From NCBI GenBank assembly GCA_013416795.1, contig RQSC01000619.1, positions 9,824 through 61,977 on the forward strand: 52,154 nucleotides of DNA. Direction: 5' to 3'. This DNA is from Prasinococcaceae sp. CCMP 1430. Taxonomy: Eukaryota; Plantae; Prasinodermophyta. The number at the start of each line of letters is the position of its first letter. Position 1 is the stretch's first letter. Below are positions 1 through 52,154 of the stretch, one piece after another. A model generated the notes under the pieces. The model did not search any database. It was not told the origin of the DNA and saw nothing but the letters and a program-made list of their open reading frames with translations. The position numbers were made by a program, and so were the translations under genes.

Positions 1-14
1 CGGGCGCGGCTGCG

Positions 15-1193
15 ATGGCGCGGCTGCCACGGCGCGTGGTGCGGCTGCCGCTCGCGCCGACGCTGTCGCTGGTGCTGGCGGTGCTCGCGGCGTTCGCGGC
101 CGGCTCGGGGGTCGGCCAGGGCCTGATGCGGCGCGCCGTGCCGACTACCGGCTCGAGGGTCGCCAAGGACCGGAGAACGCCCCGCACCGCGCCGGCTGCC
201 TACCTGCTGCGCGCGGAGACGGCCCCGTGCTTCAAGGTGTTCTTCTTCCACGTCGAGAAGACGGGCGGCACCACCGTGCGTAAGCTGGCGCGCGAGGGCG
301 CGGCCGCACAGGGCATGGAGGTGTACACGCAAGGCATGCTCAAGCGAGTCCCCGACCTCGACACGCCGTGCAACGGCACCAAGGGATGGTATTCTTCCCG
401 CTGCTGCTCGCTGGAGCGCATGCTGCGCGACCTGGAGGCGAGCCCCGAGGGTGGCCATCCGCGCCTCTTCGTGGAGGTGCGCGCGAGCCGCCTGGAGGGC
501 TCGGATATGCTCGAGCGGCTGGTCGCGCTGCGCGAACGCAACGGCGACGCGTGTCCCACTGTGCTGTGGACGCTGCTCCGCGAGCCGCACAGGCTGTACA
601 CCTCCTTCTACAGGTACTTCGCGCGGCACGACCAGAAGCGCAAGCCCGAGTTCCAGGGGCGGACGTTCGAGGAGTGGGTGCCGCCGAACATGCAGACCGA
701 GATCCTCGGCGGCAACGACATTGGGTTCAAGGCGCTCTTCGACAAGGGGGGCAATCCGCAGTCGCGCTTCATCAGGACGAAGGGCACAGGCATGTACGAG
801 CCGCGCAGCCGCGAGCGCGTGGAGCACATCCTGGACTCGATGGACGTGGTGGGCACCACCGGCACCTTCAACGAGGCCATGCTGTTCGTGGCGGACATGT
901 CGGGCATGACGCGCATATTGTACAGGCCCACCAACCTGGGCAACCGGACACAAGCGCGCGACGAGCTCAACGCTATCAACTACGACCACCTCTCGCCGGA
1001 CCCGCTGGACTTCAGCGTGGTGCCCCCCACCGCCGAGCGCGCGGCCGAGCTCATCGAGGCGGCGACGCCCGTTGACCGCGCGGTGTTCGCCGAGCGTTTC
1101 GCGGCCATCCAGGCGCGTGCGGCGAGCACGCCGGGCTTTGCGGAGCGCCTCGCGCGCTACGAGCGCGCGCTCGACGAGTGGTACAACGCGTAG
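15..1193 (+). CDS. Golgi-type (type II membrane) sulfotransferase-like protein
   Basis: Single 392-aa ORF. N-terminal hydrophobic anchor LSLVLAVLAAFAAG, 5'-PAPS-binding-like FFHVEKTGGTTVR and 3'-phosphate-binding-like TLLREPHRLYTSFYRY. TGTAA at 1242-1246 follows the stop. Confidence 0.75.
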   Translation: MARLPRRVVRLPLAPTLSLVLAVLAAFAAGSGVGQGLMRRAVPTTGSRVAKDRRTPRTAPAAYLLRAETAPCFKVFFFHVEKTGGTTVRKLAREGAAAQGMEVYTQGMLKRVPDLDTPCNGTKGWYSSRCCSLERMLRDLEASPEGGHPRLFVEVRASRLEGSDMLERLVALRERNGDACPTVLWTLLREPHRLYTSFYRYFARHDQKRKPEFQGRTFEEWVPPNMQTEILGGNDIGFKALFDKGGNPQSRFIRTKGTGMYEPRSRERVEHILDSMDVVGTTGTFNEAMLFVADMSGMTRILYRPTNLGNRTQARDELNAINYDHLSPDPLDFSVVPPTAERAAELIEAATPVDRAVFAERFAAIQARAASTPGFAERLARYERALDEWYNA

Positions 1194-1446
1194 GCGCGCC
1201 CGCCCGCGCGCGCATGCGCGCGCCTGCTCGCACGCATTTTTTGTAATCTCTCCGGCGCCACGCCTGTGCGCCCGCGTGGCGGCGTCGTCCGACTTTCGCG
1301 GCGCTGCGCTTCCGGCGGTGCAGCGCGGCGCCTGCCGCGCGCCACACGGCGAACGCGCCGAGCCCCCCCCCACCCCCACCCACCCCCACCCGGCGCGGCC
1401 GGGTGGGTGTGACGGGGTTAGGGAGCGTGTTGGAGGGGTGAGGGGC

Positions 1447-4400
1447 ATGGACGATTTCTCATCAGACGATGACATCCTCGACCTTGCCGGCCGCGCGCTG
1501 GCGGGCGGCGGCGCTGGGGCGGCGCACGCGAGCACGGGCGTCGGTGCGCTCGGCGCGAGCGCGAGCTACGGCTCGCTCGACGGGGCTGGCGGGAAGGCGG
1601 ACGGATCGGGGGACGAGGCCGCATCCGCAAGCGTGGAACTGGACTGGGGCGAGGTCGAGCACGCGCTCAACCTGGTGCCGCCAGCGTACCTGGTGCCACC
1701 TGACGAGTTTGACAGCATGCCTCGCGTCGTCGAGGTGTTGAGCTCGCTCCAGCCGCGCAAGGCGCTGGCGGAGCTGCAGGGGCTTGAAGAGGGAGTCGAG
1801 CGCCTCGTGGACACCGTCGTGCGTGCGCACCACAACGATTTCAACCGCGCCATCCAAAACTACAGCTCGATCCTCCAGCTCTTCAACGAGGGCCAGGGGC
1901 GTGCGCAGGCGCTGCGCGGCGCGCTCGGCGACGCCGGCAAGCTGCTCAGCGCGGGCAGCGCGAGCTTGCAGTCGCAGTGGGTGCGCATCGCGACGCTTCG
2001 AAAGACGCTGAAGCATTTGCATGTCGTTGAGGCCATCGCTGGCGCGCCCGCGGCGGTTGCAGACGCCGCGGCGCGCGGCAACTGGCGCGAGGCCATGGAA
2101 CGGCTCAAGGCCGCTCGCAGACAGGCGGCCGAAGAGCCCTTTTCGTCCGTCGCCGGCCTCGCACAAACCAACGAGGAGCTCGACGACCTCGCCAAGGCGT
2201 TGCCTGAACAAATCGTGGGCGACCTGGTACCGCTCCTTCTCTCAGATCGGGCGGCCTCGGACCTGATCCAACGGCAGGGCTCGGGCGCTGCGGCGTCCAC
2301 CTCTGAGAGCCGTGCCGAGGCCGCTCGCCTTGACTGGCAGGCGGAGGCGACGCACCTGCTCGAGAGCCTGCTCTACGTAAGCCCCGAGCGGGGCCTGCCG
2401 CTCCTCGTGGAGCGTCTGCGAGATTCGATCGCCAGACTCGCAATGGCCACGGCCAAGGAGGCGATGCGCGGGCTCGGCAGCGTGGCCAACCCGAAGCAGA
2501 GGCCGCGAGCGGCGCGCAATGTGTCCGCATCGCGTCCCAGCAACGCTCCATTGCGCGGCCCCGCGCGGCGGGCGACGTCGGTCGAGGGGCTGCGTGTTGC
2601 GACCGCTTCGGAGGCGCTGCTCGGCCGTCTCGTGGAGCACCTCTCCACCACGGCCAAGCGGTGCTCGGTCCTGGACGATGTTCTGCGCGACGCCGAGGCG
2701 CGCCACCTTGACGACCCAGCCACGCGGTGCTCGCTCGAGCGCGTGCTGTGGGAGGGTGGCATCGCCGAGCTACTTGCGATCGTCAGCGCGCTACTCAAGC
2801 CACCAGATGCCATCCTCACGGGCTCGCTCGCGCCACCGGACTCGGCCAATGAGGCCAGCGCTGCCAATAGCGCGTACTCGAAGTCGAGCTGGTTCTCGGG
2901 GCCTCGCAGCGCGGCAGTGGCGGCGGCCGACGAGGCTGCCAGCGCTCTCGTTTTCGATCTTGGCTTCTCCAAGGCCATGTCAGGCTCGGCTGGCAACGCC
3001 AGCGGCGCTGCGAGCGTGAGCAATGCTGGGGTGGCGCCCGCGCCAGCCCGCGCGGCAAGACGTGGTAACGGCGCGGGCGGCGGCGGGGGAGGGGCGCCTC
3101 GACTGCGCTCGCGCCAGGACTACAGCTTCCTGTCCTCACTCGAATCTGCTGGCGTTTTCTTGACGCCGGGCGTGCACGCGACGCTGCTGCCACTGGTCGC
3201 AAAAGTCGAGAACGAGTCGACGGGCGCCGCCGAGGGTGGCGCGGATACCAAGGCCGCGAATGGGGAGGCGAGCGATGGGGAGGCGCAGGGCAGGGCAGGG
3301 CAGGGCGGCCGCAAGGAACCGCTGGCCGAGCTCCGTTCCTTCATCAGCCAATGCGTGCAGAACCATCTGCTGCCCAGCATCGGCTTGGGCTACGAGACGC
3401 ACATACAGGAGGCCGTGTCGTCGGCTGACGCGTATCGACCGCTCTCTGGCCACGAAGTCGAGCCGCGTGCGGCCGAGAGCCCTTCGAGCGTGTCGCCGGG
3501 GATGGCATCGCTGATGGCGGATGCTGGAATAGTTGGGACGGGAGAGGCTGCTGCCGCCACGGACGAGAAGGGCGCGCAGTCGGAGGAGCGGGTCACCGTT
3601 CTGGCGGCGATGGCGGCCTCGATGCGGCAGCCGCCCCACCCCGCGGACGTGCCCGTGCCCGTGCTGCGCAGCGCTGCCGCCGCGATGCACGAGCTTGAGG
3701 CCCTGTCGACGTCGGTGCCGGGATACACAGCGGAGGTACTGGGCGTCGCCTGCGGCATGATGCGCGTGCTGCTGGCGGAATGTCGCGAGACTCTCGACCA
3801 CGAATGTGGCAGTGCGCGCGCGCGCGCCCTCATCGAGGACAGGACAGTCAAGCGCGACCTCGAAGCGGAGCAGGTGGCGTCGATCATGCCGCAGGTAATG
3901 GCGCCCAGATCGCTGAGCAAGACTGCCAATACGAGCAACGGTGGTGGCGGCAGCGTGTTGTGTCCTGCCTTGGACGCAGCTCCATGCGAAAGGCTGGTCC
4001 AGCGAATCCTGTCGGAGGCGCCAGTGCCCATGGGTGAGCTCCTGAGCGACAGCGAGGCAGCCACACTGCTAGCGTGCATGTCGACGGGCCTCCTGTCGCT
4101 GGCGTTGCGAGCAGACGAGTTGGAGCGCGCGGCGGCGCGTGCAACGGAGGGGCTGCCTGAGGATGATCCTACGACGTCCGTGCCCGCAGCTCTGGCCGCG
4201 GTGGCCGCGGACTGCAGGAAGCTCGCGCGCCACTGCCTGCAGGTGCTGCGGCTGGAAGCGCTCATCGTCTGCTCCAACGCGCGCGCCTCTATGGTCGACG
4301 CGGATCCGGTCGCATCTCCCGAAGGCTCACGTGCCGGCATCGGCGAGGAGGGCAGCCTCGAGGTCGAGGAGGGCGTGCTGGCTGTGGTGCGGCAGATTGC

Positions 4401-4845
4401 ACAGGCGCATCGCGCAGTCAGCAAGCACGTCGCTGCGGATGCGCGCGCGTACGTGTTCGGCGGTTGCACGTCCGTTGCGGCTGCGGCGATGATGTCGTCG
4501 CTGACGAACGTCAACGTGGTGGACGCGTCGAGCGCGCGCCGGGCATGCAGGGGCTGCACGGCGCTGCAGCAAGCGGTGTCGAGCATCGATACGCCGCACG
4601 CAGACGGTGCTGTGCTCTTCGGCAGAGCGCGCTCGTACTTCTCACTGCTTCTGCTTGACCCCGAAGACGTCCTCTCTCGCGCGCGCGCCGCTCCGGACAC
4701 ATATACCCCGGCCGAGTGGGCCGCGTTGCTCGCCGTGTACGTGAGCGACCGCCAGCCAGTGTCGTACGAGCAGCGGGAAGAGCTGAAGGCCATCGTCGCC
4801 GTGGCCAACGCGGACGCTGAGGCAGGCAGCATCGAGCACTCGTAG
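1447..4845 (+). CDS. SEC8: Exocyst complex component Sec8/EXOC4 (plant-type)
   Basis: ATG at 1447 is in frame with ORF 1072-4845. N-terminal FDSMPRVVEVL...VDTVVRAHHNDFNRAIQNYSSILQLF and C-terminal ARSYFSLLLL...YTPAEWAALL resemble plant SEC8. No intron is required. Confidence 0.88.
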   Translation: MDDFSSDDDILDLAGRALAGGGAGAAHASTGVGALGASASYGSLDGAGGKADGSGDEAASASVELDWGEVEHALNLVPPAYLVPPDEFDSMPRVVEVLSSLQPRKALAELQGLEEGVERLVDTVVRAHHNDFNRAIQNYSSILQLFNEGQGRAQALRGALGDAGKLLSAGSASLQSQWVRIATLRKTLKHLHVVEAIAGAPAAVADAAARGNWREAMERLKAARRQAAEEPFSSVAGLAQTNEELDDLAKALPEQIVGDLVPLLLSDRAASDLIQRQGSGAAASTSESRAEAARLDWQAEATHLLESLLYVSPERGLPLLVERLRDSIARLAMATAKEAMRGLGSVANPKQRPRAARNVSASRPSNAPLRGPARRATSVEGLRVATASEALLGRLVEHLSTTAKRCSVLDDVLRDAEARHLDDPATRCSLERVLWEGGIAELLAIVSALLKPPDAILTGSLAPPDSANEASAANSAYSKSSWFSGPRSAAVAAADEAASALVFDLGFSKAMSGSAGNASGAASVSNAGVAPAPARAARRGNGAGGGGGGAPRLRSRQDYSFLSSLESAGVFLTPGVHATLLPLVAKVENESTGAAEGGADTKAANGEASDGEAQGRAGQGGRKEPLAELRSFISQCVQNHLLPSIGLGYETHIQEAVSSADAYRPLSGHEVEPRAAESPSSVSPGMASLMADAGIVGTGEAAAATDEKGAQSEERVTVLAAMAASMRQPPHPADVPVPVLRSAAAAMHELEALSTSVPGYTAEVLGVACGMMRVLLAECRETLDHECGSARARALIEDRTVKRDLEAEQVASIMPQVMAPRSLSKTANTSNGGGGSVLCPALDAAPCERLVQRILSEAPVPMGELLSDSEAATLLACMSTGLLSLALRADELERAAARATEGLPEDDPTTSVPAALAAVAADCRKLARHCLQVLRLEALIVCSNARASMVDADPVASPEGSRAGIGEEGSLEVEEGVLAVVRQIAQAHRAVSKHVAADARAYVFGGCTSVAAAAMMSSLTNVNVVDASSARRACRGCTALQQAVSSIDTPHADGAVLFGRARSYFSLLLLDPEDVLSRARAAPDTYTPAEWAALLAVYVSDRQPVSYEQREELKAIVAVANADAEAGSIEHS

Positions 4846-4980
4846 AATTGGCAAGCGCGGATCTGCTGCACGTGCTCGCATGAATGCCTGTGGTGGTAAT
4901 TTTATTTACATGGGCGCCCGGCGCCCGCGCGCCCGAGCGCGAGCGGAAGCCCGGGTGGCCCGCTGCTCGCTGCTGGCTGC

Positions 4981-6225
4981 TCAGTCGGAGCTGCCCGCGA
5001 TGTCGTCGAGCTGCGCGCGCGCGGCCTCGACGGCCACGCGCAGCGCGGCAGCCTCCTGCGTGTCGCCAGCCGCAAGCTGCGCCTCAAGGGCGGCCTCGGC
5101 GCGCGCGAGCAGGTCCCTCGCGCGCGCCTCGAGCGCATCCTTCTGCTGGTCGGCGTCGAGATGCTGTGCGGCGCCCTCGCCGAGGTGCTCGTCTACCCGC
5201 GCGGCCACAGCAGTCGGGGTGCCCGACTGCGCATTTATCGCCGCCCCCGCGCGGCCTTTCTTGTCCTGCATCAGCCGTGCCTTGGCTGCTGGGCTCACCT
5301 CGCGTCTGCGACCTTGCTCTTCGTACGAGTCGAGCGTCTTGCGCATGCCCGCCTTGACTGAGTCGCGGTACGATGGGTTCTGCCACTTGCGACGGATGGC
5401 CTCGCCTATCTTCTTGCGGTGCTCCTCGCTCTTCGCGGCGCGCCGCGCGGCCTCGCTCCCGGCGCTGCCCTTGCCGGTGCCCTCGCTCCGGCCGCGTCTG
5501 CCAGCGCCGGCCGCAGGCGCGCGTCCGCCCTGCTGCGTCGCGCGGCGCGTGCCTCGGCCGCCGCCTCCGCGTTTGTGGTGCCTTTCGCGCTCCTTTTCCG
5601 ACATGAGGTGCTCGAATCCCGGTCGCATGCGCCCCCAGCGCCTCCCTCGGTGCGAGCGCATGCGGCCGATGTGGTCGCACTGCTCCGCCGCGTGCGAGCC
5701 GAACGTCGCGACCCCCACGCCACCGGCAAAGCTCAACGTGCCCGCCGCGCCGGCGCCGGCACGCGGCGCGAACGCCTGGTCGCGCGAGGCGGCGACCTTC
5801 TTCATGCGGTGCATCGACCGCACGCCGCGCGAGATGCGCTCTTTCGCCTGCGTCGTGTGCCGCTGCTTGGAGGCCGACTCGCTCAGCCGCGTGCGCACCT
5901 CCTTGGAGCTCATGGCCTTAATTGTCGCCGCGCGGATGCGCTCCTTGGTGGCGTCATCCATCTTGCGGCCCTTGTTCCACGGCGTGCGTCCCTTGTTGGC
6001 TTCGGAGATGCGCGCGCGCCGCTTCTCCTCGAGCTCGATCGTCGAGCCGAAGCCTGGTCGGCCGACAGCTTCTCGCACGGGCGTCGCCGCCGCCGCCGCG
6101 ACGTGCTGCGCGTGACCGAAGCCGCCGGGGGCCGACGCGCACGCCACGCTGCCGCGGCCGTCCCGCTCGATAGCCAGCCCGCTCCCTCGCCCACGCCGCC
6201 TGCCTTCATCGGCGCCGCATCCCAC
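4981..6225 (-). CDS. NUMOD3-motif (nuclease-associated modular DNA-binding) protein, plant/algal family; true start probably at or beyond the N at 6264
   Basis: RRARISEANKGRTPWNKGRKMDDATKERIRAATIKAM, HTTQAKERISRGVR and KSEEHRKKIGEAIRRKW are NUMOD3-type basic helical repeats. No nuclease domain is visible. TTACA at 4906-4910 (TGTAA on the minus strand) lies downstream of the stop. Confidence 0.75.
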   Translation of the reverse strand: MGCGADEGRRRGRGSGLAIERDGRGSVACASAPGGFGHAQHVAAAAATPVREAVGRPGFGSTIELEEKRRARISEANKGRTPWNKGRKMDDATKERIRAATIKAMSSKEVRTRLSESASKQRHTTQAKERISRGVRSMHRMKKVAASRDQAFAPRAGAGAAGTLSFAGGVGVATFGSHAAEQCDHIGRMRSHRGRRWGRMRPGFEHLMSEKERERHHKRGGGGRGTRRATQQGGRAPAAGAGRRGRSEGTGKGSAGSEAARRAAKSEEHRKKIGEAIRRKWQNPSYRDSVKAGMRKTLDSYEEQGRRREVSPAAKARLMQDKKGRAGAAINAQSGTPTAVAARVDEHLGEGAAQHLDADQQKDALEARARDLLARAEAALEAQLAAGDTQEAAALRVAVEAARAQLDDIAGSSD

Positions 6226-6263
6226 CCGCCGCTGTGCGCCGCAGCCCGCGGCCGCCGCGTCGC

Positions 6264-6389
6264 NAGTGCAAGGCCAGGTGGCGCGAGATGGTCAAGCTGT
6301 ACTGCAAGAAGGCCAAGATCAACGCGCCAGCGTACAAGGAGGTGCTCAAGGGCATGTGCGAGAAGCGCAAGATGAAGATAGCCAACTAA
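6264..6389 (+). CDS. 3' end of an unidentified small basic protein (xCKARWREMVKLYCKKAKINAPAYKEVLKGMCEKRKMKIAN*); 5' part lost in the single-N join
   Basis: 41 sense codons with strongly coding-like usage (AAG, ATC, TGC, GTC), starting at the N and ending at TAA 6387-6389. Family not recognised. Confidence 0.45.
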   Translation, partial: XCKARWREMVKLYCKKAKINAPAYKEVLKGMCEKRKMKIAN

Positions 6390-6662
6390 CGCGGGCCCAA
6401 GGCTATACAGCCGGCACTGTGCGGATGCTCCCGAGCCACGAGGGCCTTGGCGCAGGGGTCGCAGGGTGCTTCCCTGGCGCGAGGGTGCGCCAGCAGATAG
6501 CGCCGCGGCAACGCACACCTGTCCACGCATAACTACACACAAAATGATTGTCACACAACTTGAGGCGGCGGTTCGACGCGGCCTGTGTAGCCCGCGCGTG
6601 TGCGGTGTGCCCCCATCGTGTGTGCGTGCCGCGTAGAGTGCGGACGAGCAGGTGCCCAGCAT

Positions 6663-6857
6663 CTAGTCGAGTTGTTCGCACGGTGTGTAGTGGTCTTGGC
6701 GCTCGGCGCGAAAGCGGCTCACTGGCTTCCGGCGCGCGCCATCATTGTCTGCCACGGTCGGGGCAGCGCCGGCGCGCGAACGCGGCATACGCTCCTTGAC
6801 GACCATCGATGCGGGGCCACTCTCCTCCACGAGCGGCATCTCCTGGATGAGGGGCTG
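6663..6857 (-). CDS. Possible terminal exon ending in a KPVSRFRAER motif (reminiscent of the URI1/Bud27 C-terminal motif)
   Basis: A minus-strand CTGAC branch point and CGCCAG acceptor precede PLIQEMPLVEESG...RRKPVSRFRAERQDHYTPCEQLD*. Upstream exons are not identifiable and may lie in the 7383-8293 gap. Confidence 0.3.
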   Translation of the reverse strand, partial: QPLIQEMPLVEESGPASMVVKERMPRSRAGAAPTVADNDGARRKPVSRFRAERQDHYTPCEQLD

Positions 6858-7382
6858 GCGGCGCCAAGAGCGCGTGTGCATGTGTGCAATTCACACGCAG
6901 TCAGTGTGAGCGCCCGCGAGCACGCGGGTGGCCGGGTACGGGGGCGCGCGCGCCGGGAGCCTGGCTGGCTGGGCGCGGACCCCCGCTCCGGCGCCTCGTG
7001 CGCGCGCGCCCCGCGGCGCCCGCGCGCGCGCGAATGCCACCGCCGATGGGCTTCCTTCCCTCACGCGCCAGCCAGCCAGCCATCAGCAGCAGCAGCATGT
7101 CGGTCGGTCGGTCGGCCTGTTCTGTTGCCTGTTGTTGGTTGGGTGTTGTCGTCGTGGTTGTTGGCTTCGCTCTTTCGTTCGGTCTCCGTCGGTCGGCGCG
7201 CACGTGCGCCTGGCCCGGCCGGCGGCCTGAGGACCCTAACGGGCGCCTTCCTGCGCGCAGCACGGGCGTGCTTATCCCGGATCCGGATCGGGGCGTGGGC
7301 GCGTCCCTTCCGGTCGCGCGCGCCGTCGCCCGTCGCGTCGCGCGAGGTCGCCGCGATCGATTCTCGCGCGCGCGGCGCTCGC

Positions 7383-8293
7383 NNNNNNNNNNNNNNNNNN
7401 NNNNNNNNNNNNNNNNNNNNNNNNNNNNNNNNNNNNNNNNNNNNNNNNNNNNNNNNNNNNNNNNNNNNNNNNNNNNNNNNNNNNNNNNNNNNNNNNNNNN
7501 NNNNNNNNNNNNNNNNNNNNNNNNNNNNNNNNNNNNNNNNNNNNNNNNNNNNNNNNNNNNNNNNNNNNNNNNNNNNNNNNNNNNNNNNNNNNNNNNNNNN
7601 NNNNNNNNNNNNNNNNNNNNNNNNNNNNNNNNNNNNNNNNNNNNNNNNNNNNNNNNNNNNNNNNNNNNNNNNNNNNNNNNNNNNNNNNNNNNNNNNNNNN
7701 NNNNNNNNNNNNNNNNNNNNNNNNNNNNNNNNNNNNNNNNNNNNNNNNNNNNNNNNNNNNNNNNNNNNNNNNNNNNNNNNNNNNNNNNNNNNNNNNNNNN
7801 NNNNNNNNNNNNNNNNNNNNNNNNNNNNNNNNNNNNNNNNNNNNNNNNNNNNNNNNNNNNNNNNNNNNNNNNNNNNNNNNNNNNNNNNNNNNNNNNNNNN
7901 NNNNNNNNNNNNNNNNNNNNNNNNNNNNNNNNNNNNNNNNNNNNNNNNNNNNNNNNNNNNNNNNNNNNNNNNNNNNNNNNNNNNNNNNNNNNNNNNNNNN
8001 NNNNNNNNNNNNNNNNNNNNNNNNNNNNNNNNNNNNNNNNNNNNNNNNNNNNNNNNNNNNNNNNNNNNNNNNNNNNNNNNNNNNNNNNNNNNNNNNNNNN
8101 NNNNNNNNNNNNNNNNNNNNNNNNNNNNNNNNNNNNNNNNNNNNNNNNNNNNNNNNNNNNNNNNNNNNNNNNNNNNNNNNNNNNNNNNNNNNNNNNNNNN
8201 NNNNNNNNNNNNNNNNNNNNNNNNNNNNNNNNNNNNNNNNNNNNNNNNNNNNNNNNNNNNNNNNNNNNNNNNNNNNNNNNNNNNNNNNNNNNN
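7383..8293. other. Assembly gap (911 N)
   Basis: Run of N. Further gaps at 6264, 11905-12021 and 35589-35677. Confidence 1.
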
Positions 8294-11200
8294 GCCGCCG
8301 TGAACGGCGCCGTGAACGGCGCAGATGGCGGCGACGGCGCCGACGACGGCGCTCTGGCGCGCATGCTCGCAGAGATCACGGACGGCGACGAGAGCGGCGT
8401 CAACGGCACCAACGGCGCCGACGGCGCCGACGGCGCTGGCGGCGCGGCGCTCGCGCGCCTGCTTGCGGAGATCACAGACGGCGAAGAGAGCGACGAAGAG
8501 CACGAGGACGCGGACGAGGACGCCGCGGACGCCGCGGACATCGCCGCGCAAGCGAAGAGCACCGCCGCTGCGGCCTCCGAAAAGTCGGCCTCGCCGGCGG
8601 AGAAGGAGACCGCGCGCTGGGCGGCGCGCGCGGCCGAGCTGTTCGCGCTGCCCATCAACGGCCTGAAGCCTCTGCTGCGCGACTACGGTCTCCAGCTGGG
8701 CGGCAAGAAGGCCGTGCTCGTGGAACGCCTCGTGCACAGGGAGAAGGAGATCGTGCACAAGGAGAGGGAGCGTGCCGCGGAGCTGGCGCTGGCCGAAGCT
8801 GAGGCGCTCAGTGCAAAGCTCACTGCGGAGATGGACAAGAGGACTGCGGAGGCGGGGACACGCGCGGCCGAGGCGAGCAGCCGCCGCGACGCCCTTCGGT
8901 TCGACATGCTGTACGCTGAACTCGAGTCGGAGCAGGCCAAGTGGAAGGAGGGCGAAGTCGCGCGGATACAACTCCAGGAGAAGGTGGACTCCCTGAATGC
9001 CGTGCTCGCGCAGGTGGAGGTCAGAGCGGCAACGGCGGAGGGAGAGCGTGACCTCGCGCAAAGTCAGCTCGTGCAGCTCCGCGCCGCGGCGGAGAAGGCG
9101 CAGGCGCGGATGACCGCCCAACTGGATGCGCAGCGCCGCGAGGGCGACGTCATGCGCCAGCGCGTCCACGAGCTCTCGGACCAAGTGGTACAGGCGCACG
9201 CTGAGGCCGAGAGGAGCCAGAGGCTGTTCTTGGAGATGCAGGCGAAGCTCGCGGGGGAACGGGCGACTGCGGCCGAGACGACCAAAAGCTACCAGGCGGA
9301 GCTGGCGTCGACAAGGGACCGGGCCGAACGTATGCGCGCCGAGGCGCAGCAGGCGCAGGCCCAAATGGCCGCCGAACTTGATGCTGCGCGCCGCGAGGGC
9401 GAGGCTGCGCGCCAGCGCGTGACCGAGCTCACTGAGGAGGTGGCACAGGCGCAGGCTGATCTTGCTGAGGCCGTGAAGAGGCGCGTTCTCGAGCTCACAG
9501 AAACGAGGGAAAAGGCGGAGGCTCACGCGGCGGAGGCTGACGAGGCCGAGGCTCACAAGCCGGAGGCCAACGAGGCCAATCATGGCGAGGCAAATGCTGG
9601 CGAGGAGGACGCTGGCGAGGAGAAGCTTAGCATTGCCGAGACTGTGAAGAGGCGCGTGCTCGGCCTCACACAGAGGCCGACGTCCGGGGGGTCGCTGCGC
9701 CGCAGCGGCGGTCGGTTCGGCGGGGCTGAGCCTCCTGCCCCGCCCCCTGGCCCGGCCTACCTGAGGCGCAAGGAACAAAAGGTTGAAGCTCAAAATGAGG
9801 AGGTTGACGCGCAGGAGGACGTAGAGGAGGTCGAGGCGCAGGAGGGCATAGAGAAGGTCGAGGCGCAGGAGGGCGGAGAAAAATCCGAGGCAGACACCGG
9901 AGACAGGGTGGAGGCAGAGACCGGAGACAGGGTCGAGGAGACCGGAGACAAGGTCGAGGCTCCGCCACCTGCCGAGGCGCCTGTCCATCCCCCTCAGCCG
10001 ACGTACCAGGCCGCGGGACCGCCGGCTCCCAAGCCGAAGAAGGTACCGGGCCACATCGCCCGCATGGAGGCTGCACGCGCAAAGCAAGCTGCACGCGCCA
10101 AGGGCCAGGGAGGACAGGTTGGCGCGCAGGTTGGGGCGAAGGCCGACGTGCCGCCGCCCGCCGCGGTGCCCCCGCCCGCCGCCGTACCCCCGCCCGCCGC
10201 GGTGCCGCCGCCCGCCGCCGCGCCCGTCCGCACCCCCGAGTTCCTGGCGAACCAGGCCGCTGCGCCGGGTGCTTCCAGGCCGAAGAAGGTGCCGGGCCAC
10301 ATCGCCCGCATGGAGGCCGCGCGCGCGAAGGAGGCTGCACGCGCCACGGCCCAGGGAGGACAGGTTGGCGCGCAGGGCGGGGCGAAGGCCGACGTGCCCT
10401 CGCCCTCCGCCGCGCCCGTCCGTATCCCCGAGTTCCTGGCGAACCAGGCCGCTGCGCCGGGTGCTTCCAGGCCGAAGAAGGTGCCGGGCCACATCGCCCG
10501 CATGGAGGCTGCGCGCGCCAAGGCCCAAGGAAAACAGGTTGGCGCCGAGGGCAGACAGACGGGCGAGGTGCAGGGCGGATACAACTCGCAGCCGCAGGTT
10601 GAGTCTGGGCGTGATGACATGCTTGCCAAGCACGCCGCCGAACTTGATGCTGTGCGCCGCAAGGGTGAGGCTGAACGCCAGCGCAGAGATGACATGCTTG
10701 CCAAGCACGCCGACGAACTTGATGCCCTGCGCCTCGAGCTCGAGGCCGCGCGCAAGCGCAGAGATGAAATGCTGGCGAAGCATGCCGCCGAACTCCATGC
10801 CTTGCGTCGCGAGCTCGAGGTTGCCCATCAGCGCAGAGATGAAATGGTCGCGAAACACGCCGCCGAACTTGATGCCGTGCGCCGCGAGGGCGAGGCTGAG
10901 CGGAAGCGCAAAGATGACATGCTTGCGGAAAAGGCCGCCGAGCTCGATGCCTTGCGCCGTGAGGGCGAGGCTGCGCGCAAGCGCGTGACTGAGCTCACGG
11001 AACAACTGGCCCAAGCGCAGGGTGGGCCTCAGCGCGACGAGTTCGACGCCTTGCGCCGTGAGGGCGAGGCCGCGCGCCAGCGCGTGACCGAGCTCACGGA
11101 GCAGCTGGCCCGGGCGCAGGCCGGGCCTGTGCGCGACGACGCGAGTAGTACGCATGACGACGGTAGCTTTTTTACGCATGGACAGACGGTCCAGTCGCGG

Positions 11201-11737
11201 GCCGAGGCTGCGTGGAGCCTGCAGCTCACGGAGGAGCTGCAGGCGAGGCTCCAGCGCTTGGCAGCGGTCGGGGCAGAAACGAGCAGCGACCTCACGGCCA
11301 AGCTCACGAAGGCGAAGGAAGAGGGCGACAAGTATCGCGCCTCGGAGTCGAGGATGGCAGCCGAGCTCGAGGAAGCGCGACAAGACGTGCGCAGGCGCAC
11401 GGCTGAGGCGACCCAGGCGCAGGCCGAGGCCGCCAACAACCAGAGGCTCGCCGATGAATTGCAGTCGAGGCTCTCGCGCTTGGCAGCGAATGGGGGCGAG
11501 GCCAATGGCGAGATCGACGGCGGCCTGGCGGCGAGGCTGGAGCACGCGAAGGAGCAGGGGGACATTGAGGCGCAGGCAAGAATGGCAGTCGAGCTCGAGT
11601 CCTTGCGCGAGGCTGTGCGCGCGCGCACGGCCGAGGCGGCCCACGCGCACGCTGCCGCCGTGAGGAGCCAGCAGATCGCCGAGGAGATGAAGTCGAGGCT
11701 CGATCGCGCGTCCGAGCGCCTCCACACGCTGAATTAG
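8294..11737 (+). CDS. SAP-domain, repeat-rich long coiled-coil protein; 5' end in gap
   Basis: Open frame from the gap edge to TAG 11735-11737. SAP-like ELFALPINGLKPLLRDYGLQLGGKKAVLVERL at about 8635-8735, followed by Glu/Ala/Arg coiled coil and internal repeats. Confidence 0.75.
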   Translation, partial: AAVNGAVNGADGGDGADDGALARMLAEITDGDESGVNGTNGADGADGAGGAALARLLAEITDGEESDEEHEDADEDAADAADIAAQAKSTAAAASEKSASPAEKETARWAARAAELFALPINGLKPLLRDYGLQLGGKKAVLVERLVHREKEIVHKERERAAELALAEAEALSAKLTAEMDKRTAEAGTRAAEASSRRDALRFDMLYAELESEQAKWKEGEVARIQLQEKVDSLNAVLAQVEVRAATAEGERDLAQSQLVQLRAAAEKAQARMTAQLDAQRREGDVMRQRVHELSDQVVQAHAEAERSQRLFLEMQAKLAGERATAAETTKSYQAELASTRDRAERMRAEAQQAQAQMAAELDAARREGEAARQRVTELTEEVAQAQADLAEAVKRRVLELTETREKAEAHAAEADEAEAHKPEANEANHGEANAGEEDAGEEKLSIAETVKRRVLGLTQRPTSGGSLRRSGGRFGGAEPPAPPPGPAYLRRKEQKVEAQNEEVDAQEDVEEVEAQEGIEKVEAQEGGEKSEADTGDRVEAETGDRVEETGDKVEAPPPAEAPVHPPQPTYQAAGPPAPKPKKVPGHIARMEAARAKQAARAKGQGGQVGAQVGAKADVPPPAAVPPPAAVPPPAAVPPPAAAPVRTPEFLANQAAAPGASRPKKVPGHIARMEAARAKEAARATAQGGQVGAQGGAKADVPSPSAAPVRIPEFLANQAAAPGASRPKKVPGHIARMEAARAKAQGKQVGAEGRQTGEVQGGYNSQPQVESGRDDMLAKHAAELDAVRRKGEAERQRRDDMLAKHADELDALRLELEAARKRRDEMLAKHAAELHALRRELEVAHQRRDEMVAKHAAELDAVRREGEAERKRKDDMLAEKAAELDALRREGEAARKRVTELTEQLAQAQGGPQRDEFDALRREGEAARQRVTELTEQLARAQAGPVRDDASSTHDDGSFFTHGQTVQSRAEAAWSLQLTEELQARLQRLAAVGAETSSDLTAKLTKAKEEGDKYRASESRMAAELEEARQDVRRRTAEATQAQAEAANNQRLADELQSRLSRLAANGGEANGEIDGGLAARLEHAKEQGDIEAQARMAVELESLREAVRARTAEAAHAHAAAVRSQQIAEEMKSRLDRASERLHTLN
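10034..10525 (+). repeat. Three coding repeat units PKKVPGHIARMEAARAK with nested 18-nt PPPAAV repeats
   Basis: Units start at 10034, 10280 and 10472. The spacings 246 and 192 differ by 54 nt, equal to three extra 18-nt PPPAAV units (about 10148-10220). Units 2 and 3 are near-identical in DNA. Confidence 0.9.
10610..10984 (+). repeat. Five tandem 75-nt (25-aa) coding repeats, consensus RDDMLAKHAAELDA(V/L)RREGEAxRxR
   Basis: Read directly from the translation; units start at 10610, 10685, 10760, 10835 and 10910. Confidence 0.9.
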
Positions 11738-12021
11738 TAGTAGGTGCGCGCGAGCGCGGGCGTGTCAGCTGGACGCCTCGCCCCCCGGCGCTCGCGCGCG
11801 CGTGCGTACCTGTTCGGTAACACGTTGGTTTTCGTCCGCCCGCCGGCCACGGCACGGGCGCACTCCCCCCGGCCACGGAGCGAGCGCCGCGCGCCCGCCA
11901 GCCCNNNNNNNNNNNNNNNNNNNNNNNNNNNNNNNNNNNNNNNNNNNNNNNNNNNNNNNNNNNNNNNNNNNNNNNNNNNNNNNNNNNNNNNNNNNNNNNN
12001 NNNNNNNNNNNNNNNNNNNNN

Positions 12022-15000
12022 GCGGGTGCAGCGGAGGGCACGGGACGCGCTGCGTGCTGAGGCGGCGCGCGGCGGCGCGGCGCGTGGCTGGAGGCGGTCG
12101 TTCGGTCGCGCGTGGCCCCAGGGGGGCGCCCGCAGGCCGTGCCGCTGCGGGCGGCGATGCTGCCACCGGCGGTGATGATGTGCTCGCTGACCTGCTCGCG
12201 CAGATCATCGGGGAGGAGGAGGCAGCCGCGACGGCCCCAGAGGCCGCCGGTGCCACCGATGAAGACAAGTTCACGGACGAAGATGATTTCCTGTCCGATG
12301 AGCTCACCGCGGAGGATCTGAGCGAGGCGAATGACTTCGACGCGCTCACGGCAGACCTGGACGCGCTGGTGGGGACCCCGACCCCCACCAACGAAACGAA
12401 ACCCTCAGTAAGCGAGGACGCCACGCGCTGGGCGGCGCGTGCGGCCGAGCTGAGCGCTCTGCCAGTCGACAAAGGGCTCAAGCCACTGCTGCGTGAGTAC
12501 GGTCTCAAGCTCGGAGGCAAAAAGGCGGTGCTCGTGGAACGTCTCGTTGAGAAGGAGAAGGAGCTCGCCGCCGAACAGGCGGTGGCCGACGCCAAGGCTG
12601 CGCGCGTGGGGGCGCGCGTGGAGGCGCTCGAGTCGCGCGCGCGCGGATGGGCGGACCGCGCGCTCGCGCGCAACCGCGAGTCCATCGAGCGCGGCTGGGA
12701 GACCGAGTCGTACAATCTGTCCATGGGCATCGAGCCCGGGCAGGACGCGCCGCCCGAGCAAGCCGCTGAGGACGCGGACGCCACCACTGGCGACTTCGAC
12801 GCGTTCGACCTTTCGCGCTTCGACATGGTTGAGGAGGACGCTGCGGCCGCCGAGGCTGAGCGCGAGCGCGCGGAGGCTGAGGCTGCGGCAGCCGCCGCCG
12901 CCGCCGAGGCCGAGGCCGAGCGCGAGCGCAAGGCCAACGAGCCCAAGTACGATGCCGCCAAATTCAAGGCGACGGGCCTCGACATGGCAGGCATGGGCAT
13001 CGGATATGAGATGGGGCCCACCGACATGGCGAGCGTGGACCTGCACTCGGGGCAGGCGTACGCGGCGCTCGAGCTGCTGCAGGCGGAGGAGGATGAGCGC
13101 GCTCGTAAGGGCCGCCGCCGCCCCGAAGAGGAGTCGCTCGGCGAGGAGATGCGGCGGCGGCTGAATGTGGACGTGGAGGAGATGCTGCACGCGCTGGTGC
13201 TGCTCGAGGACTCGGCTTCGCTCGACGCGGAGCAGGCGCTGCAGGCCCTCAAAGGCGCGCTCGCACAAGCGCACGAGGGTGTGTCGGGCACGCACTACCG
13301 TCGCATGCTCCGTCAGGTTGGGCGTGATCGTCGCAAGGTCAACGCCCAGGTGGACATCGACCTCGATGGCCAGACCATCCAGATCCTCTCGCAGCGCATG
13401 GGTCGGCGCGGCGAAATCCTCGAGCAGCGCAACGACACGCCCATGGCCCTCGATGCCTACCGCCGCGGCTTCCTCAACGCGCTGCGCGCGCAGGTGAGCC
13501 GCCAGCAGCAGCGCGCGGCGAGATTCCTCGCCGAGGACTTGGAGGGGACCGTGGTTGAGGCCGAGGTGCGCCACGTGTCGGAGTTCACGGGCGAGGTGGA
13601 GCTCGAGCTCAGGATGTCGCGCTCGGAGCGCTCCAAGCTGCCCGGGCGCATGCGCACCATCGTGCCTCGCGCACAGCAGGTCAAAGGTGAGCACTACCGC
13701 GTGGGCGAGGTGCTTTCCGTTGTTGTGCAGTCCTTTGCAGAGGCGGAGCGCCCGCGGCGAGGAGAGGACAACACCGAGCGCTACGACTTTACCTCAGACC
13801 AGGAGCTCAACATCGATACCGAGACAGGCGCACCGCTCTCTACGCTACGCCCGGGCGAGGGCGACAAGCTGGTCTCGCGCGCAGCTGCCACTCTGACGTG
13901 CTCGCGCCGCGCGCCCGAGCTCGTGCGGGGCCTCGTCGAGCGCGTGGTTCCCGAGGTGACGGGCGAGGACAGCCTTCTACGGATCATGGGCGTGTCGCGC
14001 GAGCCTGGAAAGTTCACCAAGGTGGCCATCGCGGCGGGCACGCCTGGCGCCAGCTCCGAGTCGGCCGTGCGCGTCGCCGTGGGTGTCGATGGCATTAATT
14101 CACGGCGCCTCTCAGAGCTCCTCGGCGGCGAACAGGTCATCTTCGTGGAGTATGATGAGGATCCGCAACGATACCTGCGCAACGCGATGGACAGGTACTG
14201 GCGCGACGACGAACGCTCCGCCTTGTCTGCTGTGCTGGTGTACACCGACGACCACGGCGATGGTTGGGGCTATGTTGCTGCCAAGCCTGGCATGGGAGCC
14301 GCCATGGTGGGCTCAGGCGCCTGCAACGTGCGCACGGCGTCGGACCTCACCGGCCTCAAGCTGAGCGTCGTTGAAGAGGATGAGTTCGAAGAGATCATGA
14401 AGCGGCGCGACGAGCGCGAGGCGCGCCGCATGAGTGCCGGCTGGCGCGTGCACTCCCGCGGACGCTTCGAAGGCGAAGCCGCGGCTGCGGGCACGGACAG
14501 CGCTAGCAGCATGCTCGAGGTTGAGGGCGTGCCCAGGGTGGATGACGCCGACATGTATGCCATGGGCAAGGACGAAGCCACCGTGGGCCAGTATGATTTG
14601 GACTCGCTGCTCGACGGTTTCGGCACCCTCAACGGCCGTGGCCGTGGCCGCGGCGCGGGCGAGGCTGCCTCTTCCGCGTCCGCACAGTCGAGTCGCCCCT
14701 CGCCGTCCGATCGCGACAGCAGCCGTGGGGGAGCGGGCGCCGGCAGTTGGCGGCAGACGTACGCGCCGCCGTCCTCGGGCTTTGTCAGCAGCGGCGGCGG
14801 TGGCGAGAACGAGGAGGAAGATACCGACGGTGGCTTCTTGGACGGCGATTTCGACCTCGATGAGCTGCTGGGCTCCCTCGACGGCGATGCCACTCCTGCC
14901 ACGACTGGCGGCGGATTCGACGACGAGGAGGATGGAGTCGCCAGTGCGACGGCGGGCGCAGGGTGGGCGGGTGACACCGGTGATGGCGACGAGGAAGGCT

Positions 15001-15284
15001 TTGACCTCGACGAGGTTCTTGGCGCGGCGGTGGAAGGTGTGGGTGCAGGTGCCTCGGCGGAGGGCGGAGGCTTCTACCAGACCGCAAGCAGTGGCAGCGG
15101 CGGCTGGGCTGCCAACGAGGACGACGGCTGGGCCGATGGCGAGGATGATCTGTGGGCAGAGGAGGACGATGCCGAGTCTGAGGAAGCCCCCACGGATGCC
15201 AGTCCGGCCAAGGACGAGGCCACGAGCGACGACGCCCCGCAGGCGGGCGAGGACGATCTGGGCGTGGATGGCGTGTCGTGGTGA
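12022..15284 (+). CDS. nusA: SAP domain + bacterial-type NusA (NTD-S1-KH1-KH2) protein with acidic Gly-rich tail; probably organelle-targeted; start in gap
   Basis: IVPRAQQVKGEHYRVGEVL (S1), SRRAPELVRGLVERVVPEV, SREPGKFTKVAI, AVGVDGINSRRLSELLGGEQVIFVEYDEDPQRYLRNAM (KH1) and AMVGSGACNVRTASDLTGLKLSV (KH2) align in order with NusA. SAP motif at about 12445-12550. An Arg/Ala-rich segment right after the gap resembles a transit peptide. Confidence 0.85.
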
Positions 15285-16009
15285 GCGCCTGCGTAAACGA
15301 AAGCTACCTACGTTGATCGCCCCTCGCACACGCGGACGCGCGCGCCGAGGCAGGGGCGCAGCGCAATCGCCGCTGGCCGCGCGCGGCCCGCGCCAGCCCT
15401 CCATGCCGCGCGTGGCCGTGCCTCGCCTCGCGTGCGCTGTTCCGACGCCTGCAGCCTCCGTCTGTTTCTCGCTCTTCAGTTGTCTCTCATTGCCGCGCAT
15501 GAGCCATCTTCGGTGAAATGGATGTGCGTCGAGGGGCAGAGCTCGTCACCCACAACCACACATAAAAAAAACTGGTCTGGTCATTGCTCGCCCTCTGTTG
15601 ACGGCTCCGGCTGGCCCACAGCACGGGCTGTCTCCTCTAGAGCCTGTACACATGTGTCCGCGTTCGCACTTGCGGGGTGCTCGGCTGTTGGCCGACGCCT
15701 CCGAGGCGCGGGGCGGGCGCTTCGAAAGATGCCAACCTGCCTCGGGGCGCATCGTCGGGCGCCTGAAGACAGATGGCGGCGAAGTGATTTCCCCCGCGAA
15801 ATTTCCGCGGCGCGACGCATCGGCATCGGAGGGCGCGCGATCGGGCCGGCGGGCGGGAGGTGCGCCACTGCGCGAGCGAGCGTGGGGGCACAGGGGGGTG
15901 AGCGTCCCCGCGCGTCCGCGCGAGCGAGGCACCGACGCACGCCCGGGTTCCTACGGTCCCGCTGGGCGGAGGAGGGGCACGCCCCGGCGCAGGCGCCGCG
16001 CATTGAGTT

Positions 16010-18175
16010 ATGGCGACCGCGAGGAGCGATGGCGCGCGTCCTGCGGTGCCTCGAGCAGACTGCTTCGAGTTGTTGTTGTTGTTCGCGCTCGCTTGCACGG
16101 CGGGATGCGCCGCGGCGAAGCCTGAGGCGCGCGTGACGGGCGGCGCCGACGCGTCTGGCGATGACTTCGGCTTCGCCGTGCAGGTACGAACAGAATGTCT
16201 TCTTCGGAGTTCAGATAAGCCCACTAGGCAATGACTGCGGCAAGAGTGCGTCGGCAAGAGCGCCGCGAGCACGCGAGCCACGCGATGTCGATACGCGCTC
16301 ACGCGGCTTGCGCATACGCGCGGCATGCCTCCGTCCGCGTGCTGCGACGTGACAGGTGGGCCTCACGCTGAGCCCCGCTTCGGGACTGGAGCCGTATTGC
16401 AGCGGCTCGCTCATCGCGCCGGACTGGGTCATCACGGCTGGGGCCTGCGTGGGTTTGCCGCCCAACACAGACAACCCCTTGCCATTCGAGTTTCCGCCTG
16501 AGATCATGTGGGTGGTGGCTGGCACGAACGAGTCCGTTGTGACCGGCTCGAGCTCGCCGCCTCCTAACGGGCAGCTTCGTAGCGTGACCCAGATCATCAC
16601 GCACCCGCTCTTTGATTTCTCGGAGGTCGGCTACGCCGTCGCATTGCTCAAGCTGAATCTGCCTGTGCTCGGCGTTCCCACAGTTGCGCTCGCCGCAGAG
16701 CCCGGATGGGAGCGCACGGGGGCCGACCTCTACCTGGCCGGATACGGGAGCGAGGTATTTAGCGACGAATTGCCGTTTGGCGCGACAAACGGCAAGGACC
16801 TTCCGCAAGGTCTGCACTACGGCGTGTTGGACCTCCTTTCCGAAGGCAGCAATCCCTGCGTTGGGTGGAGCGACAACATCTTCTCAGGGAGTGACATGCT
16901 ATGCATGGGTACGTTGCGCTACCGCCGACGCAAGCCGCCTCGCTGCGCTGGTCGCGACGTGACAACGCCGTGCTGACGCGGGCGGGCGCGCATCGGCGCC
17001 GCGCCGCTGCTCGCAGGCGGATGTCTGGGGAACGTGGGAGCCTGCGTTGGGGATCTCGGGGCACCGGTGACAGTGCTCGGGACCGACGGCGAGCCGGTAC
17101 TCGTGGGCGTCTTTTCCATCGGTCCGCCGGGCGGTTGCCTTACGGCGGAGCCCGAGATTGCGTCACGCGTGGACAACAAGGTGTCATGGATTGTCGAAAC
17201 CGCCGGGCTCGACAGCGGTGTTGCACTCGGCACGCCGTGCACGGGTGCGCTCGACGCAGGCCAGCAGTGCCAAAGCAGCGCGCTGGTCCCGTGGGCCGCC
17301 GGCACACCCGCCCCAAGTGCAGCCGCGTGCGGCGCGACAGAGCCCCTCCAGAACTTTACGGACCAGAACGGCGACGACACCTCTCCGTCAGTGGCCATTC
17401 CTCTCTGGAGCGGAGGCGCGGAGGAGGTATGGGAGCAGCCAGCGCGCCCGCGCTGTGCGCGGGCTCACATGGCCTCGCAAGATCGTGCATAGCAACGCTG
17501 ACTGCCTCTGCTGACCTTTCTCTCGTCTATCTCGACCAACACTGGCAGGATGTGGACATCTTCGGCAGTTGCCCGGATGTGTTGGCCAGCCCTACTGCGG
17601 CGCGGCCGTCTGAAGGCGGCAGCGCGAACATACCCATCGGGACCGTTGGCATCCTCCTGTCCCCGACCACAACGGGGTGCCTCGTTGATCTGGTGCACAC
17701 GACGAAGCTGTTCGCTCCCTGCGTCGAGATCAACGCATGGTTCAAGCCCCTTTCCGCGTTTGACCCCGAGCGTTTCATCGTCACGTATGCGCTCGCGACC
17801 AACGGCGTCATCGCAGACCTGGACGCCGCCATGTTCAGCTCGGGCAGGCTCGAAGTCACCGACGGCGCGAATCCGCCACAGCAAGGCGCGTGGACGCGAA
17901 TCAAGTTTGTTACGGACCAGGCTGGCGCCGAAGGGAACACCGTCACTATGATCGCCAGTCAAGCTGGACAGTCAACGGTGTTTGACGCAATCACCGGAAG
18001 CAATACCTTTGGCTTCGCCACGGATGACATCGAGGTCTCGCTCGCCAGCTGCAGCGGCGCGCCTGCGCCGAGCTCTGCTGGTGAGGTCGGGGAGGGAGGG
18101 CCAGAAGATATCGAGCTGGACATCGACGAGACAGCCAACGGCGACGCTGAGACGGCGGGCAGCGACGGCGTCTGA
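16010..18175 (+). CDS. Secreted trypsin-fold serine protease homolog (catalytically dead) with C-terminal extension; 4 exons
   Basis: Exons 16010-16183, 16356-16908, 17017-17426 and 17549-18175, all GT-AG and frame-consistent. Signal-like LLLLFALACTAGCAAA, activation site R|VTGG, motifs CSGSLIAPDWVITAGAC, YAVALLKL and GACVGDLGAPV. Confidence 0.82.
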
Positions 18176-18485
18176 TTGAACGCACGTGCTGTGCCACCGC
18201 ACGCGGATGCGAGAGCCGCGCAGCCGCGCCTGTGAGCCACGGGGAGCCACGCTCTTTTCCCTCAGTGTCCGGCAGGCTGCGCAGGGCCGTCAACGTGTTA
18301 ATTGCTAACCACTATCGCCAACGTGAAAAGTAAAGCAAAGTGATGATTACGCGGGGGCTGAAAAAGTTCAACGGTTTTCGCTGACTCAGCACCCACAGCT
18401 CGAAAAGGAAAAGCGCAGCACGCCGCGCGCCCGCCTGCGCGCCACAGAGGGAGCGCCCTGCCGGGGGGGGAGGAGAGGGAGGACC

Positions 18486-19769
18486 GTGGTGCCCAGCTGC
18501 GGCGCGTCTGCGGGCGGCAATGGCGACGAGGGGCGTGGCGCGGGCGCCGCTGCGGGCGCCGGCGCGGCGCGAGCGCGCGTGCGGCCGCGGCCTCGTCGCG
18601 CGTCCGCGCATGCGGCAGAGGCCGGTGCGGAGGCTTCAGGTGCCCAGACGCACGCAGACGGCACTGCTGCGCGAGCGAGCGTGGCCGCGTTCCCGCGACC
18701 GCGCTCGCCCGCGCGCTACTACGCCTTGCCCCTGTCTGTCGCGGCTGCGTGTGTCGCGTCCGCAGCGGGCGCGGCCCCGTCAATGCTCGCCCCTGGGATA
18801 GCGTTCGTTGTGGTGCCGCTGGTCGACGCTTTCCTCGGCGAGGACACGAGCCCGCCGCTGCCAGACGATGGCAGCGGCCGCGCGCTGCCCTCGTTGCACT
18901 ACCGTGCCCCGCTGTTGACTTTCGCTTTCGTCGCCATGGCGTCGCTGCCGTACTGCTGCGCACGCTTCTGCGTGCAAGCGTCGGCTGCGCTCGCGCACAC
19001 GAGCGCGCCAGGTGCCCTCGGTCTGGTCGCCCTCGTGCTCTCTTCGGGCGTGGTCGGGGGTCTGGGAATCAACGTTGCTCACGAGCTGGTGCATAGCACG
19101 CGTCGAAGCGAGCGTGTGCTGGCGCGCGTCCTTCTGAGCTTTTACTGCTACGTGTATTGGGCAACGAGCCACCTCAGTCATCACAGGCACGTCGGGCTTC
19201 CTGAGCGCGACAGCGCGACGGCAGCACTCGGCGAGACAGTCTGGGGCTTTGCTGCGCGTGCACCGGCCAAAAACCTCCGCCTTGCCCTACACGACGAGCG
19301 ACGCCGGCTGCGCAGGGCCGAGTGGGTGCTCGGGCCGTCGGTCGTGTGCGGCACGCTGTGCGCGCTGTACGGTCCGCTCGCGAGCGTGTTCTACGCCGCT
19401 CAGGCAGCCGTGGCAGTCTTCTTGCTCGAAACAGTCAATTTTGTCGAGCACTACGGGCTTCAAAGGCAGTCGCGCCGCAAAAGCGCGCCACCATCGACTG
19501 AGATCAGCTGGAATGGATCGTGGCCAGCTTCCGACGCCCTGCTCTTCAACCTGCAGCGCCACGCGGATCACCACGATGCCGGGCGCGCGTCAGTGCCGTA
19601 CGAGCGGCTCAGGCTGCACTCGGAGGGCGCCATGAGCGCGCCCCGCCTGCCGGCCAGCTACCCCGTGCTCATACTGCTGAGCGTCTTCATGCCACCGCTC
19701 TACTCGCGGCTCATGGACGGGCGCGCTCGCGAGGCCAACGCGCGCGCCCGCGCCTTGTACGAGACGTGA
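18486..19769 (+). CDS. alkB: AlkB-like membrane di-iron alkane 1-monooxygenase (desaturase superfamily); start codon unresolved
   Basis: His motifs NVAHELVH, SHLSHHRHVG, LETVNFVEHYGLQR and LLFNLQRHADHH, plus APRLPASYP. The first in-frame ATG (18783) lies inside the first TM region, so the real start is likely upstream; an out-of-frame ATG at 18520 may join via an unresolved intron. Confidence 0.85.
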   Translation: MVPSCGASAGGNGDEGRGAGAAAGAGAARARVRPRPRRASAHAAEAGAEASGAQTHADGTAARASVAAFPRPRSPARYYALPLSVAAACVASAAGAAPSMLAPGIAFVVVPLVDAFLGEDTSPPLPDDGSGRALPSLHYRAPLLTFAFVAMASLPYCCARFCVQASAALAHTSAPGALGLVALVLSSGVVGGLGINVAHELVHSTRRSERVLARVLLSFYCYVYWATSHLSHHRHVGLPERDSATAALGETVWGFAARAPAKNLRLALHDERRRLRRAEWVLGPSVVCGTLCALYGPLASVFYAAQAAVAVFLLETVNFVEHYGLQRQSRRKSAPPSTEISWNGSWPASDALLFNLQRHADHHDAGRASVPYERLRLHSEGAMSAPRLPASYPVLILLSVFMPPLYSRLMDGRAREANARARALYET

Positions 19770-19854
19770 AACTGCGCGACCTCCCACCCATGTACACAAT
19801 TCATCAATCCACCCAATAAAGTTACATAGTGTACAGCGCCGCTGTCGTTCGCCG

Positions 19855-20685
19855 CTACATGCGTCTTCGCAGCATGTTGTCGACCGCCTCCGCGTTGAAG
19901 GCTCCAGGCAGCTCTCGAAAGTCGTCATTGAAGATCGAGTAAGCCGACACCTCACCCGCGCGCCTCACACCGAGATTGCATGCAATGCCGGTGACGATGG
20001 AACCCATCACGAAGAGCTCAGGCACGCCCACAGCCGCGCTACCACGCAGCGCGACCAGCCACGCAATCAGGGAAGCCCACACCGCGGGTCGCACAGAGAG
20101 GAGCACGTAGCATAGGGCCTCGGGCAAGCACAGCGTGACGCGCAAAAATGAGTATGCGCGGCCGCGAAGCCTCTGCGGCACTGCGAGTGCCATCGCCCAC
20201 GCGGGCCAGCAGAGGAAGCGGCTGTCAGCATGTGCGTCGTCGGCAGCCCCTACCAGCACCGCGACACACGCGTTGCGGGGCGCGCGATTTCGCAACGACG
20301 ACGCAGACGCACCCACGAGCGGCTCGTCCTCAGGAGTCTCGTCGCCGGTGCGCTCGGCGCGGGCCGCACGCCGCTCGGCCTCGGCCTCGATTACCTCCCT
20401 CTCGCGCGCAGCGCTTACAGGGACGCCGGCGCTTCCGAGCATAAGCGTCGCGCCGTCGGGCACGCCATTGAGCGCCGCGGGGTCGTCCGGTGGCAGCCTC
20501 GCGCCGCGGAAGAGCAGCGTTGCGCCGCTACCTGCGGGCGCGCCGACCGCATGCAGCACGTCCGCGGGCGTGCACTTGCCACGCGCGAGCCCCACGGCGC
20601 ACCGTCGCCCGCCGAGCGCGGGCGCAAGCACGCTGACCGAGAAGGTCGCGCCTGCGTTCTTCTCGTCGCCCGCGCCTGCCACCAT
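19855..20685 (-). CDS. SAYSD1: Ubiquitin-like + SAYSvFN-motif membrane protein
   Basis: N-terminal Ubl-like segment (TLLFRGARLPPDD...GVPDGATLMLG), TM hairpin, C-terminal GEVSAYSIFNDDFRELPGAFNAEAVDNMLR. TTACA at 19822-19826. Confidence 0.85.
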   Translation of the reverse strand: MVAGAGDEKNAGATFSVSVLAPALGGRRCAVGLARGKCTPADVLHAVGAPAGSGATLLFRGARLPPDDPAALNGVPDGATLMLGSAGVPVSAAREREVIEAEAERRAARAERTGDETPEDEPLVGASASSLRNRAPRNACVAVLVGAADDAHADSRFLCWPAWAMALAVPQRLRGRAYSFLRVTLCLPEALCYVLLSVRPAVWASLIAWLVALRGSAAVGVPELFVMGSIVTGIACNLGVRRAGEVSAYSIFNDDFRELPGAFNAEAVDNMLRRRM

Positions 20686-20828
20686 CGCGACAGCGCGTGG
20701 ATTGCGCCACGCCGTGCCGCGCTGCGCCTCTCGCGCGCACTCTGGGATACTGGCGGGTTGGTGCACTGGTCAGGGGCATTTTTTTTTCAATTTCCGGCCG
20801 GTGCCACTTCGCGCGCCCGCGGCAGAGC

Positions 20829-22506
20829 ATGCCCCCGCCGGCTGAGCCGGGGTCACTCGATGACGTCGACGATGGCAGCGATGAAGAGGGCGCGCCGGCG
20901 GCGGGCGCGTGGGCGCTACCGCAGCAGTTTGTGCCGGCGCCCAAGCCTGGGCGGCGAGCAGCGCTCAAGGTGACGATCGTGGCACCAGGATCGCGCGGCG
21001 ACGTGCAGCCGCTCCTGGCTGTCGCCGCGCGCTTGCGCGACCGCGGTGAGGCAGTAACGCTCGCAACTCATCGCTGCTTTCGGGCAGACGTTGGAAGGCT
21101 GGAGGGAGTGCGCTTCGCGTGCGTCGCCGGCGATCCGCGTGACCATCGCGGCAAGTCCGTCGCCGAGGACGAGAAGGAGACCGCCGAGCTAGCAAGGCAG
21201 CAGCTCGCGGACTACGAGTGCGCGTGTCTGTGTGCTGACATTGTGTGCTTTAATTGGTTTGGAATGGCGGGCTACCACATCGCCGAGGAGATGGGTGTGC
21301 CATGTGCGGCACTCTGGCTCGTCCCCTTCAGCCGCTCGCGCTCGATGGAATGCTTCATGATGGCGTCGCCCAAGATGGAGGGACTGAGGGGCAAGCTTGC
21401 AAACACGGGGCTGACGGAGTTGAAGTATGAGCTGCAGACGCATCTCCTGTGGGAGGAAATGTTCTGGCAGCCATTCTCAGCGCACTTTAATGCTTGGCGG
21501 CAGCGCATGGGCCTCGAGCCGCTCACTGGCGGCAAGACTCCCTTTGGCGAGATGTTCAAGAAGCGCGTGCCGATCGCGTACGGCTTCTCCAACGCGGTGC
21601 TTCCCAAGCCCCGTGACTGGCCCGGTCATCACCTTGTGTGTGGCTACTTTACCGAAGAAAAATGGGAAGAGGGTGGGGAGGGATACACGCCGCCGGTGCG
21701 TGCGATCGCTGCGCTGCGCGCTCGCTGCCATGCGTTGGCGCGGACGGCGCTGTGCCTCGTGCCGCGTCTAACGCGCTCGCTCGGCGCCTGCGGGCACCCC
21801 TCGTCCCTTGCCGCGGCGGGTTTCACCTCAATCTCCCTCGTCGACATCGCAGCAAGACCTCGTTGACTTTCTCGCAGCGGGCGAACCGCCAGTGTACCTC
21901 GGCTTTGGCTCGGCCGTGCCAGGTGACCCGAGGGGTTCAGCAATGACCCTGCTGCGCGCATGTAAGGAGGTTGGCAAGCGCGTCGTGCTGCTTGCCGGGC
22001 TTGGGGAGGGCCTCGTCGCTGACAGGGCCGCCCTCGAGATTGACGGCTCCTTGCCCGACCCGGACGAGGTATACCTTGGCGACTCGTTCGTCCCTCACGG
22101 GTGGCTACTGCCCCGGTGCTGTGTGGCGGTGCACCACGGCGGAGCTGGGACGACCGGCGCGTGCGCGCGCGCAGGCGTTCCCACCGTCGTGTGCCCCGTA
22201 GAATACGACCAGTACTACTGGGCGTCGCGGGCTCATGAGTTGGGCACTGCAGCACCGCCTCTACTGCCGCCAGAGGGCGTCGTGGAGGGCGGGAGCGGCA
22301 CGCGGCCGCCTGCGCTCGAGGATGCGGTGGCTGCACTGCGTGGCGCGCTGGCCCCCGCCGCCGCAAGCGCCGCGAGGCGCGTTGCACGCGACGTACGTCG
22401 CGACGAGGGCGCTGCAGTCGCGGCGGAGTTCGTCTCGCTCTTCGCGCGCCAGCACTGGGCAAAGAAGCGCGTTCACTCTTGTAAAGTATGTGAATCATAC
22501 CATTAG
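20829..22506 (+). CDS. GT1/GT28 sterol 3-beta-glucosyltransferase-like glycosyltransferase; 2 exons
   Basis: Exons 20829-21695 and 21853-22506 (intron GTGCGT...TCGCAG). Motifs GSRGDVQPL, VTLATH, PPVYLGFGS, FVPHGWLLPRC, HHGGAGTT and YDQYYW. Confidence 0.88.
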
Positions 22507-22718
22507 TGGACTAGTCATACCGGAGTTCATCGTAGCCATGGGGACACACTTAAAGAACAGGACACGGCAGCCCAGAATGCTGCAACTCGGGAGCGAGCAT
22601 CCATCACTGCTAGCGGGTAGAGCGCTGCGACGCGTCCACTCGCTGCGCGGCCGCGAGCCGCTGGAACGGAGTTAAACCCTGCTGTACATATTGTTAACCT
22701 CAAACATCGCTTTTTTTT

Positions 22719-22745
22719 GGGGGGGGGGGGGGGGGGGGGGGGGGG
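22719..22745 (+). repeat. 27-nt poly-G tract preceded by T8
   Basis: Directly visible; intergenic. Confidence 0.9.
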
Positions 22746-23011
22746 CGCGGTTCCCGGGGGGACGGAGATCAGATTGTTCGGTTGGGCGGCACCGGGCGTG
22801 CGGCGGGGCCCCGGGTTTGAACGCGGCCAGGGGTGCGGGCGCGCCACACGCACGCCAGGAGCGCGGCGAATGCGCGCGCCTCCGGCGGGGCCGGCCCCGG
22901 CCGGCCCGCCGTGAGGGGTGCGCAGAGGGACACCACCGAGCCGCCGGCGGTGAAGCTGCAGGGCCCCACGCGGGGAGGGGGGAGGGGGGGGGGGGCTCTT
23001 GCGCCGCAGCG

Positions 23012-25312
23012 ATGCCCGGGGGCGGTGGCGGGCACGCGTCGCTGCTCTCGCTCGTCGCGTGCCTGGACGGGGAGGCGCCAGACGACGTGGAATATGGGGT
23101 GACAGCGCTGGCGGCCATGTGCTCACGTGACGCAGCGGTAGCCGATGAGGCGATCGCGGCGGGCGCCGCGCCCGCACTGCTGCGGCTCGCCGCAGATCCG
23201 CGCGGCACGGACGGGGCGCCGGCGGGGCCACGGGGCGACGCAGTGCGGACGGCCGCGCTGACGACGCTGCTGGTGGCGGCCACAGCGTGTCGCGCGCGCC
23301 GCATGCTCGTTGCCAACGGCGCCGTGTGGGCGTGCTTGCAGGCGCTCGATGGCCGCCTCACGGTCGCGCGCGATGGTGGGCCCCATCGCGTGGCGCTGCG
23401 GCTGCTCATCGCCCTCGGAATGGATGAAGCAGTGCTGCTGCGCGGCGTGGCGCGCGCTGCCACGTACAGTGCCGCTTGCCGCCTCACTTCATCCGACGAC
23501 CCGGTGGTGGCGCACCTCGCAACGTCGCTCTCCGAGCTGCTCGCCGGTGAGAATCTCATCCTCGGCGCCGCCGCTCATGCCACGCGCACCGCCGCCGGCG
23601 CGGTCGCGCCGCCGTACGCGCCGCGACTGCCCCTGGACGGAAAGGAGAACGTCGCAGGCCGTGGCGGCACGCTGGTGCGGCTCTCTTCTCCGCGCAAAGC
23701 GCAGCCCCTAGCGAAAACCCCGCCTCCTCCGCGCTGGCAGCGGCTGTCCGCTCACGGCGGTGTCGGCGTCAGTGGCTTTGACGCTGGTGGCGCTGCCACT
23801 GTCGACGCGACCACCCCTGTCCCCACCCCCATGGCCATCCCCGCTACTCGCAATGACCCGCCCACCCCCGCCCACGCAACAAGCACCGCCACCCCCGCCT
23901 CCGCCACGAGCCCCGCCGCATCCGCATTTGCTCTCGCAGCAACCACGACCACCGCTGGCCCTACTCCGACCCCCTCGACCGCCTTCGCCACCACCACCGC
24001 CACACCTGCGCCGCAGCAGTCGGAGCTCGAGGAGGCTCTCACAGTGAGCGCCGAGCAGCGAGCACACATCGAGGCGCTGGAGCGCACGCTTGCCGATGAG
24101 CGCGAGGTTCGTCGCGAGACGGAGAGGGCGCTCGAGGAGGCCGTCGCCGCGGCCGCTGCTGCCGTAGCGCCCGCGACTGCTGCGGCGCCCGCGGCGCCCG
24201 CCGATCCACCCGCGCCCCCGGCCTGGAGCCTGCCAACCCCGCAGGTGGAGAAGCACCGACTACAAACCCAGCAACAGCCATGGACGCAGCGGCAGCAACA
24301 AAGACAGCGAATCCAGACCACCGCAAACATCCCAGCTGGCCACGCGGCGACGAGTGCCGAAGGCAACGCATGTCTGTCCGAGGCCGTGGCGGGTGGGGGA
24401 AGCCTGGCGGCCGCCATCGAAGCCTCGGCGAGCGACCGCAACGAGGGCGCCGGCGTTGACGTCATTTCTGCGCTCCCTCATCCCGTGGAAAGTGATACGG
24501 CCACGTCGCCCGACATCTCGAGTGCTTTGGATCAGCTGGCCGCCATCGATCATCGTCTGGCTCGAATGACACAGCGGCGTCGACCGGGTCGTTCTTCAAG
24601 CGGCGCTGGCGCTTCAGGGACCAGTGGTGGCCACACCCATGACACTGCTACCGAAGCGGTCGCACCGGCGGGCAGCGTGGCGCACACGCGGGGCAAAGCT
24701 AGCGGTGTGGCGGGTCCCAGCACTGCCGCCGCAGCCGAGGGGCCCTTGGTGCAAGGCTCCGTCCGCGCGCAGGGCAAAGTCTCCGCGGCCACCGCGAGGA
24801 CGCGAACGCCGAGTGTTGTCAGCGGCGAGCTCCTTGGGCTCGCGACACAGCAGCTCTCGCTGACGCATGCGCTCGAGGAGCGAGTGACGTCTATCGAGGG
24901 CAACCACGAAACCATGGCCGAGGAGCTCGAGCGCGCGCGCGGCGCCTTCGTCTCTGCACTGTCGCAGCACCAGCTAGATGCCGCGGACGCAGATGGCGCA
25001 CTCGAGCGCGCCGTGGCCTCGGTCTTTCACCTCTACGCGCTGCTACGCGGCACGTTGGCGCGCATGTCCACAGTCGGCACGCTCCTTGCGCCGCCCGACA
25101 ACTCCGGGCTGCCTGCCGCCATCAGGGCAACGCGCGACGCGCTCGCAGAGGGCTGGGACGCCGTGGGCGCCTTTGAGCGCGCCGCTGGGGGCGAGACGGG
25201 CCTCGGCGGCGCTGACGGGCTGCTCTTCACGCCGCCGTCCGTGCCGCTCGACGTCCAGGCGACCGAGCTGGTCACGTACACCTCCGAGGCTGCCGCCGCC
25301 GCTTCCATGTAA
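23012..25312 (+). CDS. ARM/HEAT-like N-terminal helical domain + Pro/Thr/Ala linker + coiled coils; function unknown
   Basis: ATG 23012 is in frame with ORF 22691-25312. Segments such as EAIAAGAAPALLRL and MLVANGAVWACLQAL resemble armadillo repeats. Confidence 0.6.
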   Translation: MPGGGGGHASLLSLVACLDGEAPDDVEYGVTALAAMCSRDAAVADEAIAAGAAPALLRLAADPRGTDGAPAGPRGDAVRTAALTTLLVAATACRARRMLVANGAVWACLQALDGRLTVARDGGPHRVALRLLIALGMDEAVLLRGVARAATYSAACRLTSSDDPVVAHLATSLSELLAGENLILGAAAHATRTAAGAVAPPYAPRLPLDGKENVAGRGGTLVRLSSPRKAQPLAKTPPPPRWQRLSAHGGVGVSGFDAGGAATVDATTPVPTPMAIPATRNDPPTPAHATSTATPASATSPAASAFALAATTTTAGPTPTPSTAFATTTATPAPQQSELEEALTVSAEQRAHIEALERTLADEREVRRETERALEEAVAAAAAAVAPATAAAPAAPADPPAPPAWSLPTPQVEKHRLQTQQQPWTQRQQQRQRIQTTANIPAGHAATSAEGNACLSEAVAGGGSLAAAIEASASDRNEGAGVDVISALPHPVESDTATSPDISSALDQLAAIDHRLARMTQRRRPGRSSSGAGASGTSGGHTHDTATEAVAPAGSVAHTRGKASGVAGPSTAAAAEGPLVQGSVRAQGKVSAATARTRTPSVVSGELLGLATQQLSLTHALEERVTSIEGNHETMAEELERARGAFVSALSQHQLDAADADGALERAVASVFHLYALLRGTLARMSTVGTLLAPPDNSGLPAAIRATRDALAEGWDAVGAFERAAGGETGLGGADGLLFTPPSVPLDVQATELVTYTSEAAAAASM

Positions 25313-25596
25313 TCAATCATCACAGCTACTGAGAATTCTACAGCACGGTACGGTACAGTCTCGAGTAGTCCTACACAAAAGTACAGTAACCCTAACCACA
25401 TTCGCGGGGATTACGGTAGACCCTCAGGTATTGGTACCATCAGTACACGCGCAGCCACCGGGGCGGTGGCAGGGCCCGTTGGCGGTGGTGGGTGTGTCAG
25501 GAGGGTGCAGGGGCGCCACACGCACAGCGCCAGGCGGCGCGGCGGGACAAGCGTTGGGCGGCCGACGGCGCGCGCCACCGTTAGCGCGCGGGCGCG

Positions 25597-26430
25597 ATGC
25601 GGCGCGTGCCCGGAGCGCTGTGGCGCGCGGCGGCCGAGCCGGCCAATGGGGCGCACGTAGGCGCGGGCGCCGCGGCGGCGGCAGCAGCGGTGACGGCGGC
25701 AGCGACAGAGGCGGCCGCTGCAGGCGCTGGCGCTGGCGCCCGCGCCTACGGCAGCAGCAAAGGGACGCGTGGGCATGGACGTGCCTCGGGTAGCGGCGGC
25801 AACGTACGCCGGCGCAAGCGCCCTGAGCGCAGTTTGGCGGGCGACGGCAGCCGCGCTGGGGGTGCCACTGCAGGCGGGGGCTTTGCGAGCGCGGGCACGC
25901 CGGAGTGGCGCTACCGCGACATGGACGCTGCGTCGTTGGCGGCAACGCGCGAGGCGACGAGCGCTTACACACGCCGGCTGGGTTCGCGGCTGCGCGACTG
26001 CTTGGAGGCTGCGTGCGCGGAGCATCCCCAGTTGTGCGACGAGCTCGTAGAGCGCATGGGTTTTGCAGTGAACTCGGTGCGCGTGACGCGCGACGGATCG
26101 CGTGCCTATGTGCACTGGAGCGTCGACCCCGGCGGCGAGGAGCGTGCACGCGCGCTTTTGAGTGCTGCTCGGCCCTATCTTCGCCGCTACTGCCAGGATT
26201 CGCTCGACCGTCGCCGTGCGATCGAGCTGGACGTGCTCACGCTTGCGCCTAGTGCGCAGAGCAGCGCGATGGGGGCACTGCTCGATAGCGTCGACGCCGA
26301 CAGGCGGCGCAGAGAATCGCACCCACCCGCGCCCGTCACTTGGGCCACTGCGGCGGACGTCGTCGTCGAGTCTGTGGACGGTATGGACGGGCGACGAGGC
26401 GGGAGCGGTGCGCCAGGCGGCAGTGCGTGA
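25597..26430 (+). CDS. rbfA: RbfA-domain ribosome-binding factor A homolog, organelle-targeted
   Basis: RRLGSRLRDCLE...FAVNSVRVTRDGSRAYVHWSV...LLSAARPYLRRYCQDSLDRRRAIEL follows the RbfA KH-like pattern. The Arg/Ala N-terminus resembles a targeting peptide. Confidence 0.7.
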   Translation: MRRVPGALWRAAAEPANGAHVGAGAAAAAAAVTAAATEAAAAGAGAGARAYGSSKGTRGHGRASGSGGNVRRRKRPERSLAGDGSRAGGATAGGGFASAGTPEWRYRDMDAASLAATREATSAYTRRLGSRLRDCLEAACAEHPQLCDELVERMGFAVNSVRVTRDGSRAYVHWSVDPGGEERARALLSAARPYLRRYCQDSLDRRRAIELDVLTLAPSAQSSAMGALLDSVDADRRRRESHPPAPVTWATAADVVVESVDGMDGRRGGSGAPGGSA

Positions 26431-26714
26431 CGCATTTCTTCTTCTCAAGGCAAACCCCTAGTGCCGGGGGGCGGGCGGGGGGGGGCGCCGCTGTTGTACA
26501 TTTGTGAATCTCTACTTCTCTTCCTCGTGCAGTCACAGTAATTGTGCGTCGAATTTTATGCTGCAGGTAGACTTGGAAGCGCGCCAGGCTGTCTCTCCCT
26601 CGCTGGCTCTCCTCTCATTGGCGCGGCCTCTGCTACCCTCTCTCTCTCGACAGGCGAGTCGACTGCGCGGTGGGCCCCAAAGAAGCTCTGGCTCACTGCT
26701 CGGTTTGGTGCCGA

Positions 26715-28854
26715 TCACCGACACGAAACGGGGCAGTTGAGCAGCGTCGCCTTTTCGATGTCGTAGTCAAAGCGTGGCGTGAGGTCAATGCCGCAGTAGG
26801 GGGCGTTCTTCGGGAACAGCGAATCTGCTGGCTCTGCCAGGCCGAAGAGCTCCTTGTCGATGATGGCAGCCTTGTTGACCGCGTGGATGATCGCTTTACG
26901 CACTGCCAGCTCGTTCGTGGGGGGCTTGGCCGTGTTGAGGATCACGATGCGGTTCTGCAGGGGCTGGGTGAGGTAGGTCTGGAACTCGGCCAAGTGTTGG
27001 GTCATGAACTCGGCGACGGCCGCAGGCTCCAGCACGCCGTCGCCGATGACAGCGTCGAGGGACCCGTCGAGGAGCGCGCTCCGGACGTCCTCATGGCTGT
27101 CGTAGCGGACGAGACGAATAGCATCCACCACCTCGCCGCTGCCGGCATCCCAATGGTCGGCGTTGCGCGTGAAGACTACCTCCTGGACGGGATATTCGCC
27201 CTCCTCATCAGGTACGGAGCCCAGCACGGTCTCGTCCGGCTCGTAGATCCATCGTCCTGTTCCCGAGATGCCGAGGGTCCCTGCCGCGCGCGCACCAGTA
27301 AGCGCGGGTCAGCCATAGCACTGTACGCACCGGTGTTGGACATTGCTGAGGCGAGGCGGGGTCACACAGCTGTGCCGGCTGGCGGGCGCGCGGTGCGGGA
27401 GGCGCGGTTTTCTCATCCTATTGGCACACCTGCGCAGGTGATGTTCACGCCGTCGGCGGCCACAGTCCCCCACGCCGTCGGACACGAATTCTGTGCGATG
27501 GGGTCGCTGTCGAGCCCCGCCACGAACATGGCCGGTGAGAGCATGCGGAGCGGGCGAATGAAGGACAGCTCCTGCAGGAGGGGGTAGTACTTGCTCTTGG
27601 TGGTCACGACGAACGTGTGGTCGCCTTCGCAGCTCCATCCGTCGATCGCTCCGGGGAGGCCGTACCAGCCGTGGTAGTCGCCGGTGGTGAGAGGCGCGGC
27701 GAGCACGTGGTCGAAGTTAAGCTTGGCGGCGGCGCAGTCCCAGGGGGTGCCATCGTGGAAGGTGACGTTCTGACGGAGCATAAAGGTGTACTGCTGCCCG
27801 CCAGAGCTGAGGTCTTCGACGATCCACGAGACCGCGAGGGAGGGGAGGATGGCGCCGCCTGGGCCGTACTCGACCAAGCCCTCGTATACCCAATTGTTTG
27901 CAAAGAACTCATTGGGCCGGTACGAGTGGGCGTCGAGCCTCCCCACGCCAGCGAAGAGGCCCGTCTGCCCGCCGGGCGCGAGGGTCATGTTCCTCCCGCC
28001 AGAAAGCACGCGCAGCGTGTGGACCGGGTAGTCGAACTGCTGCTGGCCAGGGGTGTAGCCTGTGAGGCGTCGGTTGATCACTGCCGGGATGCGCTTGCCG
28101 GAGATGGGAAGCTGCGGGCGGCGCGTCAGCGCGGATAATAATGGCCTGGCGCCTGGAGCGCGCCGATACTGGCGGCGCCAGGCGACGCGAGCATTGGAGC
28201 GCTTCACGCGAGTCCCCCCCCGGCCATCCACACACCTCAGTAGCCTGGTCGTGTAGCATGTTGAGGATATCAGTCCACCCAGCTTGGCGCGCAGCCTCGT
28301 CCTCGATGGTGAGGACGTCCGCGATCTTCTGGTCCAAGACCTGGACGCGCGCGCGAGCAGACGCGGCGATGGCAATGGATGCACGCGCGGGCAGACGCGA
28401 GCGCTGTCAGCAGCTGGTTTGCAGAGGCTGGCGCGAGGGGCCATCCTCTAGGACGATGGCGCACCTCCTTGGTGTTCGGCGGGGGCAGGCCGTTCAGGGC
28501 AGAAAAGTACGCCTCGTCGGGTGTGGACCAGGAGGCTGCGTATGAGTGGGGGTCGTACGGCGGGCCCCAGGTCTCCGAGAAGGCCATGTTGAAGTCGCCC
28601 GCCACCATCGCCTCGTTGAAGTCTTCCTTCAGCAGCTCACGCAGGGTCACATTGACCCCGATCTTCGCGAGGTCGGCGCGGATGTCGTCCTCCAGCACGA
28701 GCAGGTTGGCCTCTCCCTCGAGCACGATGAAGTCGACAGAGAGCTCGCGGCACGCTCCCACCGCCTGCTCGAGGCCAACCAGCGCTGCGCGGCCCAGCGG
28801 GGCCGTGGCTGCCGCCAGTGCGAGGCAGGCCGTGGTAGCAGCTCCCACCGTCAT
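26715..28854 (-). CDS. nikA: Circularly permuted NikA-like nickel/metallophore solute-binding protein (SBP family 5), about 580 aa; 4 exons
   Basis: Exons 28854-28465, 28340-28236, 28111-27430 and 27280-26715, all GT-AG and in frame; start context GCCACCATG. Motifs ETWGPPYDPHSY, GRLDAHSYRPNEFFANNWVYEGLV, YYPLLQELSFIRPLR and LNTAKPPTNELAVRKA. Confidence 0.92.
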
Positions 28855-29405
28855 GGTGGCGGCTCAAGGAGGCAGGGGATCAAAGACCGCTGGCTGGCTC
28901 GAGGGCGATGGATGGCGGGCAAGCGGGGGGGAGCAGTGCGCCTCGCTGTTCGGGGAGGCGCAGTGTGGCACCACACGCGCAGCATGTGTATGTTTCATCT
29001 TTTGTGGGCGGATTGTGCGGGCAGCGTGTGCCCCGCACCGAGGCACGGACGTTCACGATAGGGATCGGCAGACACGCCGTCAGCTCAGAACGGCAGAGTG
29101 AAAGCGGTTGCGTGCCCCCCACCGCACTGCATGATCATTTTGCAGGTTAAAAAAGGACGCTCGTGCATGCAGGCCCGCCATTGTGCTCGCCCCGAGGTGC
29201 GGCCATCGCTTCGCCCGCCCCCTGCAGGGCTGGTACAGGCATTGCCCATGCGGAGCGCCGCGTACGCACTATCAATAGGTAGAATCGTCCACTCCTACTA
29301 GCTAGCTAGAGCTATTGTGTGCAGCGGCTCGCATCCTCTTTCTTGGCCCCAAAAAAATCAATGGAAATAATGTTGCATGTGATGCAGACATGCAAGTCGC
29401 GGCGA

Positions 29406-31773
29406 TCATGCGAGCGGGTTGCAGTTGCACACGAGCGCGCGCAGCCCGAGAGCGAGGAAACTGCCCATGCACAGGCCAATAGTCAGGAACAGCGCCATGA
29501 GCCCTCCTCCCTCGTCCCGAAGCGGCGGCGACAGCCTCTGCGGCGCGTGCATCATCGCTACGGCGCCGAGGTGGCCATTGGTGATCGCCATGACGATGAC
29601 GAATACCACAGGGTACGCCGGCTGACCAAAGAGAACGGGCAGGACGCCGCCGTCGCCACCGCCAGCGGTGTCAACTGCGCACAAAAGGAAGAGTGGGATA
29701 AACCCCAGGCGCAGAGCGGCCAGTGCGAGCAGCCACAGGTCGGACGGCGCCTTCTTCGGCCACACGCCTGCTATGAAGCGGCCGAGCGTGTCACCCACGT
29801 TGAAGAGCACGAACATGACAGGAGTGAACATATCACCCGTGATGCGCGGGTCGATAGTCGTCTGCGAGGTCCCAATGGAGGCCACAACGCCTGGAAAGAC
29901 GCTCAACGTCACCACGAAGACCGCCCACGCCGTGCAGGCCGGCGCGCCGAGCCTTCGCACAATGGCCCGCGTGCGCACCCCATTGGTCGCAAGCGCCAGC
30001 GGGGCCACGTCGGCGTTCGCCGACACGTCAAGAGCCTGGCCCCAGCCCACGCCGACACGGAGACGCCTCTCATCATATGCTGACTCACCGGCGTCACCGC
30101 GCCAACTCCGCCAGCTCCGTGGTGACCGGTGCGAGGGTGGCGGTGGCGTATCCAGGGGGCCGTCATCCGAGGGAGTGTCCGTTTCCCACGGGCCGATGCC
30201 ATGCCCCTGGCTATGCTTTGACACGCGCGGCCCGCCGCGCGCGAGCGCGATCGCGGCACTCGTGTCTGAATCGTCGTCGCCCTCATCACTCAGCAGCAAT
30301 GCCTCCAGATCGTCATGGCCGCGGCGCGTGCTTCCCAAGAGCGAGCGACTCCGCCGGGGGACCCCGCGAGTGCTCGCCGTGCGCTTCACGAAGCGCATGA
30401 AGCGCCCCCCCATCCACATGCTGTCCCTCTCCATTGCTGCACTCGTCGAGAGCTCGTCGGACAACGACGCCGCGGAAGACTGCGACGCCATTGAATCCTG
30501 GTGACGCAAGTCAGCCACCCGCCCGCGCGCCGAAGCTGGCCCTGCCGATGCCCCGTTGACATCCATGGGCACAGAGCCCGAGCGCGGCCTGCCCGCACCC
30601 CATTGCCTGCCGCCGGTGCCATTGGCCCCACCTGGCGTGCCCTCGTGAGTTACCGCCCCCTCATCCTCGCTGAGTTGAGTCGAGATTGCTCTGCTACGCT
30701 GTGCGTTCTTCCTCGCGTGGTAGTGCGCGTACGGCAGCAGCGCCAGGCCCGCGAACCCGAGGATGCCCAGCCCGATGACGCCAACCGCAACGACGAAGTA
30801 CATGAATGCGGGGCCTCGTACGTCCTCGATGGTCGGCACCACGTGTGAGGGCGGCCTCAGCCACGACGTAGACGCGGCGGTGACGCTCACCGTCAGCCCT
30901 GCTATCCCCTGCCCCCCCATGAGCGCCTGCGTGTACTTGGGAGGAAAACGCGATGCCAGCCCGAAGACGCCGCCCTGGAGAAGCGCCGTCGCAGTGCCCG
31001 CCAGGACGAGCATGGCCGAGATAGTGTAGAAGAGACTCTCTGGCGACAGCGCGTCGGTTTTGATGAAGTACGCCGTCATCCCGAACAAGAAGACATTCAT
31101 GGCGAGCGGAAAGAGCACGCGCACACTCTCGCGCCATATTGGGCCGTACGTGCCTCTCAGCAGCATCCTACGACGCGCGCGCGCGAGGGAGTGAGTGTGT
31201 GTGTGGTGGTGGTGGTGGGGGAGAAGACGGAAGAGGGGGGCGACAGAAGGGGGGCAAAGAGTTCCGAAGAGCGCCCGCGAAGCCATGCGGGCGGGGTTGG
31301 AGCCGGATGTGTTCGAGACGCGCCATCCGGCGGACAGGCACGATCATGTTGCCATGTCAGCTATCTGGACGTGTCGGCGATTGGCTCTGTGACAGCGCTC
31401 GTGCTGTGCGCGGCAGCTGCAACAGCGTGCGCGCGAATGGGCGCGAGTGCGGTGCTTAGTGCTGCGTCACCGCAGAGCGTTGCGGCGCGGGGGTGGATTT
31501 GGGTGGGGGCCGCAGGACTCACCATCGCTGCGTCTGCGGGAAGAGCGTGAAAAGCCCGAGCACGAGCGTGTTGGCCGTCGTGAACGTGACCGCAAAGAGG
31601 TCCTCGAAGTTGGTCGCGTGCGGCGAGCCTTTGAAGCGCACGTAGAAGTACGACGACGCGTTGATGAACGCGTTCCATGGAAAGAGCATGCAGATGCCCA
31701 TGACGGTGAAGATGACGTACACCGCGTACAGCGTGTCCTCGGGCTCCGCCACGAGCCCATCGGCGCCGCCCAT
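29406..31773 (-). CDS. Equilibrative nucleoside transporter (SLC29/ENT) with long central loop; 2 exons
   Basis: Exon 1 is 31773-31523 (alternative ATG 31818) with PEDTLYAVYVIFTVMGICMLFPWNAFINASSYF. Exon 2 is 31167-29406 with QGGVFGLASRFP, TQALMGGQGIAG, VTLSVFPG, FNVGDTLGR and TNGHLG. Confidence 0.88.
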
Positions 31774-31816
31774 GCCGCTGCGTCGCCGCCGCTCTCGCGC
31801 GCCCGCGCCCGCCGCC

Positions 31817-33405
31817 ATGTCCGAGCGCTACCAGCGCACCTTCGCCATCCCGGAGGAGTTTCCCGCCCTGCTCAAGGACTTCACGCGCGAGATCCTGCGC
31901 ACGCAGCCCGACAACCTGTACGAGTACGGCGCGCGCTACTTTTCCGAGCTCGTCGATGCGCGCGCCGCTGCCGAGGCTGAGGCGGCGGAAGCGGAGGCGG
32001 CCGGGGAAGAGGGCGATGGCGAGCGCGATGTGCTCATGATGGACGACAACGAGCTGCAGGAGTACGTTCAAGAGCTCTTCATGGAGGCCGACACAGACAA
32101 CTCGGGCACCCTCGACCACAAGGAACTCAAGGTGAGTTCTGAGGGCGGGCGCGGACCGACCGCGCTGGGTGCTGCGGCGGGCGCAGTGCCGCCGCAAAGC
32201 CGAACGCTTGCAAGCGGCGACCGGTCAACGCGCTTGCTGCGAGCGCGGGCGCTGACACGCGCGTGCGCGCGCCGCGCCCTCCCGCGCGGTTGCAGGGTGT
32301 CCTGAGCACGGCGCGCCTGAACATGTCGAAGGCGGACATTCGCGGTGTGATGGCCGAGTTCGACGCCAATGGTGACGGTGTGCTCGAGTACCGCGAGTTC
32401 CTCCCGGTGATGGTGCAGCTGATCGGTGGGCTCAACGCGCGCAAGCGGGAGCGTGCGGCCACCGAGGAGGCCGAGGCCGAGCGCGAGGAAGTGGCCGCCG
32501 AGGTGACTGACATCCTGCTGCACGGTATGCGCCAAGAGGATCTCGACGCGCTCATGACCAGCGTCTTCCAGGCGGCTGACGTTGATAACAACGGCTACCT
32601 TGACATGGGCGAGTTCCAGGCCTGTCTGAAGAGCGCGGAGCTAGGGCTCACGCGCAAGGAGATCAACACACTCATGGCGGAGGCAGACCTCAACGACGAC
32701 GGCAAAGTTGCGTTCGAAGAATTCGTGCCGCTTTGCTTCGACCTGCTCGTTGAAGTGTTCACGAAGGAGGCCACAGAGAGCTCCATTCGCGAATCGGCGA
32801 GCGCGCTCGAGCAATACCTCATGGAAGGCTTCGCGGCCGTCGACTCATCCGGGACCGGCGCCATCTCGATCGGTAAGGCCCGCTCGGCGCTGACGCGCAT
32901 GTCGCGGGCGGAGCTGGGGCTTACGAAGCTGCAGATCGGTGTGGTGCTGTCCGAGGCGGCAATCAACGGCAAGGGGGAGATCGCCTACGTTGAGTTCGTG
33001 CCAACTGCGGCGCGTATTTTGTACTCGCTGCTCGATAACGCTGAGCAGGAGAGGCGCATAGAGGCCATGGAGAAGATGGCGCGCACGGGGGGTGCACAGC
33101 TGCTGCGTGGATTCTCGCGAGAGACCGTCTTGTCGATCCTGTCGGCTGCGTTCAAGGAGGCCGACGCGGATGGGAACGGCTACCTCGACTACGATGAATT
33201 GCTTCGCGTGTTTGAAGCTCTGGGAACGTCCGAGCTTGGTCTGTCGGCGAATGAGACGGTCATGCTCTTGGCGACGGTCGACGCGGATGCGGATGGCCGC
33301 ATCGACTACGGCGAGCTCGTCGAGTTCATGTTCTCTGCGCTGTGCCACCTCGAGAGGGAGAGCTTCATCGCCGCCGGCGGTGTGCCTGACATCGAGGAGC
33401 AGTGA
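31817..33405 (+). CDS. RIIa dimerization/docking domain + 8 EF-hand protein (radial-spoke RSP7-like architecture); 2 exons
   Basis: Exons 31817-32131 and 32296-33405. IPEEFPALLKDFTREILRTQPDNLYEYGARYF is an RIIa domain. EF loops: DTDNSGTLDHKE, DANGDGVLEYRE, DVDNNGYLDMGE, DLNDDGKVAFEE, two degenerate loops, DADGNGYLDYDE, DADADGRIDYGE. Confidence 0.85.
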
Positions 33406-33680
33406 GGGGCTGCGCAGTCAGAGGCACCTGCCCAGGGGGAGTAGTTGGAGTGAGGTATGGTTAGAAGCGCGCGCTGGGGGGACGAGATAAGATGTACAAC
33501 GCCTTTGCCACACGCGCCCGCGCGCGTGCATAGGCGAGGGAGAATGGGGCCCACCCCTAGGTACAGTAGCTAGCCACAGCTCGCGCGCACGCGGGCACGG
33601 GCTCGGCCGCGCAGTGCAGCGGGGCAGTATCGTACACGCAGATATACATGGCTCACACGTGGGGATTCCTGCTGCCGCAA

Positions 33681-35588
33681 CTACCGAATGTCCGCAAAGA
33701 AGTTCCTGTGCCATCGCACGACGCCAGCGCCAGCCTCGTCGCGGCAGAGCTTGCCGGTCCCCTCGGCCGCGCGCAGCATCTCGCGCGTGACTGCGGGGGG
33801 GCACGCGAGCACCATCGCCGCATCCTCAGCGCTGAGGCCCTCCGAGCCATCGCCCATCGACTCAGCAAGTTCAACGAGGCGTGCGTGAAGGTCCTCCTGC
33901 GAAAAGCGCGCTGCGCACACGCACAACACGCCACCTTTGTCCCCATCCCCAGTCGTGCCACCAAAGGTCTGCAATGAGAGCGGCAGACCGAGCGTTTCCC
34001 AAAGCGAGCACGCTTGCAGCAGGTCTGCTGGAGACACGAGTTCGCTCCCACGCGCGCGGTTGTACACGCAGTACACCTCGGGCAGCGCCATGAGACCGCC
34101 AGCGTTGTCTAGCACGCGCGGCAGGAAGTCTGCAAGCTGGCGCGACAGCTCTTGGTGGTACATCGAACCCGCGCTGGTCTTTGTGACTGGCGACGCGAGC
34201 CCCAGCGTGAGCAGGAAGTCGCCCATCTCGGCCGTGGCAGCGGCCTCGGCGGCGTCCTCTGCACCTGCTCCCGAGGCTGCGGTGTCGCGCCGCTCAAAGC
34301 CGCGCATTTTGTCAGCGAGCGCCACAAGCTCCCGAGCGTGCTCCATGAGACTCGACAGGTCCGTGAATGCCTCCGATACGCTTGCGTTCGCTTGAGCCTC
34401 CTCCATGGACTGCTGTCGTATGATGCCGCTGACGCCCGCCGACCTCGTCGTGAACGACGGCACCGGCGCCGAGCTCGCTGCTGACGTAGGGGGGGCGGGC
34501 ACCGGCGTCTGGGGTGGCGGCAGCGGCGCAGCCTCGTCGCCGGGGATGGCCACTCCGAGCTCGCGAAGCTGCTCTATCTCATAGGCAGTCATGCCCGCCG
34601 CGCCCTCAGTCGCGTCCGAGCCCGCGGGAGCTGTTTGGGGCTGCTGATGCGGTAGCAGTGGCGGCTGCACCTGCGGCGACGCCGAACCAGTCACGTGAAG
34701 ACCGAGCGCGCGCATCTGCTCGCATGCGCGCCGCGGGCGCCCGTCAGCAGCTTGCAAGTACCTACTCCTGTAAGCTCGCGCGCGTGGTCGTGGGTGGATG
34801 GTTGGGATGAACGGGGTTGCTCCTTCCTGCTAGCACGCACATACCTGTTCGATCTCATATTCGTTCAGGTCGTTGAGGTCGATGCCGGCCACCGAGGCGG
34901 AGGCCGCCCCGACTTGGGCGTTTGGGGCTGCTGCAGATGCCGCTCCCGAGACAGCAGCAGCAGCGGGAGACGGGGACGCGGCTGCGGCCGCACCGCGCTC
35001 CCATGCGCGCCTCTCGAGCGCGGCCTCAAGTGCTCGCGCGATGCCGCCGTGCCCCTTTTGAGTGAAGACAAATGTCGCCACCAGCGTGCCGGCGGGCACG
35101 GCGCTGCGAGGGAACGCGCGCGTGGGAGTCAATGGGGTGTGTCGGTAGTTGAGAAGGGCGCATTGTCAGTAGAAGCGCGCGAGTGAGCAGGGGCGCGGGC
35201 GAGCACGCAAGCCCACGCGCGTGGCGCGTTCCCACGTGCGCGCCTCTTGCACTCACCCGCCACCCCGCGCATACACGCGCAGCTTCTTCTTCCGCAGCTT
35301 TGTGGTGTTGATGAGACCGCTGTCGGGCTCGATGCGCGCGATGTCGCCGAGGCGCAGCGCCACGGCATCCGGGACGGCGCTATCACCAAGGGCGCCGTTG
35401 CCACCCGCAGCACCCGCGCGCGGTGAGAGCAGCACAGCGCGGTGCGATGTCACCACGAGGGCGCCGAGCGCTCTGGCCGCGCCCGCTCCCGCGCCCGCCA
35501 CGCCCTCGAGGTCCGCCCGCACGCTCGCCGCAGTCGCGAGCTCGACCTCGCCGTCCAGCAGCACCGCGCGCCCGGACGGCGTCGCCTG
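33681..35588 (-). CDS. VPS36: ESCRT-II subunit Vps36/EAP45; at least 3 exons, start in gap
   Basis: Exons: gap edge-35257, 35103-34845 and 34715-33681. GLUE-like N-terminus (GALVVTSHRAVLL), then AGVSGII, SEAFTDLSSLMEHARELV, LGLASPVTK, YHQELSRQLADFL and YCVYNRARGSELVSPADL. Confidence 0.88.
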
Positions 35589-35677
35589 NNNNNNNNNNNN
35601 NNNNNNNNNNNNNNNNNNNNNNNNNNNNNNNNNNNNNNNNNNNNNNNNNNNNNNNNNNNNNNNNNNNNNNNNNNNNN

Positions 35678-36821
35678 GGCGGCAGGGGCCGCGGGGACGG
35701 CGGCGGCGGGCGCGGACGCGCCGTGGGGGGGGCGTGAGGGCGCGTACGTGCCGCGGTGTGTGCTGGTGACGGGCGCCGCGGGCTTTATCGGTAGCCACTT
35801 CGCGGTACGGATGTGCCAGTCGTACCCGTCGGTCAAGGTGGTCGTGCTCGACAAGCTGGACTACTGCGCGTCGATGCGCAACCTCGACGCGTGCGCGGGG
35901 CTGCCCAACTTCAAGTTCGTGCAGGGCGACATCTGCTCGCCGGATCTGGTGACATACCTGCTCAAGAATGAGGGCATAGATACGATCATGCATTTCGCCG
36001 CCCAGTCGCACGTGGACAACTCCTTCGGCAACTCGATGGAGTTCACTCGCGCCAACATCTACGGCACCCACGTGCTGCTCGAGGCGTCCCGCGCGGCCGG
36101 TGACGCTGTGCGGCGCTTCGTGCATGTGTCCACCGACGAGGTCTACGGCGAGAACGAGCTCTACGACTGCGAGGACGACGCCAAGCACGAGGACGCCACT
36201 CTGGAGCCCACCAACCCGTATGCGGCGTCCAAGGCCGCCGCAGAGATGCTCGTGAAGGCGTACCGCCGCTCATACGGCCTGCCCGTCATCGTCACCCGCT
36301 GCAACAACGTGTTTGGCCCTGGCCAATACCCTGAGAAGTTGATACCGAAGGTCGTGCTGCTCGCCAAGCGCGGCGCAAAGCTGCCCATCCACGGGGACGG
36401 CTCGGCCAAGCGCTCCTACCTCTACGTGGAGGACGTCGCGGAGGCGTACGATGCCGTCCTGCACATGGGAAAGCTCGGCGAGACGTACAACATCGGCACG
36501 CAGCACGAGGTGACTGTCGTCGATGTGGTGCGCATGATCTGCGGCGTGATGGGGGTCGATTTCGACGCGCAGGTGTCGCACGTGGCCGATCGCCCCTTCA
36601 ACGATCAGCGCTACTACCTCAACGCGAGAAAGCTCGAGAAGCTCGGCTGGACGCAGCGCACGTCCTGGGAGGAGGGCATGCGCAAGACCATCGAGTGGTA
36701 TACGCGCGATGAGGTGAGCGACGGCGGGTACTGGGAGTCGCTCGAAGATGCGCTCAACGCACACCCGACAGAGCCGGCAGAGGAGAACACCGCCGCCAAG
36801 CGCATGCGCCTAGGCGATTGA
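35678..36821 (+). CDS. NDP-glucose 4,6-dehydratase (stand-alone RHM N-terminal/RmlB-type, rhamnose pathway); start in gap
   Basis: VLVTGAAGFIGSH, DKLDYCAS, HFAAQSHVDNSFGNS, HVSTDEVYG, NPYAASKAAAE, GQYPEKLIPK and DRPFNDQRY. Confidence 0.92.
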
Positions 36822-36947
36822 GACAGGCCATCCGCGCACGCGTGCATGCTTCCGCAAAGGTGGACAGAGACGCCACGAATAACCATACAAATCACATGCT
36901 TACACAAGTTTTACTACAAAAGTACAGCTGTCGGGGGGGCTCTAGGC

Positions 36948-39301
36948 TCACCAGTCATCGCCGCTGCCGCTGCCGCTCTCTGCATCCCAGTCGCAGTCTA
37001 TCTCCGTCGCCTGACGCTGCAGCTCGGCCAGACCAGTGAGCTCCTCGAGGTACGCGGGCTCGTTGAACGCGCGCAGCAGGAACTCCTCGGGGGCGGCCTG
37101 GTACGCGGCGACCACCTTATCGGAGCAGGCCGTGCAGCAGTCGTACGCTGCGCCTGCCACAGGCAATTGCTGGAGCGAGCCGAGGAAGCCACGCAACTGG
37201 TGGGGCAGAGCTCCCAGTGGCGAGCGCGCGTCGCGCTCCTCGGCGGCCAGTCCACTAGCACCGCCACTGGCGGGCGCCGCCGCGCCCTCGGGGTGGTGCA
37301 CCATCGCCACGAGCATCTCCACAGCGAGCGCGCCCGCGATGGGGGCGAGGCCCGGCCGAGTGACCGTGCACTGCTGGTCGAGCGTGCGGTACTTGGTGGA
37401 GTCGAGCGGCGCCACGACATCGTTGCAGAAGTAGCATCCTAGGCGCGTGGTGCCGTCGGCCATCGCACGCCCAGCGCTCGAGGCGAGCGCTGCGTTGCGT
37501 TGCGCGGCGTCGTCGCCCGAAGGCGCGCTCCGCTGGGCGCATCCTGCGGCGACGCCATGGCGCATCACTGCGGTGTCGATGGGAAGCGCGGAGTCAGTTA
37601 TTTGCCACACATGCGCGCGACGGGGCGTCGAACATACGAAGGCAGGCGTCGCGCGCTTTCGAGCGCGCCTCCGAGGGGGCGCGCAAGGCCGCGCCTGCTC
37701 TATCCAGACGTACCGACGTACGAGTCGAAGCCAAGTGCCGTGTTGAACATCGGCCGCCCCATCGCCGAGCAGAGCAGGGTGGGAAGCCAGCGGCTCTCAC
37801 GCGTGTCCGTGAGCACAAACACGGCGTCGTGCTCCTCGATGAGATTCCTCAACTTTGCCGCGCTGGCGAGCGCGGCGTTCGCCTCAGCGCCACCAGTCTC
37901 GCCAACATCGTGTCCCGGCATGGGAATGTAGAGCTCGTGCGCGCAGGGGCGCGCCCCGGGGAATATTTTTGAGAGCGCCTCGGCGGCCGCCTCTGCCTTG
38001 GGCCTGCCGCCGTTCTTGCAGTCTTCGAAATTGTACAGACTTTGCCTCACAGGGTTCGAATAGGACACGCGAGCGCAGTCGGTGAGGGTCACGTGGCGCA
38101 CGCCCCATGCGAGCAACCCACGCGCCACCGCGCAGCCCAGCGTGCCTGCGCCGAGCAGCAGGCAACGCGTGCGCTGCAGCGCCTCCGTGTCGAGCTCAGG
38201 GAGCACTCGCCAGCGCATGAGCTTGAGGTTGAGGTCCGCCGCCTGCTCAGCGAGGCGCACGGGGTCCATGATGGCCCCGAGATCTGCCACGCGCGGCGCG
38301 GCCTTGCCCTTCGCGTTGCGCTCCCACGCGCGCCCGAGGCGCGGCATCGGTCCGTCGGTCGGTACATGCGGCACCTCGAGGTCCATGACGAGCGAGGTAG
38401 CCGCACACATGCGCCCGCGGGCCTCGCGCACACACAGCAGGCGCATCCTCGCCGACCCTCCCTCGGGCGCCCAGCGAGCGCCGGCAAGCGTGAGCAGGTT
38501 GCGCACGGGCCACGACGCCACGCCGGGCTCCTCGCATGGGTCGAAGGCGGCCACCAGCAGGCGGCCATTGCTCGCGTCGTTGCCGTCGCGCAAGGCCTCG
38601 CCCGCCTCGGCGAGGCTCACCCGCGCCCATGAGCCGTCCTCACCGCGTATCAAGCCGCACGCGCCGAGCCCACCGCCGTCGGCCCCGTCGCGCATTGCCT
38701 CGGTATGCGCCGCGCGCCATTCGGCGACGGCGTCCGCAAGCGCTGCCGCGTCGACGCCGCAGTCGGAAGCCTCTTCGACGGCGCGTGACGCCAGCAGTTG
38801 GGCGGGATGCTCGAGCGCAAAGCACGGCGCTGCCAGCCAGTGGTAGAAGCGCCATTTCTTCAGGTCGGCGTGCGCGAGCATCGCGAACCGACCCAGCAGC
38901 CAGGGCGCGCGCTCGGCGGCGCCCGAGGTGATGTCGTCCCACAACCGCCCCGCGGCGCCCTTCACGAGCGCGGTGCGGTCAAACTCCTTGAACGCCTCCA
39001 GCGTGTTGACGTTCACGAGCACGCCCGGCGCTGGGAAGCGGTTCGACGGGCATGCCGACGGGTCCGCCTCAACACCGCCGTCGCCGCTACTGCCGCTGGC
39101 GCCCGCAGCAGCGGCCGCGGTCGCGGCGGTGCCGAGCGCGCCCGACGAGACCTGCAGCAGTCGCGCGCCGGGCGCGGCGTGCGCGGCGAGCGCGAGCGGC
39201 CGCTCGCTCAGCCGCAGCGCGTCGAGCTTGAGCCGCGCGAGCTCCGCCCACAGCGCGACGTCCACGGACGACGCCCACGGCGAGAACTGCAGCGGTGCCA
39301 T
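36948..39301 (-). CDS. ATG7: Autophagy E1-like enzyme Atg7; 2 exons
   Basis: Exons 39301-37714 and 37567-36948; splicing restores ALGFDSYV|VMRHG. Also DLNLKLMRWR, LLGAGTLGC, VSYSNPVRQSL, LGCYFCNDVVAP and catalytic LDQQCTVTRPG. TTACA at 36900-36904. Confidence 0.96.
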
Positions 39302-39559
39302 CTCTGCGCCCCGCGCGCTTCGGGAGGCGGCAGCAGGGCGCCGCGCCGCGCCTGCGCTGCCGCGCCTGCGCTGTGTGGCAGGGCCCGCGCTGCACGCCGA
39401 GCGTTTTTGTTTTTGTGACAGGTGGACCAGAGTCTGGCAGCCACGCGGACCCGCGCGGAGGCGCGACGCATGGCAGACGGCGCGCGTGCCGCGGACGCGG
39501 CGCCGCCGCCGGGGCGGCGCGAAGTTGGGAGTCGCGTGGGGCGCGGCAGGCGGGGTGTC

Positions 39560-42163
39560 ATGTCCGCGGCCGCGCTCGACTACGGCGACTACGAGTACGG
39601 CGGCGCGAACAGCACGGCACATGCGTACGCGCACTTGCTCTCCGAGGGCGAAGTGCGCGCGCTGGCGCGCGCCAGCGTCGCCGTGTCGGCGGTATCCTTC
39701 GCGACATGCGGCGCGCTGGTGGCGTGCTACGCGGTGCTTCCCGAGCTTCGCCAGTTCGCCTTCACGCTCGTGGCACTGCTGTGCGTGTGCGACGGCTGCG
39801 CGGCTGCGACTAACTTGCTCGGTGCCCCGGCCGACGGCTCGGCGCTGTGTGAGATGCAAGCGGTGCTGGGCTCGTTCTTCAGCCTGGCCGCGGTGCTGTG
39901 GACAGCGGTGATCGCATCGGTGTTGAAGCAGGGCGTCGTCAGCCCCCAGGCGCTGGGCAATATGCGGAAGCGCGCGTACGCCTACCACCTCTTCTGCTGG
40001 GGCACGGCGGCGGCCGCCGCGTGCCTTCCCGCGCTCACGGCGAGCTACGGCGCCGCGGGCGCCGTGTGCTGGATCGTCGGCTCGGCGCTTGGACAGGCCC
40101 TGCGCTTCGTGACGTTTTACTTTCCGCTATACTTGGTCATCGCCTACAATGCGTGGGCGTATTGGAGCGTGGTACAGGTCGTCAGGAGCGCGCGCGGACT
40201 CGCCGACGAGGAGCGGAGGCGCGCCGCCGCGCTTCTCTCTTACCCAGCCATACTCCTCGTGGCGTGGGCGGGCGGCACGCTGAATCGTCTCCACAACTGG
40301 GCCTACCCAGGCCAACCCAGCTTCGGGCTGTACATGGTAGCCACGGTGATGGGCGCTTCGCAGGGGTTGATGCACGCGGTGGCGTTCGGCGCCACGCGCG
40401 CTGTGCGCGATGCGCTCGCGCGGTGGCGCAGCGAGGTGAAGGCGGGCGGCTGGCGCGGCGCAGGTGCGCGCGCCGCGCTCGCAGCGAGGCGGGGCAGGGC
40501 GGGCGAGGGTCTGGAGATGCAGAGCCTCAAGCGCAAGGATGGTGGGGAGGGCGGCGCCCGACTGGGCCTGCTCGGAGACGACCTCGACTCGGGTGGTGGT
40601 GGACTCGTGGATGTGTCGAGCCAAGTGCGCTCCGCGCACGTGGCTGCGCTCGGCATCTACGAGTCGTTGTCATTGCTGAGTTCGCAGAGCGTACTGGCGT
40701 ACGAGGCGCTCGCCGCCGCCGGTCGCGGCACCAAGAGCGGCGGCGAGCACGGCGACGCTCGCGGGAAGGGTGACAGCTTCGCCACGGCCGTGACGCTCAT
40801 CAAGAGCTTCATCGGCCTCGGCATTTTAGCCTTTCCGAAGGCATTTTCCGCCGTCGGCTACGTCGGCGGATGTGTTGGCGTTCTCGTCATCGCGGGGGTC
40901 TCGCTGCATGGCATGCAGCTGCTGCTCGATGTTCAGGCGCGGCTATCCTCCGGGCGAAATGGCGCTTCGAGAAGTGCTGGGAACGGCATCGCGGGCGATG
41001 GGAAGCCTGCTGGCGGGCTGCAGTCGTACGAGCTCGTGAGTCACAGCGACGCGCGCGAGTGTGATGCCGGCGAAGGCATCACCGCAGACGAGGGTGGCGC
41101 GAGTGAGGCGGGCCCACGTGAGCGCGCGAGCCGCACGCTCGACTCGTACACGGCGCTCGGCGAGGCGGTGTGGGGCTCGGCCGGTAGGAAAATCGTCGAA
41201 TTCGGCCTTTTCACAAGTCAAGTGGGATTTGGCACGGCCTATCTGATTTTCATCGGACACAACGTGTTCAGCGTCATCCCCGAGCTGGGCTCGCCGCAGG
41301 CCGCGACCCTACTCGCTACTCTTTTTCTGTACTTTCCCTGCTGCCTGCCGGATGTGAGGCGACTAGCGTCGACCAGCCTCGTCGCGAACGCGCTCACGGT
41401 CTTCAGCCTAGGCTTCGTCTTGTACTGCGCTCTCAAGGTACTGCGTGCCAACGGGCACCAAACGCGGGCGGAATTCGCGCAACTCGGCGTGGAGCCCCTG
41501 CGCGTCGCGGGCGGACCGTACTTTTTTGCCAGCACCGTCTTCGCTTTCGAAGGCATCGGGCTGGTGCTGCCCGTGCAGCAATCGATGCAGCGGCCGCAGG
41601 AGCTGCCGGGCATGCTCCGCTACACCGTTGTTTCGGTCGCCGTCGTCATGTTGTGTCTGGGCGGTTTCTGCTACCTCGCGTGGGGGGACGCGACACGAGA
41701 CATGATAACGCTGAATTTGCCGCAGGACAGCGTGCTATCCGCGATGGTGAAGCTCATTTACTCCTTCGCCCTCGGACTTACCTACCCCTTGCAGCTTTTG
41801 CCTGCTTTCCGCATTGTCGAGGACTCGGGCCTGCTGGACCGCCTCGTCGTGCCCCCGTCGCTCGAGGCGTCCATGCCAAGGCTGCGCATCAACGTCATGC
41901 GCGTCTGCCTCGTGACCGTGACGTCCGTGGTGGCTGCTCTCACTCCACATTTTGGCCTTTTCGTGAATCTCGTCGGCGCCGTGAGCTGCAGCCTTCTCGC
42001 GTTCATCCTGCCCGCAGCGATGCACTTCGGCTTCGGCGCGACGCGGGCTGTGCGTGCGAAGGACGGCCTTCTGATCCTCTTCGGGATCGCGGGGGGCGCC
42101 GTGTCCTTCGTATTGACAGTGAAGGAGCTGATTGCAGCGTTCGCCGCTGGCGGTGGGGACTAG
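39560..42163 (+). CDS. Fusion of a GCR1/cAMP-receptor-like 7TM domain and an Aa_trans (SLC36/ANT-AVT-type) amino-acid transporter, 867 aa
   Basis: Single ORF. The 7TM part (about 39650-40420) has FAFTLVALLCVCD, LCEMQA, SVLKQ, YHLFCWG, GAVCWI, FVTFYFPLY, YPAILLVAW and SQGLMHAVAFG. The transporter part (about 40770-42150) has TLIKSFIGLGILAFPKAF, SYTALGEAVWG, FAFEGIGLVLP, LTYPLQL and LVGAVSCSLLAFILP. Confidence 0.88.
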   Translation: MSAAALDYGDYEYGGANSTAHAYAHLLSEGEVRALARASVAVSAVSFATCGALVACYAVLPELRQFAFTLVALLCVCDGCAAATNLLGAPADGSALCEMQAVLGSFFSLAAVLWTAVIASVLKQGVVSPQALGNMRKRAYAYHLFCWGTAAAAACLPALTASYGAAGAVCWIVGSALGQALRFVTFYFPLYLVIAYNAWAYWSVVQVVRSARGLADEERRRAAALLSYPAILLVAWAGGTLNRLHNWAYPGQPSFGLYMVATVMGASQGLMHAVAFGATRAVRDALARWRSEVKAGGWRGAGARAALAARRGRAGEGLEMQSLKRKDGGEGGARLGLLGDDLDSGGGGLVDVSSQVRSAHVAALGIYESLSLLSSQSVLAYEALAAAGRGTKSGGEHGDARGKGDSFATAVTLIKSFIGLGILAFPKAFSAVGYVGGCVGVLVIAGVSLHGMQLLLDVQARLSSGRNGASRSAGNGIAGDGKPAGGLQSYELVSHSDARECDAGEGITADEGGASEAGPRERASRTLDSYTALGEAVWGSAGRKIVEFGLFTSQVGFGTAYLIFIGHNVFSVIPELGSPQAATLLATLFLYFPCCLPDVRRLASTSLVANALTVFSLGFVLYCALKVLRANGHQTRAEFAQLGVEPLRVAGGPYFFASTVFAFEGIGLVLPVQQSMQRPQELPGMLRYTVVSVAVVMLCLGGFCYLAWGDATRDMITLNLPQDSVLSAMVKLIYSFALGLTYPLQLLPAFRIVEDSGLLDRLVVPPSLEASMPRLRINVMRVCLVTVTSVVAALTPHFGLFVNLVGAVSCSLLAFILPAAMHFGFGATRAVRAKDGLLILFGIAGGAVSFVLTVKELIAAFAAGGGD

Positions 42164-42296
42164 CCGGCTCGCGGCGCGGGCGCGCGGCGGATGGAAGCGG
42201 GGGCGGAGGAGGCAAAGGCGGAGGCGGAGGCGGGAGCGACCCCATCTGTTGTAATAATGTGTACCAAATTACGATTCGTGAGTTCGAGGCAGGCGC

Positions 42297-44076
42297 TCAC
42301 GCGCATGTGACGTACGACGCCTGCGTTTCCGAAAGCTTGAAGTGGGTGGTGTTCCACCCTGCCGCCACGAGCGCCTCCATGAGCTCGCTCGTGTGTTTGT
42401 CGGCGAAGAGTTTGCTCTACGGTCGTCGTGAGAGGGGTTGAGGCGGGCGAGACCGTACGTGCAGCGTCAGAGGCTTGTGACGCGCGAAACATCGGCAGAG
42501 CGGCGCGGCTTCGCTGCGAGTCGCGAGCGCACGTACCTCCTTCTGGAGCCTGCGCATATTATCCATCGCCGCCTCGTGTCCGCTCACGCGCTTGCCTGCC
42601 GCGTCCTGCTCGCCGAGCGCCCTGCGGAGGTGTGCCGCCTCCAGCACGCCGCGCAGTACGGCGTGCGCCGAGCTCACGGCGCCTTCCCCGAGCACGAGAG
42701 AGGCGGTGCGCTCGCCGGTGCGCGGGTCCACGTGCGCCACCAGCGCGCTCCCGCAGTCGCGCGCGTCCTCTGCCACCGCACGCAGCTCCGCCTCGAAGCG
42801 CATGTGCGCCACCGGCAGCGCGCCGACGCTCAGGCGCAGCACGCGCTCGCCGGGGCGCCGTCCGGGCATCACCGGTTCCACGAGCGCAACTTCGCGAGCT
42901 GTGGGTGCAGCCACGGGCACACTCGAGAGTTTGCGCTTGCCACCGCCACCACCGCCATCGCCACCGCCGCTCAGCCATCGCCACATGCGACCTGCGACGC
43001 ATCGCGCAGGGGCACGAGAGCGCGTCAGCGCGCGGGCAACGCGCTGGTGTGAGGCTGGGCCGCATCAAAGAATCGCCGCGCGCGCTTGTAGCTGGCAACG
43101 CACCTCCACTACCTCTATCGCCTCCTACCGCGCCTCGAGTGTGCGCGCCTCCCGCTGCACCGCCGCCGCCCGCGCCGCCCCCCCTGCGCAGCCACTCGTC
43201 CGCGGCGAGTTCGGCGCGCGTCACGTTGAGCGTGCGCAGCGCGACCGCGCGCAGCTCGTTGCGGATGCAGAACATGTCGAGACCGGCGAGCACGGGGTAT
43301 GCGGCGAAGGGCATCAGAGTGACCGCCGCCTTGGAGGGCGAGACGTGCGCCCACCACTTGCTCAGGCCCACCGCGAGCGCGAGGCCGACGTTGTCGGCCA
43401 CCACCTGCTGGGCCTGGTTCTTGGCGGAGACGTCAGCCATGTTCTCGGACATGGCGAACGAGCGGTGAATGGCCGGGGTGATGGACATTGACGTCGACAC
43501 GCCGATGGACTTGCCAATGTTGGCGACGGTCGCGAGCACGAGGAAGTGCTGCGGCACGAGCGCGGTCGTGAACTCGAGCGCGTGCGCCACGTTGTACACC
43601 ACGCTCGAGCTGAATCGGTACTGCTTGAGGTCCGCGTCGAACGACGAGCCCAGTCGTGTGGAGACCGCCAGCTTGCCCAGGCGGCCGAGGCCGTCCTTCA
43701 GCACCCAGTTCACGACCGCCGCCGCGGCCAGCCCGCGCTCGGCGCCGATGCCGATGGCGTACAGCATCTGCTGCGTGGCGAGCACGTTGAGCATGGAGCT
43801 CGCCACGCGCTGGCAGCAGCGCCAGCGCGCATACTCCCAGTAGTCGGAGGTCACGTTTGCCGGGAGGAAGGCGCGCTGCACCGCACGCCACGCGGCGGCG
43901 GCACCGCCGCCGTCCGCTCCCTCGGCGCCGCTCGAGGCTTCGCCCGCGGCGGAGCGCGCGGGCACGAGCCGTGCCCACGCTGCGCTCAGGCGCACGCCGG
44001 CGCATCAAGTGGCGCACCTTGTCTTCGTGCCGACGTCCGCCCCCGCGGCGGCCTCCGCCACCGCGGATGGGGCCAT
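42297..44076 (-). CDS. Root-UVB-sensitive (RUS/DUF647) family protein; several exons, start uncertain
   Basis: FLPANVTSDYWEYARWR, NWVLKDGLGRLGK, FDADLKQYR, FAMSENMADVSAK and ALRTLNVTR. The last exon 42416-42297 encodes LMEALVAAGWNTTHF. A candidate ATG at 44076 could not be joined in phase with confidence. Confidence 0.85.
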
Positions 44077-44670
44077 CCCACCCCACCCGCCGCGCGCGTC
44101 GCCGCGCGGGGGTGGGACCTGGGCAGAGACGGGCGGAGGGAGGGGAGGGGAGGCGTCGACCCCGGCGCGCGCGTGCGCGCTCTGGCCCCCTCAGCCGCCG
44201 CCCCCGCCAGCCGTCGCCGCAAGAAAAAGTTTTCCGCTGAATTTTTTACTGAAATTCTGTCATAAATAAAAACCGGCGCGCAGTCCAGGATACCATGATG
44301 GAATACAGTACTGTTCGGGGGATGGACGCGCGGGTTTTCACAGCATGAAGTCCTGGGGCGATGGCGCCGCCGAGAAGGCGGAGAGAGGGGCAAGGGTGGC
44401 GCGCGGCTGGGCGAGGGCGCGCCGTGGGTGGAGTGAGGGGGGGCTCGAGCGCCGGGCGGTAGCAGCAATAGCAGTAGCGGCAGCGGTAGCAGCCTGCCAG
44501 CCGCAGAGCCCCCACCACAGCGGGCTTGTAAGCAAGGCGTTGAATTCTTACTACTGTCCGTCCGTCCTCTGTCAATGGTGGCGGAGCCTAGCTGGTGTCG
44601 CCGGCTCGCGTTGACCTACCAGCTCAGTCGGCTTGAATGCTACAGCCCCCCCGCGGCTGGGCGTAAAGGC

Positions 44671-46083
44671 TCAGGGCTCACTCGCTCTTTGCGGCGGTCG
44701 AGATGGCGCATCTGTGGGCACCGCCCAGCCCAGCGGCGCCTTGGTGGGCGCCGGCGCCTTTGTCGGTGACCCGTTCGCGCGCGGCGCCTTAGTTGGCACC
44801 TCGCCCTCGCAGGCGCCACACTCGGTGCAGGCGTTCGCGCAGCAGTCCCCAAACTTGACGCAGCTCTTGTCGCAGTGGCAGCCAGACGCCAGCGGCACGC
44901 CAGCGCCGCAGCTGCTTCGCTCGCATTGGTACATCCCAAACAGCGAAGTCATGGGAGACTTGGAGGGCGAGTCCGTTGGGGAGGGCGTGGGCCTGCGCGT
45001 GGGGCGCATGGTGGGCGATTTCGTCGGTGTTGGCGTGGGCCTGGGCGTGGGCCTCGTGGTAGGCGATTTCGTCGGAGAGGGCGAGGGCCTGCGACTGGGC
45101 GAGGGCGTTGGGGCGATGGGTTCTGGCGACCGCAACGCCGCCGTCGGTGCCTCGATTGGCGCGCGCGTCGGGGTGGGCTGCGGCGTGGTGGCGGCGACTT
45201 CCTGCTGCCCGTTCTCGGGAGGCGGCACGCTGCTGCCATTACCCATGGTGGGGTCGCACTGCTGCGAGGCGATCGCACCGCCCTGCGCATCGGCGGCGAA
45301 GAGCATGATGCCATGGGGATCGTATGCGCACGCGTAGGGAGGCGCGGCGCCCTCGAAGCGGAAGCTCGTCCAGAGCTCGTACTCGCGTTTGCTGCCATTG
45401 ATAGGCTCCCCGGCGCCGGCCGCTTTTATTGTAACTGATGAGCTCCCGTTCTTGCCCTCGGCGGCGTCCGCGCCGCCGCCGCTGCCCGTCGGCGGGATCG
45501 CCACGTTCGCGGGGTTGGCAAAGGCAAAGTTGGCCTCGCCAAATACCTGCGCAACGTAGCCGGCCTCCTCGAGCACGCCGCCGCTGGCGCCCAGCGGCTG
45601 CAGCTCGCCACCCATGCAATCGGTGAGCCGGCCGCTCAATGCTGCCACCGGATTGTACGACGACACGAACAGGTCGAGTAGCTGCGTCGACGAGGGAACC
45701 GACACCTTCTCCTGCTGCTGCGTGCCCGACGAGAGAGTGCTGCTGCTGCTGCTGTTGGTAGAATTTGTGCCGTTTGCGCTGCCTCCTGCAGCTCCGAGCC
45801 CCTCGACGGCCCGCGGCGCGAGGTAGTATGCGACGCGAGCGAACGTAGAGTTGCATCCCGGATAGGCCTCTATGACTGGGTGCGTGCCACCGACGGTGCC
45901 GGGCTGTGATGTGTTCCCACCCAGCTCTGCAGCCGCGCCCACCGCTGCGCCGGCTACGGCGATCTCCGCGAGCAGCGCGAGCGCGCTGACCAACGCCTCT
46001 GCTGCGGCCGCCGCATCGCCAGGCCCCGGACGCGCCGTGCGCGCCACGCAGCGACATCCTCGTCCGCCGCCGCGCGTCAGCAA
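44671..46083 (-). CDS. Secreted/surface Pro-Thr-Ser-rich protein with a somatomedin-B-like Cys domain; start unresolved
   Basis: Hydrophobic ALVSALALLAEIAVAGAAVGAAA, many N-glycosylation sequons, PTPSP/PTKSP stalk, and CERSSC...CHCDKSCVKFGDCC. The ORF begins at a TTG and I could not place an ATG. Confidence 0.65.
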   Translation of the reverse strand: MLTRGGGRGCRCVARTARPGPGDAAAAAEALVSALALLAEIAVAGAAVGAAAELGGNTSQPGTVGGTHPVIEAYPGCNSTFARVAYYLAPRAVEGLGAAGGSANGTNSTNSSSSSTLSSGTQQQEKVSVPSSTQLLDLFVSSYNPVAALSGRLTDCMGGELQPLGASGGVLEEAGYVAQVFGEANFAFANPANVAIPPTGSGGGADAAEGKNGSSSVTIKAAGAGEPINGSKREYELWTSFRFEGAAPPYACAYDPHGIMLFAADAQGGAIASQQCDPTMGNGSSVPPPENGQQEVAATTPQPTPTRAPIEAPTAALRSPEPIAPTPSPSRRPSPSPTKSPTTRPTPRPTPTPTKSPTMRPTRRPTPSPTDSPSKSPMTSLFGMYQCERSSCGAGVPLASGCHCDKSCVKFGDCCANACTECGACEGEVPTKAPRANGSPTKAPAPTKAPLGWAVPTDAPSRPPQRASEP

Positions 46084-46765
46084 AGGCCAGGCGGCGGGCG
46101 GGCTAGCGAGGCGGGCGGGTGGGCGCAGGGCGCGCGCCGTCTGGCCACCCGTCGCTCGCCACCACTCCTCCTTGCTGCACCCAGCGGCTCAGTGGTGACA
46201 GCACACCCTGAGGTCGAAAGCGGGTGACAGAGGGCATGCACACATCATGACACACGCGGCGAAGAAGGCTCAGGTTGTCATAGGAGGGCGCGCCCTGCGT
46301 GCTGCGCGCTGCTGGTGAGGCGGCGCGCGGGCCATGTGAGGCGGCGTGCGTGCCACCTGTCCACACCTGAGCCGCCCGTAGCCCGGCGGTTAGCTGACGG
46401 CACGCCCGCCGGCGCTGCCGCAGTCAACGTTAGGGATCTCCCGTGGGATTTAATAAACTAAACATTAGATTAAGATCGAACTCGTTGACCAGCTGGCCCG
46501 TTGACCCGAAGTGACCTTCGGCGCGGGAATTTTTTCGTCATTTCTGACATTTCGATGCGGGGCGCCTCGGAGATGCGATTTGATGGGGCGATCGAAAGTT
46601 TGGAATCCCGAGGGTGGCGGGGTGACATTGCATACGCGTAGCTGCGCTGCGACACGCCCAGCATTACGCCCTAGCGCCATATCAAAACGCATTGAAATTG
46701 CCGCACGTGTAAATTCTGAACCCTGACCCAAAACTTCTCGACCCCAAACTCCCAGGATAGCGACT

Positions 46766-47204
46766 GTGCTTCCTCGCGGCCGTCGCCGAGGGCGTGGGCT
46801 GCTCGCGCCGCCCGTTGAGCTGCCCGCCGAGTACCTCAAGAAGTACCCTCACTCCAACAGAGGCATCCTGTGCTCCCAGTGCAGGAAGAAGGGCGACTAC
46901 CACCAAAGTATGGACGGAAATGTGTTCACCGATTGTTGCAAGGTGGTGTTGCTGCCGGCGCCCGCGGAGCTCGGCGGCATGGCCGCCCGCGGGCGCGCCG
47001 CGCGAGGACGGGCGCTGCGAGCTGACCATGGAGGACGGCTCGAGGGCCGTCGTGCTCGGCGAGCGCCTAGAGATCACCCAAGACATCGTGGAAGCGCTGC
47101 TGTGGGTGGCGAGCGAGGGCGAACTATGTTCTCATTGCGGTGGCGCTGCGCCTTGGCGAGAGCCGCCCGCGCGCCCTCAGCGCATCGTTGCCGGTCTGCC
47201 TTGA
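46766..47204 (+). pseudogene. Apparently frameshifted Cys-rich ORF relic (CSQC...CC and CSHC motifs)
   Basis: Frame 46766 reads ...LCSQCRKKGDY...DCCKVVLLPAPAELGG. Frame 46794 continues WPPAGAPREDGRCELTMEDG...LCSHCGG. A 1-nt shift near 46978 would join them. Family not recognised. Confidence 0.3.
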
Positions 47205-47613
47205 CCGCCGCTTGCGTTCCTGTCATTGTTGACAACGTCGCTTGCAGGTCGTCGCGGCGGCGGCGGCGGGAGAGTCAGCTGATGGGATCGAACGCATATC
47301 GCTGATTAGCAGTGATGCACAAATTAGCCTCGTCATGAAATTGTCTTTCTCTTTTTCGTCGCCAGAGCGCGGGCGGTGCCGCAGCGGTCAGGACATGCCG
47401 TGGTACGAGGCGCTGACGGCGGCCCAGACCATGGTCCGGGCCGCCGCCACGCTGGACAACGAAATTACACACCTGGCCCCCGCCACCGATTCCGCCGCCA
47501 CCAACCCCGCCGCCTCCGACCCCGCCGCCTCCGACCCCGCCGCCGCCGACCCCGCCGTACGATGACCGCTGCTTGCGTTCTTGCCATTGCTGACAACATC
47601 GCTTGCAGGTCGT
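47202..47613 (+). repeat. 51-nt imperfect direct repeat pair (47202-47252 and 47563-47613) enclosing about four 15-nt GACCCCGCCGCCTCC units
   Basis: 46 of 51 positions are identical and all five differences are transitions. Each copy ends in a branch-point-like (G/C)TGAC and TTGCAG|GTCGT. Confidence 0.85.
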
Positions 47614-48036
47614 TCACAGATGCTTGCGTGTCGCCGAGTTGCCCGGCGTTGTCCCGTACGTCATGGCACAACAGGTCGTATGTCGATTCCGTCCGCGAGG
47701 AGCCTTCGCCCCCACGCGCGCCGCGACACCGCCCTTCCCTCGCGAACCGCAGCCCCGCGAGTGCGTTCCGACCTCTCGTCCGCCGTACGCTCTCCGCGAA
47801 ATCGGAAATCCGAAGAAATCCCGGGAGCGGGGCAAAAGGCACCTCGCGCCGCCACATCAGCGGCGGGTGGGTGCGCCGATGCGCGCGCGCGCGCTCCCCC
47901 CCCCAGCGGCGCTCTTGCGATGCGCGTGACGGGGTGGCGCCACTCCGCCGGTACGTGGCATCACACGGCGCCAACCCCCCCCGCGAGGGGCGGAATCGCG
48001 CTTAGTTCCATATGGAGATGGGCGAGAGGGCCATTC

Positions 48037-50139
48037 ATGCGCGCGTACCAGTTGCTGTCGGCGTCGTGCGTGGCGCAGCTCGCGGAGGCGCACACGGGCG
48101 GCTCGGCGTACTTCAGGCTGCAGAGCACGGCGCGCGCGTTGGCGCGCCCTGAGAGGGGCAGCAACGGCGGCGACGGCCCTGGCGGCGACGGCGACGATGA
48201 GCGAGCGCGCGTTCGGGACGCCATGGCCATCGTGCGCGCGTTGCGCGCGCCGCGCGCGAGGCTGCACTGGAACCGCCCCGCCGCGCGCGCGCTCGCCTCC
48301 TCGGGGCCTACGAGGCGCCTCTTCGCGCGCTCGGGGCACTCGGCCACCCTCGTCGAGGAGCACGGGCTCGTGGTCGTGGCGGGCGGGCTCATGGACCACG
48401 CCATCCGCGGCCCCGGGGGGGAGGAGCTGTCTGTGCTAGTGGTGCACCTTGGCGAGCTGCGCGTGGCGTCGCCGCGCGTCGCGGGGGGCGCCCCACCGGT
48501 GGCCCGCTTCCGCCACGGCGCTGCGCGCGCGCCGACGGGCGCTCTGCACGACGACACGCTCGCAGAGCTGGGTCTGACGCGCGCGCGCGCTGCCGAGGGC
48601 GCGCTCGTGGTCTTGCACGGGGGCTACGATGGCGACGGCATGTGTTTCGACGACGTCCTGTGCCTTTGGACGAGCCCCGCAGGCGACGAGGTGCGCTGGG
48701 CCAAGCTCCGCTGCGACGGCGACGCGCCGCCGCCGCTCTATCACCACACCCTCACGGCGCTTCGCACGCGCCCAGAGCGGCTGGTCGTGATTGGAGGCGA
48801 GACACGAGACGAATACGCCGACGCGAGGTTCGTGTACATCCTCGATGTCGCAGCGCAGAAATGGGAGAAGCTGGCCACGCGCGTCGATCTGCGCGAGCGT
48901 AGTAGCGGAGACGTGCCCGCCTCCGCGCTAGGCTCCGCCCGCTGGTTGCACTGCGCCCACCTGGCGCCGCCGAGAAGCGGCTCGATGGCTGACTTCGACG
49001 CCGATTCCGGTGCGGACTCGGACGCGGACTCGGATTCGGGCGCGGGCGCGGGCTCGGGGACGGGCGTGTGGCCACTCCTGCCTTCTTTCTTTCGTCGGGC
49101 TCGGGCCCAGGAAGGTGCTCGGACGGAGGGAGAATCTGCCGCCGCCAAAGCATCCGCGCCTTGCGCGGAGGCGGACGAGGACGTGATTGTCATCGTCGGT
49201 GGCTACCACCGCGTTGGTCGGCGCACTCGGCTTGCGCCCATGGTGCCGCTCGCGCTGCACGTTGGCTCGTGCGTGTGGCGCCTGCCCGAGCGCGCGGAGA
49301 CGGACGCCAACACGCCGCCGCCGCGGCATCGCTTCGCCACGATGCCCATTCTGGGCCAGCGCGGGCTGCTGGTGCACGGCGGCTGCGGGGATCACTCCAC
49401 CCCCTTGTGGCTCTCGGACGCGCACGTGCTCGACCTGCGGACTCTGCGCTGGCGGCCGGCGCCCACTGTCGAAGGTCGGCCGCTCTCGTATCCGCGCGTG
49501 GCGGGCCACACGCTGGTCGGGGGCGTGGCTTTCGCGGTGCGTGCGCGCGCGCGCCGCCGCCACGTCACGACTCGCGTGCAGATGCCACGATGCTAACCAA
49601 GTTTGCACGCGCGTGCGCCGCGCGCGCGCGCGCAGGGGTGCGACCGCACGATGCTCGGCATCCGACCCGTGGCCAAGTGTGACGTGCTGCTCGTCGGTGA
49701 GGCCCCTGGGGGCGGCGCCGAGGCGGTGGAGACCGACGACGACGGCCAGGAGGTCGCCGATGCAGGCGCGCTTGCGGGCGCCGTCGGCGATGACGCGGAC
49801 CAGTACGGCATCGATGCGCTGCCGCCGCACCTGCTCGCGCAAGCCCAGGCGATTGCAGCCACGCACGGCCTGGGAGAGCCTCTGGGCACCGTTGTCCAGC
49901 AGGGCCAAGCGGTGCTGGTGTTCGCGGACCCGGAAGGGCCAGACAACGGCGTCGTCGGCATCGTGATTCAACAGCAGCCGGGCGACGCGGGAGGCGACGA
50001 TAACGCAAGCAGTAGCGACGACGAGGATGTCGCGAGTGCGGACGATGACGACGATGCGGAGGAGACTGATGGCGACGACAGCGATGGGGCCACGGAAGAC
50101 AGCATGGAGTGCGACGCCGAGAGCGACGACGACCAGTGA
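48037..50139 (+). CDS. Kelch-repeat beta-propeller protein with possible degenerate N-terminal F-box and acidic tail; 2 exons
   Basis: Exons 48037-49536 and 49636-50139. Motifs RSGHSATLV...VVAGG, VVLHGGYDGDG, PPPLYHHTLT...LVVIGGE, VIVIVGGY, LLVHGGCG...DAHVLDLRTLRWR. TGTAA at 50160-50164. Confidence 0.75.
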
Positions 50140-50201
50140 CTTGCACTGGACTGTACAACTGTAAATTACGGGCGCCCGCCCTCGGCCAAGGAGCACGGCG
50201 C

Positions 50202-52154
50202 CTACAGATAGCGCAGCGACACGGAGCCGTCCTCGTGCCCCGCCAGCACTGCACTGTGGTCCTCGCAGAGCGCCAGCGCCGTGACGGCAACAGCCGGCGG
50301 ACCTGCGGTCGCGCGCGAGTGCGAGAGGCTCGAGCGGCGCGGAGGCTGCCAGCGCTGCGAGGGCCACGACACCACAGGCGGCTCCTCGACGCCTGCGCGC
50401 ACGCGAGGCGCGCGGTGTTCGAGCGCGCGTCAGCACACCTGATTGCGCCGACGCGCGCGACACCTCACGCGCACGCTCAGCACGCACCTTCGGGCACGCT
50501 CAGGCCGCCGTCAATTGCGAAGGCGTGCACGTAGCCGCTCGCGTCCCCGGACAACACCATCGACCCGTCTCTGGCCGTCTCCGCGCGCGCGGTGGTGCAG
50601 TGGGAGCCGAAGGAGCCGAACGCACGCAGGCCCTTGACGCCGCTGGCGCACCCTGCGTCCCACAGACGGTGCGAGCCGAACGCGTCCGAGGTGAGGACGT
50701 GTGTCGTGTGGCCGCAGAACGCCGCGCCGCAGATGCGTGGCGAGTCGCCCATGTAGTGCGGCAGGAAGGGCGACTCGTACCTGCGCATCTCGCGATTCCA
50801 CACGGCTGGGCGCTTGCGCCTTCGCGCGCGCGTGCGCGAACGCGGGAGGCACGGTGAGCGTCGGGGCGTCAGTCGCGTGGGGGCGCGCACACGCTGGTTC
50901 GGGGGAGACGCGCGGCGCAGCAGGGCGTCTTTCTGCCTCGGTCGCGCACGCACCCAGCTCGCGTGGCATGCCCGCCGCCGTCCTCGCCCGCGCCGGCCGC
51001 CCCGACTGCAGTGAATGCGCGAACGAGCGCGGCGCCCCCGCGCAGCTCGTCCGCTGTTGGCGCGGGAGGAGCTCGCGGTGTTTTTGGCGAGCCCCAGCCG
51101 CCGGACAGCCACGAGAGGCCCTCGTCGTCGGCAGGCGCCGACGCCGGCCGCGGTGGCGACGCCACTGCCATGCCAGGGGCGCGCCGCCCGCTCTCGGCCA
51201 CCTGCGTCGCTGCGCCGCTCGCCATCGCGCCGCCGTCCGTTCGCAGCACGCTCGCAGGACCCGCACCCACGTTGCGCAGGTCCCAGAGGTGCACCTCGGT
51301 GGCGTCGGCAACCATGAGAATCTGATCGCTGCCTGGCGCGAAGCGCACGCTCGTCACCGCCAGCGGCGACGACCACAAGCGCCAACGACCACGTGGGCGT
51401 CGCGGCGAGCCCGCGCCGCACACCTCGCGCGTTTCGGCCAGGAGGGTGGAAATGATGGGGCTGCCCGCGCGTTCGCCGGCGCGCACGTCGAAGACGCACG
51501 CCGCGCGGCCTGCCGCGGTCGCGAGGAGGCCCACCCCGTCGCTCACGCACGCGTCGCGCACGAAGGCCGTGTCCGGGGCGTACACACCCTCGTGCGACGT
51601 CGGCGCGGGGGGCATGTGCCCGGGTCTCTCGTCGCACTGCGCGAGCATCGCGGGCAGCGCCTCCTCGACGGAGAGGCTGCGCCTCGACGCGCGCGCCGCC
51701 GCGCGGCGCGTGCTTGCAAAGAGGCGCTCGGCGTCCCACAGTCGCGCGCCGCCTTCGGAGGCAGCAGTGAGCAGCCTCGCGCCGGCGCGAACGACCGCGA
51801 GACGGCGCAGGCCGCTGCGCGCGACCCGCGCCACACCGAGCGCGTGCAGGTGCTGTCGCGCTGCGCAATAGCCCACGTGCCGGCTCGCGTCGCTTCCCCC
51901 ACCGCGCGTGCCCTCCTCCTCACCATCATCCGACGCCTCGGAGTCCGCGTCGTCCGAGTCTGCCGGCGGCGCGGCGGCGTCGGCGCCGAGCCCCCACAGC
52001 GTCAGCTCGCCGTCGCCGTCGCCGGTGCAGAACGCGGGTGCGGTCGCCGCGCCCGCCCCTCCCGCGCCGAGTACGCCGAGCGCCGCGGCGTCCACCACGG
52101 GGCACCACTCGCCGCCCCCCGCCGCGCGTGGCGCCGCATCGCCGCCCAGGCCCT
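50202..52154 (-). CDS. WD40-repeat protein; multi-exon, 5' end beyond the window
   Basis: FCTGDGDGELTLWG, LLTAASEGGARLWD, VTSVRFAP...DATEVHLWDLR, VLTSDAFGSHRLWD, VLSGDASGYVHAF and VLAGHEDGSVSL, spread over three frames. Exact splice sites are not resolved. Confidence 0.75.

Follow-up and report, generated by a model that had tools for sequence, protein, structure and literature searches.

The marine green alga Prasinococcaceae sp. CCMP 1430 expresses a nuclear gene whose product joins a eukaryote-type SAP motif to a very divergent homolog of NusA, the bacterial RNA polymerase (RNAP) elongation and termination factor. From its sequence and its relatives in other algae, we favor, with reasonable but far from complete confidence, a reading in which this protein, SAP-NusA, is a nuclear-encoded, fast-evolving NusA homolog that would be imported into the plastid, docked on the polymerase and held by its own SAP DNA tether; it would probably serve the bacterial-type RNAP of the chloroplast. 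Our literature search found no published report of NusA in any plastid or eukaryote, nor of a SAP-NusA fusion, in keeping with the initial annotation of this DNA, whose author was aware of no characterized eukaryotic NusA.

Gene structure and transcription

The gene lies in a window of 52,154 nucleotides (the whole stretch of DNA that was analyzed, from contig RQSC01000619.1). Its frame on the + strand is open from 11802 to 15284, with a run of N at 11905–12021 as the sole interruption. The 1086 stop-free codons that follow the gap (window 12024–15281, + strand) encode, in order, a basic Arg/Ala/Gly leader, an acidic linker, the SAP motif, the NusA core (reduced N-terminal domain (NTD), S1, KH1 and KH2) and an acidic tail, with the following features:

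11905–12021, no strand: assembly gap of 117 N, covering the 5' end of the SAP-NusA gene with its start codon
12024–12179, + strand: basic Arg/Ala/Gly-rich leader, transit-peptide-like (visible residues 1–52)
12180–12413, + strand: acidic linker with the LLAxIxGEEE motif (22 D+E versus 2 K+R)
12414–12566, + strand: SAP module (Pfam core at residues 152–176, 12477–12551)
12567–13112, + strand: Ala/Glu-rich linker, with conserved blocks in the Prasinoderma-type pair only
13113–13541, + strand: reduced NusA NTD (helices α1, α2 and α4 and the β sheet present, 'head' absent)
13542–13742, + strand: S1-like β barrel (model pLDDT mostly 94–97)
13743–13886, + strand: lineage-specific insert between S1 and KH1 (pLDDT below 50 at core residues 223–233)
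13887–14150, + strand: NusA-type KH1 (GxxG loop GVDG at 14082–14093)
14151–14384, + strand: NusA-type KH2 (GxxG loop GSGA at 14310–14321)
14385–15284, + strand: acidic Gly/Asp/Glu-rich tail of 299 residues (788–1086), with the stop codon at 15282–15284

Contigs of X14, a DNA run, extend 418 nt beyond 11904 and 66 nt ahead of 12022, and the missing stretch is therefore probably longer than the run of N. An mRNA-like contig from a sister species (L001) has a complete open reading frame that includes the initiating Met.

Transcription across the fusion was followed in independent RNA contigs. A 3183-nt contig from a transcriptome-like run is collinear with the DNA over 12095–15268, and marine metatranscriptome contigs cover 12036–12764 and 12942–15305, the repeat at 12846–12941 having been skipped in the read-contig comparison. 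Since these contigs run collinearly through both the SAP and NusA parts, SAP-NusA is an expressed nuclear gene with a single unspliced transcript, and not the pair of separate transcripts that the first reading of the sequence had named as its possible undoing.

NusA homology of the core

Searches with HMMs, profiles and folds all agree with the NusA identity first assigned to the core. NCBIfam model TIGR01953 matches the window protein at E 2e-21 (residues 622–786, model positions 189–339). The scores of the window protein (76.4 bits) and of its Ostreococcus ortholog (143.2 bits) both lie below the curated equivalog cut-off of 253.4, and bacterial NusA sequences score 274–421 bits. As a single sequence, the protein retrieved M. 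tuberculosis, E. coli and T. maritima NusA from the PDB by phmmer (E 9e-12 to 5e-10), and a profile of ten family members aligned with 1k0r at E 5.6e-36 over residues 38–337, spanning NTD, S1, KH1 and KH2. The full-length family profile matched only NusA in the PDB. An AF2 model of residues 364–795 (pLDDT 85.7) matched NusA chains over ~430 columns at E 6e-22, and NusA in the Atlas at a TM score of 0.67; the model was built from a 54-sequence alignment made up mostly of bacterial NusA, so that a NusA-like fold is partly built in, and a model from a two-sequence alignment (pLDDT 41) was set aside as unusable. Atlas searches returned bacterial NusA clusters only, and the nearest bacterial protein among 1.84 billion representatives is no better than E 1e-17. 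These comparisons support the conclusion that SAP-NusA is a genuine, very divergent NusA homolog, fused to a SAP motif in a eukaryotic nuclear gene.

The core had initially been described as full, and this holds for S1, KH1 and KH2. The family profile matches residues 124–333 of T. maritima NusA at E 8e-35 and aligns through the S1 domains of 1hh2 and 1k0r without a break; at the level of single sequences, Pfam S1 is weak, with a match in one of ten members at E 0.026. The insert between S1 and KH1 is present neither in the Mamiellophyceae-type proteins nor in bacteria. Pfam KH_5 matches all ten family members, the window protein by a narrow margin (27.1 bits, cut-off 27), and PF26594 appears in the precomputed annotation of orthologs. 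Both GxxG loops are altered, as had been noticed from the sequence alone: GVDG and GSGA contain none of the basic residues usual in bacteria, where, of 202 KH1 loops, 161 contain a basic residue and 8 an acidic one, and 189 of 199 KH2 loops contain a basic residue. The Asp at the third position of the KH1 loop is common to nearly all algal members.

The NTD requires a qualification, being the weakest and least conserved part of the core. Pfam NusA_N matches no algal member, and the 'head' segment of bacterial NTDs is missing from both the alignment and the model. Comparison of algal-only and bacterial-only profiles by hhalign gave P 82% and E 1e-5 over just 57 columns. All algal members retain the helices of the NTD 'body' and the FGR Arg. 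Two arginines, R481 (13464–13466) and R488 (13485–13487), lie in an α4-like helix; the bacterial counterpart of R481 in the alignment is the Arg of the FGRIAAQ motif, a position occupied by Arg in 43 of 44 bacterial rows. In E. coli, the flap tip of the polymerase sits in a pocket formed by α1, α2 and α4 of the NusA NTD, R104 and K111 in α4 are essential, and further contacts are made by the NTD head to the α2-CTD and by AR2 to the α1-CTD (PMC5842316).

Leader and tail

The visible leader (residues 1–52) is basic and Arg/Ala/Gly-rich, much as first described, with 10 K+R versus 3 D+E and a pI of 11.8. Complete orthologs have Met-initiated leaders of ~35–60 residues ahead of the SAP motif that are Ala/Arg/Ser-rich, basic and free of acidic residues. 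In the ortholog P0001, the Met lies ~35 residues upstream of the common LLAxIxGEEE motif, which also occurs in two copies in the neighboring gene upstream. In composition, such Arg/Ala/Ser-rich leaders would suit a mitochondrial presequence and a plastid transit peptide equally well.

The acidic tail, estimated at about 250 residues in the initial annotation, measures 299; it is of low complexity, with 72 D+E versus 19 K+R and a pI of 4.05, and contains short acidic-aromatic motifs (FDLDELLGSL, FDLDEVLGA, GW and ...GVSW). The other two algal lineages also have acidic tails with similar short motifs. Neither TIGR01954 (the AR repeat) nor HHH_5 matched the window protein, which agrees with the reported absence of E. 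coli-type AR1/AR2.

The SAP module and its paralog upstream

Of all the parts of the protein, the SAP module is the most conserved across the algal family. Scanned alone, it scores 29.4 bits with Pfam SAP (PF02037) against a cut-off of 23.9, and the family modules match in nine cases out of nine, bearing out the N-terminal SAP motif recognized at the outset; in a scan of the whole protein the score is 23.7 bits, slightly below the cut-off. The invariant residues are W136, R139, L143, L146, V148, G151–L155, R157, Y159, L161–L163, G165, K167, L170 and R173. A profile of the module matched the SAP domains of Ku70 and Tho1 in the PDB. Judging from the SAP family only, the motif would bind double-stranded DNA.

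A second copy of the module is found in the gene upstream:

8603–8752, + strand: paralogous SAP module in the neighboring gene (75% amino acid identity, E 4e-19)

At the nucleotide level, the two modules are ~81% identical (123 of 150 bases). The product of the neighboring gene is a long coiled-coil protein, and its own RNA contigs stop at 11746–11754, which indicates that it is transcribed separately.

An algal family of SAP-NusA proteins

The initial annotation had a single genome at its disposal. Our survey of the distribution added Ostreococcus-type algae and a third lineage, and SAP-NusA is thus a conserved family whose parts come in one and the same order in three algal lineages. The architecture occurs in proteins of Ostreococcus mediterraneus and O. 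tauri, and the O. tauri ortholog (XP_003079544.2, on a chromosome-scale record) is labeled only "S1 RNA-binding domain". Metagenome contigs of Mamiellophyceae-like type carry 21 full SAP-NusA reading frames, and an intron lies inside the SAP motif in the third lineage (L105, L106). Altogether, dozens of independent metagenome contigs carry the fusion, two of them with spliceosomal-type introns. A word-index search of proteins, with the family alignment as query, added no lineage to those already seen; the family was found only in a few picoplanktonic green lineages and not in well-studied plants or Chlamydomonas. Public pipelines already label family members as 'NusA-like' or 'S1 motif' proteins.

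Very long branches lead to all the algal copies, with stems of 2–3 substitutions per site. Given these stems and the TIGR01953 scores far below the cut-off, a change of function in algal NusA is plausible. A scan of bacterial genomes with a four-sequence alignment returned 80 NusA loci, those closest to its Lachnospiraceae query; this set is mostly Bacillota and includes two Melainabacteria, no photosynthetic cyanobacteria and no locus labeled as alpha- or gamma-proteobacterial. In the trees, all algal rows fall on one side of a branch (SH-aLRT 81–91) beside proteobacterial-type NusA, and each algal clade, alone or together with the others, attaches there and not beside Melainabacteria. Among the neighbors, P0122 is E. 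coli/Xanthomonas-like, and P0190 and P0191 are presumably alphaproteobacterial. The comparison with cyanobacterial and other NusA that had been suggested at the outset thus gave an attachment beside proteobacterial-type NusA and no positive sign of cyanobacterial descent, with photosynthetic cyanobacteria unsampled; the placement joins long branches, says little on origin, and was not read as pointing to a donor.

Comparison with known systems

Bacterial NusA proteins (E. coli, M. tuberculosis and T. maritima; 6flq, 1k0r and 1hh2) have the same NTD-S1-KH1-KH2 order as the algal protein and share with it α1, α2, α4, the Arg of the FGR motif and a fold match over ~430 columns. Unlike them, the algal protein is nuclear-encoded in a eukaryote and carries a leader and a SAP motif; its NTD is without the head that contacts the α-CTD, and a disordered-looking acidic tail of 299 residues stands in place of the AR1/AR2 of E. 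coli NusA. Its KH1 and KH2 GxxG loops lack basic residues, with an Asp in KH1, whereas the bacterial loops are mostly basic. Archaeal NusA (2cxc, 9fjl) resembles the algal protein in its tandem NusA-type KH domains but has neither NTD nor S1, and the algal protein scores far better against bacterial NusA.

A precedent for the proposed role is pTAC13/AtNusG, the plastid NusG of plants and algae, a bacterial elongation factor that is encoded by a nuclear gene and serves the plastid-encoded polymerase. It differs in belonging to another protein family (NGN-KOW), in being widespread in plants and in having been localized experimentally; SAP-NusA is uncharacterized and was found only in a few prasinophyte-grade lineages. 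Nuclear-encoded NusG has been widely kept for the plastid polymerase (PMC7593976; PMC9262611), and among the elongation factors of that polymerase, later work characterized NusG alone (PMC9262611).

The parallel with pTAC3 that was drawn at the outset survives as an analogy and fails as sequence kinship. The SAP-motif protein pTAC3 (PAP1), a subunit of the plastid polymerase complex in land plants, is tied to plastid transcription. Like SAP-NusA it has a SAP motif, but pTAC3/PAP1 has no NusA part; PAP1 consists of PPR repeats and wraps around the clamp (PMC11561172). Homology between the SAP modules was rejected, since, in a search of every PDB chain with an E limit of 10, the profile of the algal module matched no PAP1/pTAC3 chain.

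Proposed role

We propose the following model. After import into the chloroplast, SAP-NusA would dock through its NTD body (α1, α2, α4 and the FGR Arg) on the tip of the β flap of the plastid-encoded RNAP, at a site that adjoins the RNA exit channel. The nascent RNA would then run along the S1 and KH domains; since neither GxxG loop retains a basic residue, these domains may bind it less tightly than in bacteria, or differently. The SAP tether would replace both α-CTD contacts of E. coli NusA, those of the NTD head and of AR2, and hold the protein on the nucleoid or on upstream DNA, and the acidic tail, with its short motifs, could recruit partners or auto-inhibit the protein. The protein may also affect pausing or termination. 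Prasinophyte plastid genomes have rpoA, rpoC1 and rpoC2 in common (PMC4194372), and the polymerase partner is thus present.

We can extend this model only tentatively, to a version that we regard as possible and would not yet bet on. SAP-NusA would be the first eukaryotic NusA and, within the green lineage, an ancient factor that serves the plastid-encoded polymerase in elongation and termination; in it, the SAP tether and the motif-bearing acidic tail would have replaced both α-CTD contacts. Picoplanktonic green algae that branch early (Prasinoderma-type, Mamiellophyceae and the third lineage) would have kept it, and it would have been lost where the PAP-rich polymerase complex evolved.

The elongation and termination factors of the bacterial-type chloroplast polymerase are poorly known. 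If the proposed role is correct, a second core bacterial elongation factor has survived endosymbiosis in some algae, and the family offers a natural experiment in which the α-CTD contacts of NusA have been swapped for a built-in DNA-binding motif. Ostreococcus tauri is genetically tractable, and the role could be tested there. As a trait common to deep green-algal lineages, the family may also help in reconstructing how the transcription machinery of the plastid was remodeled.

Alternative explanations

The alternative that survives best, unlikely as we consider it, leaves the protein in the plastid and no longer bound to the polymerase. Its SAP motif would anchor an S1/KH RNA-handling module to the nucleoid, where it would act in the maturation of rRNA or mRNA, as an RNA chaperone, on R-loops or in repair. 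The extreme divergence of the family and its TIGR01953 scores below the equivalog cut-off are consistent with such a role, as are the lost NTD head, the missing NusA_N match and the altered GxxG loops, and chloroplast 3' ends arise mostly from processing and not from termination (PMC3630183). A factor released from the polymerase is, however, difficult to square with the retention in all algal members of the flap-tip-pocket helices and the FGR Arg, which are needed for pausing in bacteria, or with an NTD-S1-KH1-KH2 order that is intact in three lineages. Both observations favor the polymerase-docked reading.

The leader allows for a second and distinctly improbable alternative, a mitochondrial or dual-targeted relic of the alpha-proteobacterial transcription apparatus, redeployed in RNA chaperoning or as a protein of the nucleoid. 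The Arg/Ala-rich leader has no plastid-import-specific feature, and the trees put the algal clades beside proteobacterial-type NusA and not beside Melainabacteria. Green-algal mitochondria use a phage-type RNAP, however, so a NusA imported there would miss its docking partner, and a placement that joins long branches without photosynthetic cyanobacteria carries little weight on origin.

A nuclear or cytosolic SAP-KH protein of NusA descent, acting on nuclear chromatin or RNA, appears very improbable. Complete orthologs all begin with a basic, acid-free leader of 35–60 residues, and no nuclear partner is known for a complete NusA core of bacterial type; these points stand against the facts that SAP motifs are typical of nuclear proteins (Ku70 and Tho1 being the best PDB matches) and that long acidic low-complexity tails are common among them. 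Finally, despite the assembly gap immediately upstream, an artifact, whether contaminating bacterial DNA or a chimeric assembly of a eukaryotic SAP exon and a bacterial nusA, is hardly conceivable and was rejected, because no bacterial protein is nearer than E 1e-17, the G+C content of ~69% matches the rest of the window, RNA contigs span the SAP and NusA parts, and the same fusion stands on the chromosome-scale O. tauri record and on the dozens of independent metagenome contigs, including the two with spliceosomal-type introns.

Open reading frame and transcript

The window has a uniformly high G+C content (about 64-75%), and the SAP-NusA frame within it is broken at a single place:

11802-15284, + strand: SAP-NusA open frame including its stop codon (15282-15284), with the N run as its sole interruption
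11905-12021: N run (117 nt) inside the frame, an assembly gap

After the gap the frame remains stop-free for 1086 aa (12024-15281, from which residues are numbered here). Because this visible part contains no Met before aa ~230, the start codon lies inside the gap. Contigs of X14, a DNA-like sequencing run, enter the gap from both sides: on the left they run on for 418 nt beyond 11904, and on the right they begin 66 nt ahead of 12022. More than 117 nt is therefore probably missing, and these public data could close the gap.

The stretch is present in marine metatranscriptomes. In a small transcriptome-like run from this organism, a 3183-nt contig follows DNA 12095-15268 collinearly; the match is broken once, by a 96-nt repeat skipped in mapping, and on either side of the repeat the contig numbering remains in step with the DNA. 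Contigs labelled as marine metatranscriptome also match 12036-12764 and 12942-15305, at ~99% identity. Given this collinearity, no intron or split separates the SAP and NusA parts: the initial annotation had named a split transcript as evidence against a fusion, and both parts were found on one RNA contig. RNA contigs of the upstream neighbour stop at 11746-11754, and that gene is therefore a separate transcript. The sister-species orthologue (P0001; 1099 aa, 59% identity) is a complete ORF on a 3548-nt mRNA-like contig and opens with a Met-initiated leader rich in Ala and Arg.

Homology of the core to bacterial NusA

The proposal that the core is NusA was upheld by profile, sequence and structure comparisons. 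NCBIfam TIGR01953 matched aa 622-786 (E 2e-21), and Pfam KH_5 scored barely above its cut-off. A phmmer search of the PDB returned NusA from three bacteria, M. tuberculosis, E. coli and T. maritima, at E 9e-12 to 5e-10, and the NTD and S1 were aligned weakly in a second region. A ten-member family profile strengthened the match to E 5.6e-36 over 1k0r residues 38-337, from NTD to KH2. An AlphaFold2 model of aa 364-795 (54-row alignment; pLDDT 85.7, pTM 0.78) matched full-length NusA chains over ~430 columns (E 6e-22) and Atlas NusA clusters at TM 0.67, a resemblance partly built in by an input alignment that is mostly bacterial NusA. When the NTD alone was compared as an algal-only against a bacterial-only profile, 57 columns comprising alpha1, alpha2 and the V-x-I-D hairpin were aligned (probability 82%, E 1e-5).

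TIGR01953 has a curated equivalog cut-off of 253 bits; bacterial NusA sequences reach 274-421 bits, whereas SAP-NusA of the window scores 76 and its Ostreococcus orthologue 143. Since this threshold is not reached, the protein is filed as a NusA variant and not an ordinary member; its sequence indicates a descendant of bacterial NusA, putatively similar in action.

SAP motif, leader, tail and KH loops

The N-terminal SAP motif proposed from sequence was confirmed: Pfam SAP scores 29.4 bits with the module scanned alone, 9/9 family modules match, and the SAP-module profile also matches the SAP domains of Ku70 and Tho1 in the PDB. Composition likewise agrees with the initial annotation, in that the Arg/Ala leader (aa 1-52) has a pI of 11.8, the tail (aa 788-1086) is acidic (72 D+E vs 19 K+R), and the window protein gave no match to AR1/AR2 models. 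The altered KH loops, GVDG in KH1 and GSGA in KH2, are a true departure from the bacterial pattern, because in about 200 bacterial NusA sequences these loops are mostly basic (KH1 in 161/202, with 8/202 acidic; KH2 in 189/199).

A family of prasinophyte-grade green algae

SAP-NusA is not an orphan but a conserved family of prasinophyte-grade green algae, encoded by an expressed nuclear fusion gene. When 1.84 billion representatives were searched exhaustively with a profile, just two matches were close, both fragments of the same or sister species, beneath which there was a gap down to E 1e-17. In two of the weaker matches, P0009 and P0011, this SAP motif again precedes a NusA core. Automatic database labels for the family already exist: the P0009 cluster includes Ostreococcus mediterraneus UniRef100_A0A6T5Y324 ('S1 motif domain-containing protein') and JGI entries named 'transcription antitermination factor NusA-like protein', and O. 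tauri XP_003079544.2 / CEF98129.1, from a ~835-kb record, falls in a sister cluster under the label 'Ribosomal protein S1, RNA-binding domain'. For the O. tauri locus, the public gene models P0223, P0224 and P0225 conflict in length (186, 709 and 851 aa) and in label ('unnamed product', 'Ribosomal protein S1, RNA-binding domain', 'hypothetical protein'); NusA appears in no label.

A ten-sequence alignment revealed a common order of leader, SAP, NTD, S1, KH1, KH2 and acidic tail, with the SAP module as its best-conserved stretch and additional inserts in Prasinoderma-type proteins. Scanning metagenomes with the SAP pattern GLKPL[CL]R[GED]Y yielded 25 loci, 21 of them complete SAP-NusA ORFs (contig G+C 0.59-0.66) and two truncated by contig ends. 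The other two belong to a third, more divergent lineage:

L105:820-2741, metagenome contig: third-lineage SAP-NusA
L106:3659-5981, metagenome contig: third-lineage SAP-NusA

In both, an intron falls within the SAP motif at the identical codon, after G-T-K, and the NusA core lies in the exon that comes after; the L105 intron apparently begins with GC, not GT. Their KH1 loops, GEDM and GDNY, are acidic too, with GKGG in KH2.

In the maximum-likelihood trees a branch with SH-aLRT 81-91 has every algal row on one side; the algal stems are 2-3 substitutions per site long, and each algal clade placed alone went to the same tree region. This common placement, coupled with the shared fusion, suggests a single origin and rapid divergence thereafter. 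The algal clade adjoins proteobacterial-type NusA and not Melainabacteria, a position that carries long-branch warnings and comes from a labelled sample without photosynthetic cyanobacteria; P0122, one of the proteobacterial-type sequences near it, is E. coli/Xanthomonas-like.

Predicted contacts with the polymerase

Cryo-EM of NusA on paused E. coli polymerase placed the beta flap-tip helix in a pocket of NTD alpha1, alpha2 and alpha4, where the alpha4 residues R104 and K111 are essential; the NTD 'head' (alpha3, beta3, beta4) contacts alpha2-CTD, and AR2 contacts alpha1-CTD, relieving auto-inhibition of KH1 (PMC5842316). All three pocket helices are present in the algal proteins. Bacterial NusA has the motif FGRIAAQ, whose Arg, found in 43/44 bacterial rows, is invariant in the algal proteins as R481, and seven residues further lies R488, where bacteria have Lys or Arg and the Ostreococcus-type alignment hinges on gap placement. 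Judging from their spacing, the motif Arg and the Lys after it would correspond to E. coli R104 and K111. The head segment is absent from the alignment and from the AlphaFold2 model of the algal protein. With these helices and the Arg kept, and the head and AR1/AR2 absent, the algal protein would retain the body that docks on the flap tip and would have lost both alpha-CTD contacts.

Additions relative to bacterial NusA are the SAP motif and the acidic tail, in which short acidic-aromatic motifs occur; variants of these (e.g. DEALLAQLG, LDELLGSL, FWGD) recur in all three lineages. These features suggest that SAP-NusA would carry its own DNA tether. RNA contact may be weaker or altered, as suggested by the lack of basic residues in both GxxG loops and the conserved KH1 Asp.

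In a green alga, no bacterial-type polymerase other than the plastid-encoded one is expected. Prasinophyte plastid genomes have rpoA, rpoC1 and rpoC2 in common (PMC4194372), and nuclear-encoded NusG provides a precedent (PMC7593976; PMC9262611). The SAP-NusA leaders are basic and acid-free, a composition that suits mitochondria too. On balance we favor the view that this conserved, expressed nuclear fusion is a transcription factor of the plastid that supplies its own DNA tether. A full-text search of the open-access literature returned no paper describing NusA in plastids or in eukaryotes. Kinship with pTAC3/PAP1, to which the protein had been likened, was rejected, as the SAP profile matched no PAP1 chain in the PDB; PAP1 is a PPR protein embracing the clamp (PMC11561172).

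Upstream neighbour and additional observations

The upstream neighbour (8294-11737, + strand) encodes a long coiled-coil protein, rich in Ala and Glu, that contains internal repeats and its own SAP module:

8603-8752, + strand: close copy of the SAP-NusA module (75% amino-acid, ~81% nucleotide identity)

Though separately transcribed, it also carries an LLAxIxGEEE-like motif. The N-terminal module looks to have been duplicated locally or shuffled between tandem genes. The second copy hints, as a lead and not as support, at repeated use of the SAP module in Prasinococcaceae sp. CCMP 1430, possibly for nucleoid proteins.

Four further matches of the 1.84-billion search (P0013, P0097, P0110 and P0133; 650-820 aa, presumed bacterial) each combine an N-terminal membrane-like segment, a large uncharacterised domain and two consecutive NusA-like KH pairs. 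The best 'bacterial' match, P0004, is a NusA fragment of actinobacterial type in which ~135 aa are duplicated internally, probably a metagenome assembly artefact.

What the first reader, a model, noticed from the sequence alone, without database searches (positions are those of the whole stretch)
26715..28854. Circularly permuted, secreted-type eukaryotic NikA nickel/metallophore-binding protein
Seen: the spliced protein starts with what is the C-terminal third of bacterial NikA. DDIRADLAKIGVNV...ETWGPPYDPHSY...LDQKIADVL...RQAGWTDILNMLHDQATELPIS...DYPVHTLRV corresponds to NikA EIIQADMRQIG...RTWGAPYDPHAF...IDKEIGEVL...RQALYRDILTRLHDEAVYLPIS. After a short LSGG link (about 27990-28005) it continues with the NikA N-terminus (GRLDAHSYRPNEFFANNWVYEGLV vs GPLNPHLYTPNQMFAQSMVYEPLV) and stops at YDIEKATLLNCP (vs YDPQKAKALL). 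It has 3 spliceosomal introns, a signal-like N-terminus, 4 N-glycosylation sequons (NVT, NMT, NVT, NIT) and added cysteines, including one near each new terminus (GACREL and LLNCP). Established: NikA is the periplasmic SBP of bacterial NikABCDE and binds Ni with a metallophore through aromatic/Arg residues and His416. Inference from my by-eye alignment to E. coli NikA recalled from memory: Y22, W100, R137, W398 and Y402 equivalents are kept, His416 becomes Glu (PDEAY), and the terminal cysteines may staple the opened loop. No NikBCDE permease is in the window. This suggests a eukaryotic extracellular Ni or other metal scavenger (e.g. supplying urease) working with an unknown uptake partner. 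I know of no description of this permutation.
Basis: partly seen in the sequence, partly recalled or inferred. Interest (0 to 1): 0.9.

Follow-up and report, generated by a model that had tools for sequence, protein, structure and literature searches.

The report
Permuted NikA-like algal metal-binding protein
This spliced nuclear gene of a marine alga encodes a secreted relative of the bacterial nickel-binding protein NikA whose chain order is truly circularly permuted. It belongs to the ZCRP-B family, already known from diatoms as a cell-surface protein induced by zinc/cobalt scarcity, and the permutation appears not to have been reported for that family.

Summary
A four-exon, GT-AG-spliced gene on the minus strand (28854..26715) encodes a 580-aa family-5 solute-binding protein. 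Its parts run "NikA 340-480, then NikA 1-155, then NikA 155-320".

The order is shared by at least 123 full-length homologues from marine algae (Chloropicon, Pycnococcus, Triparma, Aureococcus, diatoms, Symbiodinium). These form one clade (support 100/100). Their sisters are canonical-order, eukaryote-looking relatives. All 40 bacterial loci examined have the normal order.

The cut removes a 13-16-residue hairpin. It is flanked by two cysteines (C35, C575) found only in the permuted clade. NikA's ligand cage is invariant, but the nickel-ligating His416 is Glu in 94% of members.

The interpretation needs correcting. This family is ZCRP-B (Kellogg et al. 2022), which is plasma-membrane localised in diatoms and induced by low Zn/Co. 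Zn/Co (probably as a chelate) is therefore a better guess than Ni, and "a eukaryotic NikA without NikBCDE" is not new.

Three things do seem unreported:
- the permutation itself;
- natural tandem "intermediate" forms, including one in a close relative;
- green-algal, anchor-less members such as this one.

The terminal disulfide could not be tested.

The parts
26715..28854 (-). Whole coding region of the permuted NikA-like (ZCRP-B family) gene: 4 exons, 580 aa
   Evidence: Searches give the splice model. One search shows collinearity with homologues across all junctions.
28465..28854 (-). Exon 1 (aa 1-130). It holds the signal-like peptide, C35 and the first part of the old C-terminal third (TWGPPYDPH, PDEAY).
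   Evidence: Pfam SBP_bac_5 profile positions 308-366. Equivalent to NikA 344-~420.
28774..28854 (-). Signal-like, Ala-rich hydrophobic N-terminus (about aa 1-27)
   Evidence: Kyte-Doolittle 12-residue means are 1.4-1.9 over residues 1-20. The equivalent residues 1-28 of P0005 have pLDDT below 50. No SignalP was run.
28750..28752 (-). Codon of Cys35, at the new N-terminus of the fold
   Evidence: Cys in 95% of 123 permuted proteins and in none of 41 canonical-order proteins.
28513..28515 (-). Codon of Glu114, the position of NikA His416
   Evidence: Alignment to E. coli NikA. Glu in 116 of 123 family members.
28341..28464 (-). Intron 1 (124 nt, GT..AG)
   Evidence: Absent from the related contig L004 at this junction.
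28236..28340 (-). Exon 2 (aa 131-165), a helical part of the old C-terminal third
28112..28235 (-). Intron 2 (124 nt, GT..AG)
   Evidence: Absent from L004.
27430..28111 (-). Exon 3 (aa 166-392). It holds the end of the old C-terminus, the junction and the old N-terminal part (NikA 1-155).
   Evidence: Residues 55-206 of the exon match NikA 11-155, E 1e-26. Pfam profile positions 3-91.
27995..28006 (-). LSGG (aa 201-204), the join of the old C-terminus to the old N-terminus
   Evidence: One search gives the position. The family consensus ...QQFDYPxHxLxVxSGSxTVTVAPGAQTGLFxxVGRLDPH spans the join.
27554..27556 (-). Codon of Arg351, the position of NikA Arg137 (carboxylate-binding arginine)
   Evidence: Invariant in 123 of 123 members. 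Mapping.
27281..27429 (-). Intron 3 (149 nt, GT..AG)
   Evidence: Homologues P0013, P0004 and P0331 are gap-free across the junction.
26715..27280 (-). Exon 4 (aa 393-580 plus stop). It is the middle part of NikA (about 155-320) and ends ...YDIEKATLLNC-PVSCR*.
   Evidence: Pfam profile positions 129-270. NikA 148-317.
26733..26735 (-). Codon of Cys575, at the new C-terminus of the fold (LLNC)
   Evidence: Cys in 98% of permuted proteins. Asp/Glu, never Cys, in 41 canonical-order proteins.

Best explanation
The gene encodes a secreted, soluble member of the ZCRP-B family.

Shown:
- ZCRP-B proteins are eukaryotic (algal) descendants of a NikA/CntA-type family-5 solute-binding protein.
- The chain has been circularly permuted. 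The old C- and N-termini in lobe I are fused through a short linker.
- The chain is opened in lobe II by deleting the 13-16-residue 'EAGW...REKDG' hairpin.

Inferred:
- The two new ends each carry a clade-specific cysteine and are probably disulfide-linked.
- The protein still closes like a Venus flytrap on a small metal-chelate complex. It would hold the complex with the retained NikA cage: Tyr229, Phe234, His312, Trp314, Arg351, Trp96 and Tyr100. Glu114 replaces the Ni-ligating His416.
- By homology with the diatom proteins, the physiological cargo is most likely Zn(II)/Co(II). The protein would act outside the plasma membrane as a high-affinity capture step, handing the metal to a separate importer such as a ZIP.
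- Anchored relatives may instead be internalised. This copy has no membrane anchor, so it must be retained by the wall or periplasm or by a partner.
- The permutation most likely arose once, by tandem duplication followed by loss of the outer halves.

My confidence by part:
- Permuted SBP5 and ZCRP-B family membership: about 0.95.
- Extracellular metal(-chelate) binder: about 0.7.
- Zn/Co rather than Ni: about 0.5-0.6.
For: Architecture.

Fold. The AlphaFold2 model of the 60%-identical Chloropicon homologue is one compact fold (pLDDT 88.7, pTM 0.86). Its residues 203-579 superpose on E. coli NikA 2-326 (Z 25.9, rmsd 2.4 A, 315 residues). NikA and then CntA are the best Foldseek matches.

Family and single origin.
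- 123 permuted and 41 canonical proteins were classified.
- The permuted set is one side of a branch, at 100/100 support and in 100% of bootstrap trees.
- All 40 prokaryotic loci are canonical.

ZCRP-B link. The published T. pseudonana ZCRP-B sequence shows the same order. Eight of its 12-mers occur in the window protein in the same order, with 74 of 96 identities. Diatom members sit in the same clade.

Function in diatoms. ZCRP-B is induced at low Zn/Co, localises to the cell membrane by YFP tagging, and has no NikB/C partner.

Other evidence.
- Site conservation.
- Cut point and clade-specific cysteines.
- Tandem forms.
- Ordinary eukaryotic neighbours, with no nikBCDE.
Against: No metal binding has been measured for any family member. 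Overexpressing ZCRP-B in P. tricornutum did not raise 57Co uptake.

The Zn/Co link comes from diatoms at about 45% identity. It may not transfer to this lineage. Earlier unchecked notes on this genome report urease and a LarC-like nickel gene, so a nickel demand exists.

This copy lacks the C-terminal membrane anchor of most relatives. How a soluble binder would stay at the cell is unexplained.

The disulfide and the exact pocket geometry were not tested. The modelled protein is a homologue, not the window protein.
Confidence: 0.6

Rival explanations
1. One reading: an extracellular nickel or nickel-metallophore scavenger that supplies urease and other Ni enzymes.
For: The closest solved relatives by sequence and fold are Ni-binding NikA proteins, then CntA. 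The NikA cage residues Y22, W100, R137, W398 and Y402 are 95-100% conserved. Earlier unchecked notes report urease and a LarC-like gene in this genome. Ni was apparently not among the metals varied in the diatom work.
Against: His416 is Glu in 94% of members, and Arg97 is Trp/Tyr. A PDB entry title calls His416 essential for nickel uptake in E. coli (3qim). The characterised orthologues respond to Zn and Co.
Confidence: 0.2
2. A binder of a non-metal small molecule (a peptide, an amino-acid derivative or an opine-like compound), used for nutrient capture or sensing. The Zn/Co response of the diatom proteins would then be indirect.
For: SBP5 is a broad family. Peptide-, glutathione-, opine- and sialic-acid-binding proteins also match the fold at Z of about 20-21. 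A chain deposited as a 'peptide-binding protein' (9pl3) is among the best sequence matches.
Against: The residues conserved are specifically those of NikA's metal-chelate pocket. The top matches are NikA and CntA, well above the peptide binders (Z 25-26 against 20-21). One family member is fused to a Peripla_BP_2 domain, a metal-chelate/B12-type binder.
Confidence: 0.15
3. An artefact or decaying fragment: a mis-joined gene model, a remnant of two tandem NikA genes, or bacterial contamination.
For: A close relative does carry tandem units. Prokaryote-style gene callers split this locus into three ORFs.
Against: The ATG has an upstream stop. The introns are in frame and canonical. Collinearity with 123 homologues includes a transcript. 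The same locus is 98.75% identical over 5.6 kb in a Tara metagenome, with the same neighbours. The neighbours are eukaryotic genes. There is only one copy in the window.
Confidence: 0.02

Closest known systems
ZCRP-B (Zn/Co Responsive Protein B) of marine diatoms (Kellogg et al. 2022, Nat Commun, PMC9010474; T. pseudonana XP_002297477.1, P. tricornutum XP_002183815.1)
   Same: Same protein family and the same permuted order. It has the same junction motif (QQ[FY]DYPxH...APG..TGLF..VG..D.H.Y.PNEFF) and the same terminal motifs (C..L.F... and YD.EKA..L.C). It is extracellular and lacks NikBCDE partners.
   Different: Identity to Thalassiosira-type members is about 45%. The window protein ends 5 residues after the LLNC cysteine and has no C-terminal transmembrane helix or cytosolic tail. 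It falls in a subclade with Triparma, Pycnococcus and Chloropicon, not with diatoms. No expression or metal data exist for it. The paper treats ZCRP-B as a collinear NikA homologue and does not mention a permutation.
E. coli / Brucella NikA, periplasmic Ni-(L-His)2 binding protein of the NikABCDE ABC importer (PDB 1uiu, 3dp8, 4oer)
   Same: Same two-lobe SBP5 fold (Z 25.9 over 315 residues). Sequence identity over the aligned parts is about 28-35%. The pocket residues Y22, H98, W100, R137, W398 and Y402 are conserved.
   Different: The chain order is circularly permuted. The hairpin at about NikA 320-340 is deleted. His416 is Glu, Arg97 is Trp/Tyr and Met27 is Phe. The protein has eukaryotic introns, a signal peptide, sequons and extra cysteines. 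There is no ABC permease.
Staphylococcus aureus CntA (Opp1A), staphylopine-metal (Ni/Co/Zn) binding SBP5 (PDB 5yh5, 5yh8, 5yhe)
   Same: It is the next-best structural and sequence match (Z 25). It binds a metal-chelate rather than a free ion and serves Zn/Co/Ni uptake, which fits the Zn/Co biology of ZCRP-B.
   Different: It has the canonical order, is a bacterial lipoprotein and works with an ABC permease. Identity is only about 22-28%. No opine-metallophore genes were looked for or seen here.
ISIP2a / phytotransferrin of marine algae
   Same: A functional analogy only: a cell-surface metal-capturing protein of phytoplankton that works without a dedicated ABC permease. Kellogg et al. proposed it as the model for ZCRP-B.
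   Different: An unrelated fold and sequence. It binds Fe(III)-carbonate and is membrane-anchored and endocytosed, whereas the window protein has no anchor.

Membership tests
SBP_bac_5 / cluster C solute-binding proteins (NikA-type) | Significant match to the Pfam PF00496 profile and to solved NikA sequences | tested here: met
   Exons 3 and 4 score 49 and 70 bits (cut-off 32.4). Exon 3 against NikA gives E 1e-26. P0005 against NikA gives E 5e-58.
SBP_bac_5 / cluster C solute-binding proteins (NikA-type) | Canonical N-to-C order of the fold elements (lobe Ia/Ib, then lobe II, then return to lobe I) | tested here: not met
   The order is NikA 344-477, then 6-153, then 148-317. A sequential structural alignment covers only model residues 203-579.
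SBP_bac_5 / cluster C solute-binding proteins (NikA-type) | Two-lobe SBP5 three-dimensional fold | tested here: met
   The AF2 model of homologue P0005 has pTM 0.86. It matches NikA at Z 25.9, rmsd 2.4 A. The first 170 residues were matched by sequence only.
NikA proper (Ni-(His)2 receptor of NikABCDE) | His416 ligand to nickel | tested here: not met
   Glu114 in the window protein. Glu in 116 of 123 family members.
NikA proper (Ni-(His)2 receptor of NikABCDE) | Genetic or functional coupling to the NikBCDE ABC permease | tested here: not met
   The ten neighbouring ORFs over about 16.9-40 kb of the window gave ENT transporter, RbfA-like, EF-hand, Vps36, epimerase, ATG7, desaturase and glycosyltransferase hits, and two gave no Pfam hit. 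No ABC components were found. The rest of the genome was not searched.
NikA proper (Ni-(His)2 receptor of NikABCDE) | Aromatic/Arg pocket (Y22, W100, R137, W398, Y402) | tested here: met
   Y229, W314, R351, W96 and Y100 are 95-100% conserved in 123 members.
ZCRP-B | Sequence homology and shared architecture with the published diatom ZCRP-B proteins | tested here: met
   The T. pseudonana ZCRP-B sequence in the paper's supplement has the same order of parts. Eight of its 12-mers map in order with 74 of 96 identities. The window protein and diatom proteins share one 100/100-supported clade. The exact T. pseudonana and P. tricornutum entries were not among the proteins returned.
ZCRP-B | Induction by Zn/Co scarcity | not testable with these tools
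   No expression data for this organism are available here. Shown only for diatoms.
ZCRP-B | Tethering to or location at the plasma membrane | tested here: not met
   The window protein stops 5 residues after LLNC and has no hydrophobic tail. Most relatives have a C-terminal TM helix or a GPI-like end. An extracellular location is inferred from the signal-like N-terminus only.
Natural circular permutant arisen by duplication and deletion | Existence of tandem-duplicated relatives whose middle equals the permuted unit | tested here: met
   M-to-C read-through in one ORF occurs in P0018, P0040, P0108, P0256 and P0185. L003 overlaps the 3' end of L004 at 100% over 306 nt, then enters a second unit that is 95.8% identical to the first. 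Whether these forms are ancestral or secondary is not resolved.

The most novel reading that the evidence does not exclude
The whole ZCRP-B family, an emerging ocean biomarker of zinc stress, is an unrecognised natural circular permutant of NikA.

It would have arisen once in eukaryotes from a canonical-order, already eukaryotic ancestor, through tandem duplication. 'Living intermediates' (multi-unit chains) still exist, one of them in a close relative of this organism.

The permutation moved both chain ends from lobe I to the far side of lobe II, where a new disulfide closes the cut. That made it possible to hang the binding protein on a membrane anchor or to concatenate it. The result would be an ABC-independent way of capturing trace metals at the algal cell surface.
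Probability: 0.45. Interest if true: 0.7.

Novelty: new member of a known kind. Interest (0 to 1): 0.55.

Why it matters
ZCRP-B is used as a protein biomarker of Zn/Co stress in the ocean. Its about 30% similarity to bacterial NikA confounds metaproteomic assignment. One field study concluded that all its 'ZCRP-B' hits were bacterial.

The permuted order gives a simple, architecture-based discriminator. The markers are the junction across the old termini, the LLNC end and the N-terminal Cys. None of the 40 bacterial loci or 41 canonical proteins examined has these features.

For protein evolution, this family is a large natural example of a circular permutation in a two-lobe binding protein. 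Canonical sisters, tandem forms and single permuted units are all extant.

For algal physiology, the finding extends the family to green algae and to anchor-less soluble forms. It also gives concrete residues to mutate: Glu114, Arg351, Cys35 and Cys575.

Tried and rejected
- Whole-protein searches with the window's own spliced protein were not possible, because it has no reference. I used exon references, an ORF reference with a region and the 60%-identical Chloropicon protein P0005 as a proxy for the representative search, the fold and the fold search.
- The C35-C575 disulfide could not be tested. Model coordinates are not exposed, so only conservation and clade-specificity were measured.
- I looked for the published T. 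pseudonana and P. tricornutum ZCRP-B entries among the returned proteins. Neither was in the top 120, so the link rests on the sequence printed in the paper's supplement.
- The prokaryotic genome scan found only canonical-order genes. It was seeded by two peptide patterns, so it is not exhaustive.
- Gene-model artefact and contamination were considered and rejected.
- A second copy or a continuation of the gene in the window was sought by tblastn. None was found.
- Literature searches for a permuted solute-binding protein in eukaryotes found nothing relevant. The library holds open-access papers only.
Full report
**1. What is in the sequence**

On the minus strand an ATG at 28854 opens a four-exon gene. 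A stop lies three codons upstream of the ATG. The exons are 28854-28465, 28340-28236, 28111-27430 and 27280-26715. The three introns are GT..AG and measure 124, 124 and 149 nt. The 1743-nt CDS gives 580 aa.

The model is not just a frame-keeping exercise. The spliced protein aligns end to end with Chloropicon (60%), Pycnococcus (63%) and Triparma (63-64%) proteins and with an MMETSP transcript (64%). The first two exon junctions are gap-free in all of them. The third is gap-free in P0013, P0004 and P0331, while P0005 and P0007 have a short insertion just after it.

A Tara Oceans contig (L001) is 98.75% identical over 5.6 kb and has the same neighbours. A contig from a relative with 85% aa identity (L004) lacks introns 1 and 2 at the predicted junctions. 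The window holds one copy only.

**2. The permutation is real**

- Pfam SBP_bac_5 matches exon 1 at profile positions 308-366, exon 3 at 3-91 and exon 4 at 129-270.
- Exon 3 residues 55-206 align to NikA residues 11-155, E 1e-26.
- The full-length Chloropicon homologue P0005 gives three HSPs against Brucella and E. coli NikA in swapped order: residues 218-372 match NikA 6-153, residues 400-575 match NikA 148-317, and residues 42-180 match NikA 344-477.
- An AlphaFold2 model of P0005, built on a 46-sequence alignment, is one confident compact fold (pLDDT 88.7, pTM 0.86).
- Sequential structure aligners cover only its last two thirds. Model residues 203-579 superpose on NikA 2-326 (Z 25.9, rmsd 2.4 A, 315 residues). 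Foldseek aligns about 390 columns at TMq 0.46. That is what a permutant should give.

**3. Where the chain was cut and rejoined**

The old C-terminus (..QQFDYPVHTLRV) is joined through LSGG (aa 201-204, 28006-27995) to the old N-terminus (..TLAPGGQTGLFAGVGRLDAHSY).

I re-ordered the permuted proteins for alignment only. The new C-terminal Cys575 (LLNC) then falls on the Asp/Glu of the bacterial 'LL(D/E)EAGW' motif. Cys35 falls on the Gly of '(K/R)DG'. The 13-16 residues between these two points in typical canonical proteins, a hairpin in lobe II, are absent here.

Cys35 is present in 95% and Cys575 in 98% of 123 permuted proteins. Neither column holds a Cys in any of 41 canonical-order proteins.

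In proteins such as P0005 the mature chain has six cysteines. Four of them form two local, invariant pairs of positions (C294/C329 and C378/C394). By elimination the terminal pair is the remaining possible disulfide.

**4. Family, distribution and origin**

A search of 1.84 billion representative proteins with P0005 splits cleanly. Collinear single-stretch hits have at least about 45% identity. Three-stretch hits have 28-40% identity. Classifying 365 retrieved proteins by the order of three segments gave 123 complete C-N-M (permuted) proteins and 41 complete N-M-C (canonical) proteins.

Named permuted members come from Chlorophyta (Chloropicon, Pycnococcus), Bolidophyceae (Triparma), Pelagophyceae (Aureococcus), diatoms (Thalassiosira, Skeletonema, Bacillariaceae, Coscinodiscus) and a dinoflagellate (Symbiodinium natans, annotated 'nikA').

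In a maximum-likelihood tree (90 rows, 530 columns, LG+C20) the permuted proteins are one side of a branch. Support is 100/100, and the split appears in 100% of bootstrap trees.

Their nearest neighbours are canonical-order proteins that look eukaryotic. P0133 and P0139 have a signal peptide, sequons and a C-terminal hydrophobic anchor. P0154 has a Cys-rich tail. Both types sit on single-gene contigs of about 2 kb. The remaining 36 canonical proteins lie across a 100-supported branch.

A pattern-seeded scan of 185,579 prokaryotic species genomes returned 40 loci, mostly Bacillota, at 29-35% identity. None had the permuted order: 38 were N-M-C, and in 2 the middle segment was not detected.

One origin of the permutation, within eukaryotes, is the simplest reading. 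The root is not proven.

**5. Tandem forms**

Five proteins from different subclades run from the end of one unit straight into the next. The joins have the form ...LLNC-x(2-11)-C-...(D/E)F(I/V).

- P0018, P0040, P0108, P0256 and P0185 show this. P0040 lies on a 2-kb ENA contig on which its ORF ends inside the second unit.
- The most telling case is a close relative of this organism. L003 is 100% identical to the last 306 nt of L004, which encodes signal peptide-C-N-M. L003 then continues 'LLNC-AD-CRELSLDFIVLD...' into a second unit that is 95.8% identical in DNA to the first.

Such chains are what the duplication-deletion model of circular permutation predicts as intermediates. They may equally be secondary concatenations.

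The window gene ends 'LLNC-PVS-CR-stop', which resembles the start of a next unit ('CRELS'). With only two residues to go on, this is a speculation.

**6. What it binds and how it probably works**

The E. coli NikA pocket residues were mapped through the alignment and counted in 123 members:

| NikA residue | Window residue | Conservation in family |
|---|---|---|
| Y22 | Y229 | 100% |
| M27 | F234 | 100% |
| H98 | H312 | 100% |
| W100 | W314 | 100% |
| R137 | R351 | 100% |
| W398 | W96 | 95% |
| Y402 | Y100 | 100% |
| R97 | Y311 | replaced: Trp or Tyr in 83% |
| H416 | E114 | replaced: Glu in 94% |

From established knowledge, NikA binds Ni as a chelate. Arg137 holds a carboxylate and His416 is the single protein ligand. 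A PDB entry title calls His416 essential for Ni uptake (3qim). CntA, the next-best match, binds staphylopine complexes of Ni, Co and Zn.

The retained cage therefore argues for a metal-chelate ligand. The His-to-Glu change argues against NikA-type nickel binding.

**7. It is a known family**

Kellogg et al. 2022 (PMC9010474) named the diatom proteins ZCRP-B.
- A YFP fusion localises to the cell membrane.
- No NikB/C homologues were detected.
- The authors propose a surface-tethered high-affinity Zn/Co ligand that feeds ZIP transporters or is endocytosed like ISIP2a.
- Overexpression did not raise 57Co uptake.

The T. pseudonana sequence printed in their supplement has the same order of parts and a C-terminal TM helix. 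Eight of its 12-mers map in order onto the window protein, with 74 of 96 identities.

Their alignment treats the first 200 or so residues as an N-terminal extension relative to NikA. The word stem 'permut' occurs nowhere in that paper or in the two later preprints that mention ZCRP-B. They reported homologues only in diatoms, dinoflagellates and prymnesiophytes.

**8. How the window protein differs from the characterised ones**

It ends five residues after Cys575, as the Chloropicon and Pycnococcus proteins do. Most stramenopile and other members instead carry a TM helix, and many of those share a cytosolic motif (R/K)EKxGxPxFxPL. A few end in GPI-like hydrophobic tails. The window protein is therefore predicted to be soluble and secreted. 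How it stays near the cell, and which importer takes the metal, are open.

Its neighbours are ordinary nuclear genes: an ENT nucleoside transporter, RbfA-like, EF-hand, Vps36, epimerase and ATG7. No ABC, ZIP or COG0523 gene lies close by.

**9. Verdict**

- Right: it is a permuted, secreted NikA descendant without a permease, and the permutation seems undescribed.
- Wrong or incomplete: the family is already known and experimentally tied to Zn/Co rather than Ni.

The gene is a new member (green-type, anchor-less) of a known kind. The permutation, its clade-specific cysteine pair, its single origin and the tandem forms are, as far as the searchable literature shows, new observations about that kind.

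Noticed in passing
L003:1-504 and L004:1-1951 (Tara contigs of a relative with about 85% aa identity): The relative's gene does not stop after LLNC. It runs on ('LLNC-AD-CRELSLDF...') into a second permuted unit that is 95.8% identical in DNA to the first, so it encodes at least two tandem units. L004 also lacks introns 1 and 2 but keeps intron 3.
   Followed up: partly
window 26715-26735 (-): The C-terminal tail 'C-PVS-CR-stop' resembles the start of a next unit ('C...CRELS' in the tandem relative and at the window protein's own N-terminus). It may be a vestige of a lost second unit. Only two residues support this.
   Followed up: partly
P0123 (1037 aa, metagenomic): A permuted SBP5 unit (residues 22-564) is fused to a Peripla_BP_2 domain (PF01497, residues 602-881). 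That is the siderophore/B12/haem-type binding fold, so two different metal-chelate binders sit in one chain.
   Followed up: no
C-terminal tails of P0016, P0023, P0029, P0041, P0058, P0061, P0109, P0121, P0126, P0173 and others: Many TM-anchored family members share a short cytosolic motif just after the helix, (R/K)EKxGxPxFxPL. It might be a sorting or endocytosis signal. Diatom-type tails differ, for example ...K..LE..L....EGAV.A.
   Followed up: no
P0133, P0139 (L002); P0154 (L046); P0178, P0218, P0221: These are canonical-order, eukaryote-looking NikA relatives and the sister groups of the permuted clade. P0133 and P0139 have a C-terminal hydrophobic anchor after the normal C-terminus, and P0154 has a Cys-rich tail. 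Both ways of tethering an SBP5 protein therefore exist in protists.
   Followed up: partly
PMC9010474, main text versus Supplementary Fig. 1: The paper reports one predicted TM segment near the N-terminus of P. tricornutum ZCRP-B, which is likely the signal peptide. The printed T. pseudonana sequence and most homologues have a clear C-terminal TM helix, which implies a type I orientation.
   Followed up: no
window 29406-31286 (-): Immediately upstream of the gene lies an apparently intronless 626-aa equilibrative nucleoside transporter (PF01733). It has a His-rich N-terminal stretch and a long Gly/Ser/Arg-rich central loop.
   Followed up: no
window 25597-26430 (+): An ORF with a weak RbfA (ribosome-binding factor A) match (23 bits, below the Pfam cut-off) converges on the 3' end of the gene. 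It may be an organelle-targeted RbfA.
   Followed up: no

What the first reader, a model, noticed from the sequence alone, without database searches (positions are those of the whole stretch)
39560..42163. GPCR-like 7TM domain fused in frame to an amino-acid transporter (candidate hard-wired transceptor)
Seen: one stop-free ORF encodes a GCR1/Dictyostelium cAMP-receptor-like 7TM domain, a linker of about 110 aa, and a complete SLC36/ANT-type transporter. The linker has no AT-rich intergenic stretch and no TGTAA, whereas TGTAA follows the final stop (42250). Established: a 7TM C-terminus and an Aa_trans N-terminus are both cytosolic, so an 18-TM chain is topologically coherent. GPCR fusions to RGS, PIP kinase and other enzymes are known. 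Inference: a receptor physically coupled to amino-acid transport or sensing. I do not know of a described GPCR-transporter fusion.
Basis: partly seen in the sequence, partly recalled or inferred. Interest (0 to 1): 0.85.

Follow-up and report, generated by a model that had tools for sequence, protein, structure and literature searches.

The report
Conserved GPCR-amino-acid-transporter fusion gene
A green picoalga encodes one 18-helix membrane protein that joins a receptor-type seven-helix domain to a lysosomal-type amino-acid transporter, and the same fusion, with its own conserved linker motif, is inherited in other marine algae and chlorarachniophytes, which makes it a natural candidate nutrient "transceptor" that I could not find described in any paper.

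Summary
Window 39560-42163 (+) is one 867-codon ORF. It carries Pfam Dicty_CAR (E 2e-8), a linker of about 110 residues, and Aa_trans (E 2e-60).

The fusion is not a read-through artefact:
- At least ten lineages at 30-44% identity share the architecture. These include a complete Chlorarachnion reptans mRNA, an intron-rich Amorphochlora gene and several metagenome ORFs.
- In separate trees of each half, the fused proteins fall into one group. This fits a single origin.
- Every member has a linker motif, L-x-D-V-S-x-Q-V-R-x-x-Y-x-x-x-L-G-x-Y, that is absent from standalone relatives.

AlphaFold gives a confident GPCR fold: seven helices, helix 8 and the TM3-ECL2 cysteine pair. The transporter half aligns end to end with SLC36A1/PAT1.

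I found no paper on this particular pairing.

Function is inferred only. The likeliest reading is a receptor-regulated, or signalling, amino-acid/H+ transporter. Whether it couples to G proteins could not be tested.

Verdict: a real gene and a new variant of a known kind. Interest is moderately high.

The parts
39560..42163 (+). Complete intron-less gene for the 867-aa fusion protein (stop codon at 42161-42163)
   Evidence: ORF. Pfam Dicty_CAR + Aa_trans. Identical EukProt protein, and metagenome variants that all keep the 867-aa length, (synonymous:non-synonymous = 26:6).
39560..39643 (+). Acidic external N-terminal tail (aa 1-28), with no K/R and the protein's only N-x-S/T sequon (N17-S-T, 39608-39616)
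   Evidence: pLDDT below 50 for residues 1-23.
39644..40441 (+). cAMP-receptor-like GPCR-fold domain: TM1-TM7 (aa 29-277), an ECL2 beta-hairpin (aa 163-172) and helix 8 (aa 280-294). Includes the Cys97/Cys170 pair (39848-39850, 40067-40069) and the clade-specific His272 in TM7.
   Evidence: AF2 pLDDT 91, pTM 0.88. Foldseek top hits are beta1-adrenoceptor, adhesion GPCRs and Frizzled, TM-score 0.65-0.75. C97 and C170 are invariant in 130 sequences. His272 versus Asn in standalone relatives.
40442..40771 (+). Cytosolic linker (aa 295-404), K/R-rich and mostly low-confidence. Contains Met320 (40517-40519), a possible internal start.
40601..40678 (+). Conserved linker motif, aa 348-373 (GLVDVSSQVRSAHVAALGIYESLSLL), predicted helical
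   Evidence: L, V, R, L and G are invariant in the alignment of 9 fusions. A motif HMM hits every member of the fusion clade (E 4e-18 to 1e-4). Among about 250 standalone 7TM or unfused transporter proteins it gives only weak half-matches, in the N-tails of the sister transporters. Helix at 353-370 with pLDDT 50-64.
40772..42151 (+). Aa_trans (AAAP) transporter domain of SLC36/AVT3 type, 11 TM helices (aa 405-864)
   Evidence: Pfam E 1.8e-60. The profile aligns with PAT1/SLC36A1 9v3t residues 45-460, E 1.3e-75. Foldseek hits SLC38A9, LAX3 and AUX1. The TM1 G-x-G-x-L-x-x-P and TM6 F-E-G-I motifs are invariant among fusions.
40925..41176 (+). Lineage-specific low-complexity cytosolic loop between transporter TM2 and TM3 (aa 456-539)
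   Evidence: The other fusions show a gap here. pLDDT below 50 for residues 482-518.
42250..42254 (+). TGTAA, the putative green-algal polyadenylation signal, 87 nt after the stop
   Evidence: The only + strand TGTAA between 39000 and 43000. Sequence shown.
39302..39559 (.). 258-bp divergent intergenic region between the ATG7-like gene (minus strand, 37700-39301) and the fusion gene
   Evidence: Genes called on the syntenic metagenome contigs L001-L003, mapped to the window. No codon periodicity.

Best explanation
**Shown**
- Window 39560-42163 is a genuine single gene for an 18-helix membrane protein.
- The parts, in order, are: an N-terminal cAMP-receptor-like GPCR-fold domain with its N-terminus outside; a cytosolic linker carrying a family-specific conserved helix motif; and a C-terminal 11-TM amino-acid transporter of the SLC36/AVT3 clade.
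- The protein belongs to a fusion family whose members group together in separate trees of each half. This fits a single origin from a short-tailed standalone receptor and a transporter that already carried part of the linker motif in its N-tail.
- The family occurs in GC-rich marine picoalgae and in chlorarachniophytes.

**Inferred mechanism**
- The protein works as one unit, a receptor-coupled amino-acid/H+ transporter or 'transceptor'.
- The pocket of the 7TM domain and the outward face of the transporter look onto the same compartment, either the outside of the cell or the vacuole/lysosome lumen.
- The two domains communicate on the cytosolic side through helix 8 and the conserved linker helix.
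- Either ligand binding at the receptor tunes transport, or transporter occupancy is reported through the receptor's cytosolic face.
- The output is probably not classical G-protein signalling. The conserved TM7 Asn of the standalone relatives is replaced by His in most fusion lineages, and the receptor's C-tail is tethered to the transporter.
For: **Real ORF and domains**
- ORF and Pfam domains.
- Independent metagenome assemblies, 98% identical in DNA, keep the same 2604-nt ORF with 26 synonymous and 6 non-synonymous differences and no indels.
- The linker has coding periodicity.

**Conserved architecture**
- A phmmer search of the 7TM half against 1.84 billion representative proteins gave 1701 hits. 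The long ones among the best hits (P0012, P0014, P0016, P0021, P0025, P0028, P0031) all carry Dicty_CAR + Aa_trans.
- More fused proteins appeared: P0162, P0163, P0165, P0169 and P0175.
- On Tara scaffold L009 the two halves are adjacent and separated only by a frameshift at a poly-G run.
- Transcript evidence in a relative: the Chlorarachnion reptans MMETSP contig L010 (2794 nt) holds the whole fusion ORF, with an in-frame stop upstream.
- The Amorphochlora gene is spliced from 19.6 kb.

**Single origin**
- 7TM tree: 14 fusion rows plus 3 fragments form one split, SH-aLRT 98.
- Aa_trans tree: all fusions plus 4 fragments form one group, SH-aLRT 86, with the same inner sub-clades.

**Linker motif and folds**
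- The linker motif is conserved in all members.
- GPCR fold.
- Transporter core.
- Topology.
- Clade-specific His272.
Against: - I examined no transcript of the window organism itself. Contig L004 looked transcript-sized but simply breaks at a microsatellite.
- There is no experimental evidence for transport, for a ligand, or for communication between the domains.
- AF2 does not fix the relative placement of the two domains (pTM 0.63). The linker motif has only pLDDT 50-64.
- I could not inspect inter-domain contacts.
- Met320 in the linker would allow a transporter-only product.
- PAT1 His55, reported as important for proton coupling (my recollection), is an invariant Thr here. The transport mode may therefore differ from SLC36.
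- Whether the organism has G proteins is unknown.
Confidence: 0.7

Rival explanations
1. Canonical GPCR signalling: the 7TM half is a true G-protein-coupled receptor, for example for an extracellular nutrient or nucleotide. It activates a heterotrimeric G protein, and the transporter merely rides along or delivers the ligand.
For: - The domain has a full GPCR fold with helix 8 and the TM3-ECL2 disulfide pair.
- It scores above the Pfam Dicty_CAR threshold.
- Standalone relatives are annotated as G-protein coupled receptors in Aureococcus and Tribonema.
- Relatives also hit the Git3/Gpr1 nutrient-receptor C-terminal model PF11970.
Against: - The conserved TM7 Asn of the family is His in 82% of fusion lineages.
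- The receptor C-tail is tethered to 11 further helices.
- Most chlorophyte green algae are reported to lack G-alpha. This is my own knowledge, not checked here, and may not hold for this lineage or for chlorarachniophytes.
- LYCHOS, the one known GPCR-transporter hybrid, is not known to signal through G proteins (PMC11525196).
Confidence: 0.15
2. The 7TM domain is a non-sensing accessory module. It serves as a structural, dimerisation or trafficking handle for the transporter, for example through arrestin-type endocytosis or sorting to the vacuole, and has no ligand of its own.
For: - The GPCR domain of LYCHOS probably does not bind ligands canonically (abstract of 10.1101/2024.09.24.614577).
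- The external N-tail is short and there is no extracellular ligand-binding domain.
Against: - The 7TM core stays highly conserved with its standalone receptor relatives, including the ECL2 hairpin and the disulfide pair.
- Only one clade-specific substitution was found, which argues that the receptor pocket is still under the same constraints.
Confidence: 0.12
3. Artefact: two adjacent genes merged by a missing stop, by misassembly, or by chance read-through in stop-poor GC-rich DNA.
For: - Long spurious ORFs are common in this 69% GC window.
- By my estimate, a 125-codon stop-free in-frame spacer has a chance probability of a few percent.
- Met320 could start a separate transporter.
Against: - At least ten divergent lineages share the same fusion, including a cDNA.
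- The linker motif is conserved.
- The linker shows codon periodicity.
- Independent assemblies carry the same ORF.
- No poly(A) signal lies inside the gene.
Confidence: 0.03

Closest known systems
LYCHOS / GPR155 (animal lysosomal cholesterol sensor; PMC11525196)
   Same: - One chain combines a secondary-transporter fold with a GPCR-fold 7TM domain (17 TM there, 18 here).
- Both are linked to nutrient sensing and described as 'transceptors'.
- The SLC36 relatives of the transporter half studied here are lysosomal or vacuolar.
   Different: - The transporter there is PIN-like, not AAAP.
- The order is reversed: in LYCHOS the transporter is N-terminal.
- LYCHOS has a C-terminal DEP domain, and none was found here.
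- Foldseek found no single chain covering both halves.
- The origin is independent.
cAMP-receptor-like GPCRs (Pfam Dicty_CAR; Dictyostelium cAR1, plant GCR1, protist cAR-like receptors)
   Same: - The Pfam score is above threshold.
- It has a 7TM fold with helix 8 and the conserved TM3-ECL2 cysteine pair.
- It shares the family motifs in TM3, TM5, TM6 and TM7.
   Different: - These receptors are described as having short N- and C-termini (PMC12716839). This one carries an 11-TM transporter at its C-terminus.
- The TM7 Asn is replaced by His.
SLC36 (PAT1-4) / yeast and plant AVT3/AVT4 proton-coupled amino-acid transporters
   Same: - It aligns end to end with PAT1 (E 1e-75).
- It has 11 TM helices.
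- The TM1 and TM6 motifs are conserved.
- In the tree it groups with AVT3-like and SLC36 proteins.
   Different: - It carries an N-terminal 7TM domain and a conserved linker helix.
- The PAT1 His55 column is Thr.
- In the window protein an 85-residue loop is inserted between TM2 and TM3.
GPCR-bigrams of oomycetes, amoebozoans and choanoflagellates (GPCR-PIPK, GPCR-TKL/kinase; discussed in PMC12716839)
   Same: An N-terminal 7TM receptor domain is fused to a C-terminal effector module, in protist lineages.
   Different: The C-terminal partners there are soluble enzymes (kinases, cyclases, phosphatases). Here the partner is a polytopic membrane transporter.
Transceptors without fusion: SLC38A9, PAT1/SLC36A1 with mTORC1, yeast Gap1 and Ssy1
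   Same: An amino-acid transporter fold is used for nutrient signalling. The fold of the C-terminal half matches SLC38A9.
   Different: In those proteins signalling runs through soluble tails or partner proteins. None has a covalently attached GPCR domain.

Membership tests
Pfam Dicty_CAR / cAMP-receptor-like GPCRs | Profile score above the curated gathering threshold | tested here: met
   34.1 bits against a cut-off of 21, E 2.2e-8. Fusion relatives reach E 1e-20 to 8e-22.
Pfam Dicty_CAR / cAMP-receptor-like GPCRs | Seven-helix GPCR fold with helix 8 and a TM3-ECL2 disulfide pair | tested here: met
   AF2 pLDDT 91. Foldseek matches class A, adhesion and Frizzled receptors at TM-score 0.65-0.75. 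C97 and C170 are invariant in 130 sequences.
Pfam Dicty_CAR / cAMP-receptor-like GPCRs | Short N- and C-termini (as described in PMC12716839) | tested here: not met
   The C-terminus continues into a 110-aa linker and an 11-TM transporter.
Pfam Dicty_CAR / cAMP-receptor-like GPCRs | Ligand (cAMP) binding and G-protein coupling | not testable with these tools
   No assay is possible, and the rest of the genome could not be searched for G-protein subunits. The family's TM7 Asn is His272 here.
AAAP / Aa_trans, SLC36-AVT3 clade | Profile score above threshold and end-to-end alignment with a solved member | tested here: met
   205 bits against a cut-off of 25.6. PAT1 9v3t residues 45-460, E 1.3e-75.
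AAAP / Aa_trans, SLC36-AVT3 clade | 11 TM helices in the LeuT-type fold | tested here: met
   11 helices at pLDDT above 90. Foldseek hits SLC38A9, LAX3 and AUX1 with target-normalised TM-score 0.73-0.76.
AAAP / Aa_trans, SLC36-AVT3 clade | Conserved TM1 (G-x-G-x-L-x-x-P) and TM6 (F-E-G-I-G) substrate-site motifs | tested here: met
   These are invariant columns in the alignment of 8 fusion transporters, and they match PAT1.
AAAP / Aa_trans, SLC36-AVT3 clade | His55 of PAT1 (proposed proton-coupling residue; recalled from the literature, not checked) | tested here: not met
   The aligned column is an invariant Thr in the fusion clade.
AAAP / Aa_trans, SLC36-AVT3 clade | Amino-acid/H+ transport activity | not testable with these tools
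   This needs uptake assays.
LYCHOS / GPR155 | N-terminal PIN-like transporter, then a GPCR domain, then a C-terminal DEP domain | tested here: not met
   Pfam finds only Dicty_CAR followed by Aa_trans, with no Mem_trans/PIN and no DEP. The order is reversed, and no structural match covers both halves.

The most novel reading that the evidence does not exclude
This is an ancient family of hard-wired amino-acid transceptors with a single origin. In it, a cAMP-receptor-like GPCR domain and an SLC36/AVT3-type transporter are allosterically coupled through a conserved cytosolic linker helix, and they signal or gate without G proteins. It would be the second natural GPCR-transporter hybrid after LYCHOS. 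It arose independently, in the green lineage, and was passed to chlorarachniophytes, plausibly with their green endosymbiont.
Probability: 0.35. Interest if true: 0.8.

Novelty: new variant of a known kind. Interest (0 to 1): 0.68.

Why it matters
**A second hybrid.** GPCR-transporter hybrids were thought exceptional, and LYCHOS/GPR155 is the textbook single case. A second, independently evolved hybrid, built from different receptor and transporter families, would show that wiring a 7TM sensor directly to a nutrient carrier is a recurrent solution.

**A handle on the mechanism.** The family offers a conserved linker motif and a clade-specific TM7 change. These give a simple genetic handle on how the two folds talk to each other.

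**A clue to algal GPCRs.** It bears on what GPCR-fold proteins do in algae that may lack G proteins.

**Nutrient sensing in the sea.** It bears on how abundant marine picoeukaryotes sense or scavenge amino acids.

**Ease of study.** The gene has no introns and is compact, so it is easy to express.

Tried and rejected
- **Word-index searches.** Searches with the whole protein and with the 7TM region returned only the protein itself. Low-complexity words filled the candidate list. This says nothing about relatives, which the exhaustive phmmer search then found.
- **PDB sequence search.** A phmmer search of the 7TM half against PDB sequences found nothing, even at E 10. The fold search was needed.
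- **Contig L004.** This contig (2773 nt, with about 85 nt on each side of the ORF) looked like a full-length transcript of the window gene. Its 3' end coincides with a GGCGGA microsatellite, where another assembly also breaks. It is therefore not evidence for a transcript end.
- **Selection in the linker.** The close variants have only 3 synonymous and 1 non-synonymous change in the linker. That is too few for a dN/dS estimate, so I relied on the motif conservation in distant homologues.
- **Literature.** Four searches found no description of this fusion: Dicty_CAR + Aa_trans; GPCR-bigram + amino acid transporter; GPCR/amino acid transporter/fusion/chlorarachniophyte; Dicty_CAR + domain architecture. 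Subscription journals are not covered.
- **G-protein inventory.** I looked for one through papers and scan notes and found nothing usable.
- **Dileucine sorting motif.** I considered one in the linker and dropped it. No clean [DE]xxxL[LI] match is present.
Full report
**1. The observation**

The window is GC-rich eukaryotic DNA, about 69% GC. The ORF listing gives a stop-free ORF at 39422-42163 on the + strand. From the ATG at 39560 it encodes 867 residues. That exact sequence is already deposited as a EukProt protein, and it heads a 90% cluster of 11 members from ENA and Logan assemblies.

Pfam finds Dicty_CAR at residues 46-276 (34.1 bits, cut-off 21, E 2.2e-8). It also finds Aa_trans (205 bits, E 1.8e-60). 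A missing stop proves little on its own, because long spurious ORFs occur in every frame of this DNA. I therefore looked for independent evidence.

**2. Is it one gene?**

- Four metagenome contigs (L001-L004) are 98-98.7% identical in DNA. They keep the same neighbourhood, with an ATG7-like gene divergently upstream. They also keep exactly the same 2604-nt ORF, without indels, with 26 synonymous and 6 non-synonymous differences.
- The linker (aa 281-405) has coding-type GC periodicity in frame (0.78/0.59/0.82). The flanking intergenic DNA is flat.
- No TGTAA lies inside the gene.
- The decisive evidence is the set of relatives described next.

**3. Relatives**

An exhaustive phmmer search with residues 1-290 against 1.84 billion representative proteins gave 1701 hits. 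Most are about 300-aa standalone 7TM proteins. Those I looked up come from Aureococcus ('G-protein coupled receptor'), Heterosigma, Ancoracysta, Tribonema and Pterosperma. The best-scoring hits, however, are enriched in long proteins. P0012, P0014, P0016, P0021, P0025, P0028 and P0031 all carry Dicty_CAR followed by Aa_trans.

Cluster look-ups and a profile search with the transporter half added P0162, P0163, P0165, P0169 and P0175. Some of these can be traced to a source:

- P0014 is a complete ORF on a Chlorarachnion reptans MMETSP transcript. The contig L010 is 2794 nt, with the ORF at 169-2568 and an in-frame stop upstream. In that relative the fusion therefore sits on one mRNA.
- P0163 is Amorphochlora amoebiformis GAB5361409.1. 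Its gene is spliced from 19.6 kb.
- L007 shows a GT-AG intron inside the transporter part.
- On Tara scaffold L009 the two halves are adjacent ORFs, separated only by a frame change at a poly-G run.

**4. One origin**

In a tree of 130 7TM domains, the 14 fusion rows plus three short fragments form one split with SH-aLRT 98. In a tree of transporter domains, all fusions fall into one group (SH-aLRT 86), together with four N-terminally incomplete sequences: Gymnochlora, Bigelowiella and two metagenome fragments. Successive outgroups are an unfused protist clade, fungal AVT3-like proteins, octopus 'AVT3C-like' proteins and animal SLC36. Both trees recover the same inner grouping of chlorarachniophytes with the P0165/P0169 lineage (P0175 joins it in the transporter tree). 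This fits co-inheritance of the two halves as one gene.

**5. A family-specific linker motif**

Aligning the linkers of nine fusions shows an otherwise unalignable acidic or low-complexity spacer interrupted by one conserved block. The block reads L-x-D-V-S-x-Q-V-R-x-x-Y-x-x-x-L-G-x-Y-x-x-x-G, at window residues 348-373, and contains invariant L, V, R, L and G.

A small HMM of this block hits every member of the fusion clade, including the 'fragments' and the second ORF of L009. Among about 250 standalone receptors and unfused transporters it gives only weak half-matches (G-[VL]-[YF]-D-F-L-G), in the N-terminal tails of the unfused sister transporters. The motif therefore seems to derive from the transporter's N-tail and was elaborated after the fusion.

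AF2 predicts it as a helix (residues 353-370) at modest confidence.

**6. The two folds**

With a 130-sequence alignment, the 7TM half folds at pLDDT 91 and pTM 0.88. The model has seven helices, an ECL2 beta-hairpin and helix 8. Foldseek matches beta1-adrenoceptor, adhesion GPCRs and Frizzled at TM-score 0.65-0.75.

Cys97 (top of TM3) and Cys170 (ECL2) are the only invariant columns of the family. This is the classical GPCR disulfide pair.

Only one position separates the fusion clade from its standalone relatives. The TM7 motif Q-G-x-x-N-A-x-x-Y-G has His at residue 272 in 82% of fusion lineages, against Asn in 107 of 113 standalone proteins.

The transporter profile aligns with PAT1/SLC36A1 (9v3t) over residues 45-460, E 1.3e-75. 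The TM1 and TM6 motifs are invariant. The PAT1 His55 column is an invariant Thr.

The full-length model has pLDDT 82 and pTM 0.63. Both domains score above 90 and the linker is poorly defined. No solved chain covers both halves.

K+R make up 3 of 102 residues in 'outside' loops and 34 of 262 in 'inside' loops. The only N-glycosylation sequon lies in the external N-tail. This supports the 18-TM topology with a cytosolic linker.

**7. Mechanism**

The following is shown: a conserved fusion of a receptor fold and a transporter fold, apparently of single origin, with a conserved cytosolic connecting element.

The rest is inferred. The two domains face the same non-cytosolic compartment and are coupled on the cytosolic side, making a receptor-regulated transporter or a signalling transporter. 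The nearest unfused relatives are lysosomal or vacuolar exporters (SLC36, AVT3/4; established knowledge), so a vacuolar location is plausible but untested.

Classical G-protein coupling cannot be judged here. The TM7 Asn-to-His change, the tethered C-tail and the LYCHOS precedent make a G-protein-independent mode somewhat more likely.

**8. Comparison and novelty**

LYCHOS differs in transporter family (PIN-like), in domain order and in having a DEP domain, and it is unrelated in origin.

cAMP-receptor-type GPCRs are described as having short termini (PMC12716839). Known GPCR fusions in protists carry soluble enzymes.

Four full-text searches found no description of a Dicty_CAR-Aa_trans protein. 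The proteins themselves sit unannotated in public databases as 'hypothetical protein'.

I rate this a new variant of a known kind.

**9. Organism**

Other agents of this scan name the genome as Prasinoderma coloniale. I did not verify this. The GC content and the compact, intron-poor genes fit it.

Noticed in passing
window 7383-8293: A run of N (an assembly gap) explains the apparent 28% GC dip in the composition profile. It is not a biological AT-rich island.
   Followed up: yes
window 42205-42233: A GGCGGA-type microsatellite lies just after the stop codon. Two independent metagenome and Logan contigs (L003, L004) break exactly here.
   Followed up: partly
window 37700-39301 (minus strand): An ATG7-like gene (ATG7_N + ThiF) lies divergently upstream, 258 bp from the fusion gene's ATG. 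The 762-aa minus-strand ORF listed by the ORF listing over-extends it into the fusion gene.
   Followed up: partly
L009:1440-1530: On a Tara Oceans scaffold the homologous receptor and transporter halves are separate ORFs, 22 nt apart, in different frames, at a poly-G run. This is probably a sequencing frameshift. A genuinely split version is not excluded.
   Followed up: partly
fusion clade, window residue 272 (40373-40375): The TM7 motif Asn, conserved in 107 of 113 standalone relatives, is His in most fusion lineages. It is Asp in P0028 and is kept as Asn in P0162.
   Followed up: partly
A 2025 eLife survey (PMC12716839) states that GPR155 is absent outside holozoans.
   Followed up: no
L011:4001-23569: The Amorphochlora amoebiformis orthologue (785 aa) is spread over 19.6 kb. 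Its gene is therefore heavily interrupted by introns, in contrast to the intron-less picoalgal copies.
   Followed up: no
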